The notes below the pieces were generated by a model that was not told where the DNA came from, ran no database searches, and saw only the letters and a program-made list of their open reading frames with translations. A DNA stretch of 64,000 bases, taken from contig CAWDVP010000001.1 in NCBI GenBank assembly GCA_963805945.1, positions 384,770 through 448,769 on the forward strand, read 5' to 3'. Every line of letters starts with the position of its first letter. Positions within the stretch are counted from its first letter, which is position 1. This stretch comes from Vulcanimicrobiota bacterium (GTDB lineage: Bacteria; Vulcanimicrobiota; Vulcanimicrobiia; Eremiobacterales; Eremiobacteraceae). Position numbers and translations under genes: made by a program. Shown piece after piece: positions 1-64,000 of this stretch.

Positions 1-716
1 ATGACGAGGGTTGCCGAACTCGACCCGTAACTGATCGTCTCAGCGGACGTCGCCTTCTTTTGGAAGGAACCGTAAAGGATGGCCCCAGTCCATCCAACCG
101 ACGGGGTCTTTGTGACGCTCTCGGGGGGATCCACGGGTTGGGTGAGGTAACGCTGGCGCGAAATCGGGAACCACACCAAAGTTTGGTCGCTATGGAGCTT
201 GTACACCGGCACGCTCGCCGCGGCCAGCCACTGTTGGTACGCGTCCGGATCCTTTGACGGATCGGGGCGTAGGCCGTAGCCTGCGCTTACCAGTTCTTCC
301 TGCGTGAAACGACGCGGATCGCCGGCAAGAGCGGGCCGAACCGCCAGAGTCGTGCGCGATGGGTCAAACGGGCGCGGTTCGAAAGTCAGCTCCGAGCGAA
401 GATCGACGGAATAGGTCTTGGCCTGTTGACTGGCATCGGTGCAATCGAGCGTCAGCCGCTCGACGCTGTTCAGCAGCGTCGGACGCACCGCGAGGAAGCG
501 GATCACGCCATCCTCATCCGCATAGACGTGGATAGACTGGTTCGGGTCCTGGTTCCCTTCGGGGTGAAGCATGCAGTTGCTATCTGCGGGGGCGTCGACC
601 GACGCCTGCTCAAATTGAGCATCACCGGCAGGCTCTGCGGCGGCGGAAAACAGCAGACCCAAGATCATTATTGCGCACACTGTGCCGTAACGGCGGGAGG
701 AAATATAGCCTTCCAT
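1..716 (-). CDS. Secreted protein, partial (runs off left edge); possible G1/A4-family glutamic peptidase precursor
   Basis: Not in the ORF track because its stop lies outside the window. Manual translation from ATG 716 (RBS AGGAGG upstream) is open to position 1: MEGYISSRRYGTVCAIMILGLLFSAAA (signal-like)...GYGLRPDPSKDPDAYQQWLAAAS...SVGWTGAILYG. The pattern resembles G1 peptidase propeptide and N-terminal motifs (inference). Confidence 0.6.
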   Translation of the reverse strand, partial: MEGYISSRRYGTVCAIMILGLLFSAAAEPAGDAQFEQASVDAPADSNCMLHPEGNQDPNQSIHVYADEDGVIRFLAVRPTLLNSVERLTLDCTDASQQAKTYSVDLRSELTFEPRPFDPSRTTLAVRPALAGDPRRFTQEELVSAGYGLRPDPSKDPDAYQQWLAAASVPVYKLHSDQTLVWFPISRQRYLTQPVDPPESVTKTPSVGWTGAILYGSFQKKATSAETISYGSSSATLV

Positions 717-792
717 AGCACGCCTCCTCTGATTCAGAAGTTCCTCGGTGGACCGGGTTCTTTCATTGCCGCCGGAGGCCCCTTCGGCCCCG

Positions 793-1458
793 TCAGGACT
801 TGCCTTTCGGCTTGTAATCCGCGCCGAGATACCGCAGGAACGCCCGAACGAGCTCCTCGACCAATTCATCATCGGTCTTGGGCAAGCGCGGATCAGGCGT
901 GCCGGGCAGCGCATCGAACACGATGATCTCTTGCAGCGCGAATCCCACGAGCATGAGGGCGAACGGCGCCGCTTTGCGGAGATCCGGGTGGCTCATCTCA
1001 TCACGCTTCAACAAGAGGAAGTCTGCAACGCGTTGGACCGAGCGAGCGTTGAGCTCGGCGGCCTTTTTCTTGAACGCGGCACTGGGATGCGACAAGATGA
1101 ACTGATGCATCGCGCGCAGCATTTTGGCGTTCCGCCGTTGCGCGGCCAGGCTCTGCCGGACCAAAGTCTCGGCGAATGCCTGAAGCGACAGACGCTCGGC
1201 CAGGTCCGATGTCAGCACCGACGCCGTCGACGCGTCGAGCGACTCGAGGGTCTGCAGGACGACCGCGCGCATGAGGGCGTCCTTGTCCGGGAAACGGCGA
1301 TACACCGAACCAGGCGATAGGCCGGCACGGGCTGCGACTTTGGGGACGGTCGCCGCGTCCAGGCCTTTCTCGTTGAGGATCTCCCGCGCGGCTTTCATCA
1401 GCCGCTCGAGGGACTCGCGGCTTCGCGCTTGCTGGGGCGCCAGGGGTTTTTTGGCCAT
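793..1458 (-). CDS. TetR/AcrR family transcriptional regulator
   Basis: N-terminal HTH (AAREILNEKGLDAATVPKVAARAGLSPGSVYRRFPDK); divergent from an MFS gene. Confidence 0.93.
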   Translation of the reverse strand: MAKKPLAPQQARSRESLERLMKAAREILNEKGLDAATVPKVAARAGLSPGSVYRRFPDKDALMRAVVLQTLESLDASTASVLTSDLAERLSLQAFAETLVRQSLAAQRRNAKMLRAMHQFILSHPSAAFKKKAAELNARSVQRVADFLLLKRDEMSHPDLRKAAPFALMLVGFALQEIIVFDALPGTPDPRLPKTDDELVEELVRAFLRYLGADYKPKGKS

Positions 1459-1498
1459 GCTCCGTTCTCGCGTCCGCCCCGTCTATCGAAACGGGGTC

Positions 1499-1533
1499 TT
1501 GACACAATGTGAATGTGGGTTTACATTTACATT
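1499..1533 (+). promoter_or_regulatory. Sigma70 promoter of the MFS gene overlapped by a palindromic TetR-type operator
   Basis: TTGACA (1499-1504), 17 bp, TACATT (1522-1527). Inverted repeat AATGTGAATGT (1506-1516) / ACATTTACATT (1523-1533), 10/11 match. Confidence 0.75.
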
Positions 1534-1538
1534 TGCCT

Positions 1539-2765
1539 ATGACACCAGCAGTTCCTTCCGCCCCGCCCGGAGCGGGTTCCCCACTGCGCAACCGTTATTT
1601 CCGCCTGTTGTGGGCAGGCCGGGCGATTTCCGCCCTCGGGGACCAATGCTACCTGGTGGCGCTGCCATGGCTCATCCTGCAGTTGACGAACTCGGGCGTC
1701 GCGCTCGGTACCATTATGATGACCGGCGCGATCCCGATGGTCGTGCTCATGCTCGTGGGCGGTGTGCTCAGCGATCGCTTCTCCGCGCGACGAATCCTCA
1801 TCGCGACGACCTCAGTCCGCGCCATATGCGTCGCGGCGATAGGCGCGCTCGTCGCCCTTCACGCGGTGGCGCTCTGGCAGATCTACCTCCTCGCGCTCGC
1901 CTTCGGCAGTGCGGACGCTTTTGCTGCGCCCGCCTCTCAGACGCTCGTGCCCTCCATCGTCGACGCGCAGCAGCTGCCGGCTGCCAACTCCATCACCCAG
2001 AGCACGCAGCAACTGACGACGATCGTCGGGCCGGCGCCGGCCGGGCTGATCGTCAAGCTGTGGGGAATCCCGCAAGCGTTCTTCATCGACGCGTTCAGTT
2101 TTCTCTTCGTCATCGCCGCGCTGTGGCGGCTCCCGGATCCGCCGGCAGCGCCCACGGCCAAGACGCGCGCCGGCATCCTGGAAGCGATCGTGGAGGGATT
2201 ACGCTACATCAACGACGATGTCGCCATGCGCTCGCTGCTGTTCGTCGCTGCGGCGCTGAACTTCTGCGTCTCCGGTCCGGTGTCGATCGGATTGGCATGG
2301 ATCGCCAAGCAGCATTTCGGCTCACCGATCGCGTTCAGCATCTTCGTCGCCTCGGTCGCTGCCGGCGGTCTTGTCGGTGCCGCCGTAGCGGGGATCTACA
2401 AGCCGCGCAAACGCGGCCTGCTGATGCTGACGATCAGCGTCTCGATAGCGCTCGGCATGGCGCTGCTCGGCGTCGTGACGCAAGCGTGGACGCTGAGCAT
2501 GGTGCTGTTCGTCATGGGTGCGGCGTCCGGATTTCTCAACGTGCATATCGTGGCCTGGTTCCAGCAGCGCGTCGACCGCACCATGCTGGGTCGGACCATG
2601 AGCGTCATCATGCTCGCGGCGGTGGGTCTGCAGCCCATCTCGCTGGCGATCGCCGGCGTCGCCGTCGCATGGAGCGTCGAAGGCATGTTCGCCGGCGCCG
2701 CCGCGCTGATGCTGCTGGTCACCACGCTAGCGGCGCTTCATGCACCGGTGCGAGAAATTCAGTGA
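1539..2765 (+). CDS. MFS transporter (DHA3/MFS_3-like efflux permease)
   Basis: About 12 hydrophobic segments; PLRNRYFRLLW and GGVLSDRFSARR motifs; ATG 1539 lies just downstream of the promoter. Confidence 0.9.
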   Translation: MTPAVPSAPPGAGSPLRNRYFRLLWAGRAISALGDQCYLVALPWLILQLTNSGVALGTIMMTGAIPMVVLMLVGGVLSDRFSARRILIATTSVRAICVAAIGALVALHAVALWQIYLLALAFGSADAFAAPASQTLVPSIVDAQQLPAANSITQSTQQLTTIVGPAPAGLIVKLWGIPQAFFIDAFSFLFVIAALWRLPDPPAAPTAKTRAGILEAIVEGLRYINDDVAMRSLLFVAAALNFCVSGPVSIGLAWIAKQHFGSPIAFSIFVASVAAGGLVGAAVAGIYKPRKRGLLMLTISVSIALGMALLGVVTQAWTLSMVLFVMGAASGFLNVHIVAWFQQRVDRTMLGRTMSVIMLAAVGLQPISLAIAGVAVAWSVEGMFAGAAALMLLVTTLAALHAPVREIQ

Positions 2766-3138
2766 CTGCTCATCGGCGCCCCAAGTATGTCCTTGGGCGC
2801 TGCTGTTCTCAACGTTGGGCATTCGAACACGCGCTCGTGCAGGGATGACGGAGGATGTGCAAACCACATGGACCCAACGCCTTGACCTGATAGCGCTCCA
2901 TGACGATGGACCCGGTCAGCGTGGCACAAAGTGAACAGGGTTCTGCTCATCAAGCGCGCTGGGGTCGGCTATAAGCAGGCGGAAGACAACTGGTACCATA
3001 TCGTGTATCCGCCGATCGAGCACTCCGGCTGGATCTGCTGCTGCGCGGATTAGCGTACCCAGTTCTTCGGCTTCGACCACGTCGACACGCGCGTGCGTTC
3101 GCTCGCCGTGGTCGAGCCGTTCTTTTATAGCACTGCGG

Positions 3139-3271
3139 ACCGCACGTTGCCAATTTCCTTACCGGACGTTTCGGCTCGCCACCCATCAATTGCATAGTTG
3201 GCGCCCGCGCGTTCCAAGATAGCCTTGCACCTGCGTCCTTGCAAATACGAACGTCCGGTCACCGATTCAAA
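3139..3271. repeat. Cluster of ACCGGACGTT motifs (island spacer 1)
   Basis: ACCGCACGTT 3139-3148 (9/10), ACCGGACGTT 3161-3170, inverted copy 3250-3259 (minus strand TTTGAATCGGTGACCGGACGTTC). Confidence 0.8.
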
Positions 3272-3296
3272 GCGCTCTCCGGCGGAGAAAAAATCC

Positions 3297-3764
3297 TCAG
3301 TGCCCTGACCGCGACCCTTCGCCGAAGTGGTCGATGACAAAGCAAGGGCCATCTGGACCTTCGCCCCCGTTGTGGACCGTGAAGTTCATAAGCTTGGTCG
3401 GTCCGGATACTGCTGCTGCAAGAAGCACGCTTCCGGGGCCGCCGAAGACGCTTGGGACCCTATTTGCGGCCGTGAAGTGGAAACCCATTTGGAGAATTGT
3501 GGCTGAAAAAGGGCAGAACTGGTTCGGCTCGGACGTCTTGACCGCACGATTTGAATAGGCGCACTCGCCGGGCTGCAGACCTGACGAAGCAGGTCCCTTG
3601 CTCCTCGAGAAAGTGACCGTAGCCGAGTTTGGCGCGGTCCACATCGCGGCATTCATTGCGCCGATCTTGCAGGTAAACGGGAAGCTTGCTGCACCGGCCG
3701 GCGCAAGGGTCGAAAGCGGCAACCCCAACGCGAGGGCAAGGATGAGCGCAAGTCGCTTTAACAC
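3297..3764 (-). CDS. Secreted hypothetical protein with four Cys
   Basis: GAGGAGG RBS before GTG 3764; signal peptide MLKRLALILALALGLPLSTLAPAGA. Confidence 0.75.
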   Translation of the reverse strand: MLKRLALILALALGLPLSTLAPAGAASFPFTCKIGAMNAAMWTAPNSATVTFSRSKGPASSGLQPGECAYSNRAVKTSEPNQFCPFSATILQMGFHFTAANRVPSVFGGPGSVLLAAAVSGPTKLMNFTVHNGGEGPDGPCFVIDHFGEGSRSGH

Positions 3765-3882
3765 TTGAACCTCCTCGGGGCTCGCCAACGTAAGCACGTA
3801 GCCTATAATGCCCCGGATGGTCGAACCTTTTCGACGCCATTGTCGTTATCGGCCTGGCTGAGCGAAGTGGCCTATGCGAAGT

Positions 3883-4869
3883 CTATCCTTGACCAGGCAG
3901 GAACCTTGCGTGAACGAGTGTCTGAAAGCTCGTTAGGAACCAGATCGTTCCGTCTCTAGCAAAAAGAATCGTTCCGCTGTGACGGGTTCCCAGCTGGACC
4001 GGCGCGCACGAGACCCGTTCGCTCGGATCGACTCGGCAGAGGCCCCGAGCCCAGACCCATGCGCTGTGGTCGGGTCCCACCGTGAACAGCAAGTCGAGTG
4101 GCATGTGTGCGCCCCACGAACTGAAGTCGATCAATTGCAAGCGCTTGCTCGTGCCATCGACCTGAATGTGAATAATACCGAAAGAATCACCTTCCCAGTC
4201 ACACGCTGGCCTCGAAAGCTTTGCTAGCTCGAACGTCGTTGGGTCGATCCGATAAGACGCGTGCGCCGTATGTGCGACCGCAACCCCGCAATCGACGCTG
4301 GGGTACGCCGACTCCGGTAACCTTACGGGCACAAATTGCTGGTCGGTGCTGCGAAGCGCAAATAGGGATGTGGGAACGCCACGTGACTGACGTCGGAGCC
4401 AGAGTGTTCCCTGAGAGTCGACGCTAAGTCCATCAAAGTTATCCAGAGTACCCCTGCTGTCATGTGACGGGACGTTATATGTATAGAGGTCGTAGTTCAC
4501 TCTCTTCCAAACCGTGACTGTGTTGTAGCGCGGTAGCGCAGCGGCAAAGCTATCCGCAGAAATGATGTTACCGCTTACGTCGACGTCGCGTTCAACAAAG
4601 ACCAGTTTGAGGTTTCTGCCGATCTGCATGACGTTGCCCCGACCATCTTGTGGGTCTGATGCAAGCCAAACAGTCGTTCCATCGTGAACGTCCATAGCAA
4701 AACTCGGACCATGCATGTCGTCGTCGGATAGGTTGAAGGTATTCAGAATCTGAAGGTGCGCCGGCGCTCGAGGAACACACCTCGGGCACTCTTGGGCGTT
4801 CGCGCGAAGACTGCTCGTGAAAAACAGAGCGCACATAACCCAGAAGAGCCGCGAAAGTCCGACCTTCAT
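3883..4869 (-). CDS. Secreted hypothetical protein, probable beta-propeller
   Basis: Signal-like MKVGLSRLFWVMCALFFTSSLRANA; repeated strand motifs (VDSQGTLW, VGPDHSAW, FARDGTIWF). Start inferred; the ORF track extends to 4950. Confidence 0.65.
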   Translation of the reverse strand: MKVGLSRLFWVMCALFFTSSLRANAQECPRCVPRAPAHLQILNTFNLSDDDMHGPSFAMDVHDGTTVWLASDPQDGRGNVMQIGRNLKLVFVERDVDVSGNIISADSFAAALPRYNTVTVWKRVNYDLYTYNVPSHDSRGTLDNFDGLSVDSQGTLWLRRQSRGVPTSLFALRSTDQQFVPVRLPESAYPSVDCGVAVAHTAHASYRIDPTTFELAKLSRPACDWEGDSFGIIHIQVDGTSKRLQLIDFSSWGAHMPLDLLFTVGPDHSAWVWARGLCRVDPSERVSCAPVQLGTRHSGTILFARDGTIWFLTSFQTLVHARFLPGQG

Positions 4870-4932
4870 CTCTCTGGCAGCATCATAGCCGATATCCCCC
4901 AGATGGTCGCTCCAGATCGGCAAGAAACCGAT

Positions 4933-4958
4933 CGCGTGTCCCTTGCACAACTCTTTTT
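4933..4958. repeat. Internally deleted right-end copy of a second, tandem element
   Basis: CGCGTGTCCCTTGCACAACTCTTTTT resembles the right TIR GTGTCCC...GCACAACTCTTTTTT and abuts the 15-bp core. Confidence 0.7.
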
Positions 4959-4973
4959 AGGCCGCGTCAGCGC
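4959..4973 (+). repeat. 15-bp target duplication / att core, left copy (equals secA 3' end)
   Basis: AGGCCGCGTCAGCGC, identical to 10142-10156. Confidence 0.9.
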
Positions 4974-5103
4974 AAAAAAGAGTTATGTCCGGCTGTTTTG
5001 GGGTACCGGCGCGGTGCCCACGGTCCGATACGGCAAGACACTGTGATTTACCATGGTGTTATGGTGACCTGCAACCGAATCGCTACAATACGGTAGAGAA
5101 CCG

Positions 5104-5226
5104 GTGGAAACGTCCGGTTCCGCCGGTCGCAACCATAAGGCTCCACAGTGCGGTTATGCGGGTCAGCGGCTGCCGGCGCTGCAACAGCTCACACTTCAAA
5201 CCATCGTCGGTAACCGGACGTTCCAC
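5104..5226. repeat. Inverted pair of ACCGGACGTT motifs forming a long imperfect hairpin (island spacer 2)
   Basis: GTGGAAACGTCCGGTT (5104-5119) pairs with AACCGGACGTTCCAC (5212-5226) with one bulged base. Confidence 0.75.
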
Positions 5227-5236
5227 GTTAGTTAGA

Positions 5237-6244
5237 TCATCGCAAGGTCACAGGTGCAACTGGGACGCTTTCGGACACCGCGCTCAAGGGTGCAGGGTAA
5301 GAAAAGTCGACGCCGGAGACCTTGACGACGGCCTGCCACGCGGCTTCCTGGTTGGCGCGATCGTGAAAGTGCGGGTGGCGCATCGCCTCAATTGGGCCGG
5401 TGAGCTTCTTCGGCGCCGAGGCGAAGAATTGCCCTGAGACGTCGGTTCCGAACTCCGATGCCTGGAGGTAGCGACGGGCTGCGGTCTCCGGAGTATGAGA
5501 CATGCCGGGGATAAGCTTCATTAACGGAATCATCAGCCACTTCAAGGCCGGGCCAGCGTTTCGCGTCGCCTTGGTGTCGGGCGCGCTGCCGGGCGAGACG
5601 GCGTACACGGCCATGCCTGAGGGTAGCCGGCGTGCCAGTGCAGCGGCCCACCAAGCGACGACGAGCTTCGCGTCGGCATACGCCCGGTTGGGCTCGTACT
5701 TCACGTTCGGCCCGCTGCGCACCAGGGCTTCTACCGCGGCGCTTCGGTCACCCTGGTGATGCGTGGCCGCGAAGGCTGCCACGTCGGTGTAGCTGAACAT
5801 TGGTACGTCCCCTCGGGCAGCTTCCGAGCTGGTGATAACAATCCGCGCGTTGGGGCTCAGCAGGTTGGCGCGGAGCAAGCCGACAGTCAGTTGATGATGG
5901 CCGATCAGCGGGGCCTGAGCCGCCTCGACGCCCGCCTCAGTGAGCACGCGCTTCTTACCTCCGACCATCCCTGCATTGAGCAGCAGGAAATCGACCGGCC
6001 GACCTCGCTTGACGAGTTCGGCGAGCGCGGACTGAACGCTGGACGGCGAGTCCAGATCCAGCTCTAGCGGCGTAAAGACCTGCGTCTTGGTCTCAGCTGC
6101 GAGCTCAGCTGACGTTTCCTGTACCCGGGCCCAGCTGCGCCCGGTGACGATGACCTCGCGGTAGCCCTCTGCGGCAAGCATGCGGGCTGCCGCATGACCA
6201 AGCCCCGAGGTAGTGCCGGTGACGAGAGCGATCGAATGTTCCAT
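5237..6244 (-). CDS. SDR family NAD(P)-dependent oxidoreductase (retinol dehydrogenase/WWOX-like)
   Basis: ALVTGTTSGLG, LLNAG, YADAK (YxxxK); GGAGG RBS before ATG 6244. Confidence 0.9.
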   Translation of the reverse strand: MEHSIALVTGTTSGLGHAAARMLAAEGYREVIVTGRSWARVQETSAELAAETKTQVFTPLELDLDSPSSVQSALAELVKRGRPVDFLLLNAGMVGGKKRVLTEAGVEAAQAPLIGHHQLTVGLLRANLLSPNARIVITSSEAARGDVPMFSYTDVAAFAATHHQGDRSAAVEALVRSGPNVKYEPNRAYADAKLVVAWWAAALARRLPSGMAVYAVSPGSAPDTKATRNAGPALKWLMIPLMKLIPGMSHTPETAARRYLQASEFGTDVSGQFFASAPKKLTGPIEAMRHPHFHDRANQEAAWQAVVKVSGVDFSYPAPLSAVSESVPVAPVTLR

Positions 6245-6306
6245 GGGCGCGCCTCCGTAGTGAAGGGGGAAGGTCGAGTCGTGAGGCCCCGCGAGGCCAG
6301 GTCGAC

Positions 6307-6358
6307 TTGCCAATTTCGAACCTTTCAGTATAATAATGGATTAGATGGTCAAGGTCAA
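6307..6358. promoter_or_regulatory. Overlapping divergent sigma70 promoters for tetR and SDR
   Basis: Plus strand: TTGCCA 6307-6312, 16 bp, TATAAT 6329-6334. Minus strand: TTGACC 6358-6353, 17 bp, TATTAT 6335-6330. Confidence 0.55.
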
Positions 6359-6373
6359 GGAGTTTCGAACTAA

Positions 6374-6979
6374 ATGATTCAAAATGCCGCCAGGCCGCGT
6401 GGACGACCGCGTAGCTTCAACGAGAGCGCCGCGCTGGAAAAAGCGATCCAAGTGTTCTGGTTGAAAGGCTACGACGGAGTGACCATCGACGATCTCGTCG
6501 CAGGGATGGGAGTCGGGCGACCGAGCCTGTATTCAGTTTTTGGGTCCAAGCGAAGGATATTCTTGCGTGTCCTCCACGCGTACGCCGAGAGGAAGGGCGC
6601 TCTCGCCGCGAAGGCACTTCTCTCGCCGCAGGCTCTGCGCGACTCGGTCGCAAGCTTTCTGAGGTACGCCGTCGCGAGCGCGACCGAGAAAGGAAGCGCC
6701 TCGGGGTGTCTTCTCATGTGCGTCGCGCCGCTTGTGAACGACGTTGAGGTGCGGCAGTTCCTACGGAACAATGCCGCTGCCGCCGTGGACCTAGTAGAAC
6801 GTCGTTTCCAATCCGGGATCAGCGCGGGCGAAATCCCATCCGACTTTCCGGTCGCCGCACGCGCGAACCAGGTCCTCGACCTTGCCCGCGGTCTGACGAT
6901 GCGTGCACAGATTGGCATGTCGCGTAAGACGCTACTCAATGACGCCGAGGAAGCGGCCGACTTGGTGCTCCTACCATAG
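6374..6979 (+). CDS. TetR family regulator (NemR/ComR-like)
   Basis: RGRPRSF...FWLKGYDGVTIDDLVAGMGVGRPSLYSVFGSK; GCLL motif. Confidence 0.92.
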   Translation: MIQNAARPRGRPRSFNESAALEKAIQVFWLKGYDGVTIDDLVAGMGVGRPSLYSVFGSKRRIFLRVLHAYAERKGALAAKALLSPQALRDSVASFLRYAVASATEKGSASGCLLMCVAPLVNDVEVRQFLRNNAAAAVDLVERRFQSGISAGEIPSDFPVAARANQVLDLARGLTMRAQIGMSRKTLLNDAEEAADLVLLP

Positions 6980-7040
6980 CGTCGAAATGCGGCGGTTGTG
7001 ATCTCCGGCTAGCCTAGCCGCGGTCTCACTGAAACAGAGC

Positions 7041-7138
7041 ACCGGACGTTTGAGTCGGTGACCGGACGTTTCATTGATCGCGCAAATTGCAAGTAGCTTC
7101 ACGCGTGTCCCATAACAGCCGGGGCCTTGTGGGACACG
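7041..7138. repeat. Tandem ACCGGACGTT motifs plus a degenerate inner TIR copy / hairpin (island spacer 3)
   Basis: ACCGGACGTT at 7041-7050 and 7061-7070. GTGTCCCATAACAGCCGGGG (7105-7124) is 17/20 to the right TIR. CGTGTCCCA/TGGGACACG stem at 7104-7138. Confidence 0.75.
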
Positions 7139-7157
7139 GCAAGATCCGGCGCGCCGG

Positions 7158-9919
7158 TCAGATCCGAAGCGCTTCTTCGACCGCCACGTCTTCGTTCATC
7201 CGGGCGCCGACCGCTCGAAGCCGTGCGAATTCGTCGTCGCCGATCGCGGACCGGATCGCCTTTTCGAGCGCGTCGAGCGACACTTGTTCCGTGCTCTCGA
7301 TACTGAAGTTGTTGCGCCCGAACGTCTCCTCGGTGTAGCCAAGCAGGCGCGCGGCGAGCTGAGGGTCGCCTTGCTCCGCTCCGACGCGGGCGAGATTCAT
7401 GATGCTTATCGCGACGTGCGAAGGGGCCTGCGCGTCACGCGCAATCCTCAACCCCTCCCTTGCACGGCGTCGGCCCTCCTCGAAGCGACCGAGCGCGAGG
7501 AGGTACGCGGCGAGGTTGTTGTAGCTGATATATGAGCGCGCCGTGGTGATTTCGAGATTCTCAAGCGCGAGCTCGACCGCCCGTGCTGCGTCGCCCATCG
7601 AGAACTCGATCTCCGCAAGGTTGCCTACGACTGTCGAACGTACGCGATCGTTGCCTACGGCGCGCGCGATGGCGAGCGCTTCCGCATAGAGGCTGCGCGC
7701 ATCCGCGACCCTGCCCCCGAAATGCAGATTCCGCGCCATCGCCGATTTGACGCCGGCGATCCGGTTCTGGTAGCCCATCTTTTCCGCGAGCACGAGCGCC
7801 TCGTCCAAGTACCGCTGCGCCTCTTCGTGTCGGAACTGACGCAAGCACGCCTCACCTATTTGGACAAGAGAGCTTTGAATGCCCGCGATATCATCAAGCT
7901 CTCGGTAGAGCAGCAACGCGCGTTCCGCGTATTCTCGCGCTTTCGGCCACGACACCACGGCGAGGCTTTGGACCCTGTAGAGCCCCGTCCAAAGCCGTGC
8001 GATCGTCTGCTTCGAGGAGATCTCGCCCCCGAGCGCCAGCGCGGCATCGACGCGTGCCCGCCCTTCCGCGTCATACCCCTCCCACGACCAGTAGTCGTAC
8101 ATGTTCGAGGTGAGCGCCGCGCCGAGCTCGACATCGTGCTTCTCGGCCAGCGCCCAGTCGAGCGCGGCGCGGATGTTGTCGAGCTCCGGGTCGATGAGCG
8201 CGAGGTATGCCCTCGTCGGCACTGTCTCTCGGAACGTTGCGGCGCGTTTTGCGAAGTCGAGGAACTATTTCGCATGCCGGATCTGCATCGGCTCGAGCTC
8301 GCCGCTCTTCTCGAGCAGCTCGTGCGCGTACTGACGCGTCGATTCGAGCAGGCGGTAGCGCTGTTCCGAGCCGGAGAGCTCCGCGACGACCATCGACTTG
8401 TCGACGAGCGACTGGAGGAGGTCCAAGACCGCCCATTCCTCGATCGTCTCATCCGAGCAGACCGCCGATGCGGCGTCGAGCGTCCAGCCGCCGGCGAAGA
8501 CCGCGACGCGGCGGAAGAGCGTCTTCTCGTCGTCGGTCAGCAGGTCGTAGCTCCAGTCGACGAGCGCGCGCATCGTCTGCTGCCGCGGCAGCGCCGTCCG
8601 GCTGCCGCCGGTGAGGATGCGGAAGCGCTCGTCGAGCGCGACTCGAGCTGCTCGAGGCTCAGCGCCTTGAGACGCGGCGCGGCGAGCTCGATCGCGAGCG
8701 CGATGCCGTCGAGCCGGTTGCACAGGCGCGCGACGATCGGCGCGTTCTCGTCGGTGAGGCGGAACGACTCGGTCGCCGCGATCGCCCGTTCGACGAAGAG
8801 CGCGACGGCGCCGTGCCGCATCGCCTCCTCGGCACTCACGTCGGCCGGTTGTTTCGGGCACCGCGAGCGAGGGGACCCGGTGGACGGACTCCCCATCGAT
8901 GCCGAGGCCCTGGCGCGTCGTCGCGATGATGCGGACGTTCGGGCAGTTGCGCAAGGATCGCGTCGATGAGCCTGGCGGCCGGCTCGACGACGTGCTCGCA
9001 GTTGTCGAAGATGATGAGCGCGCGCCGCGACTTGAGGGCGTGGACGATCGCCTCGGTCATCGTCCTGTTCGCCCCCTCGCTGATGTGGAAGATCGACGCG
9101 ATCGCGTTCGGGATGAGATCGTCGTCGGACAGCGGCGCGAGCTCGACGAGCCAGACGCCGTCCGCGTAGCGGTCGAGCAGATCGGCGCCCACCTGCAGCG
9201 CGAGGCGCGTCTTGCCGACGCCGCCCGCACCGACGAGCGTGACGAGCCGGTGCTTGGCGAGCAGTCTCCGAGCACGGTGAGGATTTCGACGTCGCGGCCG
9301 ACGAAGCTCGTGATCTGAAGCGGCAAGTTGTTCGGCAGCGCTTCGAGCGAGCGCAGCGGCGGGAAATCCGACGCGAGTCCGGGCGCTACGAGCTGGTAGA
9401 CCTGCTCGGGATGCGTCAGATCTTTGAGACGGTGCTCGCCGAGATCGCGCAGCGCGGCCTGCGGCGGCAGCTCGCCTTGCGAAGATCCGCGCTCGCGCCC
9501 GAAACGAGCACCTGGCCGCCGTGGCCGATCGCGAGCAGCCGCGCGACGCGATTGACCGCCGGTCCGAAATAGTCGCCGTCGCGCTCGTCAGTATGCCCGG
9601 TGTGGATCGCCATCCGCACCTTGAGGTCGTCGACGCCCGACCAATCCTCGGCGGCGAGCCGTTTCTGTGCGTCGAGCGACGCGGCGATCGCGTCAGCGAC
9701 ATTGTGAAACGCCGCGCAAAACGCGTCGCCGATCGTCTTGAAGACGTGTCCGTCGTGGGCTTCGATCGCCGCCTGAAGGATCTCATCGTTGCGGCGAACG
9801 GCGGATTTCATCTGCTCGCGATGGCGCTCCCATCGTTGCGTCGAGCCTTCGATGTCGGTGAACAGGAACGTGACGGTGCCGGTCGGGAGCTGCTTGCGGG
9901 CTGCTATCGTCTCAGACAC
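7158..9919 (-). pseudogene. Class III adenylate/guanylate cyclase - STAND/AAA NTPase - TPR gene, disrupted
   Basis: TFLFTDIEGST, FKTIGDAF, GDYFGPAVNRVARL, GAGGVGKT, IIFDNCEH, LAIELAA and TPRs are spread over several frames. Frame switches near 9481, 9267, 8953, 8852 and 8640, plus an in-frame TAG at 8265-8267. Confidence 0.85.
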
Positions 9920-10092
9920 GGTGACCTTTCGGAGCAGGCGCCAATTTCATGCGACGACGGTGACGGGCTGATACTCCAGCCCAGCCTGATGCGAGCTATA
10001 CTTCGCCCAGACATCGCGGCTTCCTAGGATATGGGAAGCGCGAGGCGCTTGAACGCGATGAAGTGACGGCGCGCCATTGCACTTCTTTTTTT

Positions 10093-10139
10093 CGCTGACG
10101 CGGCCTAAGTGTCCCAAGACAGCCGGGCACAACTCTTTT

Positions 10140-10156
<17 letters not shown>
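10093..10156. repeat. Right junction: inverted target copy (10093-10108), right TIR (10109-10141), 15-bp core (10142-10156)
   Basis: CGCTGACGCGGCCTAA 10093-10108 is the exact reverse complement of 10140-10155. Confidence 0.85.
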
Positions 10157-12839
<2,683 letters not shown>

Positions 12840-12853
12840 TGAAGTCGTACGTC

Positions 12854-13192
12854 CTATGCTATGGGTTCGGCAGGCCCGCGGTCTTCGTTCGAGCCGAGCT
12901 TGTGGCGCTTGTCGAGCAGGCGCGTCTTCAGTTTCTCTATCTGGTGCTCGAGCCGATCGCGCACGAGGTCGACGGCCTCATCGACGCTCCTGGAGCGCTC
13001 TTCCGCCTTGAGCACGTGCTGCGGCAGGTTCATGACGACGTCCACGATGCGCAGCTCGCGTTCCGCGCGCAAGGTCACGTGCGCGTCGATGATACGCGCG
13101 TTGTGGCGCTCGAGCCGCTCGAGCTGCTCCTCGACGTGGCGGCGCAGCGCGTCCGTCACCTCGAGGTTCCGGCCCTTTATATATATCTTCAT
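12854..13192 (-). CDS. hpf: Ribosome hibernation promoting factor (short HPF/RaiA)
   Basis: [24 protein letters not shown]; usual position upstream of secA. Confidence 0.92.
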
Positions 13193-13239
13193 GTGGATGA
13201 CGCTTTGAGATAGAGATGCGGGAGTTCTGCCGATTCCAT

Positions 13240-13377
13240 CTAGTGAAAATGAAGTCCTGCCCGCAGCGCGATTTCATAGGCGGCGAAAGCCACCACCGCG
13301 ATGCCGACGATGACGAGCACGACCCGGGTGATGATGTACGGGCGCTGCGAGCGGGTCTTGATGATCTGGCGTTTCAT
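13240..13377 (-). CDS. Small single-pass membrane protein (45 aa)
   Basis: ATG overlaps the deacetylase stop (ATGA); MKRQIIKTRSQRPYIITRVVLVIVGIAVVAFAAYEIALRAGLHFH. Confidence 0.65.
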   Translation of the reverse strand: MKRQIIKTRSQRPYIITRVVLVIVGIAVVAFAAYEIALRAGLHFH

Positions 13378-14237
13378 GATCGACCCGAGCTTCGCTCGGG
13401 CACTACCGGAGCGACGACGTCGACCGGAATCGGGTCGTTGATCTCGTCCAAGGTCAGCCGCTGCTGCAGTTGTGAGAGCGTCACGAACTCGAAGCCGGCG
13501 CGGCGGTAGGCGTCGACGATCGACGGCAGCGCGGCGACGGTGGCGTCGGAGCCGTTGTGCAATAGGATCACCGCGGGCGACTTGGCGGTCTTCGTCACAT
13601 TGGCGATGATGAAATCGGGCGACAGGCGCTTCCAATCTCCCGGATCGACATCCCACAGCGCCATCGTCTGGCGGTTCGATCGCACGGCGTCAAGCGTGGC
13701 GCCGTCGAAGTTGCCGTGCGGCGGGCGGAAATACGCCGGCACCTGGCCCGTGCGGCGCTTGATGGCGGTCGCGCCGTCCGCGATCTCCGCGAGCTGCGCC
13801 GGGAAGAGCAGCGTCTTCATCTGCGGATGGCTCAGCGTGTGATCGCCGATCTCGTTGCCGCCGGCCGCCATGCGCGCGGCGATCGCAGGCTGTTCGGTGG
13901 CATCGCGGCCGATCAGGAAGAAGTCGGCGGGCACACCCAGGCGTTGCAGCGCCGCGAGCAGCGCCGGTGTCGCCACCGGGTACGGGCCGTCATCGAAGGT
14001 CAGGACGGCATAGCGCGGGTGCCGGGGCGGCGCGAAGGCGTCGCGCACGTCGAGCGCCATGCGCTGCACGAGCGCGCGCGGCGAGGGATGGAAGATATCG
14101 TCACTGGTCGCGGCCTGGGGCACGATCACCGGCACGAGTTCCGCGCGTGCGTGGCCGACCCAGCGGCGCAGGCCGAGGCTCGCCGCGAGCACGAGAAAGA
14201 CGATGACGGCGAAGATCGCGACGCGGCGGGCTGACAC
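13374..14237 (-). CDS. Membrane-anchored polysaccharide deacetylase (CE4/NodB)
   Basis: LTFDDGP, HTLSH, FRPPHG, ILLHNG; start GTG 14237 inferred. Confidence 0.92.
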   Translation of the reverse strand: MSARRVAIFAVIVFLVLAASLGLRRWVGHARAELVPVIVPQAATSDDIFHPSPRALVQRMALDVRDAFAPPRHPRYAVLTFDDGPYPVATPALLAALQRLGVPADFFLIGRDATEQPAIAARMAAGGNEIGDHTLSHPQMKTLLFPAQLAEIADGATAIKRRTGQVPAYFRPPHGNFDGATLDAVRSNRQTMALWDVDPGDWKRLSPDFIIANVTKTAKSPAVILLHNGSDATVAALPSIVDAYRRAGFEFVTLSQLQQRLTLDEINDPIPVDVVAPVVPERSSGRS

Positions 14238-14238
14238 G

Positions 14239-15555
14239 CTACTGCGCGCGGTAATCCCGACCGATGACGATGTCGATGTCGCCGCCGACGACATCGCCGG
14301 TCGTGACCTCCGGGTCCTTTATGGGCAGGCGCTTGGCGACCTCACCGACGATAGTCTTATCAGAGCCGGTGACGGTGGTCTTCGGGTTGTTGAAGGTCGC
14401 CGCGTTGCCCGTCGAGACGACGTCAAAACCTTTTTGGCGCAGGTAATCCGCCAGCGCCGAGGCGGCGCCGGGTTGGCCCGAGCCGTTGTGCACGACGACG
14501 TGCACGGTCGAGGGGTCGAATTCGCCGCCGAAACCGGCGACGAGGTACTTCTGCACGATCGGCTTGCCCGCCGCGGCGTCGTAGTAGAGCACGGACTCGC
14601 CGTTGGTGAACCCCTCGAGCACCGGCAGGCCCACGGTGTGCACCATCGCCGGCGTCTCGCCGCGCAGCGCGAGCGCGAGGTAGAACAGCTTGTCGTAGGA
14701 GAGGTCGGTGCGGACGTTGTCCTGCACCAAGCCGATGAGCGACGGTAGTTTCCCGAAGATCGCTGGATCTTTCATGCGTTTCACCAGATCGCCGATCACC
14801 TGGCGCTGGCGCCGCATCCGGCCGAAATCGCCTTCGGGGTCGTGGCGGAAGCGGATGTAGCCGACCGCCTGCTCGCCGTTGAGATGCTGCGGGCCTTTCT
14901 TAAGATGGATGTGCAGATGTCCCCAGCTGTCGTCGTAGTCCATGTCCTTCTCGACGTTCGTGTTGACGCCGCCGATCGCGTCGACGAGATTCTTCGTGGC
15001 GTCGATCCTAAGAACGATATAGTTGTCGAATGGCGGAAAGTTGAGGTTATCGACGAGCGTCTTGGCGGAGCGCAATGGGCCGCCGTCGGCGACCGCCTCG
15101 TTGACCTTGCCGTAGCCGCTCTTGGGGATGTGCACCCACAGATCGCGCGGCACGGAGACGATGCTCACGTCGTGCGACGCCAAGTCGATGTTCACCGCCA
15201 GCATGGTGTCCGAACGGCTGGTCGAGGTGTACGCCTCGTCTTTCTCGGTCCAGTTCTCATCCAGACCCAAGACCAGCACGCGCAGTTTCTGTTTGCCGAA
15301 GATCTCGGTGAGATCCGGCGACGCGAGATCGAACGGCGCGAGCGCGTTCATGAGGCCGTGCTTGTGATGGATGTAGACGCCGAGCGATACGCCCGCGACG
15401 ATGACCAGCGCGAGCAACGCGGTGAGCAGGAAGACCCTGCGCGGCCGTGGGGGCGCGACGGGCACATCCGTGTTCGGGATCGGCGGCGGAGTCTCGAGTT
15501 GGTCGGGCAACGTGCCTCCGGTCTTGGCGGGCGGCGGCAGCGCCGTCCTGGACAA
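14239..15555 (-). CDS. LCP (LytR-CpsA-Psr) family protein with LytR_C domain
   Basis: RSDTML, SVPRDLWV, YIRFRH, DFGRMRRQ; C-terminal VVHNGSGQPGAA. Confidence 0.93.
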   Translation of the reverse strand: MSRTALPPPAKTGGTLPDQLETPPPIPNTDVPVAPPRPRRVFLLTALLALVIVAGVSLGVYIHHKHGLMNALAPFDLASPDLTEIFGKQKLRVLVLGLDENWTEKDEAYTSTSRSDTMLAVNIDLASHDVSIVSVPRDLWVHIPKSGYGKVNEAVADGGPLRSAKTLVDNLNFPPFDNYIVLRIDATKNLVDAIGGVNTNVEKDMDYDDSWGHLHIHLKKGPQHLNGEQAVGYIRFRHDPEGDFGRMRRQRQVIGDLVKRMKDPAIFGKLPSLIGLVQDNVRTDLSYDKLFYLALALRGETPAMVHTVGLPVLEGFTNGESVLYYDAAAGKPIVQKYLVAGFGGEFDPSTVHVVVHNGSGQPGAASALADYLRQKGFDVVSTGNAATFNNPKTTVTGSDKTIVGEVAKRLPIKDPEVTTGDVVGGDIDIVIGRDYRAQ

Positions 15556-15616
15556 CTCTTCTATTGTAGGTGCAGCCGGGGTGCCGGCATAGGGCGTGCG
15601 CGCTGCGCCGGGCGAC

Positions 15617-17002
15617 TTAGGTCGCGGCGACGGCGACGAGCAGTGGTCGAGCGGCGCGATCGAAATCCGTGTGGCCGACCATCTGTGCGCTCACGAACTC
15701 TCCGACCGGATGCTCTCCGCTGACGAAGACCGAGCCATCGACCCCCGGCGCTTCGCGCGCGGACCGTCCCACCGAGACGAGCCGTTCGCCGAGGAGCGTG
15801 CGGAGCGGCGATGCGGGCGTCAACAACCTCTTGCCCTCGATGAGGACCTCCAAACGTTCCCCGACGCGCTGCGAGTCGACGTCGAGCGAGATGCGCCGTT
15901 GCGCGTCGCGAGCCTGTGCGAGGCGGCGGCGCTTGACGCTTTCGGCCACCTGCGCCGGCGCGTCGTATGCAGGCGTTCCCTCTTCGCGCGAGTAGGCGAA
16001 AAACCCGACTCGATCGAGGCGTGCGCGCTCGAGAAATGTGAGGAGATAGTGAAAATGTTCATCCGTTTCACCGGGAAAACCCAGGATGAAGGTGCTGCGG
16101 ATGGTCGCATCCGGCAAGGCCGCGCGCAGGCCGGCGAACAGCTCGAGGTAGCGTTCGGGCGCCGGCGGACGGTGCATCGCCTTGAGGATGTCCGGATGCG
16201 CGTGCTGCAGCGGCATGTCGACGTACGGGATCACGGTGCGCGACGCTCGGATCGCCGCGACGATCTCCGGCGTGACCGACGTCGGATAGAGGTACAAGAT
16301 GCGCACCCACTCGATGCCGTGCACCGCGTCGAGCGCTTCGATCAGCCGCGCGAGGCCGTGGCGCAGCCCGATGTCGCGCCCGTAATCCGATGAATCCTGC
16401 GCCACGAGGATGAGCTCTTTGACGCCGCCGGCCGCCAGCGCGCGCGCCTCTTCGACGAGCGACGGGATCGTGCGGCTCTTGCCGAGGCCGCGCAGCGTCG
16501 GGATGATGCAGAAGGCGCAGGTGTGGTTGCAGCCCTCGGAGATCTTGAGATAGGCGGTGGCGCGCGGCGTCGTGACCACCCGGGGCAGAAAACCGAGCCG
16601 CTCCACGTACTCGTCGCGGTCCTCGAGATGCAAGGGGCGCATGCCGGCGTCCACTTCACGCATGATCTCTGGGATCTTAGGGAACGCGCCGGTGCCCACC
16701 ACCGCGTCGATCTCGGGGATCAGCTCGCGCAGCTCCGCGCCGTAGCGCTGCGCCAGACAGCCGGCGACGATGAGACGCTGTCCGGGCCGTTTGGCCGCGG
16801 CGTACTCGAGGATCGCGTCGGTAGATTCAGCTTTGGCGGGGTTGATGAACGCACATGTGTTGACGATGACCGCATCCGCGTCGCCGGCCTCGCCGGTGAT
16901 CTCCCAGCCCTCGCCCGCGAAACGGCCGAGCATCACCTCGCCGTCGATGAGGTTCTTGGCGCAGCCCAGGCTCGCGAGGAACGCGCGGCGCGCGCGCGTC
17001 AA
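15617..17002 (-). CDS. rimO: Ribosomal protein S12 methylthiotransferase RimO
   Basis: LGCAKNLIDGE, KISEGCNHTCAFCIIP, TRAM domain with APGVDG. Confidence 0.95.
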   Translation of the reverse strand: MTRARRAFLASLGCAKNLIDGEVMLGRFAGEGWEITGEAGDADAVIVNTCAFINPAKAESTDAILEYAAAKRPGQRLIVAGCLAQRYGAELRELIPEIDAVVGTGAFPKIPEIMREVDAGMRPLHLEDRDEYVERLGFLPRVVTTPRATAYLKISEGCNHTCAFCIIPTLRGLGKSRTIPSLVEEARALAAGGVKELILVAQDSSDYGRDIGLRHGLARLIEALDAVHGIEWVRILYLYPTSVTPEIVAAIRASRTVIPYVDMPLQHAHPDILKAMHRPPAPERYLELFAGLRAALPDATIRSTFILGFPGETDEHFHYLLTFLERARLDRVGFFAYSREEGTPAYDAPAQVAESVKRRRLAQARDAQRRISLDVDSQRVGERLEVLIEGKRLLTPASPLRTLLGERLVSVGRSAREAPGVDGSVFVSGEHPVGEFVSAQMVGHTDFDRAARPLLVAVAAT

Positions 17003-17490
17003 CGGTAGTTCACGAATTGGACGGCGAAATCGAGCGGCAGCCCTTTGATGAGGTCGATCACCTTCTGCAGGTCGTCTTTTGACTTGCTCGTCACGCGCAG
17101 CTGCTCGTCTTGGATCCTCGTCGTGACCTTCAGCTTCGAGTCTTTGATCGCCTCAGTGAGCTGCTTGGCGCGCTCCTTGGCGATGCCTTGCTCGCACGTG
17201 ACGACTTGGCGCAGCGTGCCTTGGGATGCCGCCTCGGGCGTGCCGAACTTGAGCGCCTTGAGCGAGACGCCGCGTTTCACGAACTTGCCCTGGAGTATGT
17301 CCACGATGTTCTTGCGCTTGAGCTCGTCGTCGGCGATGATCGTGATCTGCATGTCGCCGAGGTCGATGCTCGACTTGGAATTACGGAAATCGAAACGCGT
17401 GGCGATCTCGCGCTGCGCTTGATCCACGGCGTCGGCGAAGTTCTGTTTGTCGACTCGAGAGACGACGTCGAATGAGAACTCGCTACTCAC
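16999..17490 (-). CDS. yajQ: YajQ family nucleotide/c-di-GMP-binding protein
   Basis: SFDVVSRVD...RFDFRNSK...DDLQKVI...QFVNYR. Confidence 0.95.
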   Translation of the reverse strand: MSSEFSFDVVSRVDKQNFADAVDQAQREIATRFDFRNSKSSIDLGDMQITIIADDELKRKNIVDILQGKFVKRGVSLKALKFGTPEAASQGTLRQVVTCEQGIAKERAKQLTEAIKDSKLKVTTRIQDEQLRVTSKSKDDLQKVIDLIKGLPLDFAVQFVNYR

Positions 17491-18349
17491 GCGGCCCGGT
17501 CGTCAGCTGCGACGAGGTCTTGGCGGCGAAGACGCGCTCTTCGACTTGGCCGTGCTGGCCGAGCGTGCCGAGCGACCGGCCGTCGATGGTCGCGTTCACC
17601 CCGCCTGCATTGCCGGCGCGCAGCGAGATCTCGCGCACGCCGTGGAACGCCCGCACCGTGCCCGCGGGCAAGGTCTCGTACACCACGCGCTTGCCATCCA
17701 CCGTCACGGAGAGCCAGCTGTCCTGCGTCAGCTGCAGCTGCAGGTTGACGCCGGGGCGCGCGCCCGCGTCGGTCGCGCCGGCGCTGGCGGCGTTGAACAC
17801 CGCCGCATCTTGCGGCGCGGGCGACGCGATGCTCGTATCGGGCTGGGTGACGGCCGGCGCTGCCTGCGACTGCTGTCGCGGCGCCGGTCCGAACGTGTAG
17901 TAGAGCACCGCGATGACGAGCGCGGCGGCAAGCGTGCTCATGAGCCCGAGCAGCCACGGATACCACGCCCGCGTGGTCGCAGCGGTCGAGTTCACTCGAC
18001 CGACGTGACCGCTGCGGTCGAATGAATTCGTATCTGGCGTAGATGGAGCGGTCGAATTCATTCGACCGTCGTCTACGACGGTTTGCGTCTCGATCGTGTC
18101 CGTCGCCGGCGGCTGCATCGGCACCGCGGCGTTGAGCTGCTCCGCGACGACGTGCTGATCGATCCCCAGCATGCGCGCGTAGTTGCGCACGAAGCCACGC
18201 GCGTACGCCGGCGCGCCGAGCTTCGCCCAGTCCTCCGCCTCGATCGCGGCGATGTACTGTGAACGGATATGCAGTCGCTCGGCCGCTTCTTGGGCCGTGA
18301 TGCCGCGCTTCTCGCGCGCGGCGGCGATCTGCTCACCAAGACCGGTCAT
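17483..18349 (-). CDS. rodZ: RodZ-like protein (HTH_25 - TM - DUF4115)
   Basis: GEQIAAAREKRG...YARGFVRNYARMLG, TM helix, C-terminal SWLSVTVDG...GNAGGV. Confidence 0.85.
   Translation of the reverse strand: MTGLGEQIAAAREKRGITAQEAAERLHIRSQYIAAIEAEDWAKLGAPAYARGFVRNYARMLGIDQHVVAEQLNAAVPMQPPATDTIETQTVVDDGRMNSTAPSTPDTNSFDRSGHVGRVNSTAATTRAWYPWLLGLMSTLAAALVIAVLYYTFGPAPRQQSQAAPAVTQPDTSIASPAPQDAAVFNAASAGATDAGARPGVNLQLQLTQDSWLSVTVDGKRVVYETLPAGTVRAFHGVREISLRAGNAGGVNATIDGRSLGTLGQHGQVEERVFAAKTSSQLTTGPRE
17981..18068. repeat. Three REP-like palindromes inside the rodZ coding sequence
   Basis: AGCGGTCGAGTTCACTCGACCG 17981-18002; GCGGTCGAATGAATTCG 18014-18030 (partial); ATGGAGCGGTCGAATTCATTCGACCG 18043-18068. 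Confidence 0.8.
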
Positions 18350-18570
18350 GTCACCCTTACGACCGCGCCGAACATTTTTGGAGAGAGAGATGCAGACGCC
18401 GCGCGCCGCGCGGCGAACGGTTTCTGGCCTCTTCAAATGGATGGGGACGGTGCTGCTCTAGAGAATTGGTGAGGGTCGAGGGCACTCCCTCTGTGACGCA
18501 GATGACGAAAACCCTGATAACGCACAATGATCCCTTAACCTCCGCCAGGGTGCCGGCACACGGCTCCCCT

Positions 18571-19710
18571 ATGCTCGAGCGCGCCCTGCCGCCGCTGCAC
18601 GACGGGCTGGCGCTGGCCGCCATGAGCGGCGGGGTGGACAGCGCGGTCGCGACCGCCCTCGCCGTGGCGGCCGGCCGGAAAGCGGTCGGCGTCACAATGC
18701 GGCTATGGAGCCCGGGTCAGGGAGAACTCTCCGAAAAGGTCCGGCAGTGCTGCGGCCCGACCGCCTACGAGGACGCGCGCCGCGCCGCCGGCTTGGCCGG
18801 GATCGCGCACTACGTGGTCAATTTCGAGGCGGCCTTCGAGCGCGCCGTGGTCGATTATTTCTGCGGCGAATATCTCGCTGGACGCACGCCAAATCCGTGC
18901 GTCGCTTGCAACAACCTGGTGAAGTTCGGCGCGCTGCTCGACTTCTCGCGCGCGCTCGGCGCGCGCACGATGATCACCGGCCACTACGTGCGCATCCGCC
19001 ACGACGCCGACGGACCGCGGCTGCTGCGCGCCGTCGATCGGGGCAAGGATCAGTCGTACATGTTGGCGGGTCTCGCGCCCGAGCAGCTCGACGCGATCGT
19101 CGCCCCGCTCGGCGATCATACGAAGGAGCAGACACGCGCGCTCGCGCGCGAGCTGGGTCTCGGCGTCGCCGACAAGCCGGACTCGATGGATCTCTGCTTC
19201 GTCGACGGCGACTACCGCGGCTTCATCCTCGCGCGCTTCCCGGATGCGGCGCGAGCCGGACCGATCGTGACGTCGGACGGCGTCGAAGTGGGCCGACATG
19301 ACGGCTTGCTCGGCTACACCGTGGGTCAGCGCAAAGGCATCAGCAATGCAGCGCTCGGCGACGGCCCCTGGTATGTGGTGCGCACCGAGCGGCGTTCGAA
19401 CGCGGTCGTGATCGGCAGACGCGAGGCGCTTGCGCGGCACGTCATCACCTGCAGCGCGCCGAACGTGATCCGCCCGCGCGCGTTCGCCGGCGGCCGCGCC
19501 GCGGGTCTCGCGGTGTGCCGCTATCGCAGCGCGCCGATCGCCGCGACCGCGCAGCTCGAGGGCGACCGCATGACGATCCGCCTCGCCGCGCCGGCGAGCG
19601 TCGTCTCGCCCGGCCAGCTGCTCGTGCTGTACGATGAAAGCGATGCCGAGGTGCTCGCGTCAGGCATCATCGAGCCGGCCGAAGCAACCGAAGCGTTCGC
19701 CGCCTCGTAG
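18571..19710 (+). CDS. mnmA: tRNA 2-thiouridine(34) synthase MnmA
   Basis: AMSGGVDS, GRTPNPCVACN, TGHY, KDQSY, YTVGQRKG, PGQ; start inferred. Confidence 0.95.
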   Translation: MLERALPPLHDGLALAAMSGGVDSAVATALAVAAGRKAVGVTMRLWSPGQGELSEKVRQCCGPTAYEDARRAAGLAGIAHYVVNFEAAFERAVVDYFCGEYLAGRTPNPCVACNNLVKFGALLDFSRALGARTMITGHYVRIRHDADGPRLLRAVDRGKDQSYMLAGLAPEQLDAIVAPLGDHTKEQTRALARELGLGVADKPDSMDLCFVDGDYRGFILARFPDAARAGPIVTSDGVEVGRHDGLLGYTVGQRKGISNAALGDGPWYVVRTERRSNAVVIGRREALARHVITCSAPNVIRPRAFAGGRAAGLAVCRYRSAPIAATAQLEGDRMTIRLAAPASVVSPGQLLVLYDESDAEVLASGIIEPAEATEAFAAS

Positions 19711-19720
19711 TAACCAGCGT

Positions 19721-20767
19721 ATGGATATCCGCATCATCGCCGTGGCGCTCGCCGCGCCCGTCCTGTCGCAGCTCGCGTCGTTCGACGGCGGTCAAGGCTG
19801 GATCAATTCGAAGCCGCTCTCGCCTGCCGGGCTCGCCGGCAAAGTCGTGCTCGTCGACTTTTGGGAGTACACCTGCGTCAACTGCCTGGCGACGCTGCCG
19901 TATCAGAAAGTCTGGTTCGATCGCTACGCCACGCACGGTTTCACGATCGTCGGCGTGCACACGCCGGATTTCTCCTTTTCGGCCGAGCCGCGCAACGTCG
20001 AGGCGGCGGTGCGGCGACTCGGCATCGAGTGGCCGGTGGTGATCGACGACGAGCGCGCGATATGGGACCGCTACGGCAATGAGGTGTGGCCGCGCCAGAT
20101 GCTCTTCGACGCCCGCGGGCGGCTCGTCGCCGACCACGTGGGCGAGGGCGATTATCCCGAGATGGAGGGGCATATCCAAGACGCGCTGCACCAGATCGAT
20201 CCAGCGGCGCGATTCCCCGCGGTGATGGGATATCTGCCGCGCGACAGCTATGCCAAACCCGGCGCGGTGTGCTATCGCCACACGCCGGAGATGTACGTCG
20301 GACCGGGCCACGGCGCCGGCACGCTCGGGAATCCGCAGGGCTACGGCCGCAGCGGGCAGATCGTCGCCTACGTCGACACGCAGCCGCACAGCGACGGCCG
20401 CGCATATCTGCGAGGGACATGGTCCACCGACGGGCAGGCGCTGGTGAGCGCGGCAGGCACGCCGAACCCGCGCCTCGCCGTGCATTACCAGGCGATCCAG
20501 GCGGTGGCCGTGCTCGCGACCGCAGGCGCGCGGCTGCGGGTTCTCGTGTACCAGGACGGCGCGCCGCTGCCCGCGCGGGATGCCGGTAGTGACGTCCGCT
20601 ACGATACGGCCGGGCGCTCGTACCTCGAGGTGGACGCACCGAGGGAATATGAGGTCGTCATGAACAAACATTTCGGTCAGCATGAGCTGGAACTGCTTCC
20701 TCAAGCCGCCGGGCTCGACGTCTATGCGTTCGATTTCGAGGCCTGTGAGGTGGGTGCGGACCGCTAG
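19721..20767 (+). CDS. Redoxin-domain protein (DipZ C-terminal-like thioredoxin plus beta-sandwich)
   Basis: GKVVLVDFWEYTCVNC, VGVHTPDF, TPEMYVG, YAFDFE. Confidence 0.85.
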   Translation: MDIRIIAVALAAPVLSQLASFDGGQGWINSKPLSPAGLAGKVVLVDFWEYTCVNCLATLPYQKVWFDRYATHGFTIVGVHTPDFSFSAEPRNVEAAVRRLGIEWPVVIDDERAIWDRYGNEVWPRQMLFDARGRLVADHVGEGDYPEMEGHIQDALHQIDPAARFPAVMGYLPRDSYAKPGAVCYRHTPEMYVGPGHGAGTLGNPQGYGRSGQIVAYVDTQPHSDGRAYLRGTWSTDGQALVSAAGTPNPRLAVHYQAIQAVAVLATAGARLRVLVYQDGAPLPARDAGSDVRYDTAGRSYLEVDAPREYEVVMNKHFGQHELELLPQAAGLDVYAFDFEACEVGADR

Positions 20768-21356
20768 CATAGCGCTCGTGCTCGTGCTCGCCTGCGCCGC
20801 ATGCAGCGCGAAGGCGCCGCCCTCGACCTATAGGCCGGCGGTCGTCCCCGGCATCGATCAGCGCCAGCTCGAAGCCGCCGTCGGCAAACCATCGAGCACC
20901 CTGCCGTTCGCCCTGCCCGGTATGGCCGCGCAGATACTCTCCTACCCGTTCGGCCAAGTCGCGACGCGCAACGGCACCGTCATCACCGTCACCATCGCCG
21001 GCGATCCAAGCTTCGTCGGTCCGTACGGCTCGCACATCGGCATGGCGGAGGACCAGCTGACGAGCGCGCTCAAGGCGAGCGGTAAGCATATCAAGGGTCA
21101 TCACGATTCGTACGACGTGATCGCCGGCGACACGGTCACACGGACGAAGGACGCGTACGACGACACCGACCATGTGATGTTCGAACTCGCCGCCGCCAAT
21201 GCCAATGACCCGGAGGCGCCGTACAGCATCGTGAGCATCAATCTCGCCGACGCGACCGGCTTCTCGTTTCTCCAAGCCCTCACCCAAGCGAAGGAGTCAG
21301 GCGTGTATCCCGGTCAGCGCATCGACAATTTCACCTCGGAGCCGTGGTCGCTATGA
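20745..21356 (+). CDS. Hypothetical lipoprotein
   Basis: Lipobox-like VLACAAC after a hydrophobic stretch; stop overlaps next ATG. Confidence 0.7.
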   Translation: MRWVRTASIALVLVLACAACSAKAPPSTYRPAVVPGIDQRQLEAAVGKPSSTLPFALPGMAAQILSYPFGQVATRNGTVITVTIAGDPSFVGPYGSHIGMAEDQLTSALKASGKHIKGHHDSYDVIAGDTVTRTKDAYDDTDHVMFELAAANANDPEAPYSIVSINLADATGFSFLQALTQAKESGVYPGQRIDNFTSEPWSL

Positions 21357-21919
21357 GCGATGAGACGAACGTCCCCGAGACCGAAGAGTTCGCCGTCGTC
21401 CTGCCGCCCAATGCGCGGCTGTCCGGCCTGCGCTTCGATGACAACGCGCACAGCGTGCGGGTCTCGTTCTCCGATGGCGGCGCCGATCGCGATGTGCCCG
21501 CGGAGCAGATCATCACCCTGCACGGCGCGCGCATCCGCCACGAGAAGATCATCCGGACGCCCAAGAAGGTCCGCGGCGCCATTCCGCCGGCGCCCGGCGC
21601 GAGCGGCACCACCACCGCGGTCGGCGACGAGCGCGTCTCCACCAGTGAAGAGTTCCACTTCGTGCTGGCGCTGCGCGCCACAGGCGTCGGCGAGGTCTGG
21701 TATCTCGCCGCCGATTCGTTCAACTTCCGTCACGCGCTCGGCGAAGAAGCGGGCTATTCGACCGAGATCAACTTCCGCGCGTTCGTGCGGCGCCTCGGCC
21801 GCTTCGCGCCGCGCGCCACGCAGGACGCGTTCTTCGCAGCCATCCTCGGCGGACTGCCGCTGCCGCCGCCGCTCGGTTCGCTCATCGAGTTCTTGCGGGT
21901 CGCCGCGGTCGGGCTCTAA
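21353..21919 (+). CDS. Hypothetical protein
   Basis: ATGA overlap with upstream gene; host-like codon usage. Confidence 0.7.
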   Translation: MSDETNVPETEEFAVVLPPNARLSGLRFDDNAHSVRVSFSDGGADRDVPAEQIITLHGARIRHEKIIRTPKKVRGAIPPAPGASGTTTAVGDERVSTSEEFHFVLALRATGVGEVWYLAADSFNFRHALGEEAGYSTEINFRAFVRRLGRFAPRATQDAFFAAILGGLPLPPPLGSLIEFLRVAAVGL

Positions 21920-21937
21920 GCTCTCGCTCGGGTCTTT

Positions 21938-23029
21938 TCAGGCGCTCGCCAGCGCGTAATCGCGCTTGCGGAAATACGTATCGCGCACGACGGGCACGTA
22001 GCCGGCTTGGCGGATCGCGCGCTCGAGGTCGGCGCGATTGGCGCTGTTGGTGCTGCCGGCGAGCGTCACCACCTTCTCCTCGAGGATCGTGCCGCCCATG
22101 TCGTCGCAGCCGAACATCAGGCCGAGCTGCCCAAGCTTGAGGCCCGGCGTCAGCCATGACGACTGGAGATGCGGCACGTTGTCGAGGTAGAGCCGGCTGA
22201 TCGCCAGCACGCGCAGATACTCGAGGCCGGTGGCCTCTTTGCCCTTGAGCGGTGTCTTGAACGGCACGTAATACCACGGGATGAAGGCGCTGAAGCCGTG
22301 CGTCTCGTCTTGGAGACGCCGGATGACGTCGAGGTGGACGATGCGCTCCTCGTCGGTCTCCACCGAGCCGAACATCATCGTCGCGGTCGTCGGCATGCCG
22401 AGCCGCTGCGCGACGCGCATGACCTCGATCCAACGGTCGTCGTCGATCTTGCGCGCCGAGATGCGCTTGCGCACGCGGTCCACGAGGATTTCTGCGCCGG
22501 CGCCGGGCAGCGACTTCAGACCCGCTGCGCGCAGCGTCGTGAGCACGTCTTCGATCGACATCTGCTCCTGTTTGGCGATGCCGCAGATCTCGCTCGTCGA
22601 GAGCGAGTGGATGTCGGCTTCGGGGAAGCGCCGGGAGATCTCGCGGAAGAGGTCCACGTAATAGGCGATGGGGAGATCGGGATTGACGCCGCCCTGCACC
22701 ATGATCTGCGTCGCGCCTTGCTCGACCGCCCAGCGCACGCGCTCGAGCACCTGCTCGTGCGACATGGTGTAGCCCTCGGCGTGCCCCTCGGGCCGGAAGA
22801 ACGCGCAGAAGGTGCAGTGGACGTTGCAGATGTTGGTGTAGTTGATCGTCGTGTCGATGACGTATGAGACTTCGTTCCCCGGATAGAGCGCGGTGCGGCG
22901 CGCATGCGCGGCCGCGCCGAGGTCGTGAAGCGACGCGTCGCGATAGAGCGCGACGCCTTCGTCGAGCGACAGCCGGCCGCCGCCTGCGGCATGCTCGAGG
23001 AGCTCTTGGATCGGCGCCACTTGGCTCAT
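21938..23029 (-). CDS. mqnC: Cyclic dehypoxanthine futalosine synthase
   Basis: INYTNICNVHCTFC, TTATMMFG, GGTILEEKVV; adjacent to mqnA. Confidence 0.92.
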   Translation of the reverse strand: MSQVAPIQELLEHAAGGGRLSLDEGVALYRDASLHDLGAAAHARRTALYPGNEVSYVIDTTINYTNICNVHCTFCAFFRPEGHAEGYTMSHEQVLERVRWAVEQGATQIMVQGGVNPDLPIAYYVDLFREISRRFPEADIHSLSTSEICGIAKQEQMSIEDVLTTLRAAGLKSLPGAGAEILVDRVRKRISARKIDDDRWIEVMRVAQRLGMPTTATMMFGSVETDEERIVHLDVIRRLQDETHGFSAFIPWYYVPFKTPLKGKEATGLEYLRVLAISRLYLDNVPHLQSSWLTPGLKLGQLGLMFGCDDMGGTILEEKVVTLAGSTNSANRADLERAIRQAGYVPVVRDTYFRKRDYALASA

Positions 23030-23865
23030 TGCGTAAACGTCACCAGGCCGAGCTGGATATCCGGCACGAGCTGGTGCCGGCCGGCGTACTCGAGGAATTT
23101 GTTGAACCCCTTCCAGAGGTCGATGTCGACATGGAAGCTCAGCGACTTGTAGTAGTATTCGTAGAAGCCGACCGGGCGCGGATGCTGCTGCTGGGCGAGC
23201 TCGATGACGCGCTCGATATGGCTCTCCCCGTATTGCAGCGCGGAGCCCAGCGCTGAGCGCACCGCATGGATGGCAGTGCTCCCGCCTTCTGCGTGGCCGA
23301 AATCCTTGCGCGCCGCCCACAGCGCGTAGATCATGCCCAAACCTGTGAACTCGTGCCAGAGAAGGCCGACGTCGTGCACGTGCGCCGGCGGGGCCTCGAA
23401 GGATGCGTCGAGCGCCGCGTCGCCGATGAGCAGGCATGCCCCGCCGTCACGATACCCATCCATCGGCCGATCTGATTCATGGAACTGCGGCGCGAAGCCG
23501 TACTTCTCACGGCATATCACGTCGAAGAGCGCGCGCCCGGTCGCCGACTCCTTCGTCACCGCGATCTTGTCTTTTTCCAACCCGCGCGGGGTGACCGCCG
23601 AGACGCAGACGATGCTGTGCACCTCTTGCCGCGAAGCGATGCACAGGTCCGGCAGGTGGATGAGCTCCTTGCCATGTCGCGCGAAGACGAGAGACGATAT
23701 CGGACTGATATCGAGTCCGCCGTCGAGCAGCGCGCGGTTGAGGTCGGTGGGTACGCCCGGATGCAACTCCCCCGGAAACGGCATGACCCCCAGATCGAAT
23801 GCCGCATAGACCGGCAGGTCGTTGGTGTAGCTGATGCGCCCGCAGCGCGTCACCCGCTCGTCCAT
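23026..23865 (-). CDS. mqnA: Chorismate dehydratase
   Basis: GRISYTNDLPVY, VPTDLN, ESATG, LLIGDAAL, YALW. Confidence 0.88.
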   Translation of the reverse strand: MDERVTRCGRISYTNDLPVYAAFDLGVMPFPGELHPGVPTDLNRALLDGGLDISPISSLVFARHGKELIHLPDLCIASRQEVHSIVCVSAVTPRGLEKDKIAVTKESATGRALFDVICREKYGFAPQFHESDRPMDGYRDGGACLLIGDAALDASFEAPPAHVHDVGLLWHEFTGLGMIYALWAARKDFGHAEGGSTAIHAVRSALGSALQYGESHIERVIELAQQQHPRPVGFYEYYYKSLSFHVDIDLWKGFNKFLEYAGRHQLVPDIQLGLVTFTQ

Positions 23866-23866
23866 G

Positions 23867-24955
23867 TCAGACGGCCTCGAGGACGTCGTAGACGAGGTTG
23901 CGGCGCGTCGGCACGAAGCCGGCCTCTTCGATCGCGCGCTTGAGATCGGAGAGCCCCGTGTTCTGGTCCGTCGTGCTGCCCGCGTCGCGATAGATGCGCT
24001 GCTCGTTGTTGACCGGACCGTCGATGTCATCGGCGCCGAAGTTCAACCCGAGTTGGGCCATCTTGATGCCGTATGAGATCCAATACGCCTTGATGTGGTC
24101 GATGTTGTCGAGCATGAGCCGCGACACGGCGATGGTCCGCAGATCGTCGATGCTGCCGGTCCAGCCGTACTCGGAGAGCTCGTTCTCCTCAGGATGGAAC
24201 GCGAGCGGCACGAAGCACTTGAAGCCGCCGGTCTCCGCCTGCAGCTCGCGCAGCAGCGCGAGGTGCTCCACGCGCTCGGCGACGGTCTCGACGTGGCCGT
24301 AGAGCATGGTGCAATTGGTCTTCATGCCGATGCGGTGCGCGACACGGTGCACCTCGAGCCATTCCTCGGCGGTCGCTTTGCGCGGACAGACGAGGTCGCG
24401 CACGCGCTTGACCAGGATCTCCGCGCCGCCGCCGTTGAGCGAGGTGACGCCCGCGTCGCGCAGGCGCGTGAGGCCTTCTTCGTACGAACAGCGAGCGCGC
24501 TTGCACATGTAGTCGATCTCGGCTGCGGTGAAGAGCGCGAGCTGCACGTGCGGGATCCGCAGGTGCATCTGCTCGATGACGGGCAGCCAGAACTCCAGGC
24601 TGGTCTGTTTGGGATCATGACCGCCGACGATATGCAGTTCGTCGTATTCCACCGGCTCGGCGCACGCCTTGTCGAGGATCTGCTCGGCGGTCCAGCGATA
24701 CGAACGCGGGTCTTTCTCCCACGCGGCGAACGAGCAGAACTTGCAGTCCGCGTAGCAGACGTTGGTGGTGTTCAGATAGCGCTTGAAGACGTAGTAGGCG
24801 CGGTCGCCGTTCTTGCGGGTGCGCACCTCGTGCGCCAGCTTGCCCAACGCGTGGAACGGCGCTCCGCCGTAGAGGTACACGCCGTCGGCGCGGTCCAGCG
24901 GTTCACCGGCGCGCACTTTTTCCGCGATCGATTCGAATTGGAAGCGGCTGGCCAT
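23867..24955 (-). CDS. mqnE: Aminodeoxyfutalosine synthase
   Basis: TNVCYADCKFC, NCTMLYGHVE, HIKAYW, FGADDIDG. Confidence 0.92.
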   Translation of the reverse strand: MASRFQFESIAEKVRAGEPLDRADGVYLYGGAPFHALGKLAHEVRTRKNGDRAYYVFKRYLNTTNVCYADCKFCSFAAWEKDPRSYRWTAEQILDKACAEPVEYDELHIVGGHDPKQTSLEFWLPVIEQMHLRIPHVQLALFTAAEIDYMCKRARCSYEEGLTRLRDAGVTSLNGGGAEILVKRVRDLVCPRKATAEEWLEVHRVAHRIGMKTNCTMLYGHVETVAERVEHLALLRELQAETGGFKCFVPLAFHPEENELSEYGWTGSIDDLRTIAVSRLMLDNIDHIKAYWISYGIKMAQLGLNFGADDIDGPVNNEQRIYRDAGSTTDQNTGLSDLKRAIEEAGFVPTRRNLVYDVLEAV

Positions 24956-25033
24956 CGAGCCGCCGTTTTCGGCGGGGTGCGAGCGGCGGCCTGTTGTCGT
25001 CGCGCGCCGCTCCGCGCGCTATCAGACGCGCGG

Positions 25034-27298
25034 CTACAGGAGCGTCTGCGTGCCGCGCCGCGGTGCGAGTATAGTCGCAACATGCTCCATGTCGGCATCG
25101 CCGACGAGGATCTTGCGCGGCTTCGTGCCTTCGGCGGGTCCGACGACGCGGAACTGCTCGAGTATCTTCATGAGCCGCACCGCGCGGGGATGGCCGATCT
25201 TCAACTCGGCCTGGAGCAGCGCGACAGACGCCATCTGCCGTTCGACGATGATCTGCGCCGCATCGTACGCGAGTTCGTCGGACGGTCCGTCGCTGTCGTC
25301 TTCCATCTCGGACGGGTCGATGGCGAGGCGGTTCTCCGGGTCGCTCTGCTCGCGCCAGAACTCGCACAAACGCTCGATCTCGTCGCCGGTCACGAGCGCG
25401 CCCTGCACGCGCATCGGTTTCGGCGCGTCGATGGGCAGGAAGAGCATGTCGCCTCTGCCGAGCAGCCGCTCCGCGCCGGCCATGTCGAGGATGGTGCGCG
25501 AATCGACCTGCGACGACACCGCGAAGGCGATCCGCGACGGGATGTTCGCCTTGATGAGCCCGGTGATGACGTCGACCGAAGGCCGCTGGGTGGCGATGAC
25601 GAGATGGATGCCCGTGGCGCGGGCCAGCTGCGCGATGCGGCAGATGCTCGTCTCGACGCGCGTCGGCGCGACGAGCATGAGGTCTGCCAGCTCGTCGATC
25701 GCGACGACGATGTACGGTAGCCGCTCGTCGGGATGCTGCTGGTTGTACTCTTCGATCTTGCGCACGCCCGCGCGCGCGAAACGCTCGTAGCGGGAATCCA
25801 TCTCTTTGGTGAGCTCGTAGAGCGCGCCGGCCGCGATCTTCGGGTCGGTGATGCAGTCGCTGATGAGGTGCGGGATGCCGTTATACGCCGCCAGCTCGAC
25901 CCGCTTGGGATCGACGAGCAGCATCTGCACCTGGTCGGGCGTGCAGGTGGCGAGGAGCGAGGCGAGGATGACGTTGAGACAGACGCTCTTGCCCGCTCCG
26001 GTCGCGCCGGCGACGAGCAGATGCGGCATGCGCGTGAGGTCGGCGACGATAGGCCGTCCCGTGATGTCCTTGCCCAGGCCGAACGAGAGCGTGCCCTCGA
26101 TCTTCGGCACATAGTCGAGGATCTCGCGGATCGCGACCAGCGAGACGTTGCTGTTGGGCACTTCGATGCCGACGGCGGCCTTGCCCGGGATCGGCGCTTC
26201 GATGCGCACGCTCTGCGCGGCGAGCGCGAGCTGGATGTTGTCGGATAGCGTCTTGATCGCGCTCACCTTGACGCCTCTGCCCGGCGTGATCTCGTAGCGC
26301 GTGACGCTGGGTCCGCGTTCGATGTGCGTCACCTTGCCCGCCACGCCGAACGACGCGAGCGTCTCCTCGAGCAGCGCTGCGGCGCTCGCCTCGTTTATGA
26401 CGCGCTTCTCCGCCGGATTAAATAGCGCGAAGTCCGGCAGGCGATAGCCTGTGCTTGAATCGCGCACTTTTGGCTTCGGGGCGCGGGGGCGCGCGTTGCC
26501 CTCGTCTCCGCTGTAGTGTCCGAGCGCAGTTCGGGGCTCGTCGGGCTGAACCGGTTGCGGTTCGATGACGACGAGCGACTCTGACGCGACGACCGGTTCT
26601 GCGACCACGACCTCGGCGACGACCGGCTCCGCTATCGGCTCCGCCACGACTGCCTCTGCCATGACCGGCTCCGCGGCGACAGCCTGGGGCGGCAGTCGCA
26701 CCGGACGGGCCTGATCTTCTTCTTCGTGCGCGTGCGAGCGGCGCCACGCTTCGCTCGCGGTGGACGTGAGGCTCGTCGCGGCGCCGGCGAGCTTCACGCT
26801 TGCGGCGCCGAACATGCGCTTGAGCGAGATGCCGGTGGGCGTCACCACGAATGCGACGACTGCGAAGACGAGCACGACGTTAGCGCCGGCGGTGCCGAAG
26901 AGCGCGCTGAAGCCATGTGCGATGCCGTTGCCCGCCGCGCCACCCGCGCCTGCCATCCCGAAGAGGCCCGCGAGCGCGAGGAATGCGCCGAGCGCGCAAC
27001 CCGCGAACGCGGCCATGGTCGAGGGGACGTGCAGTTCGAGGAAGATGATCGCGGCGATCGCGATCAAGGCGACGACTGCCAGCCATGCCGCCGCGCCGAA
27101 CCAGGCGCGCAGCGTCGCGTTGGCGGCGATGCCGAAGAAGCCGGCGTCGTGGGCGGCGATGAGCGAGATCGCCAGAAGCGCCGCGATCACGAAGAGCGCG
27201 ACGCCAAGGATCTCGAAATTGAGGGTCAGGCCCGGGAGCGGGTCCACCCGGCGCGAACGCGCCGCTTTCGTGCGCTTCATAACGGTGGTCTTAGCCAC
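25034..27298 (-). CDS. ftsK: DNA translocase FtsK/SpoIIIE
   Basis: N-terminal TMs, PHLLVAGATGAGKS, IDELADLM, gamma domain. Confidence 0.97.
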   Translation of the reverse strand: MAKTTVMKRTKAARSRRVDPLPGLTLNFEILGVALFVIAALLAISLIAAHDAGFFGIAANATLRAWFGAAAWLAVVALIAIAAIIFLELHVPSTMAAFAGCALGAFLALAGLFGMAGAGGAAGNGIAHGFSALFGTAGANVVLVFAVVAFVVTPTGISLKRMFGAASVKLAGAATSLTSTASEAWRRSHAHEEEDQARPVRLPPQAVAAEPVMAEAVVAEPIAEPVVAEVVVAEPVVASESLVVIEPQPVQPDEPRTALGHYSGDEGNARPRAPKPKVRDSSTGYRLPDFALFNPAEKRVINEASAAALLEETLASFGVAGKVTHIERGPSVTRYEITPGRGVKVSAIKTLSDNIQLALAAQSVRIEAPIPGKAAVGIEVPNSNVSLVAIREILDYVPKIEGTLSFGLGKDITGRPIVADLTRMPHLLVAGATGAGKSVCLNVILASLLATCTPDQVQMLLVDPKRVELAAYNGIPHLISDCITDPKIAAGALYELTKEMDSRYERFARAGVRKIEEYNQQHPDERLPYIVVAIDELADLMLVAPTRVETSICRIAQLARATGIHLVIATQRPSVDVITGLIKANIPSRIAFAVSSQVDSRTILDMAGAERLLGRGDMLFLPIDAPKPMRVQGALVTGDEIERLCEFWREQSDPENRLAIDPSEMEDDSDGPSDELAYDAAQIIVERQMASVALLQAELKIGHPRAVRLMKILEQFRVVGPAEGTKPRKILVGDADMEHVATILAPRRGTQTLL

Positions 27299-27336
27299 CG
27301 TACGTGCGTTCGATGGCGCGCGCGGGCGTTCCCCCG

Positions 27337-28248
27337 CTACCGGGACCTCGGGTCGAGCGCGTCGCGCAGTCCGTCACCCATGAGATTGAATCCGAGCACC
27401 GTGAGCGAGATCGCCAGTCCGGGGAAGAGCAGCGCCCATGGCGCGCTCAGCCAATAATCGCGCGCGTCGTTGAGCATCGAGCCCCACTCCGCCGTCGGCG
27501 GTTGGATGCCCAGACCGAGGTAGGACAGGCCGGCCGAGTCGAGTTCCGCGGTGCCGACGCCGAGCGTCGCCTGCACCACGAGCGGCGCCAAGATGTTGGG
27601 CAGCACGTAGCGCAGCAGCAGCATCGGCGTGCTGTTGCCCACCGCGCGCCCCGCCTCCACGTATTCCATCTCCTTGACCGAGAGCACCGACGAGCGCGCG
27701 ATGCGCGCGTACACCGGAATGCCGACGATGCCGACCGCCAGGAAGATCTTGACGACGTCGCTGACGCGCTGGTCGAGCACCGCTGAGATCGCGATGGCGA
27801 GCAGGATGCTCGGGAAGGCGAGCATGACGTCCATCGCGCCCATGAGCACCGAGTCCACCTGCTTGCCGAAGTAGCCGGCGGCCAGACCGATGGCGGCGCC
27901 GATGGCCAGGCCGATGCCGACGCTGATGAAGCCGATCTCGACCGACAGCCGTGAGCCGTAGAGGAGCCGGGTGAAGATGTCGCGCCCGAGCTTGTCGGTG
28001 CCGGCGAGATGCGCGAGCGACGGCGGCAGCGTGGTGGCCGCGAGGTTCTGCGCGAGCGGATCGCGATGCCCCGACAGCCACGGCGCGAAGATCGCGCACA
28101 GCGCGAGCGCGATGATGAGGGTGAGGCCGATGAGCGCGGACGGACTCTTGCGGAACGTGCGCCACGCATCGGCGGCCACGGTGGTGTGCGGAGCTTCGAG
28201 CGACGCGTCCAGCAGCGTTTCGTCGGCCGTCAGCACCGCCTCTTGCAA
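27337..28248 (-). CDS. Dipeptide/oligopeptide ABC transporter permease (DppC/OppC)
   Basis: GTDKLGRDIFTRL, EYVEAGRAVG (EAA motif), FNLMGDGLRDALDP. Confidence 0.93.
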   Translation of the reverse strand: MQEAVLTADETLLDASLEAPHTTVAADAWRTFRKSPSALIGLTLIIALALCAIFAPWLSGHRDPLAQNLAATTLPPSLAHLAGTDKLGRDIFTRLLYGSRLSVEIGFISVGIGLAIGAAIGLAAGYFGKQVDSVLMGAMDVMLAFPSILLAIAISAVLDQRVSDVVKIFLAVGIVGIPVYARIARSSVLSVKEMEYVEAGRAVGNSTPMLLLRYVLPNILAPLVVQATLGVGTAELDSAGLSYLGLGIQPPTAEWGSMLNDARDYWLSAPWALLFPGLAISLTVLGFNLMGDGLRDALDPRSR

Positions 28249-28255
28249 GGAGAGC

Positions 28256-29983
28256 TTACACTTCCATGACGACCGGCACGATCATCGGCCTGCGCTTCGT
28301 GCGATCGTAGACGAACTTCTGCAGCCCCTTGTGCACATGCTCGCGGATGGCCGTCCACTCCGTGATGCCCTGCTTGGCGCCGCTTTCCATGATGTCGGCC
28401 GCGGCATGGCGCACGTCTTCGATGACGCCGTCGCCCTCGCCGCTCGAGCCGAAGGTGAAGCCGCGCGTCGTGATGTCGGGACCGGCGAGCACTTTGCCGT
28501 CGGAGCTGTCCACCGTCACCGTCACGACGAGCATGCCGTCGGCCGAGAGATGCTTGCGATCGCGCAGCACCACTTCGCCGACGTCGCCCACGCCGAGTCC
28601 GTCCACGTACACCGGACCGCCGTTGGTCCGCCCGACCTTCTCCGCGCCTTTGGACGTGAGCTGCAGCGCATCGCCGTTCTCGAGCACGAAGATGTGCGAG
28701 CCGTCGATGCCGGTCTGCTGCGCCAGATGCGCGTGCTGCACGAGCATGCGATACTCGCCGTGCACCGGCATGAAGTACTTCGGCTTGGTGAGATTGAGCA
28801 TCATGAGCAGCTCTTCTTGGCAGCCGTGGCCGGAGACGTGCGCCATGCGCTGGCGGCCGTAGATGACGTCGACGCCGAGCTTGTAGAGGTTGTTGATGGT
28901 CCGGCCGATGCTGCGCTCGTTGCCCGGGATCGGCGTCGCCGACAAGATCACGGTGTCGCCGGAGACGAGCTTCACGCGGCGGTGGTCGCGCGACGCCATG
29001 CGCACGAGCGCGGAGGTCGGCTCGCCCTGGCTGCCGGTGGTGCAGATGACCAGCTTGTGCGGCGGATAGTCGTCGATCTCGTGCTCGCGGATCTGTTGGC
29101 CCGGCGCGAGCGTCAGGTAGCCATGCTCGATCGCGATGCCCGACACGTTGAGCATGCTGCGGCCGACGAAGCAGATCTTACGGTCGTACTTCGCCGCGGC
29201 GTCCACCGTCTGCTGGAGGCGCGGCACGTTCGACGCGAACATGGTCACGATGATGCGGCCGTCGCAATGCGCGAAGATGTCCTTGAACGTCTCGCCGACG
29301 ACCCGCTCGGACGGCGTGTGCCCGGGGATCTCGGCGTTGGTCGAATCGGAGCACAGCAGCAGCACGCCCTCTTCGCCGTAGCGCGCGAGCGTCGCGATGT
29401 CGGACGGGCGGCCGTCGATGGGCGTCTGGTCGAACTTGAAGTCGCCCGTGTGGACGACGACGCCCTGCGGCGTGGTGAGCGCGATCGAGCACGAGCCCGC
29501 GACGCTGTGGGTGATCGAGATGAAGTCGGCGCTGAACGAGCCGAGGTGGATCTCCTCGCCTGGTTCGATCACGTGCAGATCCGCGCGATCGAGCAGCTTG
29601 TGCTCCTTGAGCTTGCCGCGCAGCAATGCGAGGGTGACGTCGGTGCCGTACACTGGCACGTTGAGCTGGGCGAGGAAGTAGGCGACGCCGCCGATGTGGT
29701 CCTCGTGGGCGTGGGTGAGCAGCAGTCCGCGCACTTTCTTCGCGCGCTCACGGAGGTACGAGATGTCGTTGATGACGAGATCGACGCCGAGCATCTCCTC
29801 TTCGGGGAACTGCACTCCGGCGTCGATGACGACGATGTCGTCATTGGTCTCATAGACGGTCATATTGCGGCCGATCTCGCCGCAGCCGCCGAGCGGTATG
29901 ACGCGCAGATAGGGGGCGCGCGGCGCTTCGGCGAGGCCCTCATCGCCTGTGCGAGGGGCTACCGGAAAAAATTCGTGTTGCAT
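28256..29983 (-). CDS. rnj: Ribonuclease J
   Basis: PLGGCGEIGRN, THAHEDHIG, HTGDFKFD, HVSGH, PVHGE. Confidence 0.97.
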   Translation of the reverse strand: MQHEFFPVAPRTGDEGLAEAPRAPYLRVIPLGGCGEIGRNMTVYETNDDIVVIDAGVQFPEEEMLGVDLVINDISYLRERAKKVRGLLLTHAHEDHIGGVAYFLAQLNVPVYGTDVTLALLRGKLKEHKLLDRADLHVIEPGEEIHLGSFSADFISITHSVAGSCSIALTTPQGVVVHTGDFKFDQTPIDGRPSDIATLARYGEEGVLLLCSDSTNAEIPGHTPSERVVGETFKDIFAHCDGRIIVTMFASNVPRLQQTVDAAAKYDRKICFVGRSMLNVSGIAIEHGYLTLAPGQQIREHEIDDYPPHKLVICTTGSQGEPTSALVRMASRDHRRVKLVSGDTVILSATPIPGNERSIGRTINNLYKLGVDVIYGRQRMAHVSGHGCQEELLMMLNLTKPKYFMPVHGEYRMLVQHAHLAQQTGIDGSHIFVLENGDALQLTSKGAEKVGRTNGGPVYVDGLGVGDVGEVVLRDRKHLSADGMLVVTVTVDSSDGKVLAGPDITTRGFTFGSSGEGDGVIEDVRHAAADIMESGAKQGITEWTAIREHVHKGLQKFVYDRTKRRPMIVPVVMEV

Positions 29984-30069
29984 GCCTTGATACGATTAAG
30001 GCGCGCGACGCCGTAGGCCTGCCGGGGCTACGACATATGGCGGTCCCGCTGCGGCGCCCGAAGGCAGAC

Positions 30070-30582
30070 CTACGGGAAAAGTGACCAGCGCAATGCCACG
30101 GGTCGGATCGCGCCGGCCACGGCGAGCTCGATGTGCCGCGACGCCCCCGGCGCAAGATCGAGCGCGATGCTCGCAGACGTTTCACTGCCGTCCGCGCCAT
30201 GCAGACGCACGGTCACCAACGGCGCGGCCGGGACGGCGGCGGTGTTGCGGATGGTCGCGCGCACGACCGCACCGCCAAACGAGTCTCGCAGCACGATGGT
30301 GGGACCGATCTCGATACCGCCTGGCAGCGCAAGCACCTTCGCATCTTCCAGCAGCGGGTCGAGCGTGTGCGCGCGAGCGAGGAATTCCGAGAGCATCGCC
30401 TGCCTGCGCTCGTACATCGCGATCCGCGCGAGACGGATGACGCGGCGGCGCAAAAGGCGTTCTTGTGCCGTCGACATGCCGACAGGCACGCGGATCGCGG
30501 CCGCATGCGCGTGCCGTTTCGCATGCGCGGGCAGCGGCCAAGCGGCGAGCGCGATGAGCAGCAGGGCGTACAGCAACCGCAT
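30070..30582 (-). CDS. Secreted hypothetical protein
   Basis: Signal peptide MRLLYALLLIALAAWPLPAHA; C-terminal Ig-like pattern. Confidence 0.65.
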   Translation of the reverse strand: MRLLYALLLIALAAWPLPAHAKRHAHAAAIRVPVGMSTAQERLLRRRVIRLARIAMYERRQAMLSEFLARAHTLDPLLEDAKVLALPGGIEIGPTIVLRDSFGGAVVRATIRNTAAVPAAPLVTVRLHGADGSETSASIALDLAPGASRHIELAVAGAIRPVALRWSLFP

Positions 30583-30699
30583 GCTCCCTTCATCCCCCAT
30601 GCGCGGCGGGTCGTCAAGGCGATTTTTCGGCGACCTCCATGGCGGACACCAACCCGTCCGTGGTGAACCTTAACGCCCAATGGAGGATCGCACTATATA

Positions 30700-31404
30700 A
30701 TGAAGATCTTCAGCGCATCTGCCTGGGCATTCGCCGTCCTGTTGGCGGCGGCTTCGATGGCATCTCCGGCTCGTGCCGCGAGTACCCCGCTCGCTCCGGA
30801 CGGCACGTACAATTACGACGTCAAAGAGGGCGACGTCTCGATCGGCGGCAGCGTCGTCACGATCAAACGGACCGGCAACGTCGTCAGCCTCCACGAAGCA
30901 CAGACCCTCACCAAGACGCAGTACGGAGTCATCCAGTCGACCGCCGATCTCGCGCTCATCGCGGAGAGTCTCGAACCATTATCCTACAGCGGATCGTACC
31001 TCGCGTCCGGCAAGATCACCGAGGTCAGGTTCGTCATGCAGAACGGCATGGGCGCGTTCTCCGCTAACGGCCAGCGCCTCATCGTGCCTGTGCGCGTGCT
31101 CCCCGGCACGCAAGGCATGGCCGTGCAGGAGCAATTATTCGCCCTGAGCTTCATCCCCATACCGCCGCTCGTGCAGATCGCGAGAGCGACCTCGCTGACG
31201 GTCGCCGACCCGACCCAAGCCCTGACCCACGTCATGATCGTCGATCCGGCGCCGCAGGCCAAACCTGCGGGGTTGCCCGCGGCCGACGTCGGGTTGGGTT
31301 TTGCGTCGCCCGTCGCGTACTCCATCTTCTACGATCCGCAGACCGGGGTCGTCGACGAAGTCGATATCCCCTCTCAGTCGCTGGTCATCACAAGGAAACG
31401 CTGA
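30700..31404 (+). CDS. Secreted hypothetical protein (beta-rich)
   Basis: GGAGG upstream; signal peptide ending PARA. Confidence 0.75.
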   Translation: MKIFSASAWAFAVLLAAASMASPARAASTPLAPDGTYNYDVKEGDVSIGGSVVTIKRTGNVVSLHEAQTLTKTQYGVIQSTADLALIAESLEPLSYSGSYLASGKITEVRFVMQNGMGAFSANGQRLIVPVRVLPGTQGMAVQEQLFALSFIPIPPLVQIARATSLTVADPTQALTHVMIVDPAPQAKPAGLPAADVGLGFASPVAYSIFYDPQTGVVDEVDIPSQSLVITRKR

Positions 31405-31435
31405 CCAAGAACCTCACGAGCCGAAAGGAGTCGTC

Positions 31436-32161
31436 ATGAGCGATTCGCCCGCTGCGTCTGTGCCGTCGGAACAGGCGAACGGCCTCGCGACAAGTCTCAA
31501 GGTGGTCTTCTCGCCCAGCGAGGCGTTCTCGACGCTCGCACGCGTGCCGATGTGGGGCTGGGCGGCGATCATAGGCATCGCGCTGACGCTCATCAGCACC
31601 GTGATCGGCATGCCGGCGAGCGCGCACTACAGGCACATCGCGATAGATCAATCGCTGGCCACCATGTCGGCGGAGACGGCAGCCCGAACGCGCGAGTTCT
31701 ACGCCAAGGTGCCGCAGTGGATCTTTCCCGCGATCGGCCTTGTGAGCAGCTTCATCGCCCCATGGCTCTTCTGGCTGGTCAACGCGGTGGTCTACCTCAT
31801 CGGCGCCGCGCTCGGCGGCGGGGACGCGCGCTTCAAGCTGGCGTGGGTGTGCGGGGTCAACGTCTATATCATCGCGGCGATCGCCAGCGTGATCAACTAC
31901 GCGATTCTGATGATGCGCGGCGTCGACAGCATCACCAGCTTCATCGACCTCTTCACGCTGCCTTCGCTCGCCATGTTCGTGCACGAGCCGGTCAAACTGG
32001 CCGCGTTCCTGTACGGATACAACGTCGCATATATCTGGCTCTACGTCGTCGCGTTCATCGCCTTGCAGCGGGTCATGAAGCTCAGCACGGGGGCGGCCAT
32101 CGCGACGGTCGTGGTGCAAAGCCTGTGCGTCGCGGGCCTCACGGCTGCTTTTGCTAAATGA
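31436..32161 (+). CDS. YIP1 family membrane protein (YknW-like)
   Basis: AAGGAG RBS; VVFSPSEAF motif; about 5 TMs; heads the exporter operon. Confidence 0.8.
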   Translation: MSDSPAASVPSEQANGLATSLKVVFSPSEAFSTLARVPMWGWAAIIGIALTLISTVIGMPASAHYRHIAIDQSLATMSAETAARTREFYAKVPQWIFPAIGLVSSFIAPWLFWLVNAVVYLIGAALGGGDARFKLAWVCGVNVYIIAAIASVINYAILMMRGVDSITSFIDLFTLPSLAMFVHEPVKLAAFLYGYNVAYIWLYVVAFIALQRVMKLSTGAAIATVVVQSLCVAGLTAAFAK

Positions 32162-33561
32162 CCCAGGCGGGGGTGCGGTCGGCTGATCTTCACGCCGGCG
32201 CGGCGGTCTCGATCGCCGCGCTCGTGCTGCTGTGCTCCGCGCCGTCCCTCGCCGACACCGCGCCGGCGATGACCCTGCAGCAAGCGGTCGACTTCGCGCT
32301 CGCGCACAACGCGAGGGTGCTCCAGGCGCGCGCCAATGCGGCGCAAGCCGGCGCGGTGCTCGCGCGCGACCGGGCGGCGACCCTGCCGATCGCCAGCGGC
32401 ATCCTGCAGAGCCAGTTGAACAAGCAGACGCCGAACAATTCCGGGACGTTCGCGCAGATCGGCGCGAACGTGTCGCCGAACTTCTCGCAGAACACCGCCG
32501 CCCTTCAGGGCACCTTCGACGGCCTCAATCTCACCAATATCTACCAAGCCCGCACGGACAAACGATCCTACGACGAGTCGCAGCAGAACCTGCGGCTCGC
32601 GAGCGAGCAGGCCACGCTCGACGTCGAGACCGCCTTCTACAAAGTCGTGCAGCTGATACAGCTCACCGAGATCGCGCGCGAAGACGTCGCGTACAACCGG
32701 GCGCTCATGGCGATCGCCGAGGTCAACTATCAGGGCGGCAAGATCGCGGGCATCGATCAGCTCAAGGCGCAGGTCGCCTACACCTCCGCGCTCGAGCAGC
32801 TCACCTCGGCCGACGCCGATGAGGTGGACGGCCGCGAGAATCTCGCGCAGCTTATCGGCGCGCCGATGGACCAGCAGTTCGCGCTGCCGCCGGAACCGCC
32901 CGAGCCGCCGCTGCCGAGCCTCGACAAGAAGGCGCTCGACGCGCTCGCGCTGGCGAACCGGCCCGAGGTGGCCGTGTCGCAGTCGCTGCTCGAGGCGGCG
33001 TACATCGCCTACCACCTCGTCGATGCGCCGAATCGTCCCAACCTGAGCCTGCAAGCGGCATGGGGTAATCTGGTCTCGCCCACCAACAGGGCAGCGCTGT
33101 ACGACGAGTGCGTGGCGCATGGCTTCCCACCGCCGGAATGCCTGCCGGGCCGCACGCATTTCTACGAGATCGCCATCACCTCGACATGGACGCTGCCGCT
33201 GCTCGATTGGGGCACGGTGCACGCGGGGCACGGCGCGGCAAGCCGGCTCATCGACGAGCAGACGCAGGCGCTGACGACCGCGCGCCAGCAAGCGCTGGTC
33301 GACGTGGACCAAGCGGTGCGCCGTCTGCTCGTCACGCGCGACAATCTCGCCCTGGCCAGCGCCAACGTCAGCGTCGCCAAGCAAGCCGCGCTCATCTCGG
33401 CGGTGCAGTACAAGGCGGGTCTGGCGACCGTGACCGACGTGCAGGCCGCACAACAGTCGTATCTCTCGGTCGCGCGCGACCACCTCACCGCGCAAGTCGA
33501 CTACGTGCTCGCGCTCGCCAAGCTGAAGCTGGCGACCGGAACGCTGACGGGAGCGATATGA
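32158..33561 (+). CDS. TolC family outer membrane channel
   Basis: TLQQAVDFALAHN, two OEP repeats, QYKAGLATVTDV, LKLATG. Confidence 0.9.
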   Translation: MTQAGVRSADLHAGAAVSIAALVLLCSAPSLADTAPAMTLQQAVDFALAHNARVLQARANAAQAGAVLARDRAATLPIASGILQSQLNKQTPNNSGTFAQIGANVSPNFSQNTAALQGTFDGLNLTNIYQARTDKRSYDESQQNLRLASEQATLDVETAFYKVVQLIQLTEIAREDVAYNRALMAIAEVNYQGGKIAGIDQLKAQVAYTSALEQLTSADADEVDGRENLAQLIGAPMDQQFALPPEPPEPPLPSLDKKALDALALANRPEVAVSQSLLEAAYIAYHLVDAPNRPNLSLQAAWGNLVSPTNRAALYDECVAHGFPPPECLPGRTHFYEIAITSTWTLPLLDWGTVHAGHGAASRLIDEQTQALTTARQQALVDVDQAVRRLLVTRDNLALASANVSVAKQAALISAVQYKAGLATVTDVQAAQQSYLSVARDHLTAQVDYVLALAKLKLATGTLTGAI

Positions 33562-34994
33562 AGAAGCTCTGGAGCAATATGACCTGGCGCATCGTGATCA
33601 TCGCCGGCGTGGTCGTCGCGATGATCCTGATCGGGGTGTTCAGCCACCATGGACCGAGCCCGGTCGCAACCGCGACCGTGACCGTGAAGCCCACCGACCT
33701 GCTCGTGAAGCTGCCGGAGAACGGCGAGCTGTCGCGCCCGACGACCGCCACCATCGCCGCGCAGAGCGCGGGCAACATCGTGCGCGTCGTGGCGAAAGAG
33801 GGCCAGCACGTGCGGCGCGGCGATCTGCTCATGAAACTCGACGATCGGCAGATCGGGTCTTCCGTCGCGGCAGACCGCGCCTCGTACGCCGGGGCGCAGG
33901 CCAACCTTGTGTCCGCGCAAGCGCGGCTTGAATCCGACATCAACGCCAAGCGCGAGGGTCAGATCTCCGGCGGGTTGGGCGCCGCCTCCATCGGCGTGTC
34001 GGGTGAATCGCAGCTCGTGCAGGCCGAGCAGACGCTGTCGTCGGCGAAGCTGGCCTTGCAGACCGCGAAGGAGGCGTACGACGGGGATCAGTCGCTGTAC
34101 GCCATCAATGGGCTCGCGCGCCAGCAGCTCGACAAGGATAAGGCCACCTACGAGGACGCGCTCAGCAACGTGAGGTCCGCGCAGCGGCAGTACGACCTGC
34201 TCAAGCAGCAGTTGAAAGAGACCGGCGGCCAGCTCGACACGCAGATCCAGGCCGACCGTTCGTCGGTGGCGAGCGCGCAGGCGTCGCTGGATTCGGCAAG
34301 CGCCTCGCTCGCGCTCCACCAGTCGAACCTCGCCGACACCGAGGTGCGCGCGCCCTTCGACGGCGTCATCCAGCAGATGGGCACCGCGCCGACCGGCACG
34401 ACGTCGACGCCGCTCGCCGTCGGCGACGCGGTGACGCCGGGCGAGGTGCTCTTCACCATCGCGGGCGCGGAGCCGATGGTGGTGAAGGCGCAAGTGGACG
34501 AACAGGACATCATCAACGTCAAACTCGGTCAACGCGCGCTCATCACCGGCGAGGACTTCCCCGGACACACGCTGCCCGGCAAGGTCGCCAACATCGCCGC
34601 GGTGGTGCTGCAGGTCAATCAGTCGGGCAACAGCGCCAAGAACGTCGAGACCACGATCTCGCTCTCCCAGGACTACCCGTTCCTGCGCGCCGGCATGTCG
34701 TGCGATGTGGACATCATCACCGGTGAGGCGCGCCACGCGCTCACCGTGCCGCTGTCGTCGATCGTCGATGACGGCGACACACATTCGGTTTTCGTCATCA
34801 AGGGCGGTAAAGCGGCCAAGACGCCGATCGTCAAAGGGCTCGCCACCGACACCGACGTGGCGATCGTCAAGGGGCTCACGGCCGGCGACGTCGTCGCCAC
34901 CACCAACGTCAAGGATATCAAGGACGGCGCGAAGGTCAACGCCACGCCCGCGGCGACCCCAGCCCCGTCGCCGTCGTCAAGCGCCGCGCAATGA
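33558..34994 (+). CDS. MacA/HlyD-type membrane fusion protein
   Basis: N-terminal TM, lipoyl halves (KEGQHVRRGDLL, VRAPFDGVI), long coiled coil. Confidence 0.9.
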   Translation: MKKLWSNMTWRIVIIAGVVVAMILIGVFSHHGPSPVATATVTVKPTDLLVKLPENGELSRPTTATIAAQSAGNIVRVVAKEGQHVRRGDLLMKLDDRQIGSSVAADRASYAGAQANLVSAQARLESDINAKREGQISGGLGAASIGVSGESQLVQAEQTLSSAKLALQTAKEAYDGDQSLYAINGLARQQLDKDKATYEDALSNVRSAQRQYDLLKQQLKETGGQLDTQIQADRSSVASAQASLDSASASLALHQSNLADTEVRAPFDGVIQQMGTAPTGTTSTPLAVGDAVTPGEVLFTIAGAEPMVVKAQVDEQDIINVKLGQRALITGEDFPGHTLPGKVANIAAVVLQVNQSGNSAKNVETTISLSQDYPFLRAGMSCDVDIITGEARHALTVPLSSIVDDGDTHSVFVIKGGKAAKTPIVKGLATDTDVAIVKGLTAGDVVATTNVKDIKDGAKVNATPAATPAPSPSSSAAQ

Positions 34995-36190
34995 AGCTCT
35001 GGGAGTTCTTCTCGTCCGCCTTCGAGACGCTGTGGGCGAATCGCACGCGGTCGATCCTCACCATGATCGGCATCGTCATCGGCACCGCCGCCGTGATCTC
35101 GATCTTCGCGCTCGGACAAAGCGCGTCATCGTCGATCGCCGCGTCGCTCGGGCAGTTCGGCAATCAAGGCATCTTCTTCGCGCCTGACTCGGGCGCGCGC
35201 CGGCTCAAGACGGTGCAATTGCAGTGGCAGGACGTCGCGACCGTGCGCGACGGCTGCTCGCGCTGCCTGCACGTCTTCCCCTACTACGACAGCTACGTCA
35301 CCATCCGTTCCGGGCACTCAAACGACGCGTACGAGCTCTCTTCCGATACGGACTACGTCGTGGACAAGCTGCCCATGGCGGAAGGGCGCCGTTTCAATGC
35401 CGAGGATGTGGACGGCGCGCGCTCCGTCGCCAACCTGCTCATGCCCGCGAAGCAGCGGCTGTTCGGCGACGGGCCGGCGGTGGGCAAGTACGTGCGTATC
35501 GAGAATCGCCGCTTCCTGGTGATCGGCGTGTACGCGCCGGTCAGCGCCGGCCTCCTGGGCAGTCTCTCCGGCAGCGACTTCAGCATCAACATCCCGTATA
35601 CGACGTTCCACCACTTGCCCGGGTCGCAGCTCCTCGCGCTGCAGGTGTTCCAACAGCCGGGTGAGCCCGCTGGACCGGTGATCGACGAGGTACAGGCTAT
35701 CCTCAAGCGCGTGCACGGATCGCGCGCCGCCTTCGAAGCGCAGGATTTCACCCAGCAGGTCGGCGCTTTCCTCAGCGTCATCACCTACGTCGCCGTCGGC
35801 ATCTCGGCGATCGGCTTCATCGCGCTCGTCGTCGGCGGCATCGGCGTCATGAACATCATGCTCGTGTCGGTCATCGAGCGCACGCGTGAGATCGGCGTAC
35901 GCAAAGCCATCGGTGCGACGCGCACCGACATCTTGTGGCAGTTCCTGGCCGAGGCGATCGCCATCACGCTCATCGGCGGCATGATCGGCACCATCATCGG
36001 CGTGGCGGCGGCGCTCGCCACCAACACGTTCCTCATCGGCAAGTTCGCGGGTGCGACCGCCTCGATCAACTGGTTCTCGATCCTTTTCGCATCGGTGAGC
36101 TTCTCCGTGCTCATAGGCATCTTCTTCGGCACCTACCCGGCCGCGCGCGCCGCCGGGCTGTCGCCGATCGAATGTCTGCGCCATGAATAA
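34991..36190 (+). CDS. MacB/FtsX-type ABC permease 1
   Basis: RSILTMIGIVIG, GGIGVMNIMLVSVIERTREIGVRKAIGA. Confidence 0.93.
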   Translation: MKLWEFFSSAFETLWANRTRSILTMIGIVIGTAAVISIFALGQSASSSIAASLGQFGNQGIFFAPDSGARRLKTVQLQWQDVATVRDGCSRCLHVFPYYDSYVTIRSGHSNDAYELSSDTDYVVDKLPMAEGRRFNAEDVDGARSVANLLMPAKQRLFGDGPAVGKYVRIENRRFLVIGVYAPVSAGLLGSLSGSDFSINIPYTTFHHLPGSQLLALQVFQQPGEPAGPVIDEVQAILKRVHGSRAAFEAQDFTQQVGAFLSVITYVAVGISAIGFIALVVGGIGVMNIMLVSVIERTREIGVRKAIGATRTDILWQFLAEAIAITLIGGMIGTIIGVAAALATNTFLIGKFAGATASINWFSILFASVSFSVLIGIFFGTYPAARAAGLSPIECLRHE

Positions 36191-37395
36191 GATCGTCGAG
36201 TTCGTCAGCCAGGCTCTTGCGGCGCTCTGGACCAATCGGCTGCGCTCGCTGCTCACCATGCTCGGGCTCGTCATCGGCGTCGGTTCGGTGATCGCCATCC
36301 TCGCCGTCGGCGACTCCACCACCAAGACGGTGCTCAACGTGCTGTCGCCCTACTCGCTCGCGTCGGCGTTCATCTTCCCCAAGGTGCAGCAGCCCGACCC
36401 TGAGCTCGCGCAGATCCGGTATGACGATGCGGTGCGCGTCGCCCGCATGGTGCCCGATGCCAAGGCCGTCCTGCCGCTGCTGGCGATACCGATGGAGACG
36501 CGCTTCAACCACCAGGACAAGACCGTGCAGGTCGTGACGGCGGGCGTCGGCACTGGAGTCGACACGACCCCGCTCGCCGAGGGTCGCCTCTTCTCCGAGT
36601 CCGACGTCTCAGCCCATCGCAAGATCACGGTGCTCTCCGCCAAGGCCCGCGAGGAATTGCTGCCACCCGGCGGCTCAGTGCTTGGGCAGGTCGTGCGGCT
36701 CGAACGGCAGCGACTACGAGGTCGTCGGCGTCCAGGCGCCGCCGCTCACCGGCGGTCTGCTCGGTGGCAACAACAACGGCCTCATCTCGGTGACGATCCC
36801 CTACACGCTCATCCCGCAGCTCGGATACACGTTCGTGCGCGGCCTCAACGTCGTCGCCCCTGACCCGGGCAGCGTGACCCGCATCGGCGACGAGGCGATC
36901 GCCGCGCTCAAGAAGATCCATGGCGAGCGCACGCAGTATCAGGAGCGCGACATCCAGCAGATCAACCAAGGCATCATCAAGACGTTTGGCGTCCTCACCG
37001 CCGTCATCGGCGTGGTCGCGGGCATCTCGCTCCTCGTCGGCGGCGTCGGCATCATGAACATCATGCTCGTGTCGGTCACCGAGCGCACGCGCGAGATCGG
37101 CATCCGCAAGGCGATCGGCGCGACGCGCAGCGACATCCTGCTGCAGTTCTTCATCGAGGCGCTGCTGTTGTGCCTCATCGGCGGGCTCATCGGGCTTGCC
37201 TGCGGCGTGCTGCTCGCGGAATTCGTCATCCACGCCTGGATCTCGCAGATCTCGCCGAATCTCGTGTCGTTCGCGTGGGGCCCCATCATCGCGGTGGCGA
37301 TCGCCTTCTCCGCCGGCGTCGGCATCGTCTTCGGCACCTATCCGGCGGTGCGCGCGTCCTACCTCAATCCCATCGACTGCCTGCGCTATGAATGA
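36183..37395 (+). CDS. MacB/FtsX-type ABC permease 2 (one +1 frameshift near 36702)
   Basis: ORFs 36183-36863 and 36682-37395 join as ...VVRL-NGSDYEVVGV... if one G at 36702 is removed. Confidence 0.85.
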
Positions 37396-38113
37396 CACCG
37401 CACGCGCCGGCGCGCAGCCCGTCGTCGAGATGGAGCAGGTCACCAAGACCTATGAGATCGGCGATATCAAGGTGCCGGCATTGCGCGGCGTGTCCTATTC
37501 CGTATTGCCGGGCGAATACGTAGCGATCATGGGACCATCGGGTTCGGGCAAGTCGACGCTCATGAATCTCATCGGCTGTCTCGACAAGCCGACGACCGGC
37601 CTGTATCGACTTGACGGTGTCGATGTGGCGGCGCAATCGGATTCGGAGCTCGCCGCCGTGCGGCTCAAGAAGCTCGGCTTCGTGTTCCAGGGCTTCAACC
37701 TGCTGCCGCGCACGTCGGCGGTGACCAACGTGGCGCTGCCGCTCTTCTATCTCGGCGACCGCGACCGCGCGGTCAAAGCCGCCGCGGTGTTGGAGCGGGT
37801 CGGGTTGGGAGACCGCATCTACCATCGGCCCAACGAGCTGTCCGGCGGCCAGCAGCAGCGCGTCGCGATCGCGCGCGCGCTGGTCAACAATCCGGCGGTC
37901 GTGCTCGCCGACGAACCGACCGGCAATCTCGACTCGGTGACCGCCGAAGGCATCATGGGTCTGTTCCAACGCTTCAACGATGAGGGCCACACCGTCATCA
38001 TGGTGACCCACGACGACGACATCGCCAACCATGCGAAGCGGATCATCAAGCTGCGCGATGGTCTGATCGTGCAGGATGAGACGGTGGCGGCGCGCACCCT
38101 GATAACGATGTAG
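37388..38113 (+). CDS. ABC transporter ATP-binding protein (MacB/LolD-type)
   Basis: GPSGSGKST, LSGGQQQR, LADEPTGNLD, VTHD. Confidence 0.95.
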   Translation: MNDTARAGAQPVVEMEQVTKTYEIGDIKVPALRGVSYSVLPGEYVAIMGPSGSGKSTLMNLIGCLDKPTTGLYRLDGVDVAAQSDSELAAVRLKKLGFVFQGFNLLPRTSAVTNVALPLFYLGDRDRAVKAAAVLERVGLGDRIYHRPNELSGGQQQRVAIARALVNNPAVVLADEPTGNLDSVTAEGIMGLFQRFNDEGHTVIMVTHDDDIANHAKRIIKLRDGLIVQDETVAARTLITM

Positions 38114-38175
38114 GGGTCGACCTTCAGGTCGACCCTCGCGTCGTGGTGGGCCGATCTGAAGATCGGCCCCTACAT
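38108..38175. repeat. GTAG-type REP doublet (REPIN-like) between convergent genes
   Basis: GTAGGGGTCGACCTTCAGGTCGACCC (38110-38135) and inverted GGGCCGATCTGAAGATCGGCCCCTAC (38148-38173). Confidence 0.8.
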
Positions 38176-38184
38176 ACCGACGCG

Positions 38185-38799
38185 TCAATACGCGATCGAC
38201 ACCGATTGGTGGACGTAGTCCGGGCGCACGAGCTCGTTCACGATGAAGTGCGCCACGTCGGCGCGTGATATCTGCCAGCCGCCCGTGGGTGTGGTCCCTA
38301 ACGCCAACCGGTAGCCGCCGGTCTGCGGGCCTTCCTTGAGCAGGGGCGGGCGCACGATCGTCCAGTCGAGCCCGCTTTTGTAGATGGCGGCCTCTTGCCG
38401 CTCTTTGTCCGCATAGATGTCCTTGAGGAACAGCGGCCGCACGATCTGCTCGAACAGGAAGCCCGTGCCCGTGTCCTCGGGCACGGTGATGCACAGCAAG
38501 CGCGCGGCGCCCTGGCGCTTCATCTCGGCGATGATCAAGTGGATCGATTCAGAGCAGACGTTTTGGGGTTGGCCCGAACGCGGGCCGATCGCCGACACCA
38601 CCGCCTCTTGGCCCGCGATGGCGCGTGCGACGTCGAAGGGGTCGAGCGCGTCGCCCACTTCGACGCGCAGTTTGGGGTGCTCGAGGCCGAGGGAGGCGGC
38701 GTCGCGGACGAAGGCGGTGACCGCGTGCTTCTTCGCCAGGGCTTGCTCGACGACGAGCCGGCCGGTCCGGCCGGACGCTCCGAATACGACCACTTTCAT
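38185..38799 (-). CDS. NAD(P)H-binding atypical SDR (flavin reductase/BVR-B-like)
   Basis: VFGASGRTG, LDWTIVRP, ISRADVA. Confidence 0.9.
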   Translation of the reverse strand: MKVVVFGASGRTGRLVVEQALAKKHAVTAFVRDAASLGLEHPKLRVEVGDALDPFDVARAIAGQEAVVSAIGPRSGQPQNVCSESIHLIIAEMKRQGAARLLCITVPEDTGTGFLFEQIVRPLFLKDIYADKERQEAAIYKSGLDWTIVRPPLLKEGPQTGGYRLALGTTPTGGWQISRADVAHFIVNELVRPDYVHQSVSIAY

Positions 38800-38838
38800 A
38801 CCGCCTAGGTACCCTCGGGAGGTCTCAGCGTTCTCTCC

Positions 38839-38872
38839 TTGACGGTTAGCACTCTCGATGCTATAGTGCTAA
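38839..38872 (+). promoter_or_regulatory. Sigma70 promoter overlapped by a CIRCE (HrcA operator)
   Basis: TTGACG 38839-38844, 17 bp, TATAGT 38862-38867 with extended TG. TTAGCACTC-N9-TAGTGCTAA at 38846-38872 is 17/18 to the CIRCE consensus. Confidence 0.9.
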
Positions 38873-39054
38873 ACAGGCAAAACTAAGGGTCTTTTGGACC
38901 TCAAAATGGGACAGTCCTCCCCTGGGAACGGGGAACATTTCTTTCGATTCTAGGTAATTCACAAGCGGGTCGTTGGCGTGCGCCGAGAACGACCTCACTA
39001 CCATCGTGCCACCTCAGGGTGCGCGTATCAGGATTAGGAGCGCCAGAACATCCC

Positions 39055-40236
39055 ATGAACCCCTCCACCCGATCCAATCTCAGCGCCTTGCTCATCGGCC
39101 TCATGGGCGTCCTCGTCGGCGCCGTGCTGGTGACCAACTGGCAGACCCTCAAGACCACCCATGTGGTGTCCGTGGCGCCGCCTGCGATGACCGCATACGC
39201 CGCCCCGCTGCATGCCGATGATCTCGAACAGCGCATCATCGAAGCCGTCAAACACACCGAACCGTCGGTGGTGCTGATCCGCTCGACCATCCGCGGCCAG
39301 CAGATCAATCCGCTCAACGACATGTTCGGTCAAGGCAGCGGCGATCAATCCGAGCCCTTCTTCGCGAAGGCCTCCGGCAGCGGCTTCATCTTCAAGAAGG
39401 AAGGCGACGTCGCATACGTCGCGACCAACGCGCACGTCGTCTTCAACGCCGACAAGATCGAAGTGCTGCTGTCCAACGGCAAGCCCGTGCAAGCGGAGAA
39501 GGTCGGCTCTGACATCCGCAGCGATCTGGCCGTCCTGCGCATCCAAGGAAGCAATCTGCCGCCGGCGCTGCAGCTCGGGGACTCGAACGCCCTGCAGCAG
39601 GGCCAGTTCGTCATCGCGATCGGCGAGCCGGAAGGGTTTCAGAACTCGGTCAGCCTCGGCATCGTGTCGGCGCTGCACCACTCGGACATCACCGCGGGCG
39701 GCGGCAATTTCGCCGGCATCCCCTCGATCCACTACAGCGACCTGATGCAGACCACCGCGCCCATCAACCCGGGCAACTCGGGCGGTCCGCTCGTGACGGT
39801 GTCGGGCCAAGTGGTCGGCATCGCCGCGGTCGTGGATCCGCGCGCGCAGAACATCGGCTTCGCGATCCCCATCAGCGCGGCACAGCCGATCCTCGCGACG
39901 CTGGAGACCCATAAGACCATCAGCCACCCGTACATCGGCATCGCGATGACGCCGATGAGCGATCGCATCGGCAATTACCTCGGCTATACCGGCAAGGGCG
40001 GCGTCGTCGTCACGCAGGTGGTGCAGGGCAGTCCCGCCGATAAGGTCGGTCTGACCCAGGGCGATGTGATCGTCGAGCTCAACCACGAGAAGGTCGCGCA
40101 GCCGGCCGACATCGCGAGCGCCGTCGCCAAGCTGAAGACGGGCGACAAAGTCACGGTCCTCGTCTGGCGCAAAGGCGCGCTGACGCCGTTCGACATCACG
40201 CTCGCGGACATGCCGGAGCAACTGCCGCAGAACTAG
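39055..40236 (+). CDS. htrA: HtrA/DegP family serine protease, single PDZ, membrane anchored
   Basis: TNAHVV, SDLAVL, GNSGGPL triad; C-terminal PDZ. Confidence 0.93.
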   Translation: MNPSTRSNLSALLIGLMGVLVGAVLVTNWQTLKTTHVVSVAPPAMTAYAAPLHADDLEQRIIEAVKHTEPSVVLIRSTIRGQQINPLNDMFGQGSGDQSEPFFAKASGSGFIFKKEGDVAYVATNAHVVFNADKIEVLLSNGKPVQAEKVGSDIRSDLAVLRIQGSNLPPALQLGDSNALQQGQFVIAIGEPEGFQNSVSLGIVSALHHSDITAGGGNFAGIPSIHYSDLMQTTAPINPGNSGGPLVTVSGQVVGIAAVVDPRAQNIGFAIPISAAQPILATLETHKTISHPYIGIAMTPMSDRIGNYLGYTGKGGVVVTQVVQGSPADKVGLTQGDVIVELNHEKVAQPADIASAVAKLKTGDKVTVLVWRKGALTPFDITLADMPEQLPQN

Positions 40237-40262
40237 CGGTCGAATGAATTCGACCGCTCCAT
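40235..40262. repeat. REP-like palindrome between htrA and dnaK
   Basis: AGCGGTCGAATGAATTCGACCGCTCCAT. Confidence 0.8.
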
Positions 40263-40292
40263 ACCTCAAGGAATTTCAAAGGAGTCACCCTC

Positions 40293-42164
<1,872 letters not shown>

Positions 42165-42173
42165 GGTCGACTC

Positions 42174-42737
42174 GTGCCGGACACGAATCCGCTCGACGAG
42201 TTCGACTCGCTCGCGACCGGCCCGTTGCCAGGCGTGGACGAGTCCGCCAATGGCGTTGCTGCGGCGGAGCCGTCCGCGCAGGACCAGCTCGCGCATGCGC
42301 GCGCGCAGGTCGAGGAGCAACGCGGCCTCTACCTGCGGGCGCTCGCTGATTTCGACAACTACCGCAAGCGCGCCGAGCGCGACATCGCCGACCTTTCGCA
42401 GCGCGGCCGGCGCGAGCTGCTCAAGCGCATCCTGCCGGTACTCGACAATCTCGCGCGCGCGGAGGAGTACCGCGAACGCGGCACGCCGCCGGAGCAGATC
42501 ATCGAAGGCGCGATCCAGACGGGCAAGCAGCTGCTCGCGGCGCTCGCGGCGGAGAACGTCCGGCCGATCGAAGTGGTCGGCAAGCCGTTCGATCCGGCCA
42601 TCGCGGAGGCGGTCGCCACGCAGCCGGCGGGAGCGGGCGTGGCGGACAACACGGTGATCGCCGAAGCCGCCAAGGGCTACTACATAGGCGACGAGGTGCT
42701 GCGGCCCGCGCAAGTGGTCGTCGCCAAGAGCGCGTAG
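42174..42737 (+). CDS. grpE: Nucleotide exchange factor GrpE
   Basis: [21 protein letters not shown]...VLRPAQVVV. Confidence 0.95.
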
Positions 42738-43750
42738 TGCCGCTGCAGTTCAAAGACTACTACGAGACGCTCGGCGTTCCGAAGACCGCCTCGACCAAAG
42801 AGATCAAGGCGGCCTATCGCAAGCTGGCGCGCCAGTGGCATCCCGACGTCAATCCGACCCGCAAGAAAGAATCCGAGGAGAAGTTCAAGGAGATCTCCGA
42901 GGCCAACGAAGTGCTCTCCGATCCGGGCAAGCGCAAGCGCTACGATACGCTCGGCCCCAACTGGCAGCAGCAGGCGCAGGACTTCGGCGGCGGCGCGCAA
43001 GGCTTCCACCAGGGCGGCGACGGCACGCGCTACGAGTTCCACGATTTCGGCGACGAGAACGGCGGCTTCTCCGACTTCTTCCAGACCTTCTTCTCCGACA
43101 TCGGCCGGGCCCGGACTCCGGGCGCATCGCGCTCGCGGCGCGGCATGCGCGGCAACGATGCGGAGTACGGCATCGAGATCACGCTGCGCGACGCATACGC
43201 CGGCGGCACGCGTCAATTGACGCTCCAGACCGAGAGCCGCTGTCCGCGCTGCGGCGGCACCGGCACGGTGGAGGGCAAGCTCTGCCATGAATGCCGCGGC
43301 ACCGGCACCGTGCCCGTGCGCAAGACGCTCGACGTCTCCATCCCCAAGGGCGTGCGCGATGGACAACGCATCCGGCTGGCCGGCCAAGGCGGACCCGGTG
43401 TCGGCGGCGGCGCGAACGGCGACCTCTTCCTCGAGGTGCACATCGCGCCGGACCCGATCTTCGAGCGCCGCGGTGACGACCTGCACGAGCAGCACCCCGT
43501 GAGCGTGTACAGCCTGGTGCTCGGCGGAGAGACGACGGTGCCCACGATGACGGGCAAGATCGACATGAAGATACCGGCCGCGTCGCAGAACGGCCGCGTG
43601 TTGCGCGTGCCGGGCAAGGGCATGCCGAAGCTGCGCGGCGACGCGCACGGCGACCTCTATGTGACGCTGAACGCCGACGTCCCGACCAAGCTCACCGACA
43701 AGGAACGCGAGCTTTTCGTGCAGCTGGCCGAATTGGCGAAGGCGCGCTGA
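42737..43750 (+). CDS. dnaJ: DnaJ/CbpA family co-chaperone with only two CxxCxGxG repeats
   Basis: KDYY, HPD, G/F region, CPRCGGTG and CHECRGTG, C-terminal domain. Confidence 0.9.
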
Positions 43751-44022
43751 TGGAGACCGATGTGACGGGCGACGAGCTGTACGCGATCACCGCGGTGGTG
43801 GCCCAGTTCGACGTGATGCCGGAGACGCTCGTGCGCTACGAGCGCGCCGGGTTGCTGCGTCCGCAGCTGGTGAACGAGGTGCGCTTCTACACGACCGCCG
43901 ACATCGCGCGCTTGACCACCATCCGGCGCATGACCGATCTGCTCGGGCTCAACCTCGCTGGCGTCGACGTCGTGCTACGTCTGCTCGAAGAGATCCGGCT
44001 GCTGCAGCGCCAGCTCGAGTAA
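43750..44022 (+). CDS. MerR-fold HspR/CbpM-like protein
   Basis: ETLVRYERAGLL...LGLNLAGVDVVLRL; directly after dnaJ. Confidence 0.82.
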   Translation: METDVTGDELYAITAVVAQFDVMPETLVRYERAGLLRPQLVNEVRFYTTADIARLTTIRRMTDLLGLNLAGVDVVLRLLEEIRLLQRQLE

Positions 44023-44023
44023 C

Positions 44024-44830
44024 CTACATCTTCATCGGACCTGGCTGCGAATCCATGTCTTGCATGTGGGCCAACAGCGCCGTCCAGGGCGTCGGCGGAA
44101 TGCTGAGGTCGCTGCGGAACGGGTCTTCGAGTTCGAAGATCAGCACGAACATCGACGCCACCATGATCGCGACGGCGCCGGTCATGATGAGATGCGCCGG
44201 CCGGCGCTCGACGCCGAAGAGATAGCAAAAACCGATGACGACGATCGCACCGACGAACAGCACGGTCCACTGGAACCCGGAGATCGACGACTCGTTGCTC
44301 GAGTAGCGCTCTTGTCTGCTGTCGTGGAGGTCGGTCAGCAGGTGCAGCGTCGCGGCTTGGGCGCTGGCCTGCGCAAGGTTGGCCGGAATCATCTGGCCCG
44401 CCACGGTCGTCGCGTGCATGATGATGCGGTCGCCGTTGGCGCTATAGCCGCCGGCGCGCATGGCCGGCCACTCATCGCGCAGCATGCCTTGCACGTAGTC
44501 CAGCATGTCTTGGCGGATCACCGAGCGCTCCGGCTGTGGCAGGCCCACCGCGTTATGCCACGCGTTGCCGACGCTCGCCGCTTCAAGCGCGGCCTGTACG
44601 CGCGCGGCGTCGTATTGCTGCCACACGATCACGGTGACAAACCCCAGCAGCACAGCATAGAGCGTGCCGACGACCGCGATGATGAATCCGGCGACCTCGT
44701 TATGATGGACGAAATCATCCGGCTTGAAGCGGCGGTGGACGAGGACCTGTCCGCCGCATGCGATGCCGGCGGCAAGCGCCGCCGCCAGAAACAGCAGCAC
44801 GTAAGATGGCAGCGCGTAAAGGATCGACAT
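44024..44830 (-). CDS. DUF4239-like membrane protein
   Basis: VVGTLYAVLLGFVTVIVW, ELEDPF motif pattern; 4 TMs. Confidence 0.75.
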   Translation of the reverse strand: MSILYALPSYVLLFLAAALAAGIACGGQVLVHRRFKPDDFVHHNEVAGFIIAVVGTLYAVLLGFVTVIVWQQYDAARVQAALEAASVGNAWHNAVGLPQPERSVIRQDMLDYVQGMLRDEWPAMRAGGYSANGDRIIMHATTVAGQMIPANLAQASAQAATLHLLTDLHDSRQERYSSNESSISGFQWTVLFVGAIVVIGFCYLFGVERRPAHLIMTGAVAIMVASMFVLIFELEDPFRSDLSIPPTPWTALLAHMQDMDSQPGPMKM

Positions 44831-44888
44831 GAATCGCGCTGTTCTGGTGCGTGCGGAGGGAGGCCTTTGCGATCAGCGGATGTCGAGA

Positions 44889-46328
44889 TCACCGAGGAGG
44901 GGTGGCTTCGGGCGGCTGCGCGTGCCAGAGCACGATGCCGCTGTCGTCGAACCCGATGTGCTCAAACGTCCTCGGCGACGTCCACAGCGCGAAGCCGGGC
45001 CGGCCGCTGATGAAGTAGCCGACGAGCCCGTCGGGCGGCCGCGCGAGCGTCTCCCGATACGTCTTGCCCGTGTCGACGATCTCGAGCTGCGTCGCGCCGT
45101 GAGCGAAGCGCAGCGTGACGTCGCGCACCGGTCCGCTGAAATGCACGTGCAGCGGTCGGGAGCGGTCGTTCCAGAAATACCAAAAGCGGACGAGATTGCA
45201 CGCCGCGTGTCCGTAGTCAAGCCGCAGGACGCCCGGCGGCAAGCGCATGCCCACCTGTTCGACGTCGCCGATCGGCAGGTCGGCGAAGGCGATGCCGGTG
45301 AGCGACGTGACGTCATCCGCAGCGCGCGGACAGCCTCGCAAGCGCCACGAGAGCCAGTTGACCGCTTCGTCGAAACTGCCGATCGGGATCACACGGATGC
45401 CGGGCGAGCCGGCGATCTCCGCGTAGTTCTGTCTGGGAACCAGGAACACGGCCGCCCCGGCTTTGCGCGCCGCGATCACCTTCTGGCGCGCGCCGACGAT
45501 CGGCAACACGACGCCGTTCTGATCGATCACGCCGGTGCCGGCGACCGCACCGCCGTGCGTGAGATCCGCGCCAGTGAGCGAGCGGTAGATCTGCAACGCG
45601 AACATGAGCCCCGTCGAGCCGCCGCTCTGGTAGAACGGCAGATCGTAGGTGACGGCGAACGGCAGCGGCCCCGGGCGGTCGACCTCTTGGAGGTTCACGC
45701 CGAAACGTTTGGCGCCGCGGATGGAGACCGTCGTGCAGTAGAGCGCCACGGCTCGTCCGCGCCGCTCGACGGCGACGGCGAACCGGTGGCCCGCGGGATG
45801 CGCTTCTGCTGCGCTGACGAGCGTTTTCGTGGTGTCGATCGGCACGCCGTCGACGCGCAGCAGTCGATCCCCCGCGCGAAAACACTGGCCCGTGGGCCGT
45901 TGCGGACTGAGCCGCGCGATGAAGATCGACCGTTCGACGTCGAGATGCAGGCCCGCCGCGCGCGCCGCGACGACCTCGGCGCTATGCTTGCTCGCCTCGC
46001 GCGACTCGTACATGTACTCGAGCACTTCGATGTCGTTCATCGACGGCGACGCCAAGTCGGAGCGAGGCACGATGGAGAAGCCCGGCAGCAACGTGCCGAT
46101 GATGTACGAGCTCGGCCGGCCGGGCAGCACGAGAATGCTGGTGTCGTAGAGCACGCCCGGCGGCGGCGTGTGCCCTTGCACGTGCACCACTTTGTCGAGA
46201 TCGTCCGCCGACCACGGGCCATAGATGTAGTACGGCAGCGGCCACAGGCCCATCACGCCTACGAACAACGCGATGGGCACGCCCCATGCCAGGCCCCTCT
46301 TGAGCCTGCGGGCCCGCGATTCGTCCAT
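44889..46328 (-). CDS. YlbL/SepM-type PDZ + Lon-like S16 protease with C-terminal extension
   Basis: TM, PYYIYGP, PDZ, GGSTGLMFAL (Ser), AGTGVI, GARQK (Lys); start ATG 46328 inferred. Confidence 0.85.
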   Translation of the reverse strand: MDESRARRLKRGLAWGVPIALFVGVMGLWPLPYYIYGPWSADDLDKVVHVQGHTPPPGVLYDTSILVLPGRPSSYIIGTLLPGFSIVPRSDLASPSMNDIEVLEYMYESREASKHSAEVVAARAAGLHLDVERSIFIARLSPQRPTGQCFRAGDRLLRVDGVPIDTTKTLVSAAEAHPAGHRFAVAVERRGRAVALYCTTVSIRGAKRFGVNLQEVDRPGPLPFAVTYDLPFYQSGGSTGLMFALQIYRSLTGADLTHGGAVAGTGVIDQNGVVLPIVGARQKVIAARKAGAAVFLVPRQNYAEIAGSPGIRVIPIGSFDEAVNWLSWRLRGCPRAADDVTSLTGIAFADLPIGDVEQVGMRLPPGVLRLDYGHAACNLVRFWYFWNDRSRPLHVHFSGPVRDVTLRFAHGATQLEIVDTGKTYRETLARPPDGLVGYFISGRPGFALWTSPRTFEHIGFDDSGIVLWHAQPPEATPPR

Positions 46329-46437
46329 GACCGTGCGCGTTTTGCGCTGTGCGCGAAGCCGCCCTGCCGCCAGGGGATGAGGTCGAGCACGGCGGCTCGA
46401 ATGCCACTCGACCAGTTCTTCACGGAGGCCGTCGCCA

Positions 46438-47592
46438 ATGCTCGCACCGGAACGCAACGCCGAAATGCTCGAAGCCGAGCAGATGATCCTCGATACGGTC
46501 CGCAAGCTCGTCAAGGAGAAGGTCGAGCCACGCGCCGCGGAGATCGACGCGCGCAGCGAGTACCCGAAAGATCTGCGCGATCTGTTCGCCAAGAACGACC
46601 TGCTCGGCATCTCGTTCCCTGAGGAGTACGGCGGCCTCGGCAGCTTCCTCATCTACGTGAAGGTCGTCGAGGAGATCTCCAAGGCCTGCGCATCGTCGGG
46701 GCTCATCGTCGCCGTGCAGGAGCTCGGCGCGCTGCCGATCATGATCGCCGGCAGCGACGACCAGAAGAAGAAATACCTGCCGAAGCTGGCGAGCGGCGAA
46801 CTCATGACGTCGTACGCGCTCACCGAGGCGACGTCGGGCTCCGACGCCGCCAACATGCGCACGACCGCGGTGCGCGACGGCGATCACTACGTGCTCAACG
46901 GCACCAAGGTCTTCATCACCAACGTGGCGGTCGCCGACCTGTGCATCGTCTTCGCCATGACGAACAAGGAGCTCGGGCCGAAAGGCGCTTCCGCCTTCAT
47001 CTGCCACACCGACGATCCGGGCTTCAAGCTGGGCAAGGTCGAGCACAAGATGGGCATCCGCGGATCACCGACCAATGAGGTGATCCTCGACAACTGCCGC
47101 ATCCCCGCAGACCGCCTCATCGGCGCCGAGGGCCAGGGCTTCCCGATCGCCATGAAGACGCTCGACAAGTCCCGGCCCGGCGTCGCGGCACAGGCGCTCG
47201 GCATCGCGTCCGGCGCGCTCGCCTTCGCGGCTAACTACCTCAAGGAGCGCGTCGCGTTCGGCAAGCCGCTCTCGAAGCAGCAGGGCCTGCAGTGGATGAT
47301 CGCCGACATGGATGTCGAGACGCAGGCGGCGCGACTGCTACTCTACGAAGCAGCGCGCAAATGCGATGAGGGCTCGCCGGACATCACGTATTGGGGCGCG
47401 CTGTGCAAGCTCAAGTGCGGCGACGTTGCGATGAAGGTGACGACCGATGCGGTGCAGCTGCTCGGCGGGTACGGCTACATGACCGAATACCCGGTCGAGC
47501 GCATGATGCGCGACGCGAAGATCACGCAGATCTACGAGGGCACGCAGCAGATCCAGCGCATCGTCATCTCACGGCAGACATTGGGCAAATAG
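46438..47592 (+). CDS. Acyl-CoA dehydrogenase
   Basis: [29 protein letters not shown]. Confidence 0.95.
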
Positions 47593-47600
47593 TCTCCTCG

Positions 47601-49889
47601 ATGGCGCTCGCCCACACTCTCGGCTTTCCCCGCATCGGCCACAAGCGCGAGCTCAAGCGCGCGCTCGAGCGCTACTGGTCGGGTGAGTCCGACGCTGCCG
47701 CGCTGCTCGAGACCGGCTGGCTGCTGCGCGAGCACAACTGGAAGCTGCAGCGCAGCGCCGGGCTCGATCTCGTGCCGGTCGGCGACTTCTCCTACTACGA
47801 CCACGTGCTCGACACCGCCGCCATGCTCGGCGCGGTGCCCGCTCGTTACGGCTGGCGCGGCGGCGAAGTGGACTTGAACACCTACTTCGCGATGGCGCGC
47901 GGCAGCGCGTCGCAGCCCGCGATGGAGATGACGAAGTGGTTCGACACGAACTACCACTACATCGTGCCGGAGTTCTCCGCCAAGACGGCGTTCAGGCTCT
48001 CGAGCACCAAGCTCATCGCTGAGACGAAAGAAGCGCTCGCGCTCGGCGTACCCGCGAAGCCGGTGCTGCTCGGGCCTTTCACGTTCTGGCGGCTTGGCAA
48101 GTGGCGCGGCGGCGACGCCCACGCGGCCGCTCCCATCGCGCTCATCGAGGCGATGCTGCCGGTGTATCGCGAGGTGCTCTCGCAGCTCATGCGCCTGGGC
48201 GTGCAGTGGGTCCAGATGGACGAGCCCGCGCTCGTGCTCGACCTGACGCACGAGCAGCTGACCGCCTTCCGCCACGCCTACGCGACCCTCGTCGCCGAGG
48301 GCGCACCGAAGCTCCTGCTCACCACCTATTTCGGCGCGGTGGACGACATCGCGAAGGAGCTGATGAGCGTGCCGGTCGCCGGCCTCCATCTCGACCTGGT
48401 ACGCGCGCCGGGTCAAGCGTCCGCGTTCGCAGCGGCATATCCCAAGGACAAAGTGCTGTCGGTCGGCGTCATCGATGGCCGCAACGTCTGGCGAGCGGAC
48501 CTCGACGCCGCGCTGCAGCAGCTCGAGCCCTTCGCCGGCATGGGCGATCGTCTCTGGATCGCGCCGTCATGCAGCCTCCTGCACAGCCCGATCGACCTCC
48601 AGCAAGAGACCGCGCTCGATGCGGAGCTGAAGTCCTGGATGGCGTTCGCCGTCCAGAAGCTCGATGAAGTCGTCGTCCTGAAGCGGGCGTTGGGGCCTGA
48701 CCAGACCTCGACGCAGCCCGCGCTTGCGGGCGCACGCGCGGCACGCGAGAGCAGGCGCACCTCGGCCCGCATCCATGACCCCGCGGTCGAGAAGCGCGAG
48801 GCCGCCCTCACGGAGAGCGATGCCTCGCGCAAGACCAGCTTCGCAGGCCGGCGCGCCAAACAGCACGCCGTGCTGAACCTGCCGCCGTTCGCGACGACGT
48901 CGATCGGCAGCTATCCGCAGACGCCGGCGATCCGCCAGGCGCGCGCCGCTTTCAAGAAACACGACATCGCAGCCCCGGAGTACGAGCGACGCATCCGCGC
49001 GGAGATCGAGCACGCGGTGCGCGCGCAGGAGAAGATCGGACTCGACGTGCTCGTGCACGGCGAAGCGGAGCGCAACGACATGGTCGAGTACTTCGGCGAG
49101 CAGCTCAAAGGCTTCGTCTTCACGCAGCACGGCTGGGTGCAGAGCTACGGCTCGCGCTACGTCAAGCCGCCGATCATCTTCGGAGACGTGTCGCGGCCCC
49201 GCGCGATGACGGTCGAATGGAGCACGTACGCGCAGTCGCTCACCGACAAGCCGATGAAGGGCATGCTCACCGGGCCGGTGACCATCCTGCAGTGGTCGTT
49301 CGTACGCGACGATCAGCCGCGTTCTGACACTGCGCTGCAGATCGCGCTGGCGATCCGCGATGAGGTCCTCGATCTCGAGCGTGCCGGCATCAAGATCATC
49401 CAGATCGACGAGCCCGCCATCCGCGAGGGTCTGCCGCTGCGGCGCGCGCAATGGGCCGCGTACCTCGACTGGGCGGTGAAAGCGTTCCGCGTAGCCTCTT
49501 CCGGAGTCCGCGATGAGACGCAGATCCACACGCACATGTGCTACTCCGAGTTCAACGACATCATCGACTCGATCGCCCGCATGGACGCCGACGTGATCAC
49601 GATCGAATCATCGCGCTCCGACATGGAGATCCTCGAGGCGTTCCGCGACTTCAGGTACCCCAACGAGATCGGGCCGGGCGTCTACGACATCCATTCACCG
49701 CGCGTGCCGAGCACGGACGAGATGACCGCGCTGTTGGAAAAGGCGGCGGCGGTGGTCCCGGCCGATCAGCTCTGGGTCAACCCGGATTGCGGCTTGAAGA
49801 CGCGGCGCTGGGAGGAGGTCACACCGGCGCTCACCCACATGGTCGAAGCGGCGAAACGCCTGCGGATGAAAGTCTCAGTCAAAGTCTAA
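47601..49889 (+). CDS. metE: Cobalamin-independent methionine synthase
   Basis: [35 protein letters not shown]. Confidence 0.98.
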
Positions 49890-49938
49890 CCGCGACCTTC
49901 CTCACGCGATGTAGCGTTCCGAGAGCCGTCGTGTGGGT

Positions 49939-50205
49939 CTAGGCGGGCGCCATCAGCTGAGGGGCCAGGTGGACGCCGCTGAGATCTAAGCCGCGGGCTT
50001 CCGCAATCCTCAGAAAGACCGCAAAATCCTCAGCGTCTCCTGATAGCAGCTCTGCCCCCACGACCTTGCCATCGCTGTCAACGTCTATGTTGACTTCACC
50101 GGCCGCGAACTCTTGAGTTGCCGCCACGGACGCATCCGAGAATCGGAAGTACATCGGATCGCCGACGACGCCGCTCCATTCAATCGCTCTGAGCGTTTGT
50201 GTCAT
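49939..50205 (-). CDS. DUF2283-like putative antitoxin
   Basis: DPMYFRFS...VNIDVDSDGKVVGAELL; acidic; ATG overlaps upstream stop. Confidence 0.75.
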   Translation of the reverse strand: MTQTLRAIEWSGVVGDPMYFRFSDASVAATQEFAAGEVNIDVDSDGKVVGAELLSGDAEDFAVFLRIAEARGLDLSGVHLAPQLMAPA

Positions 50206-50432
50206 TGGGCCACCTCGGTTGCAGTCACCGTCCGCACATAGTAGATGTCTGGAGATTTGTGCCAGAATGTGACGCGTATCCTGCGGGAACCTATGACCTT
50301 GTATCTGTTGCGGCGCCCTCCTCGTGCAGGTAGTTCCACCTCTGGAAACCTCAGGGCCTCGAGGACCTCGGCGTCGGATATATCGCGTTGATGCATGCGC
50401 TTGTGCGCATGCTGGTGATATACGATTTCCAC
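50202..50432 (-). CDS. DUF4258-like putative toxin (RelE/BrnT-like fold)
   Basis: HAHKRMHQRDISDAEVLEAL...YYVRTV; basic, 76 aa. Confidence 0.75.
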   Translation of the reverse strand: MEIVYHQHAHKRMHQRDISDAEVLEALRFPEVELPARGGRRNRYKVIGSRRIRVTFWHKSPDIYYVRTVTATEVAQ

Positions 50433-50456
50433 GCGAGACGACTATATGTCTCGCGT
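50431..50456 (-). promoter_or_regulatory. Palindromic operator spanning the -10 box of the DUF4258/DUF2283 operon
   Basis: ACGCGAGAC-N8-GTCTCGCGT; minus-strand TATAGT at 50446-50441. Confidence 0.55.
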
Positions 50457-50495
50457 ATGTGCCGCTATTTTCCAAACTGTGGACGATTTGCGACG

Positions 50496-52451
<1,956 letters not shown>

Positions 52452-52478
<27 letters not shown>

Positions 52479-52513
52479 ATGAGAAGGGCCGAACTGAAGT
52501 TCGGCCCCTACAT
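52452..52513. repeat. Two adjacent REP-like palindromes
   Basis: GCGGTCGAATGAATTCGACCGCTCCA 52452-52477; GGGCCGAACTGAAGTTCGGCCCCTACAT 52486-52513. Confidence 0.8.
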
Positions 52514-52526
52514 ATCCAGGGAGCGC

Positions 52527-53927
52527 TTATTGGTTGGGCTTGGCGTCGCTCGTCGCGGGCGTGGCAGGCGCTAGGCTGGCCGCGATCTGGTCGTGGATGA
52601 AGGAGATCGCGCGCTGCAGCTGCGGATCCGTCGCGAGGTTGCCGATGTCCACCGGACGCACGTCGGGCACCTCGATGTCGGGCTTGATGCCGACCGTGTT
52701 GATGTCGCGACCGGAGGGCGTCAGGTAGCGCGCGGTCGTGATCTTGATGGCGCTGCCATCGGGCAGCGGATAGATCGTCTGCACTTCGCCTTTGCCGTAC
52801 GTCTTCGTGCCGATGAGCACGCCGGCGCCGCTGTCCTGCACCGCGCCCGCGGTGATCTCCGACGCGCTGGCCGTGTAGCCGTTGACGAGCACCGCCAACG
52901 GGTGCGCCGCGCCCGCGTTCTCCTCCGCGTTGATCGTCGTGAACGGCTCGAGCCGGCCGTCGATCGAGACGATCGGCCCCTCGGCGACGAATTTCGACGA
53001 CACGTCGACCGCGGCGTTGAGGTAGCCGCCGCCGTTGTTGCGCAGGTCGAGCACGTAGCCTTTGACGCCTTGTTTCTCGAAATCGGTGAGCGCATGCGCC
53101 AGCTCGTCGCCGGTCGTCTGGCCGAAGACGGTCAGGCGGACGTAGCCGACGTTGTTGTCGAGCACGCGCGAGAGCACGCTCGGCTGATGGATGAATTCGC
53201 GCACGACGGAGATGGTGAGCGGCGCTGGCTCGCCCTTGCGCTGGACGACGAGTTCGACGGTCGTGCCGGGTTTGCCGCGGATGAGCTTGCTATCGTCGCC
53301 GGTCGACAGTCCGGCGGTCGACTTGCCGTCGATGCTGAGCACGATATCGCCGGGCACCACGCCCGCCTTGGCGGCCGGTCCGCCGTCGATGACCTGCTCG
53401 ACGAGCAGCGACTTGGTGTCGGGATCGGTGGCGATGACGATGCCGACGCCGGAGAAGTTGCCGCCGTCGAGAGTTTGGTTCAGCGAGCGATACTCTTCCG
53501 GGGTCATGAACACGGTCCAGTGGTCGTGCAGCGAGGCGAGGATGCCCGAGATCGCGCCGTACGTGATGTCACGCTCGTTGATGGCCGAGGCGAAGCGCTG
53601 ATCGACCGTGCGCAGCTCGTCGTTGAGCAGCGAGACGTCGGCGCTCTTGCTGCCGACCGCCTTGAGCGAGGGCACCTTGGCCGGGTCGCCGCCTTTGAGC
53701 TTGACCGTCGCCCGCATGCCCGTGACCGCGCCGTCGAGCAGCACCTGGTCGTCCACCGCGCGGAAGAACACCGCGCCGGCACGCAAGAAGCTGTAATCCA
53801 TCATGGTGCGGTTGACATCGTCGGCGGAGGTGGCCGCTACGGCCATGCCGCCGCTCAGTAGGAAGGCGCCGAGCAGCGCACCGGCCGCGGCCGCGGCGCG
53901 ACGTGAGAATGAAGAGACGTACGGCAT
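52527..53927 (-). CDS. S41 carboxyl-terminal protease (CtpA/Prc family), copy 2
   Basis: PDZ, DLRNNGGG, TASASEI, TYGKG, TARYLTPSG. Confidence 0.93.
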   Translation of the reverse strand: MPYVSSFSRRAAAAAGALLGAFLLSGGMAVAATSADDVNRTMMDYSFLRAGAVFFRAVDDQVLLDGAVTGMRATVKLKGGDPAKVPSLKAVGSKSADVSLLNDELRTVDQRFASAINERDITYGAISGILASLHDHWTVFMTPEEYRSLNQTLDGGNFSGVGIVIATDPDTKSLLVEQVIDGGPAAKAGVVPGDIVLSIDGKSTAGLSTGDDSKLIRGKPGTTVELVVQRKGEPAPLTISVVREFIHQPSVLSRVLDNNVGYVRLTVFGQTTGDELAHALTDFEKQGVKGYVLDLRNNGGGYLNAAVDVSSKFVAEGPIVSIDGRLEPFTTINAEENAGAAHPLAVLVNGYTASASEITAGAVQDSGAGVLIGTKTYGKGEVQTIYPLPDGSAIKITTARYLTPSGRDINTVGIKPDIEVPDVRPVDIGNLATDPQLQRAISFIHDQIAASLAPATPATSDAKPNQ

Positions 53928-53938
53928 GATCTACCTAG

Positions 53939-55381
53939 CTAATTCTTGGCGCTCAGCACCATCTGCTTGCGCAGATAGTCGAGCGCCGCTTTGAGTTGGG
54001 TGTCTTTGGCGTCGAGGCCGACGATCTTGGGATCCATGGGCACGACGATGTTCGGCTCGATGCCCTTCTTGTTGATATCGCGTCCGTTCGGGGTGACATA
54101 GCGGGCGGTCGTGATCTTGACCGCGCTCGAACCGGGCAGATCGTAGATGGTCTGGACCACGCCTTTACCATAGGTCTTCACGCCGAGCAGCACGCCGACA
54201 CGTGAATCCTGGATCGCCCCGGCGGTGATCTCCGACGCGCTCGCCGTGTACTGGTTGACGAGCACGACCAGCGGGTGCGGCGGCACCGCGTCCTGATAGG
54301 CGTCCTCGGTCTCGACCTGGCCCTTGCGGTTGATGGTCGAGACGATAGGCCCGTCGGCGATGAACTTCGAGGAGACCTGCACGGCCGCATCGAGCAGGCC
54401 GCCGCCGTTGTTGCGCAGGTCGAAGACGATCGCCTTGGCGCCTTGCTTGAAGAGCGCGTTCAACGCACTCGTCATCTCTCGCTCCGAAGTGTCGCCGAAA
54501 TCGTAGAGCTGCACGTAGCCGACGTCCTTGCCGATCATGTGGTAGGCCACGGACGGCACGTGGATCTGCTCGCGCACGACGGTGTACACCTTATCGGCTT
54601 CGCCGTGCCGTGCGATATCGAGTTTGACCGGCGTGCCCACCTTGCCGCGGATCAGGTTCATGACCGAATCGAGATCGAGGGGCACAGCGGCGTGGCCGTC
54701 GACCGACACGATCGTGTCGCCGGACTTGAGGCCTGCGCGGCGTGCCGGCGTGCCCTCGATGGGCGTCAGCACGAGGACCTGCTTGGTCTTCTGGTCCTTG
54801 CCGATGTAGATGCCGATGCCGCCGAAGTCGCCGCCTTTGATGAGCTCGTTGAGGCTGCGGATCTCGCGCGGGCTGAGGAAGACGGTGTACGGATCGCCCA
54901 GCGATTCGAGCATGCCCTCGACCGCCGCGAAGGTCAGCTCGTCTTCGCCGACCGCGTTGCCGTACTTGTCCAACGCATCGGTGAGCATCTTGTTCGCGAC
55001 CGTCTCGTCATGCGTCACGTCGCCGTCCGACGAGGGCATCGGGATCAGCGCGGTGGTGTGCTTCTTCGCGAGGAACTTGATGAGTCCGGTGCGCTCGCCC
55101 TTGAGCAGATCCTCGTCGTTGACCGCTTTGTAGTAGCGGTCGTGCACGTGCTCGAGCGAGATATCAAGGATGTCGAGATACTTGCTGCGGTCCTCAGTCG
55201 ACGCGACCTGCCCGCCCACTGAGAAATCACGCCGCGTGTCGCCGGCGTGGAAGGCGAGAACAGCCTGGTCGAGCGGGCCGGCGAGGTTGTGGGCTGCAGG
55301 GAGGCGCTCGACGGCGAGCGTGAGGCCGGCTGCGGCGATGATGGCCGCCAGGACGGCGACGACGAGGCGATTGGAGGACAC
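53939..55381 (-). CDS. S41 carboxyl-terminal protease (CtpA/Prc family), copy 1
   Basis: PDZ, DLRNNGGG, TASASEI, TYGKG; start GTG 55381 inferred. Confidence 0.93.
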   Translation of the reverse strand: MSSNRLVVAVLAAIIAAAGLTLAVERLPAAHNLAGPLDQAVLAFHAGDTRRDFSVGGQVASTEDRSKYLDILDISLEHVHDRYYKAVNDEDLLKGERTGLIKFLAKKHTTALIPMPSSDGDVTHDETVANKMLTDALDKYGNAVGEDELTFAAVEGMLESLGDPYTVFLSPREIRSLNELIKGGDFGGIGIYIGKDQKTKQVLVLTPIEGTPARRAGLKSGDTIVSVDGHAAVPLDLDSVMNLIRGKVGTPVKLDIARHGEADKVYTVVREQIHVPSVAYHMIGKDVGYVQLYDFGDTSEREMTSALNALFKQGAKAIVFDLRNNGGGLLDAAVQVSSKFIADGPIVSTINRKGQVETEDAYQDAVPPHPLVVLVNQYTASASEITAGAIQDSRVGVLLGVKTYGKGVVQTIYDLPGSSAVKITTARYVTPNGRDINKKGIEPNIVVPMDPKIVGLDAKDTQLKAALDYLRKQMVLSAKN

Positions 55382-55495
55382 GAGGTTAGGGGTTCCTTTC
55401 GCGGGTTTCGCGGGACAGCGGCACCCGGACATGATGAGGTAATCTCATATGGTATATATGACGGTATTCCCTGTCAGAAGTTTCAGAGAAACTCC

Positions 55496-56800
55496 TTAGA
55501 GTCTGCTCATGGGGTTGACCGGGACGCCGTTCACGCGTATTTCGAAGTGCAGGTGCGGGCCAGTGGCATAGCCGGTGGCGCCGACGCGGGCGATCGCTTG
55601 GCCGCGTGCCACGTCCTGGCCCCGGGAGACCAATATGGCCGAGCAGTGGGCGTACAGGGTCGAATAGCCGCTGCCGTGGTCCAAGATGACCGTGTTGCCA
55701 TAACCGCCATACCATCCGACGAACAACACGACGCCGTCCGCCGACGCCACGATCGGCGCGCCATACGGCGCCCCGATGTCGATGCCGGTGTGCATCCGGT
55801 AGCCGCCCAAGATCGGGTGCCAGCGCATGCCGAAACCGGAGACGACGGGCCCTTGCGCCGGCCAGATGAACTGCCCCGGCGCGCCGAGCGATTCGTTCTC
55901 GGGCGTGCGTCCTGCGGCGATCGCCGCTGCGCGCCGCGCTTGGATCGCCGCCATGCGCGCGCGTCGTTCGGCCTCCGCTTCCTCGCGCTGCCGCTCGACG
56001 ATCAGTTTCTGCAGCTGCGCTTCTTCTTCTGCGGTGAGGTCTTCGAGCTGTCGGACCTGCTGCGCGACGGCGTTCTTCTGCAGCGTCGCCGCGTACAACA
56101 GCTCGCGCCGGCGGTCGGCGAGGTCGGCGAGCTGCCCGCGTTTGCGTTCCCGATCGCCGCGCTGCGCGTCGAGGTCGGCCTGTGTCTGCTCAAGCGCGGC
56201 GACGAGACCTTGGTAGCGATGCTGCTCCGCATCGACCCGATGGATGAGATCGGTATCGGAGCGCACGATGAACTGCAGGAAGTCGAAGCGCTCGACGAAG
56301 TCCTCGAACGAGGTCGCGTCGAGCAGCACGGTGAGGTACGAGGCCGAACCCTGTTCGTAGATGTCGACGAGCCGTTTGTCGAGCGCATCGGTGTGGCGCT
56401 TGAGGCTGGCTTGGGTGTCGGCGAGCTGGTTGCGACGCACCTCAAGACGCCGCTCGGTGAGCGAGATCGCCGCCGAAAGATCGCCGATCTCGCCCGTCAC
56501 CCGCGTGATGGCGCCGTTCGTCTCGTCCAGCTGCTGCGAGATGGTCTGCACCTTGTAGCGCGCTTGATGCAAGTGGCCGCGCGCCGCTTCCAGCTTCTGT
56601 TTGGTCGCTTCGATCTGCGCTTGGCTCTGCTTGATCTTGACGTTGATCGGAAGCGGCGTCGGCGTGGGCGAGTGGCGCGGCTGCGCTGCGGCGAACGCAG
56701 CGCCGCCCGCGTTCGACGAGGCGGTCACGCAGATGAGGAGCAGAAGGACGGTCGAATAAATTCGACCGCTCCAAGGGCCCGGCAGAATGCGGCGCGTCAC
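55496..56800 (-). CDS. Coiled-coil + M23 peptidase (EnvC/CwlO-like position)
   Basis: Long coiled coil, MHTGIDIG, GPHLHFE; GTG 56800 overlaps ftsX stop. Confidence 0.9.
   Translation of the reverse strand: MTRRILPGPWSGRIYSTVLLLLICVTASSNAGGAAFAAAQPRHSPTPTPLPINVKIKQSQAQIEATKQKLEAARGHLHQARYKVQTISQQLDETNGAITRVTGEIGDLSAAISLTERRLEVRRNQLADTQASLKRHTDALDKRLVDIYEQGSASYLTVLLDATSFEDFVERFDFLQFIVRSDTDLIHRVDAEQHRYQGLVAALEQTQADLDAQRGDRERKRGQLADLADRRRELLYAATLQKNAVAQQVRQLEDLTAEEEAQLQKLIVERQREEAEAERRARMAAIQARRAAAIAAGRTPENESLGAPGQFIWPAQGPVVSGFGMRWHPILGGYRMHTGIDIGAPYGAPIVASADGVVLFVGWYGGYGNTVILDHGSGYSTLYAHCSAILVSRGQDVARGQAIARVGATGYATGPHLHFEIRVNGVPVNPMSRL
56749..56773. repeat. REP-like palindrome in the 5' end of the M23 gene
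   Basis: CGGTCGAATAAATTCGACCGCTCCA. Confidence 0.75.
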
Positions 56801-57681
56801 GCGGTCTGGAGGTAGCGCGTCACCGAGAACCAGCTGGCGAGCATGCCGACCAGGCCGCCGACGAGCAGCAGTTCGAGCGCGAGATGGCCGATCGGCACAG
56901 CCGCCAGGTTGAGCGGCAAGAACGGCAGGTCGAGCGCCAGCTTCGGCGCGATGGCGTGATATGCGGGCCACAGGAACGCGAGGCCCACGAGCGCCCCGAT
57001 GAGCCCGGTGAGCACGCCTTCGAAGACGAACGGCCAGCGGATCGTCCAATTGGTGGCGCCGACCAGCTGCATGATGTTGATCTCGCGCTGCCGCGCGAAC
57101 ACGGTGAGCCGGATCGTGTTGTAGATGATGAGCGCGGTCGCGAAGAGCAGCAGCACGATGACGCCGAGCCCGATCGTGCCCACCACCTGGCGCATCTTGA
57201 GCAGCTTCTCGGTGACGCGGCTGCCGTAGTTCACGAAAGCGACGGTGGGTTTGGCCTGCAGGTCGGCGGCGACCGCCGCGACGTCTTGCGGATCGGCCGT
57301 GTGCACGACGAACGAGTTCGGCAGCGGGTTGGTGTTGATGAGGTCCAAGTTGACCTGACCGTGCAGCCGGTTGCGCAGCGTCGCCAGCGCTTCTTGTTTG
57401 CTGACGAAGCGCACGCCGTCCACGCGCGGATCCGCGCGCAGCGTGCGCATCATCGTGTCGATGTCGGCGGGCGAAGTGTCATCCTTGAGGTACACGGCGA
57501 TGTCGACCTTGGTGACGATGCTGCGCATCACCAGGTCGAACGACGTGCGCATGAACAGGAACACGCCCAACACGATGATAGAGATAGCGACCGTGCCGAT
57601 GGCGGTGAGCGCCATCGCCATGTTGCGGGTGAAGTTCTGCGCGACTTCGGCCCAGAAGAAACGGGTCTTACCCCAATCCAA
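56797..57681 (-). CDS. ftsX: Cell division permease FtsX
   Basis: FVSKQEA, NPLPNSF, IYNTIRLTVFARQREINIMQLVGA. Confidence 0.95.
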   Translation of the reverse strand: MDWGKTRFFWAEVAQNFTRNMAMALTAIGTVAISIIVLGVFLFMRTSFDLVMRSIVTKVDIAVYLKDDTSPADIDTMMRTLRADPRVDGVRFVSKQEALATLRNRLHGQVNLDLINTNPLPNSFVVHTADPQDVAAVAADLQAKPTVAFVNYGSRVTEKLLKMRQVVGTIGLGVIVLLLFATALIIYNTIRLTVFARQREINIMQLVGATNWTIRWPFVFEGVLTGLIGALVGLAFLWPAYHAIAPKLALDLPFLPLNLAAVPIGHLALELLLVGGLVGMLASWFSVTRYLQTA

Positions 57682-58360
57682 CGTTGTAGCGGCCTCGTTC
57701 TTCGTCGTGCGCGATCCTGCCGTGGGTGAGCCGCACCACCCGGCGGCGCATGCGGTCGACGCTGGCCTGGTTGTGGGTCGCGACGATGACCGTCGTGCCC
57801 TTCGCGTTGATGCGCGCCAGCAGCGCCATGATCTCCGCAGAGGTCTCGGGGTCGAGATTGCCGGTCGGCTCGTCGCACAGCAGGATGAGCGGGTTGTTCA
57901 CCAGCGACCGCGCGATAGCGGTGCGCTGCTGTTCGCCGCCGGACAGCTCGTGCGGGAACATCTTGGACTTGTGCGCGATGCCGACGAGCTCGAGGGCGCG
58001 CGGCACGCGCCGCATCACGTCGCGCGAGCTCGCACCGGTCACCTGCAGCGCGTAGGCGACGTTCTCCCACACCGTCTTGCCGCGCAACAGCTTGAAGTCT
58101 TGGAACACGACGCCCGCCTTGCGCCGCAAGAACGGCACCTGGCCGCGCGGCAGGGTCGAGAGGCGCCACTCGTCGACCGTGACGTCCCCCGAGGTGGGCT
58201 GCACTTCGCGATAGATGCACTTGAGGATGCTGGATTTGCCCTGGCCGGTGCTGCCGACCAGGAAGAGGAACTCGCCGCGACCCACCGAGAGGTTGATGTT
58301 GGACAGCGCATGGACGCCGTTCGGGTAGACGAGGCTCACGTCCTCAAAAACGATCACCAC
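57668..58360 (-). CDS. ftsE: Cell division ATP-binding protein FtsE
   Basis: GSTGQGKS, VVFQDFKLL, LSGGEQQR, DEPTGNLD; start GTG 58360 or 58357. Confidence 0.94.
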   Translation of the reverse strand: MVIVFEDVSLVYPNGVHALSNINLSVGRGEFLFLVGSTGQGKSSILKCIYREVQPTSGDVTVDEWRLSTLPRGQVPFLRRKAGVVFQDFKLLRGKTVWENVAYALQVTGASSRDVMRRVPRALELVGIAHKSKMFPHELSGGEQQRTAIARSLVNNPLILLCDEPTGNLDPETSAEIMALLARINAKGTTVIVATHNQASVDRMRRRVVRLTHGRIAHDEERGRYNVGLG

Positions 58361-58432
58361 GCGCTGTTCGCCGGGGCGGTTTTCGGCCCTATCTACCGGG
58401 AAATCGGCTCGCGCGTCCGAATCGTATCGCCG

Positions 58433-59580
58433 ATGGATTTCGATCTGACCGCAGAGCAACTCGATGTGCAACGCCTGTGCCGCGAATTCGCCGACGGCGA
58501 AGTCGCGCCGCACGCGCAGCGCTGGACCGCCGCGGAATTCCCGCTCGAATGCGTGCGCAAGATGGCCGCTCTGGGCTTGCTCGGCCTCCCGTTCCCTGAG
58601 AAATACGGCGGCGCCGGCGCTGACACGGTGTCGTATGCGCTCGCGGTGATGGAGATCGGCCGCGCGGACGCGTCGGTGGGCATCACCATGGCGGCGCACG
58701 TGTCGCTTGGTTCGGCGCCGTTCCTCATGTTCGGCACCGAAGCGCAAAAGGAGCAGTACCTTCCTCCTCTGGCGCGCGGCGAGCGGCTGTGGGGCGTTCG
58801 GTCTCACCGAACCGCAGGCAGGCTCCGACGCGGGAGCGACCAAGACGACCGCGCAGCTGCGCGGCGGCTCGTGGGTCATCGACGGCACCAAGTGCTTCAT
58901 CACCAATGCGGGTACCCCGATCACCGGCGGCGTGACGATCACCGCGCTCACGGGCGGCGCGACGGACGGGCGGCCGGAGATCAGCAACATCATCGTGCCG
59001 CAGGACACACCGGGCTTCACCCGCGCCCAGCCGTATAAGAAGATGGGCTGGCGCGCATCGGACACGCGCGAGCTGTCGTTCGCGGGCGCGCAGGTGCCGC
59101 AGGAGAACCTGCTCGGACAGCGCGGGGCGAGGCTTCCATCAGTTCCTCGACGTGCTCGACGGCGGGCGGATCAGCGTCGGCGCGCTGTCGGTCGGCCTCG
59201 CGCAAGCGTGCTACGACGCGTCGGCGAAATACGCCAAGGAACGGACCCAGTTCGGCCAGTCCATCGGGAAATTCCAGGCGGTGCAGTTCCAATTGGTTGA
59301 TATGGCGGTCGAGATCGAGCTGGCGCGCACCGCGGTGCTCAAAGCGGCGTGGCTCAAGGACCAGGGCCGGGATTTCGCCATGGCCGCGGCGATGGCGAAG
59401 CTGTTCTCAGGCGAGGTGTCGCGGCGCTGCGCGAACTGCGCGGTGCAGATCCACGGCGGCTACGGCTTCATGGACGAGTATCCGGTGTCGCGCTACTGGC
59501 GCGATTGCAAGATCAACGAGATCGGCGAGGGCACCAACGAAGTGCAGCGGATGGTGATCGGCCGCCTCTTGGGCTTCTAG
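58433..59580 (+). CDS. Acyl-CoA dehydrogenase with two +1 frameshifts in G runs
   Basis: MDFDLT.../FGLTEPQAGSDAG/GGYGF...IGEGTNE in three frames; extra G in 58791-58794 and in 59124-59127. Confidence 0.85.
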
Positions 59581-60653
59581 CGCGTCGTATCCACCGTCAT
59601 CCCGAAACCGCTCAGCGAGTCCGCCGTGTCGAAGATGACGCGCCGGTTCGGCCACACGAGCTGGCTGCCGCTGGCTGTGGTGGCGTTCGGGAAGACGAAG
59701 ACGGCTTGCGCGCCGCCGTCGAAGACGAACAGCAGATCGCGCACCTGGTCGTACGCCAGGCCCTTGGGAGCGGTGAAGTTGGTGAGCTGCTGCGCGTGCG
59801 TGGCGCCGGCGTTCCAGGTACCGGCCGTCTTGACCACGCTGATCTGCGCCGGCGACGTCTGCTCGGTGACGAAGAGGATATCGAGCGGCGCGTTGTAGGC
59901 GAGGCCGGTGATGTTGCCCAGCGACAGCCCGCTGATCTGCGTGTTCGAGGTTAGGCTGGTCGTGCCGCCCAGATGCGCCAACGCCCAGGCGCCGAAGCCG
60001 TCGAACTTGGCGACGACCTGGCCGTTGTCCGCCACGAAGAGCCGGTCGTTGAGGGCATCGTACAGCATCTCTTGCGGGCGCGGCGTGCCCGGCGCCGCGG
60101 GATCAGTCATGTTGAGCGTCACTGCGCCGCCGGGTAAGGACGCCCCGGTCATGCCGGTCGCGCCGGAGTAGATGTCCACCGTGTTACCCGTGTTGTGGGC
60201 CACCACGAGCAGGTTGTGCACCGCATCGAAGACCGCGGCGCCCTCGAGATTCATGGTGCTGGCCGAGTTGACGGTGATGGTCGGCGGCATGCCGTTGCGC
60301 GTGGTGGCCATCGTCCACAGATCGATGGTGTTGTTGGAATTCGTCGGCACCGTCTGGTTCGGGTACCACAGCGTGTCGCTCACCGGATCGTACACGACGT
60401 CCGGATTGGCAGCATCGGCGGTCGTCAAGATGATGTTGGCGATAGTGCCGCCGTTTAGCGCGGACGCCCCTTTGTAGGCGCGCACGGTGCGCGACGTCGC
60501 GTCTTGCACCCACAGCGTGTCCGGCGCGAAGGTGGCGCTGGAGGACGGCGTGGGCGTCGGCGTGGTCGTCGTCGACGAGTTCGTGCAACCCCCCGCGAGC
60601 GCCATGGCGAATAGGCCGATGGCGAGCACGACATAACCCACACGTACCTTCAT
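59577..60653 (-). CDS. Lipoprotein, probable beta-propeller
   Basis: Lipobox LAGGC, T/P linker, repeated (Y/F)DxxxDxLFV blades. Confidence 0.8.
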   Translation of the reverse strand: MKVRVGYVVLAIGLFAMALAGGCTNSSTTTTPTPTPSSSATFAPDTLWVQDATSRTVRAYKGASALNGGTIANIILTTADAANPDVVYDPVSDTLWYPNQTVPTNSNNTIDLWTMATTRNGMPPTITVNSASTMNLEGAAVFDAVHNLLVVAHNTGNTVDIYSGATGMTGASLPGGAVTLNMTDPAAPGTPRPQEMLYDALNDRLFVADNGQVVAKFDGFGAWALAHLGGTTSLTSNTQISGLSLGNITGLAYNAPLDILFVTEQTSPAQISVVKTAGTWNAGATHAQQLTNFTAPKGLAYDQVRDLLFVFDGGAQAVFVFPNATTASGSQLVWPNRRVIFDTADSLSGFGMTVDTTR

Positions 60654-60826
60654 GAAGCGGAAGACCTCTCATTGTGTGGTGCCCGAGCGAAGCCCGAGGC
60701 ACGTAGATCGGGGCCGTGAGAATCGCAGACGCCGGCACCGATCGGGCCGGCGGACACACCCCGCGCGAATGAGGGCAGGTTCGCCCAAACGGGCAAACGC
60801 CCTCTTTACGCGGCTCGGGGTGAAAT

Positions 60827-60860
60827 GAAGAGGCCGCCTGCGTGCGCCGGCGGCCTCTTC
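60827..60860 (-). terminator. Stem-loop after the TonB receptor gene
   Basis: 12-bp perfect stem GAAGAGGCCGCC/GGCGGCCTCTTC; weak U tract. Confidence 0.6.
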
Positions 60861-60883
60861 GTCGTGGTCGTCTTGCTCGACTC

Positions 60884-63800
60884 TTAGAGCTTGACGTTGA
60901 CGCCGAACGATACGCCGAACGGGGTGGTGAAGCCGATCAAGCCGTTCGTCGAAGCGAACTGCTGGTACGGATACTTCGCCCATGCTTGTATCGTCGAGTC
61001 CGGATTGTAGAAGTTGCCCACAGGCGGCACGTTGCCGGCGCGGACGCCGTACGCACAGATGTGGTGGTCGTTGCTCGTCCACGGTTCAACCGACCCGCCG
61101 AAGCAGGTGTTGAAGATGTTCGTCAGGCCGACGTTATACGACACGCGAGGTGTCGCATCGTACGCGATGGTCATGAAGCCGGCGAATTGGCTCGGCTGCG
61201 TGAACGCACCGATGCTGTCGAACTTGCCCGTGAACGTGTTCGGGATGACGATCGAGGTCGTGCAGGTCGTCGCGTCGGCCGGGGCACCAGAGCCGCCTGC
61301 CGGGTAGCGAGGATCGCCTGCGACCGCGCTCGCGAGCGGTGCGCCGCAGGACGACGGGTTGAACCCGTTCATGGTCTCCGGTGAGCCGTACACCTGACCT
61401 GAGTGGAACTGCAACGCGGGGATGAAGCTCCACTTGTCGTGCTTCCATTGCACGACTGCGGTCGCGGCGTTGGGCGTCACGTAGCCTTGCGCTGAGAGTT
61501 GCACGCCCGCCGGCACGATGTCGTACGGAGCGAACGACTGACCCGGATTGATCGTCGGTTGCGCAGGCATGTTGTAGTACGGGTTGGCGTTGTCGGCCGC
61601 CGTGCAGACCGTCTGGCCGACGCCAGCGGTGTCGAAGCACGGGAACGAGTGCGCGCCGCCGCCGTTCACACCGCACAGGCTGAGCGGGTTCGTCGAACCT
61701 GCGACGCCGTTGCATGCGGACGTGAACGTGTTGTAGTTCTGGATGTCCTGATTGTCCGAGTCGAGCACGGTGCCGCCGTTGGGCAGCGTCTGGTACTTGA
61801 TCGTGCTCTTCGTGTAGGTGTACGACACTTGTCCGGCCCAGCCGTTGGCATTGAAGTTGCCGAGGTTGAGCAGGAACTCAAGGCCCGTGTTGGTCTCGCG
61901 GCCGGCGTTGAGGCCGGATACGAAGGCCGTCTTCGGGTCGATGAAGATCTGTTGCACCTGGTCCGTCGTCTGGCGCAGGAACGGCGTCAAGCTGAACGAC
62001 GTCTGCGAGTTGGCGAAGCGGTGCTCGATCGTGATGTCGTAGTTGTTCGAGATCGACGGCCGGATGATGTGGTTCGGCGTCGTGAACCCGAACTTGTAGA
62101 AGAGCGAACCGAGCAGCGCATTCGGCAGGTTCTGCTGCAGCGAGTTGTACTGCTGGAACGCCGCGTTGGCGGCCTGCGAGTAACGGCCGGCGGAGAACCG
62201 CAGGACGTCGTCGGGGCCGAACGTGTACGTGCCGCCGATGCGGGGCTCGATCTCGTTGTAGGTGATGCTGCCGCCGTTGGCGGTGCCGTTGGTGATGGTC
62301 GCGGGCACGAAGCCTGCGCCGTAGTTCGAGCATGGCGAACCCGCCTGCTGGTTGGCTAAGCCGACCGAGGTCGCGTTGGTCATGTCGAACGGCGAGCCGC
62401 CGTTGAACAGCGGGTTCGCGCAGTTCGTGGCGTTCCACGCGTTGAACCAGAAGTTGCGCGTGCCGCCGCCCGTCGGGGAGTACAAGAACGTGTAGACGTC
62501 GTCGCGCAAGCCGAAGTTGAGGTTCAGCTTGTCGTTCGGTTTCCACGTGTCTTGCGCCGAAACGGCCCAGAAGCGCGGGGTGACCGAGTTGTACGTCGCG
62601 TAGGGGCCGCTCTCACCGATCAGCCATGCGCACGCGGCCGTGCCCGACGCTCCGCAGGTATTTCCCGGAGCCGGGATGCCGCTAGCTTGGACCTGACTGA
62701 AGGTCAGGATGCTCGGACGCACGCCAGCCGGATTGCTGGGTTCGCACGAGTATGCCTGGCCCGCGACTGCGCCGCGGCAGATGCCGTCCGTCGGATTCGC
62801 TGCGTCCACCAAGAACCCGAAGCGTGTGCGCGTGCCGCCGCACCCGGTGAGGTTCGGACCGAAGCACTGGTCCATCTGCGTGTTGTTGTCGCGCACCGTG
62901 CTCGCCGTCGAGTACGAACCTTCGACGTTGAGCAAGTGCTTGTTCGAGAGCTGGTTGACGTACTGGGCGGACAAGCCGCGCGTGTGCGTCCACAGCTCGT
63001 AGTCGCCAGGGCAGCATCCCGCGTAGGTGGCCTGCGAGGTATTCGCACCGTGCAAGAACCACCACGAGTAGAAGATGTAGCCGTAGAGGCGGAAATACGA
63101 GCTCGTGCCGATGTTGCGCTGCCACTGCAGCTTGTAGATGTTCTGGCCGTTGTCGGCCGTGTCCTGATGGTTCAGCGCTATCGGTCCACCGAGGCCCGCT
63201 GCGCCTTCGCTCGGATAGCCGTAGTTGGCGACGTTGGCTGCCTGCGTCGGATCGGCCGACGTGAACAGCCCGCCGACGCCCGGCATGTACTGCCGGCCGC
63301 CCACGAACGTCTGACCTGGGCAGTTGAAGCACGTCGCATAGTCCGTGTTGTAATACGACGGGCCGCCCCAGTCATTGATCGAGCCGTAATAGTACGTGTA
63401 GAGCAAGAACGTGTTGTAGAGGAACTGGATGTCGTCCTTGCCGGCATCGTGCTTATGCGGGATGCCGAAGTGGAAGTTGAAGATGCTCTCGCGGTCCGTG
63501 AGGTGTTCGGGTGTGGCGATCGTGACCGGGCCCATCTGGTAGCCGCCCGGACCGATCGGCAGTGCGCCGAAGTACGCGTGGTTCGCATAGCATCCTGCGT
63601 AGCTGTCGCTGGTCGCAGCGCCGCAACCCGCGACACCCGGGCCGCCGCCGTTTGGATCGACGCCGACGTCGAACGGCGTGCCTGCGGTCTGCGCGTAGCT
63701 CGCGCCGTTGCTGTTGTCGATGGTCAGCGGCGCGTAGTCCACGAGACCAGCGGCGATGTAGTACGAGAAGTTACGGTTGGGCGTCGCGCCGCCGAACTCG

Positions 63801-64000
63801 ATGTTGGCCTTGTTGTACAGGTTCGGGCCGCCGATGCCGAGGTTGATGGCGCCGAAACCCGGGTAGGTACCGGTCTTGATGACCTGGTTGATGTAACCGG
63901 CAAGGCCTGACGATTCAGCCGATGCGGGCGATGTGCCCGTGTACAGCTGGAGTTCCTGTTGGCCGAGCGCCGACAGATTGGTGGTCGGGTAGTTGTCGAA
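60884..64000 (-). CDS. TonB-dependent receptor-like outer membrane protein, 5' partial
   Basis: Frame open to the window edge (…LSALGQQELQLYTG…GYINQVIKTG, plug-like); barrel motifs QDTWKPNDKLNLNFGLR, EPRIG; amphipathic C-terminal strand. Confidence 0.85.
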   Translation of the reverse strand, partial: FDNYPTTNLSALGQQELQLYTGTSPASAESSGLAGYINQVIKTGTYPGFGAINLGIGGPNLYNKANIEFGGATPNRNFSYYIAAGLVDYAPLTIDNSNGASYAQTAGTPFDVGVDPNGGGPGVAGCGAATSDSYAGCYANHAYFGALPIGPGGYQMGPVTIATPEHLTDRESIFNFHFGIPHKHDAGKDDIQFLYNTFLLYTYYYGSINDWGGPSYYNTDYATCFNCPGQTFVGGRQYMPGVGGLFTSADPTQAANVANYGYPSEGAAGLGGPIALNHQDTADNGQNIYKLQWQRNIGTSSYFRLYGYIFYSWWFLHGANTSQATYAGCCPGDYELWTHTRGLSAQYVNQLSNKHLLNVEGSYSTASTVRDNNTQMDQCFGPNLTGCGGTRTRFGFLVDAANPTDGICRGAVAGQAYSCEPSNPAGVRPSILTFSQVQASGIPAPGNTCGASGTAACAWLIGESGPYATYNSVTPRFWAVSAQDTWKPNDKLNLNFGLRDDVYTFLYSPTGGGTRNFWFNAWNATNCANPLFNGGSPFDMTNATSVGLANQQAGSPCSNYGAGFVPATITNGTANGGSITYNEIEPRIGGTYTFGPDDVLRFSAGRYSQAANAAFQQYNSLQQNLPNALLGSLFYKFGFTTPNHIIRPSISNNYDITIEHRFANSQTSFSLTPFLRQTTDQVQQIFIDPKTAFVSGLNAGRETNTGLEFLLNLGNFNANGWAGQVSYTYTKSTIKYQTLPNGGTVLDSDNQDIQNYNTFTSACNGVAGSTNPLSLCGVNGGGAHSFPCFDTAGVGQTVCTAADNANPYYNMPAQPTINPGQSFAPYDIVPAGVQLSAQGYVTPNAATAVVQWKHDKWSFIPALQFHSGQVYGSPETMNGFNPSSCGAPLASAVAGDPRYPAGGSGAPADATTCTTSIVIPNTFTGKFDSIGAFTQPSQFAGFMTIAYDATPRVSYNVGLTNIFNTCFGGSVEPWTSNDHHICAYGVRAGNVPPVGNFYNPDSTIQAWAKYPYQQFASTNGLIGFTTPFGVSFGVNVKL

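Follow-up and report, generated by a model that had tools for sequence, protein, structure and literature searches.

Tn7 inserts at glmS with a 5-bp duplication, and lambda-type islands integrate at gene 3′ ends through an att core carried by the element itself. Casposons, as described in the parts of the published accounts available to us, produce target site duplications (TSDs) of 13–15 bp, the upstream gene end being essential, and integration of mini-casposons has been reported (PMC5137440, PMC6977970, PMC8464041). In the accessible text of a further study, tandem casposon copies share a TSD, solo terminal inverted repeats (TIRs) occur at target sites, and aEF-2 is an example of a protein gene targeted at its 3′ end (PMC4779613).

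We analyzed a stretch of 64 kb (hereafter, the window) from an Eremiobacterota genome, G000, with an assembly of 2.3 Mb. The interval 4974–10141 of the window is probably a composite, non-autonomous casposon-type insert, placed in tandem at the secA stop codon by a Cas1 casposase acting in trans. The features of the locus are summarized in Table 1.

Table 1 Features of the secA locus in the window.
Feature	Position	Strand	Description
Gene X	1–790	−	conserved neighbour; secreted protein of ~465 aa in relatives
TetR + MFS transporter	TetR 793–1458; MFS 1509–2765	TetR −; MFS +	block 793–2768
Low-GC block (54–58%)	2769–4935	−	two ORFs and one M copy (3161–3171)
Td	4936–4958	−	truncated motif lacking ~10 nt internally; lies outside the distal core in T1 orientation
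Distal core copy	4959–4973	+	second copy of the 15-nt duplicated target
T3	4974–5006	+	inverted motif copy, distal element tip; nhmmer E 7.9e-8
M single	5108–5118	+	inverted relative to the pair at 7041–7071, ~100 nt inside T3
SDR-TetR cargo block	5273–6994	.	SDR 5237–6313 (−), TetR 6374–6979 (+)
M pair	7041–7051 and 7061–7071	−	starts 20 nt apart; 33 nt beyond T2
T2	7105–7137	.	palindromic motif copy inside the interval
Cyclase block	7149–10071	−	adenylate cyclase-STAND NTPase-TPR; 92.8% identical to the G005 gene
Inverted third core copy	10093–10106	−	14 nt exact, 2 nt beyond T1
T1	10109–10141	−	element tip abutting the secA stop; nhmmer E 1.1e-9
secA	10140–12839	−	899-aa ORF with the complete set of SecA Pfam domains
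secA-proximal core copy	10142–10156	+	last 14 coding nt of secA and the T of TAA

Duplicated secA end and composite insert in the window

SecA ends in ...KKCHGADAA, with the TAA stop codon at 10140–10142. An earlier note on this DNA had claimed a 15-bp exact duplication made of the secA tail and the first base of its stop codon, and the coordinates and the ORF end confirmed this: the core AGGCCGCGTCAGCGC is present in two exact copies. By an arithmetic estimate, an exact 15-mer recurs by chance in 64 kb with a probability of ~1e-4, and four matches with at most two mismatches were observed versus a shuffle mean of 1.25. secA is kept intact because the A-run at the tip of the element supplies the AA completing TAA. 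Immediately upstream of this duplication, in the 'leader' position of casposons, is the conserved zinc-finger coding end of secA (...TGTCACG|G).

Both cores are abutted by inverted copies of a ~33-nt tip motif, designated T, as had also been claimed. The repeats at 4974–5002 and 10113–10141 are 90% complementary over 29 nt, and 28 matches were counted by eye over the 33 nt originally proposed. The distal half of T2 (7105–7122, in minus-strand sense) agrees with that of T1 at 16/18 positions and borders the cyclase block. The direct repeat is longer than 15 nt because the truncated copy Td sits outside the left core; it is exact over 20 nt (4954–4973 and 10137–10156) and extends to 30 nt (96.7%) if one T indel is allowed (4945–4973). 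We take Td to be an older element's tip, displaced outward by tandem insertion. The inverted third core is directly followed by a degenerate T-motif start (10079–10092) and is included in a 25-nt inverted repeat at 96% (4957–4981 and 10084–10108). G001 also holds an inverted core, and simple insertion does not explain the inverted cores in either genome. The proposed search for further TIR and core copies found T in relatives; elsewhere in the 2.3-Mb G000 assembly, neither the core nor the T repeats of the window occurred again. For comparison, a REP family that is truly dispersed is present in this genome in 101 copies.

The interval is not one unit but a composite of an M-bearing SDR-TetR element (M is a subterminal 11-mer, see below) and a cyclase-STAND-TPR cassette, now a pseudogene, that was inserted later into the secA-proximal tip. 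The G005 counterpart of the cyclase block is an intact 939-aa gene adjoining secA, and the G000 gene is disrupted by six 1-nt indels (~9482, 9273, 9264, 8952, 8840 and 8631). The cassette duplicates 18 nt of T, not 15 nt of the target, and has no TIRs of its own. Blocks resembling SDR-TetR, 86–92% identical, were found at other loci of G005, G002, G001, G039 and G037 (SDR part only in the last). Outside the distal core, the low-GC block is probably the cargo of the older element; its two ORFs (3883–4950, with a likely start at ~4869, and 3297–3797) have signal-peptide-like N-termini and no family matches. The 3′ part of the MFS gene shares 92% nucleotide identity with G036, which belongs to another genus; the homology ends 3 nt past the stop codon, at a partial copy of T in G036. 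Gene X forms the far border of the variable region, its distance from secA being 0.74 kb in G011 and 9.3 kb in G000. In agreement with the earlier note, which had seen no recombinase in the interval, none of the nine ORFs scanned there matched a recombinase family in Pfam. Since the window element lacks its own integrase, the enzyme must act in trans.

Recurrence at secA in related genomes

An examination of secA-downstream regions, suggested in the earlier note, showed T with a duplication of the host's own secA tail at the stop codon in two other species of this family, G002 and G036. In G002, 37-nt inverted repeats (94.6%) surround ~2 kb, and its secA tail AGGCGGCGCTCGCCC is duplicated exactly. 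In G036, inverted motif copies surround ~5 kb, and GAGTAGCCGCCT is repeated exactly over 12 nt, or at 14/15 if taken as 15 nt. The duplicated cores in G000, G002 and G036 are identical at 42/42 positions within genomes, whereas the secA tails differ between genomes (5/15 between G000 and G002), indicating that the duplication was made anew in each host, as by a staggered-cut integrase. The duplication always starts at the second base of the Gly codon after CAC. The three inserts carry mutually unrelated cargo in an all-against-all blastp comparison, and none of their scanned ORFs matched a recombinase family. Misjoined reads could in principle create a duplicated core with inverted repeats, as G000 is a metagenome-assembled genome; this is extremely improbable, because the architecture is repeated in the independent assemblies of G002, G036, G039, G006 and G005 and in the metagenome contig L079.

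The two ends T1 and T3 match each other best in both G002 (35/43) and G036 (37/43), but not in G000 (31/43, versus 34/43 to G006). Copies of T also follow the secA stop in relatives without an insert. The right TIR of the earlier note (T1) is therefore better taken as belonging to one among several generations of ends, solo or tandem TIRs, at this site. Tip-spacer-tip junctions were found in the window, L079, G035 and G011. On the available published descriptions, T beside secA in "empty" relatives and these palindromic junctions would match solo TIRs and tandem casposon insertions.

Downstream of the secA stop, T shows good conservation in relatives of four genera, one of them G011 with only 75 nt between secA and the next gene. 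This conservation exceeds what a decaying solo TIR requires, and T may additionally serve a host function. It is conceivable that no dedicated mobility is involved, with T and M being host cis-elements downstream of secA (terminator, insulator or operator) and the repeats arising from gene transfer among relatives by homologous recombination, followed by local duplication and inversion at a fragile palindromic spot. In its favour, the cyclase, SDR-TetR and MFS blocks are 89–93% identical between species with flanks at ~80%, and the SDR-TetR block ends at stop codons without repeats. We consider this quite unlikely, as identical joints (A-run to the second base of Gly, and T of TAA to the tip) arose in three species whose sequences differ, T showed neither a conserved hairpin nor a terminator signature, and complete M-bearing elements bounded by TIRs and TSDs exist at non-secA sites, one of them encoding Cas1.

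Conservative site-specific recombination was also considered. Circular cassettes with a palindromic site (inverted T, 15-nt core, T) would enter a resident site of secA tail and T by a tyrosine recombinase acting in trans, such as the single Xer-sized recombinase of these genomes, on the model of integrase islands, integron cassettes and Xer-dependent modules. Indeed, G000 and L079 have a full palindromic site at the far junction, degenerate in G002, and direct repeats, either of the secA tail plus T or of half T, lack an inverted copy in G018, G007, G009 and at the cyclase cassette. Orientation changes also fit, gene X being flipped between genomes and the core inverted in G001. Furthermore, PF00589 is represented in G002 by a single gene (331 aa), and the rve, DDE_Tnp_1, IS110, IS256-type and Y1 transposase families gave no matches there. 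However, both 15-nt copies are the host's own sequence and identical in three species with differing tails, so that the incoming site would already have to match the host over the entire core. None of the inserts contains or adjoins an integrase gene, and a dif-type site is excluded because the locus is ~80 kb from the contig's only GC-skew inflection. The Cas1 element and its derivatives described below account for M, the 13–15-nt duplications and the tandem junctions without extra assumptions. Conservative recombination is therefore unlikely. The length of the repeat, which had been used against tyrosine integrases, is a weak argument because the lambda common core is also 15 bp; what opposes them is the host-specific de novo duplication.

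Subterminal 11-mer repeats and a Cas1-encoding element

The casposon-type reading draws on the 11-mer M (AAACGTCCGGT), whose copies lie ~35–100 nt inside T. G000 contains five exact copies, four of them in the window locus (3161, 5108, 7041 and 7061). The M pair at 7041–7071 represents the subterminal repeats of the secA-proximal end, and the single M at 5108–5118 that of the distal end. In relatives, each secA-downstream locus of 7–20 kb has 2–6 copies, and five control loci have none. We found 26 M pairs in 13/32 family genomes and none with reversed-pattern controls; class-wide, pairs were present in 12/31 family relatives versus 2/166 and 0/3 genomes of sister families. M could alternatively be the operator of a host regulator, as an M pair upstream of gene X in G011 and one located 0.7–1.3 kb from either tip in G002 point that way.

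A congener, G005, carries an intergenic element of 16.4 kb (G005:C3:448924-465366) with TIRs of ~83 nt at 84%, an M pair ~53 nt from each tip and a flanking target duplication of 13–15 nt. Beyond the far duplication are a truncated extra tip and four further M copies. The element encodes a 447-aa Cas1 (PF01867, E 1.9e-33; also TIGR00287), whose best PDB match is 6opm (E 4e-18), the M. mazei casposase according to the accessible text of PMC6977970. Cas2 and Cas4 had no match among its 24 scanned ORFs. A 1003-aa ORF scored 0.98 in the atlas to clusters with DNA_pol_B_2 on 12–25% of members, and its Pfam PolB match (E 0.007) was below the cut-off; its identity as PolB is a lead.

Two Cas1-less derivatives have G005-type tips: one of ~6.1 kb with a 13-nt duplication (G006:C85) and one of 0.93 kb with a 14-nt duplication matching at 13/14 (G000:C6:86180-87112). 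A 3.07-kb element in G039 has a third tip type (45-nt TIRs at 91%), a 14–15-nt duplication, numerous inverted M copies and SDR-TetR cargo as in the window. The common blueprint of the ends comprises the duplication, a tip of 33–60 nt, and an M pair 50–70 nt from the tip with ~20-nt spacing. Casposases, which the earlier note had named as known makers of 14–15-bp duplications with TIRs at specific sites, gain support as the enzyme type from the presence of M in the Cas1-encoding element and from these derivatives. The broader proposal of that note, a site-specific, non-autonomous cargo element moved in trans, is supported by the recurrence in G002 and G036 and by the shared M, but not as a single unit.

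Cas1 was found in 2/32 family genomes (G005 and G031) and not in G000 (82% complete), G002 (98%) or G036 (62%). The search for a recombinase between the same TIRs, proposed in the earlier note, gave no T-tipped element with Cas1 in the 32 genomes, three metagenome contigs and viral contigs. T and the G005-type tip share no sequence likeness except the M pair; therefore, the link between T and Cas1 rests on M repeats in common, on how long the duplications are and on the architecture.

Cas1 might instead be a mere passenger, with another transposase as the mover, such as an IS481-type rve enzyme or the 786-aa protein encoded beside Cas1 in G005. Some DDE families make duplications of up to ~15 bp, G000 has one rve gene (C6:163969-164259), and the 786-aa ORF belongs to conserved bacterial clusters and has no family or PDB match. 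On the other side, the rve, DDE_Tnp_1, IS110 and IS256-type families were unmatched in G002 and G036, and a 13–15-nt duplication, gene-end targeting, tandem stacking and solo TIRs form the casposase signature in the published descriptions available to us. Such a mover is very unlikely.

Proposed mechanism and comparison with known systems

A casposase would dock on the element ends and recognize the conserved secA zinc-finger coding end as the 'leader'. It would attack one strand at CACG|G and the other 15 nt away, at T|AA in the stop codon, and gap repair would duplicate the 15 nt in between. Reuse of this target would line elements up in tandem. The truncated older tip that lies beyond the distal core, forming a palindromic junction of tip, 15 nt and tip, would thereby be accounted for, as would the solo T that relatives have behind their secA stop.

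Several traits of the window element are also described for the family 2 casposons found in Aciduliprofundum boonei and Methanosarcina mazei: their TIRs are imperfect, their target duplication measures 14–15 bp, they enter a conserved gene at its extreme 3′ end and require the upstream part of that gene as the 'leader', and they reuse one site, with tandem copies split by one shared duplication and solo TIRs (PMC5137440, PMC4779613, PMC6977970). Unlike them, the window element lacks Cas1, PolB and all other casposon core genes, resides in a bacterium, targets the secA stop codon rather than a tRNA gene, and carries ordinary cellular-type cargo; its ends also bear a paired 11-mer subterminal repeat, a feature that the text available on family 2 does not mention. 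The candidate partner Cas1 of G005 (447 aa) is longer than the family 2 enzymes (404–405 aa in PMC8464041). Archaeal casposons targeting protein genes likewise use the 3′ end of an essential gene, with a 13-bp duplication set by leader and ruler, but they are autonomous and, in the text available, their casposase lacks a C-terminal HTH (PMC4779613, PMC8464041).

Family 3 casposons have bacterial hosts, and the G005 element is intergenic, as were all bacterial casposons known at the time of one account (PMC4779613); the secA elements differ in overlapping the end of a coding sequence. Artificial mini-casposons show that ends plus arbitrary DNA suffice for in vitro integration by a casposase in trans, and the 0.93-kb G000:C6 copy is MITE-like, as non-autonomous transposons are. 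The elements described here are natural and site-specific with 2–6 kb of functional-looking cargo, and our search of literature listings and of passages in PMC6452270 found no published description of natural non-autonomous casposons.

Tyrosine-integrase islands with lambda-type att sites and Tn7 at glmS similarly insert at or after the end of a housekeeping gene, leave it intact and accumulate several elements at one site. Unlike these, the secA elements have no integrase or tns genes and have inverted tips with subterminal repeats, and the 15 nt duplicated in the window are host sequence copied de novo, neither the 5 bp of Tn7 nor the element-borne att core of lambda.

Insert ends and the duplicated secA tail

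The earlier note had placed a 15-nt duplication at the two ends of the insert, composed of the last 14 coding nt of secA and the T of its stop codon. Both statements held: the 15-mer occurs exactly at each end (Table), and secA is an 899-aa ORF with the C-terminus ...KKCHGADAA. The inverted repeats claimed beside both copies of this core were likewise recovered. The window thus contains terminal inverted repeats and a host-derived target duplication of the approximately 13–15 bp looked for in casposon-type ends. The repeat system had been described incompletely, as three further copies were detected: a truncated copy of the tip motif T (Td), an inverted core copy, and a palindromic T copy (T2). 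Because Td stands outside the left core, the direct repeat is longer than first noted: it is exact over 20 nt and 96.7% identical over 30 nt. No copies of the T or core repeats were found elsewhere in the G000 assembly (2.3 Mb, 8 contigs, 82% complete).

The left junction reads inverted T, 15-nt core, and truncated T. By analogy with the tandem casposons described in the available part of PMC4779613, which share one duplication between them, this is a casposon-like tandem junction. Intact junctions of the tandem type were found in metagenome contig L079 and in genomes G035 and G011. Inverted secA-tail sequence was also observed. In the window, such a copy lies beside T-like sequence and pairs across T1 with the genuine secA tail as a 14-bp stem; in G001, the core is flipped between two T arms, which could reflect hairpin-loop inversion.

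The same insert architecture was found in G002 and G036. In all three species, the duplication starts at base 2 of the Gly codon that follows CAC and ends at the T of the stop codon, giving an identical secA-stop joint, as for a site-specific gene-end target; outside the distal core of the window insert stands a truncated, older tip, as for tandem copies. The paired T copies of the G002 insert are mutual closest relatives, as are those of the G036 insert. Each duplication consists of sequence native to its host, with no difference between its two copies, and must therefore have been generated at insertion, which points to an integrase that makes staggered cuts and away from a conservative recombinase. 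This speaks against one rival, a conservative exchange catalysed by the sole tyrosine recombinase of these genomes.

The claimed absence of a recombinase was borne out, as none of the ORFs of the interval matched a recombinase family (Pfam), and the scanned ORFs of the three cargos gave no match either. A cargo protein acting as a hidden recombinase was rejected, as no protein is common to the three cargos. Long cargo ORFs are secreted-protein-like with lower GC, and those of G036 and G002 lacking assignment have signal-peptide-like starts, judged by eye. PADLOC and PHROGs searches of unassigned cargo ORFs returned weak cyclase hits only, and Rfam gave no relevant match in 4700–10400.

An assembly artefact is another rival. 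Soil metagenome runs represented the window stretch at shares of 0.15 or less. The read-derived contigs were short and came from relatives, left 4400–5240 almost uncovered, spanned neither junction joint, and were uninformative on empty sites and circles. On the other side stands the recurrence of the joint in three species.

Coordinates and properties of the features (G000, assembly holding the window; other G numbers, compared genomes; C, contigs; L, fetched loci or metagenome contigs; T, approximately 33-nt tip motif; M, 11-mer subterminal repeat)
Feature	Location	Coordinates	Strand	Properties
Insert	window			5.2 kb
Duplicated secA tail (core)	window	4959–4973, 10142–10156		AGGCCGCGTCAGCGC, exact
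Inverted T repeats	window	4974–5002, 10113–10141		29 nt at 90%
T1, at secA stop	window	10109–10141		
T2	window	7105–7137		
T3, distal tip	window	4974–5006		
Td	window	4936–4958		
Inverted core copy	window	10093–10106		
Inverted secA tail	window	10079–10108		
Inverted secA tail	G001, L043	12321–12385		
secA	window	10140–12839	-	TAA at 10140–10142
Insert	G002			~2 kb; inverted T 37 nt at 94.6%; AGGCGGCGCTCGCCC, exact, 15 nt
Insert	G036			~5 kb; inverted T 37/43; GAGTAGCCGCCT, exact, 12 nt (14/15 as 15-mer)
M copies	window	3161, 5108, 7041, 7061		AAACGTCCGGT
Gene X	window	1–790		
Gene X	G011, L042	11358–12996		
MFS gene	window	1509–2768		
MFS gene	G036, L069	19671–20000		
Secreted-protein-like cargo	window	2769–4950		lower GC
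Secreted-protein-like cargo	L069	5349–10292		lower GC
Secreted-protein-like cargo	L041	11030–12990		lower GC
Secreted-protein-like cargo	L079	64–1161		lower GC
SDR gene	window	5237–6313	-	inside interval
Divergent promoters	window	6307–6358		11/12 and 10/12 matches
TetR gene	window	6374–6979	+	inside interval
Cyclase-STAND-TPR gene	window	7158–9919	-	inside interval; broken across several frames
Cas1-encoding element	G005, C3	448924–465366		16.4 kb
Cas1 gene of that element	G005, L200	5769–7112		447 aa
Cas1-less complete copy, G005 type	G006			~6.1 kb; 13-nt duplication
Cas1-less complete copy, G005 type	G000, C6	86180–87112		0.93 kb; 14-nt duplication at 13/14
Third tip type element	G039			3.07 kb; 45-nt TIRs; many inverted M copies; 14–15-nt duplication
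Duplication, then other tip	G006, L203	~9780		
Duplication, then other tip	G011, L204	~8110		
Duplication, then other tip	G000, C6	~87127		
Y1 transposase gene	G000, C3	119726–120109		
REP copy	window	near 38149		

The secA-downstream locus and its history

The conserved gene X, at the far border of the variable region, encodes a secreted protein of approximately 465 aa without a Pfam family. Its distance from secA ranged from 0.74 kb (G011) through 4.1 (G002), 5.9 (G005), and 8.2 kb (G001) to 9.3 kb (G000); the secA-downstream space is therefore a variable hotspot. T lay directly 3' of the secA stop in seven of the eight relatives fetched and was found at 9/30 secA loci, in genera g1, g4, g6, and g2; it was also present in G036 and G037. 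It was absent from all 12 sister-family secA loci, and matches were weak or lacking at the secA loci of G003, G008, G012, G013, G015, G016, and G017. G005, G006, G009, G011, and G037 carry T alone after the stop codon. Thus, the 'right TIR' of the earlier note is a real inverted repeat but is not peculiar to the window insert, and its conservation makes a host role for T possible. In the available part of PMC4779613, strains without full elements are described as carrying solo TIRs at the target sites. A role of T as a terminator was dropped, because neither a terminator scan nor folding of an alignment of 15 T copies supported a hairpin.

Hotspot cargo consists again and again of lower-GC genes whose products have signal-peptide-like starts by eye, so that putative secreted proteins without assigned function adjoin the gene of the secretion ATPase. 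Gene X lies in G000 and G005 in the orientation opposite, relative to secA, to that in G011, G002, G001, and G037. In G011, half a T together with an M pair precedes it and a full T follows it, an arrangement resembling that of old cargo. To the left of the interval is a lower-GC block of two ORFs with signal-peptide-like starts (judged by eye), followed by the MFS transporter, a TetR gene, and gene X. The MFS gene shares 92% nucleotide identity between two genera (G000 and G036) whose SecA proteins are only approximately 76% identical. The homology stops 3 nt past the stop codon, at a point occupied in G036 by a partial T copy, which suggests that this cassette may also have been exchanged recently.

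The inferred history of the interval has three steps. First, a T-tipped, M-bearing SDR-TetR element would have entered the secA stop beside an older element tipped by Td. The cyclase-STAND-TPR cassette would later have landed within the secA-proximal tip; 18 nt at the distal end of T would thereby have been duplicated (16/18) and T1 parted from its M pair. Six 1-nt indels would then have accumulated in the cyclase gene. These six single-base indels distinguish the window adenylate cyclase-STAND NTPase-TPR gene, a pseudogene, from the intact 939-aa copy of G005, and metagenome contigs match G005 at five of the six positions. The secA, SDR, and TetR genes of G000 are intact, unlike the cyclase gene. 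Paralogues of this cyclase-STAND-TPR gene number in the dozens in each genome, at 65–75% nucleotide identity, throughout the family of genomes.

A non-mobile rearrangement is a rival account of this interval. No terminal repeats of its own were found for the SDR-TetR block, which sits at differing loci in G005, G002, G001, and G039. The 60-nt gap between SDR and TetR carries two strong divergent sigma-70-like promoters, the arrangement expected of a TetR-controlled gene pair.

Motif M and the Cas1-encoding element of G005

The 11-mer M has five exact copies in G000, four of them in the window. Two to six copies occur per 7–20-kb secA-downstream locus of relatives, and none in five control loci. 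The usual form is a pair approximately 20 nt apart, approximately 35 nt past the distal end of T. We found 26 such pairs in 13/32 family genomes, with no hits for the reversed-pattern control. Among 201 class genomes, pairs were present in 12/31 relatives in the family versus 2/166 and 0/3 in sister families, and are confined to this family within the class. By genus, T and M were present in g1, g2, g4, g6, and g9 and were not found in g3, g7, and g8. Three hits to M pairs in viral contigs were rejected as unrelated, being iteron-like, in other contexts, differently spaced, and without related tips. Genomes G010, G013, and G016 enter only the tally rows, the negative or weak T results (L017, L018, and L038), and control locus L076, and underlie no positive claim.

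Inverted M pairs bracket a 16.4-kb element in the congener G005. Its TIRs are approximately 83 nt at 84%, with an M pair approximately 53 nt from each tip, and its flanking duplication is 13–15 nt. Past the far duplication are a truncated extra tip and four further M copies. The element encodes a 447-aa Cas1 whose best solved relative is 6opm, the M. mazei casposase in the available part of PMC6977970. Cas2 and Cas4 had no match in its 24 ORFs. A 1003-aa ORF scored 0.98 in the atlas to clusters with DNA_pol_B_2 on 12–25% of members, and its Pfam match was below the cut-off (E 0.007); a protein-primed PolB is possible, as a lead only.

The G005-type tip occurs nine times in 5/32 genomes (control hits, 0), including two complete Cas1-less copies. 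The cargo of the third-type element of G039 is the window's SDR-TetR block, and a solo G039-type tip followed by M-like repeats is present at a syntenic site in G000 and G040. The ends of all these elements fit one common blueprint. The window ends may be related to those of the Cas1 element, with which they have in common the M pair along with its spacing and tip distance; the terminal 33 nt are unrelated. No T-tipped autonomous (Cas1) element was found in 32 genomes, three metagenome contigs, or viral contigs; the T scan of metagenomes yielded those three short contigs, without an autonomous element, and viral contigs had no T hits.

In G005-type elements, another tip type, GGGGATACTACAC..., each time follows the far duplication, which suggests that these casposon types may insert beside each other's ends at shared sites. 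The short G005 contig C1 (L202, 10.4 kb) has three M pairs, a broken rve-type gene, and a tip of the G005 type that differs little from the right end of the casposon on C3; this contig could represent another copy of the casposon or an assembly fragment in which repeats collapsed.

Wider reading and comparison with known systems

The literature parts available to us picture casposons as rare, autonomous, self-synthesizing transposons, of interest because the CRISPR adaptation machinery probably descends from them. Among the records listed by literature searches, nothing relevant concerned elements at the secA 3' end or mobile elements of Eremiobacterota. We tentatively put forward a joint reading that, with all its parts together, has somewhat less than an even chance of being right. 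Eremiobacterota of this family would host a population of natural, cargo-carrying, Cas1-less 'mini-casposons'. Their tip subfamilies (the secA-type T and the GGGGTTAAT, GGGGTATAG, and GGGGATACT types) would each have its own conserved chromosomal site, and one paired 11-mer common to all would be the putative casposase docking site. A rare autonomous casposon could then move many unrelated passengers in trans and so carry genes encoding secreted, regulatory, and signalling proteins from one genus to another. The secA stop would be the first bacterial protein-gene casposase target, with the zinc-finger coding end as leader. Stacked units of 15-nt repeat and tip beside this fixed leader would represent a living casposon-to-CRISPR-array intermediate, as proposed earlier from solo TIRs.

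If this reading is true, casposases also drive a hidden non-autonomous layer with ordinary cargo, as DDE transposases do with MITEs and mobile insertion cassettes. A bacterial casposase would be able to home to the stop of an essential protein-coding gene and leave that gene unharmed, and the paired 11-mer would be a simple, directly testable candidate docking site. It would also account for the gene-exchange hotspot downstream of secA in these soil bacteria, and would provide, from an uncultured phylum, a sequence-defined system in which site-specific in-trans casposition could be reconstituted (447-aa Cas1, mini-element below 1 kb, and approximately 40-bp target).

Several known systems differ from the insert. 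In contrast to a tyrosine-integrase genomic island, the window ORFs lack PF00589, whose sole G000 match is on contig C6. An integron cassette array has an IntI integrase and attI alongside, and attC cassettes that all point one way; this contig has no tyrosine recombinase, and T copies occur in both orientations. For a Xer/dif element (IMEX), the GC skew is weak and the only inflection of the contig is approximately 80 kb from the locus, so GC skew gave no support to a dif or terminus site. T was compared with the dif consensus by eye only. Tn7-like transposons have 5-bp duplications, TGT...ACA ends, and tnsABC/tniQ genes. In contrast, the window insert has a 15-nt duplication, A-run tips, and no tns/tniQ-type genes among the scanned ORFs. 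A transposase other than Cas1 is a further rival. The Cas1 search had no match in the ORFs of 4959–10156 (Pfam) or in the G000 (82% complete), G002, and G036 genomes.

Unlike a dispersed REP/MITE family, T is restricted to the secA locus in G000. The true REP family of G000 has 101 copies genome-wide and none in the secA locus; one falls elsewhere in the window. A RAYT-type Y1 (HUH) transposase gene is flanked by its own REP hairpins, GGGGCCGATCTTTAGATCGGCCCC, in a slot syntenic with the SDR-TetR block site of G005. A RAYT/REP origin of T was rejected, as that REP family is unlike T.

Measured against an autonomous casposon, only the related G005 element encodes Cas1, and the window ORFs have no family B polymerase domain. 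Duplications of 13–15 nt also flank the elements of G005, G006, G000 contig C6, and G039. The available parts of PMC5137440, PMC6977970, and PMC8464041 describe 13–15-bp duplications, a target in which the upstream gene end is required and the downstream sequence is not, and in vitro integration of mini-casposons. In the part of PMC4779613 available, the aEF-2 3' end is a protein-gene casposon target and the known bacterial casposons occupy intergenic sites only.
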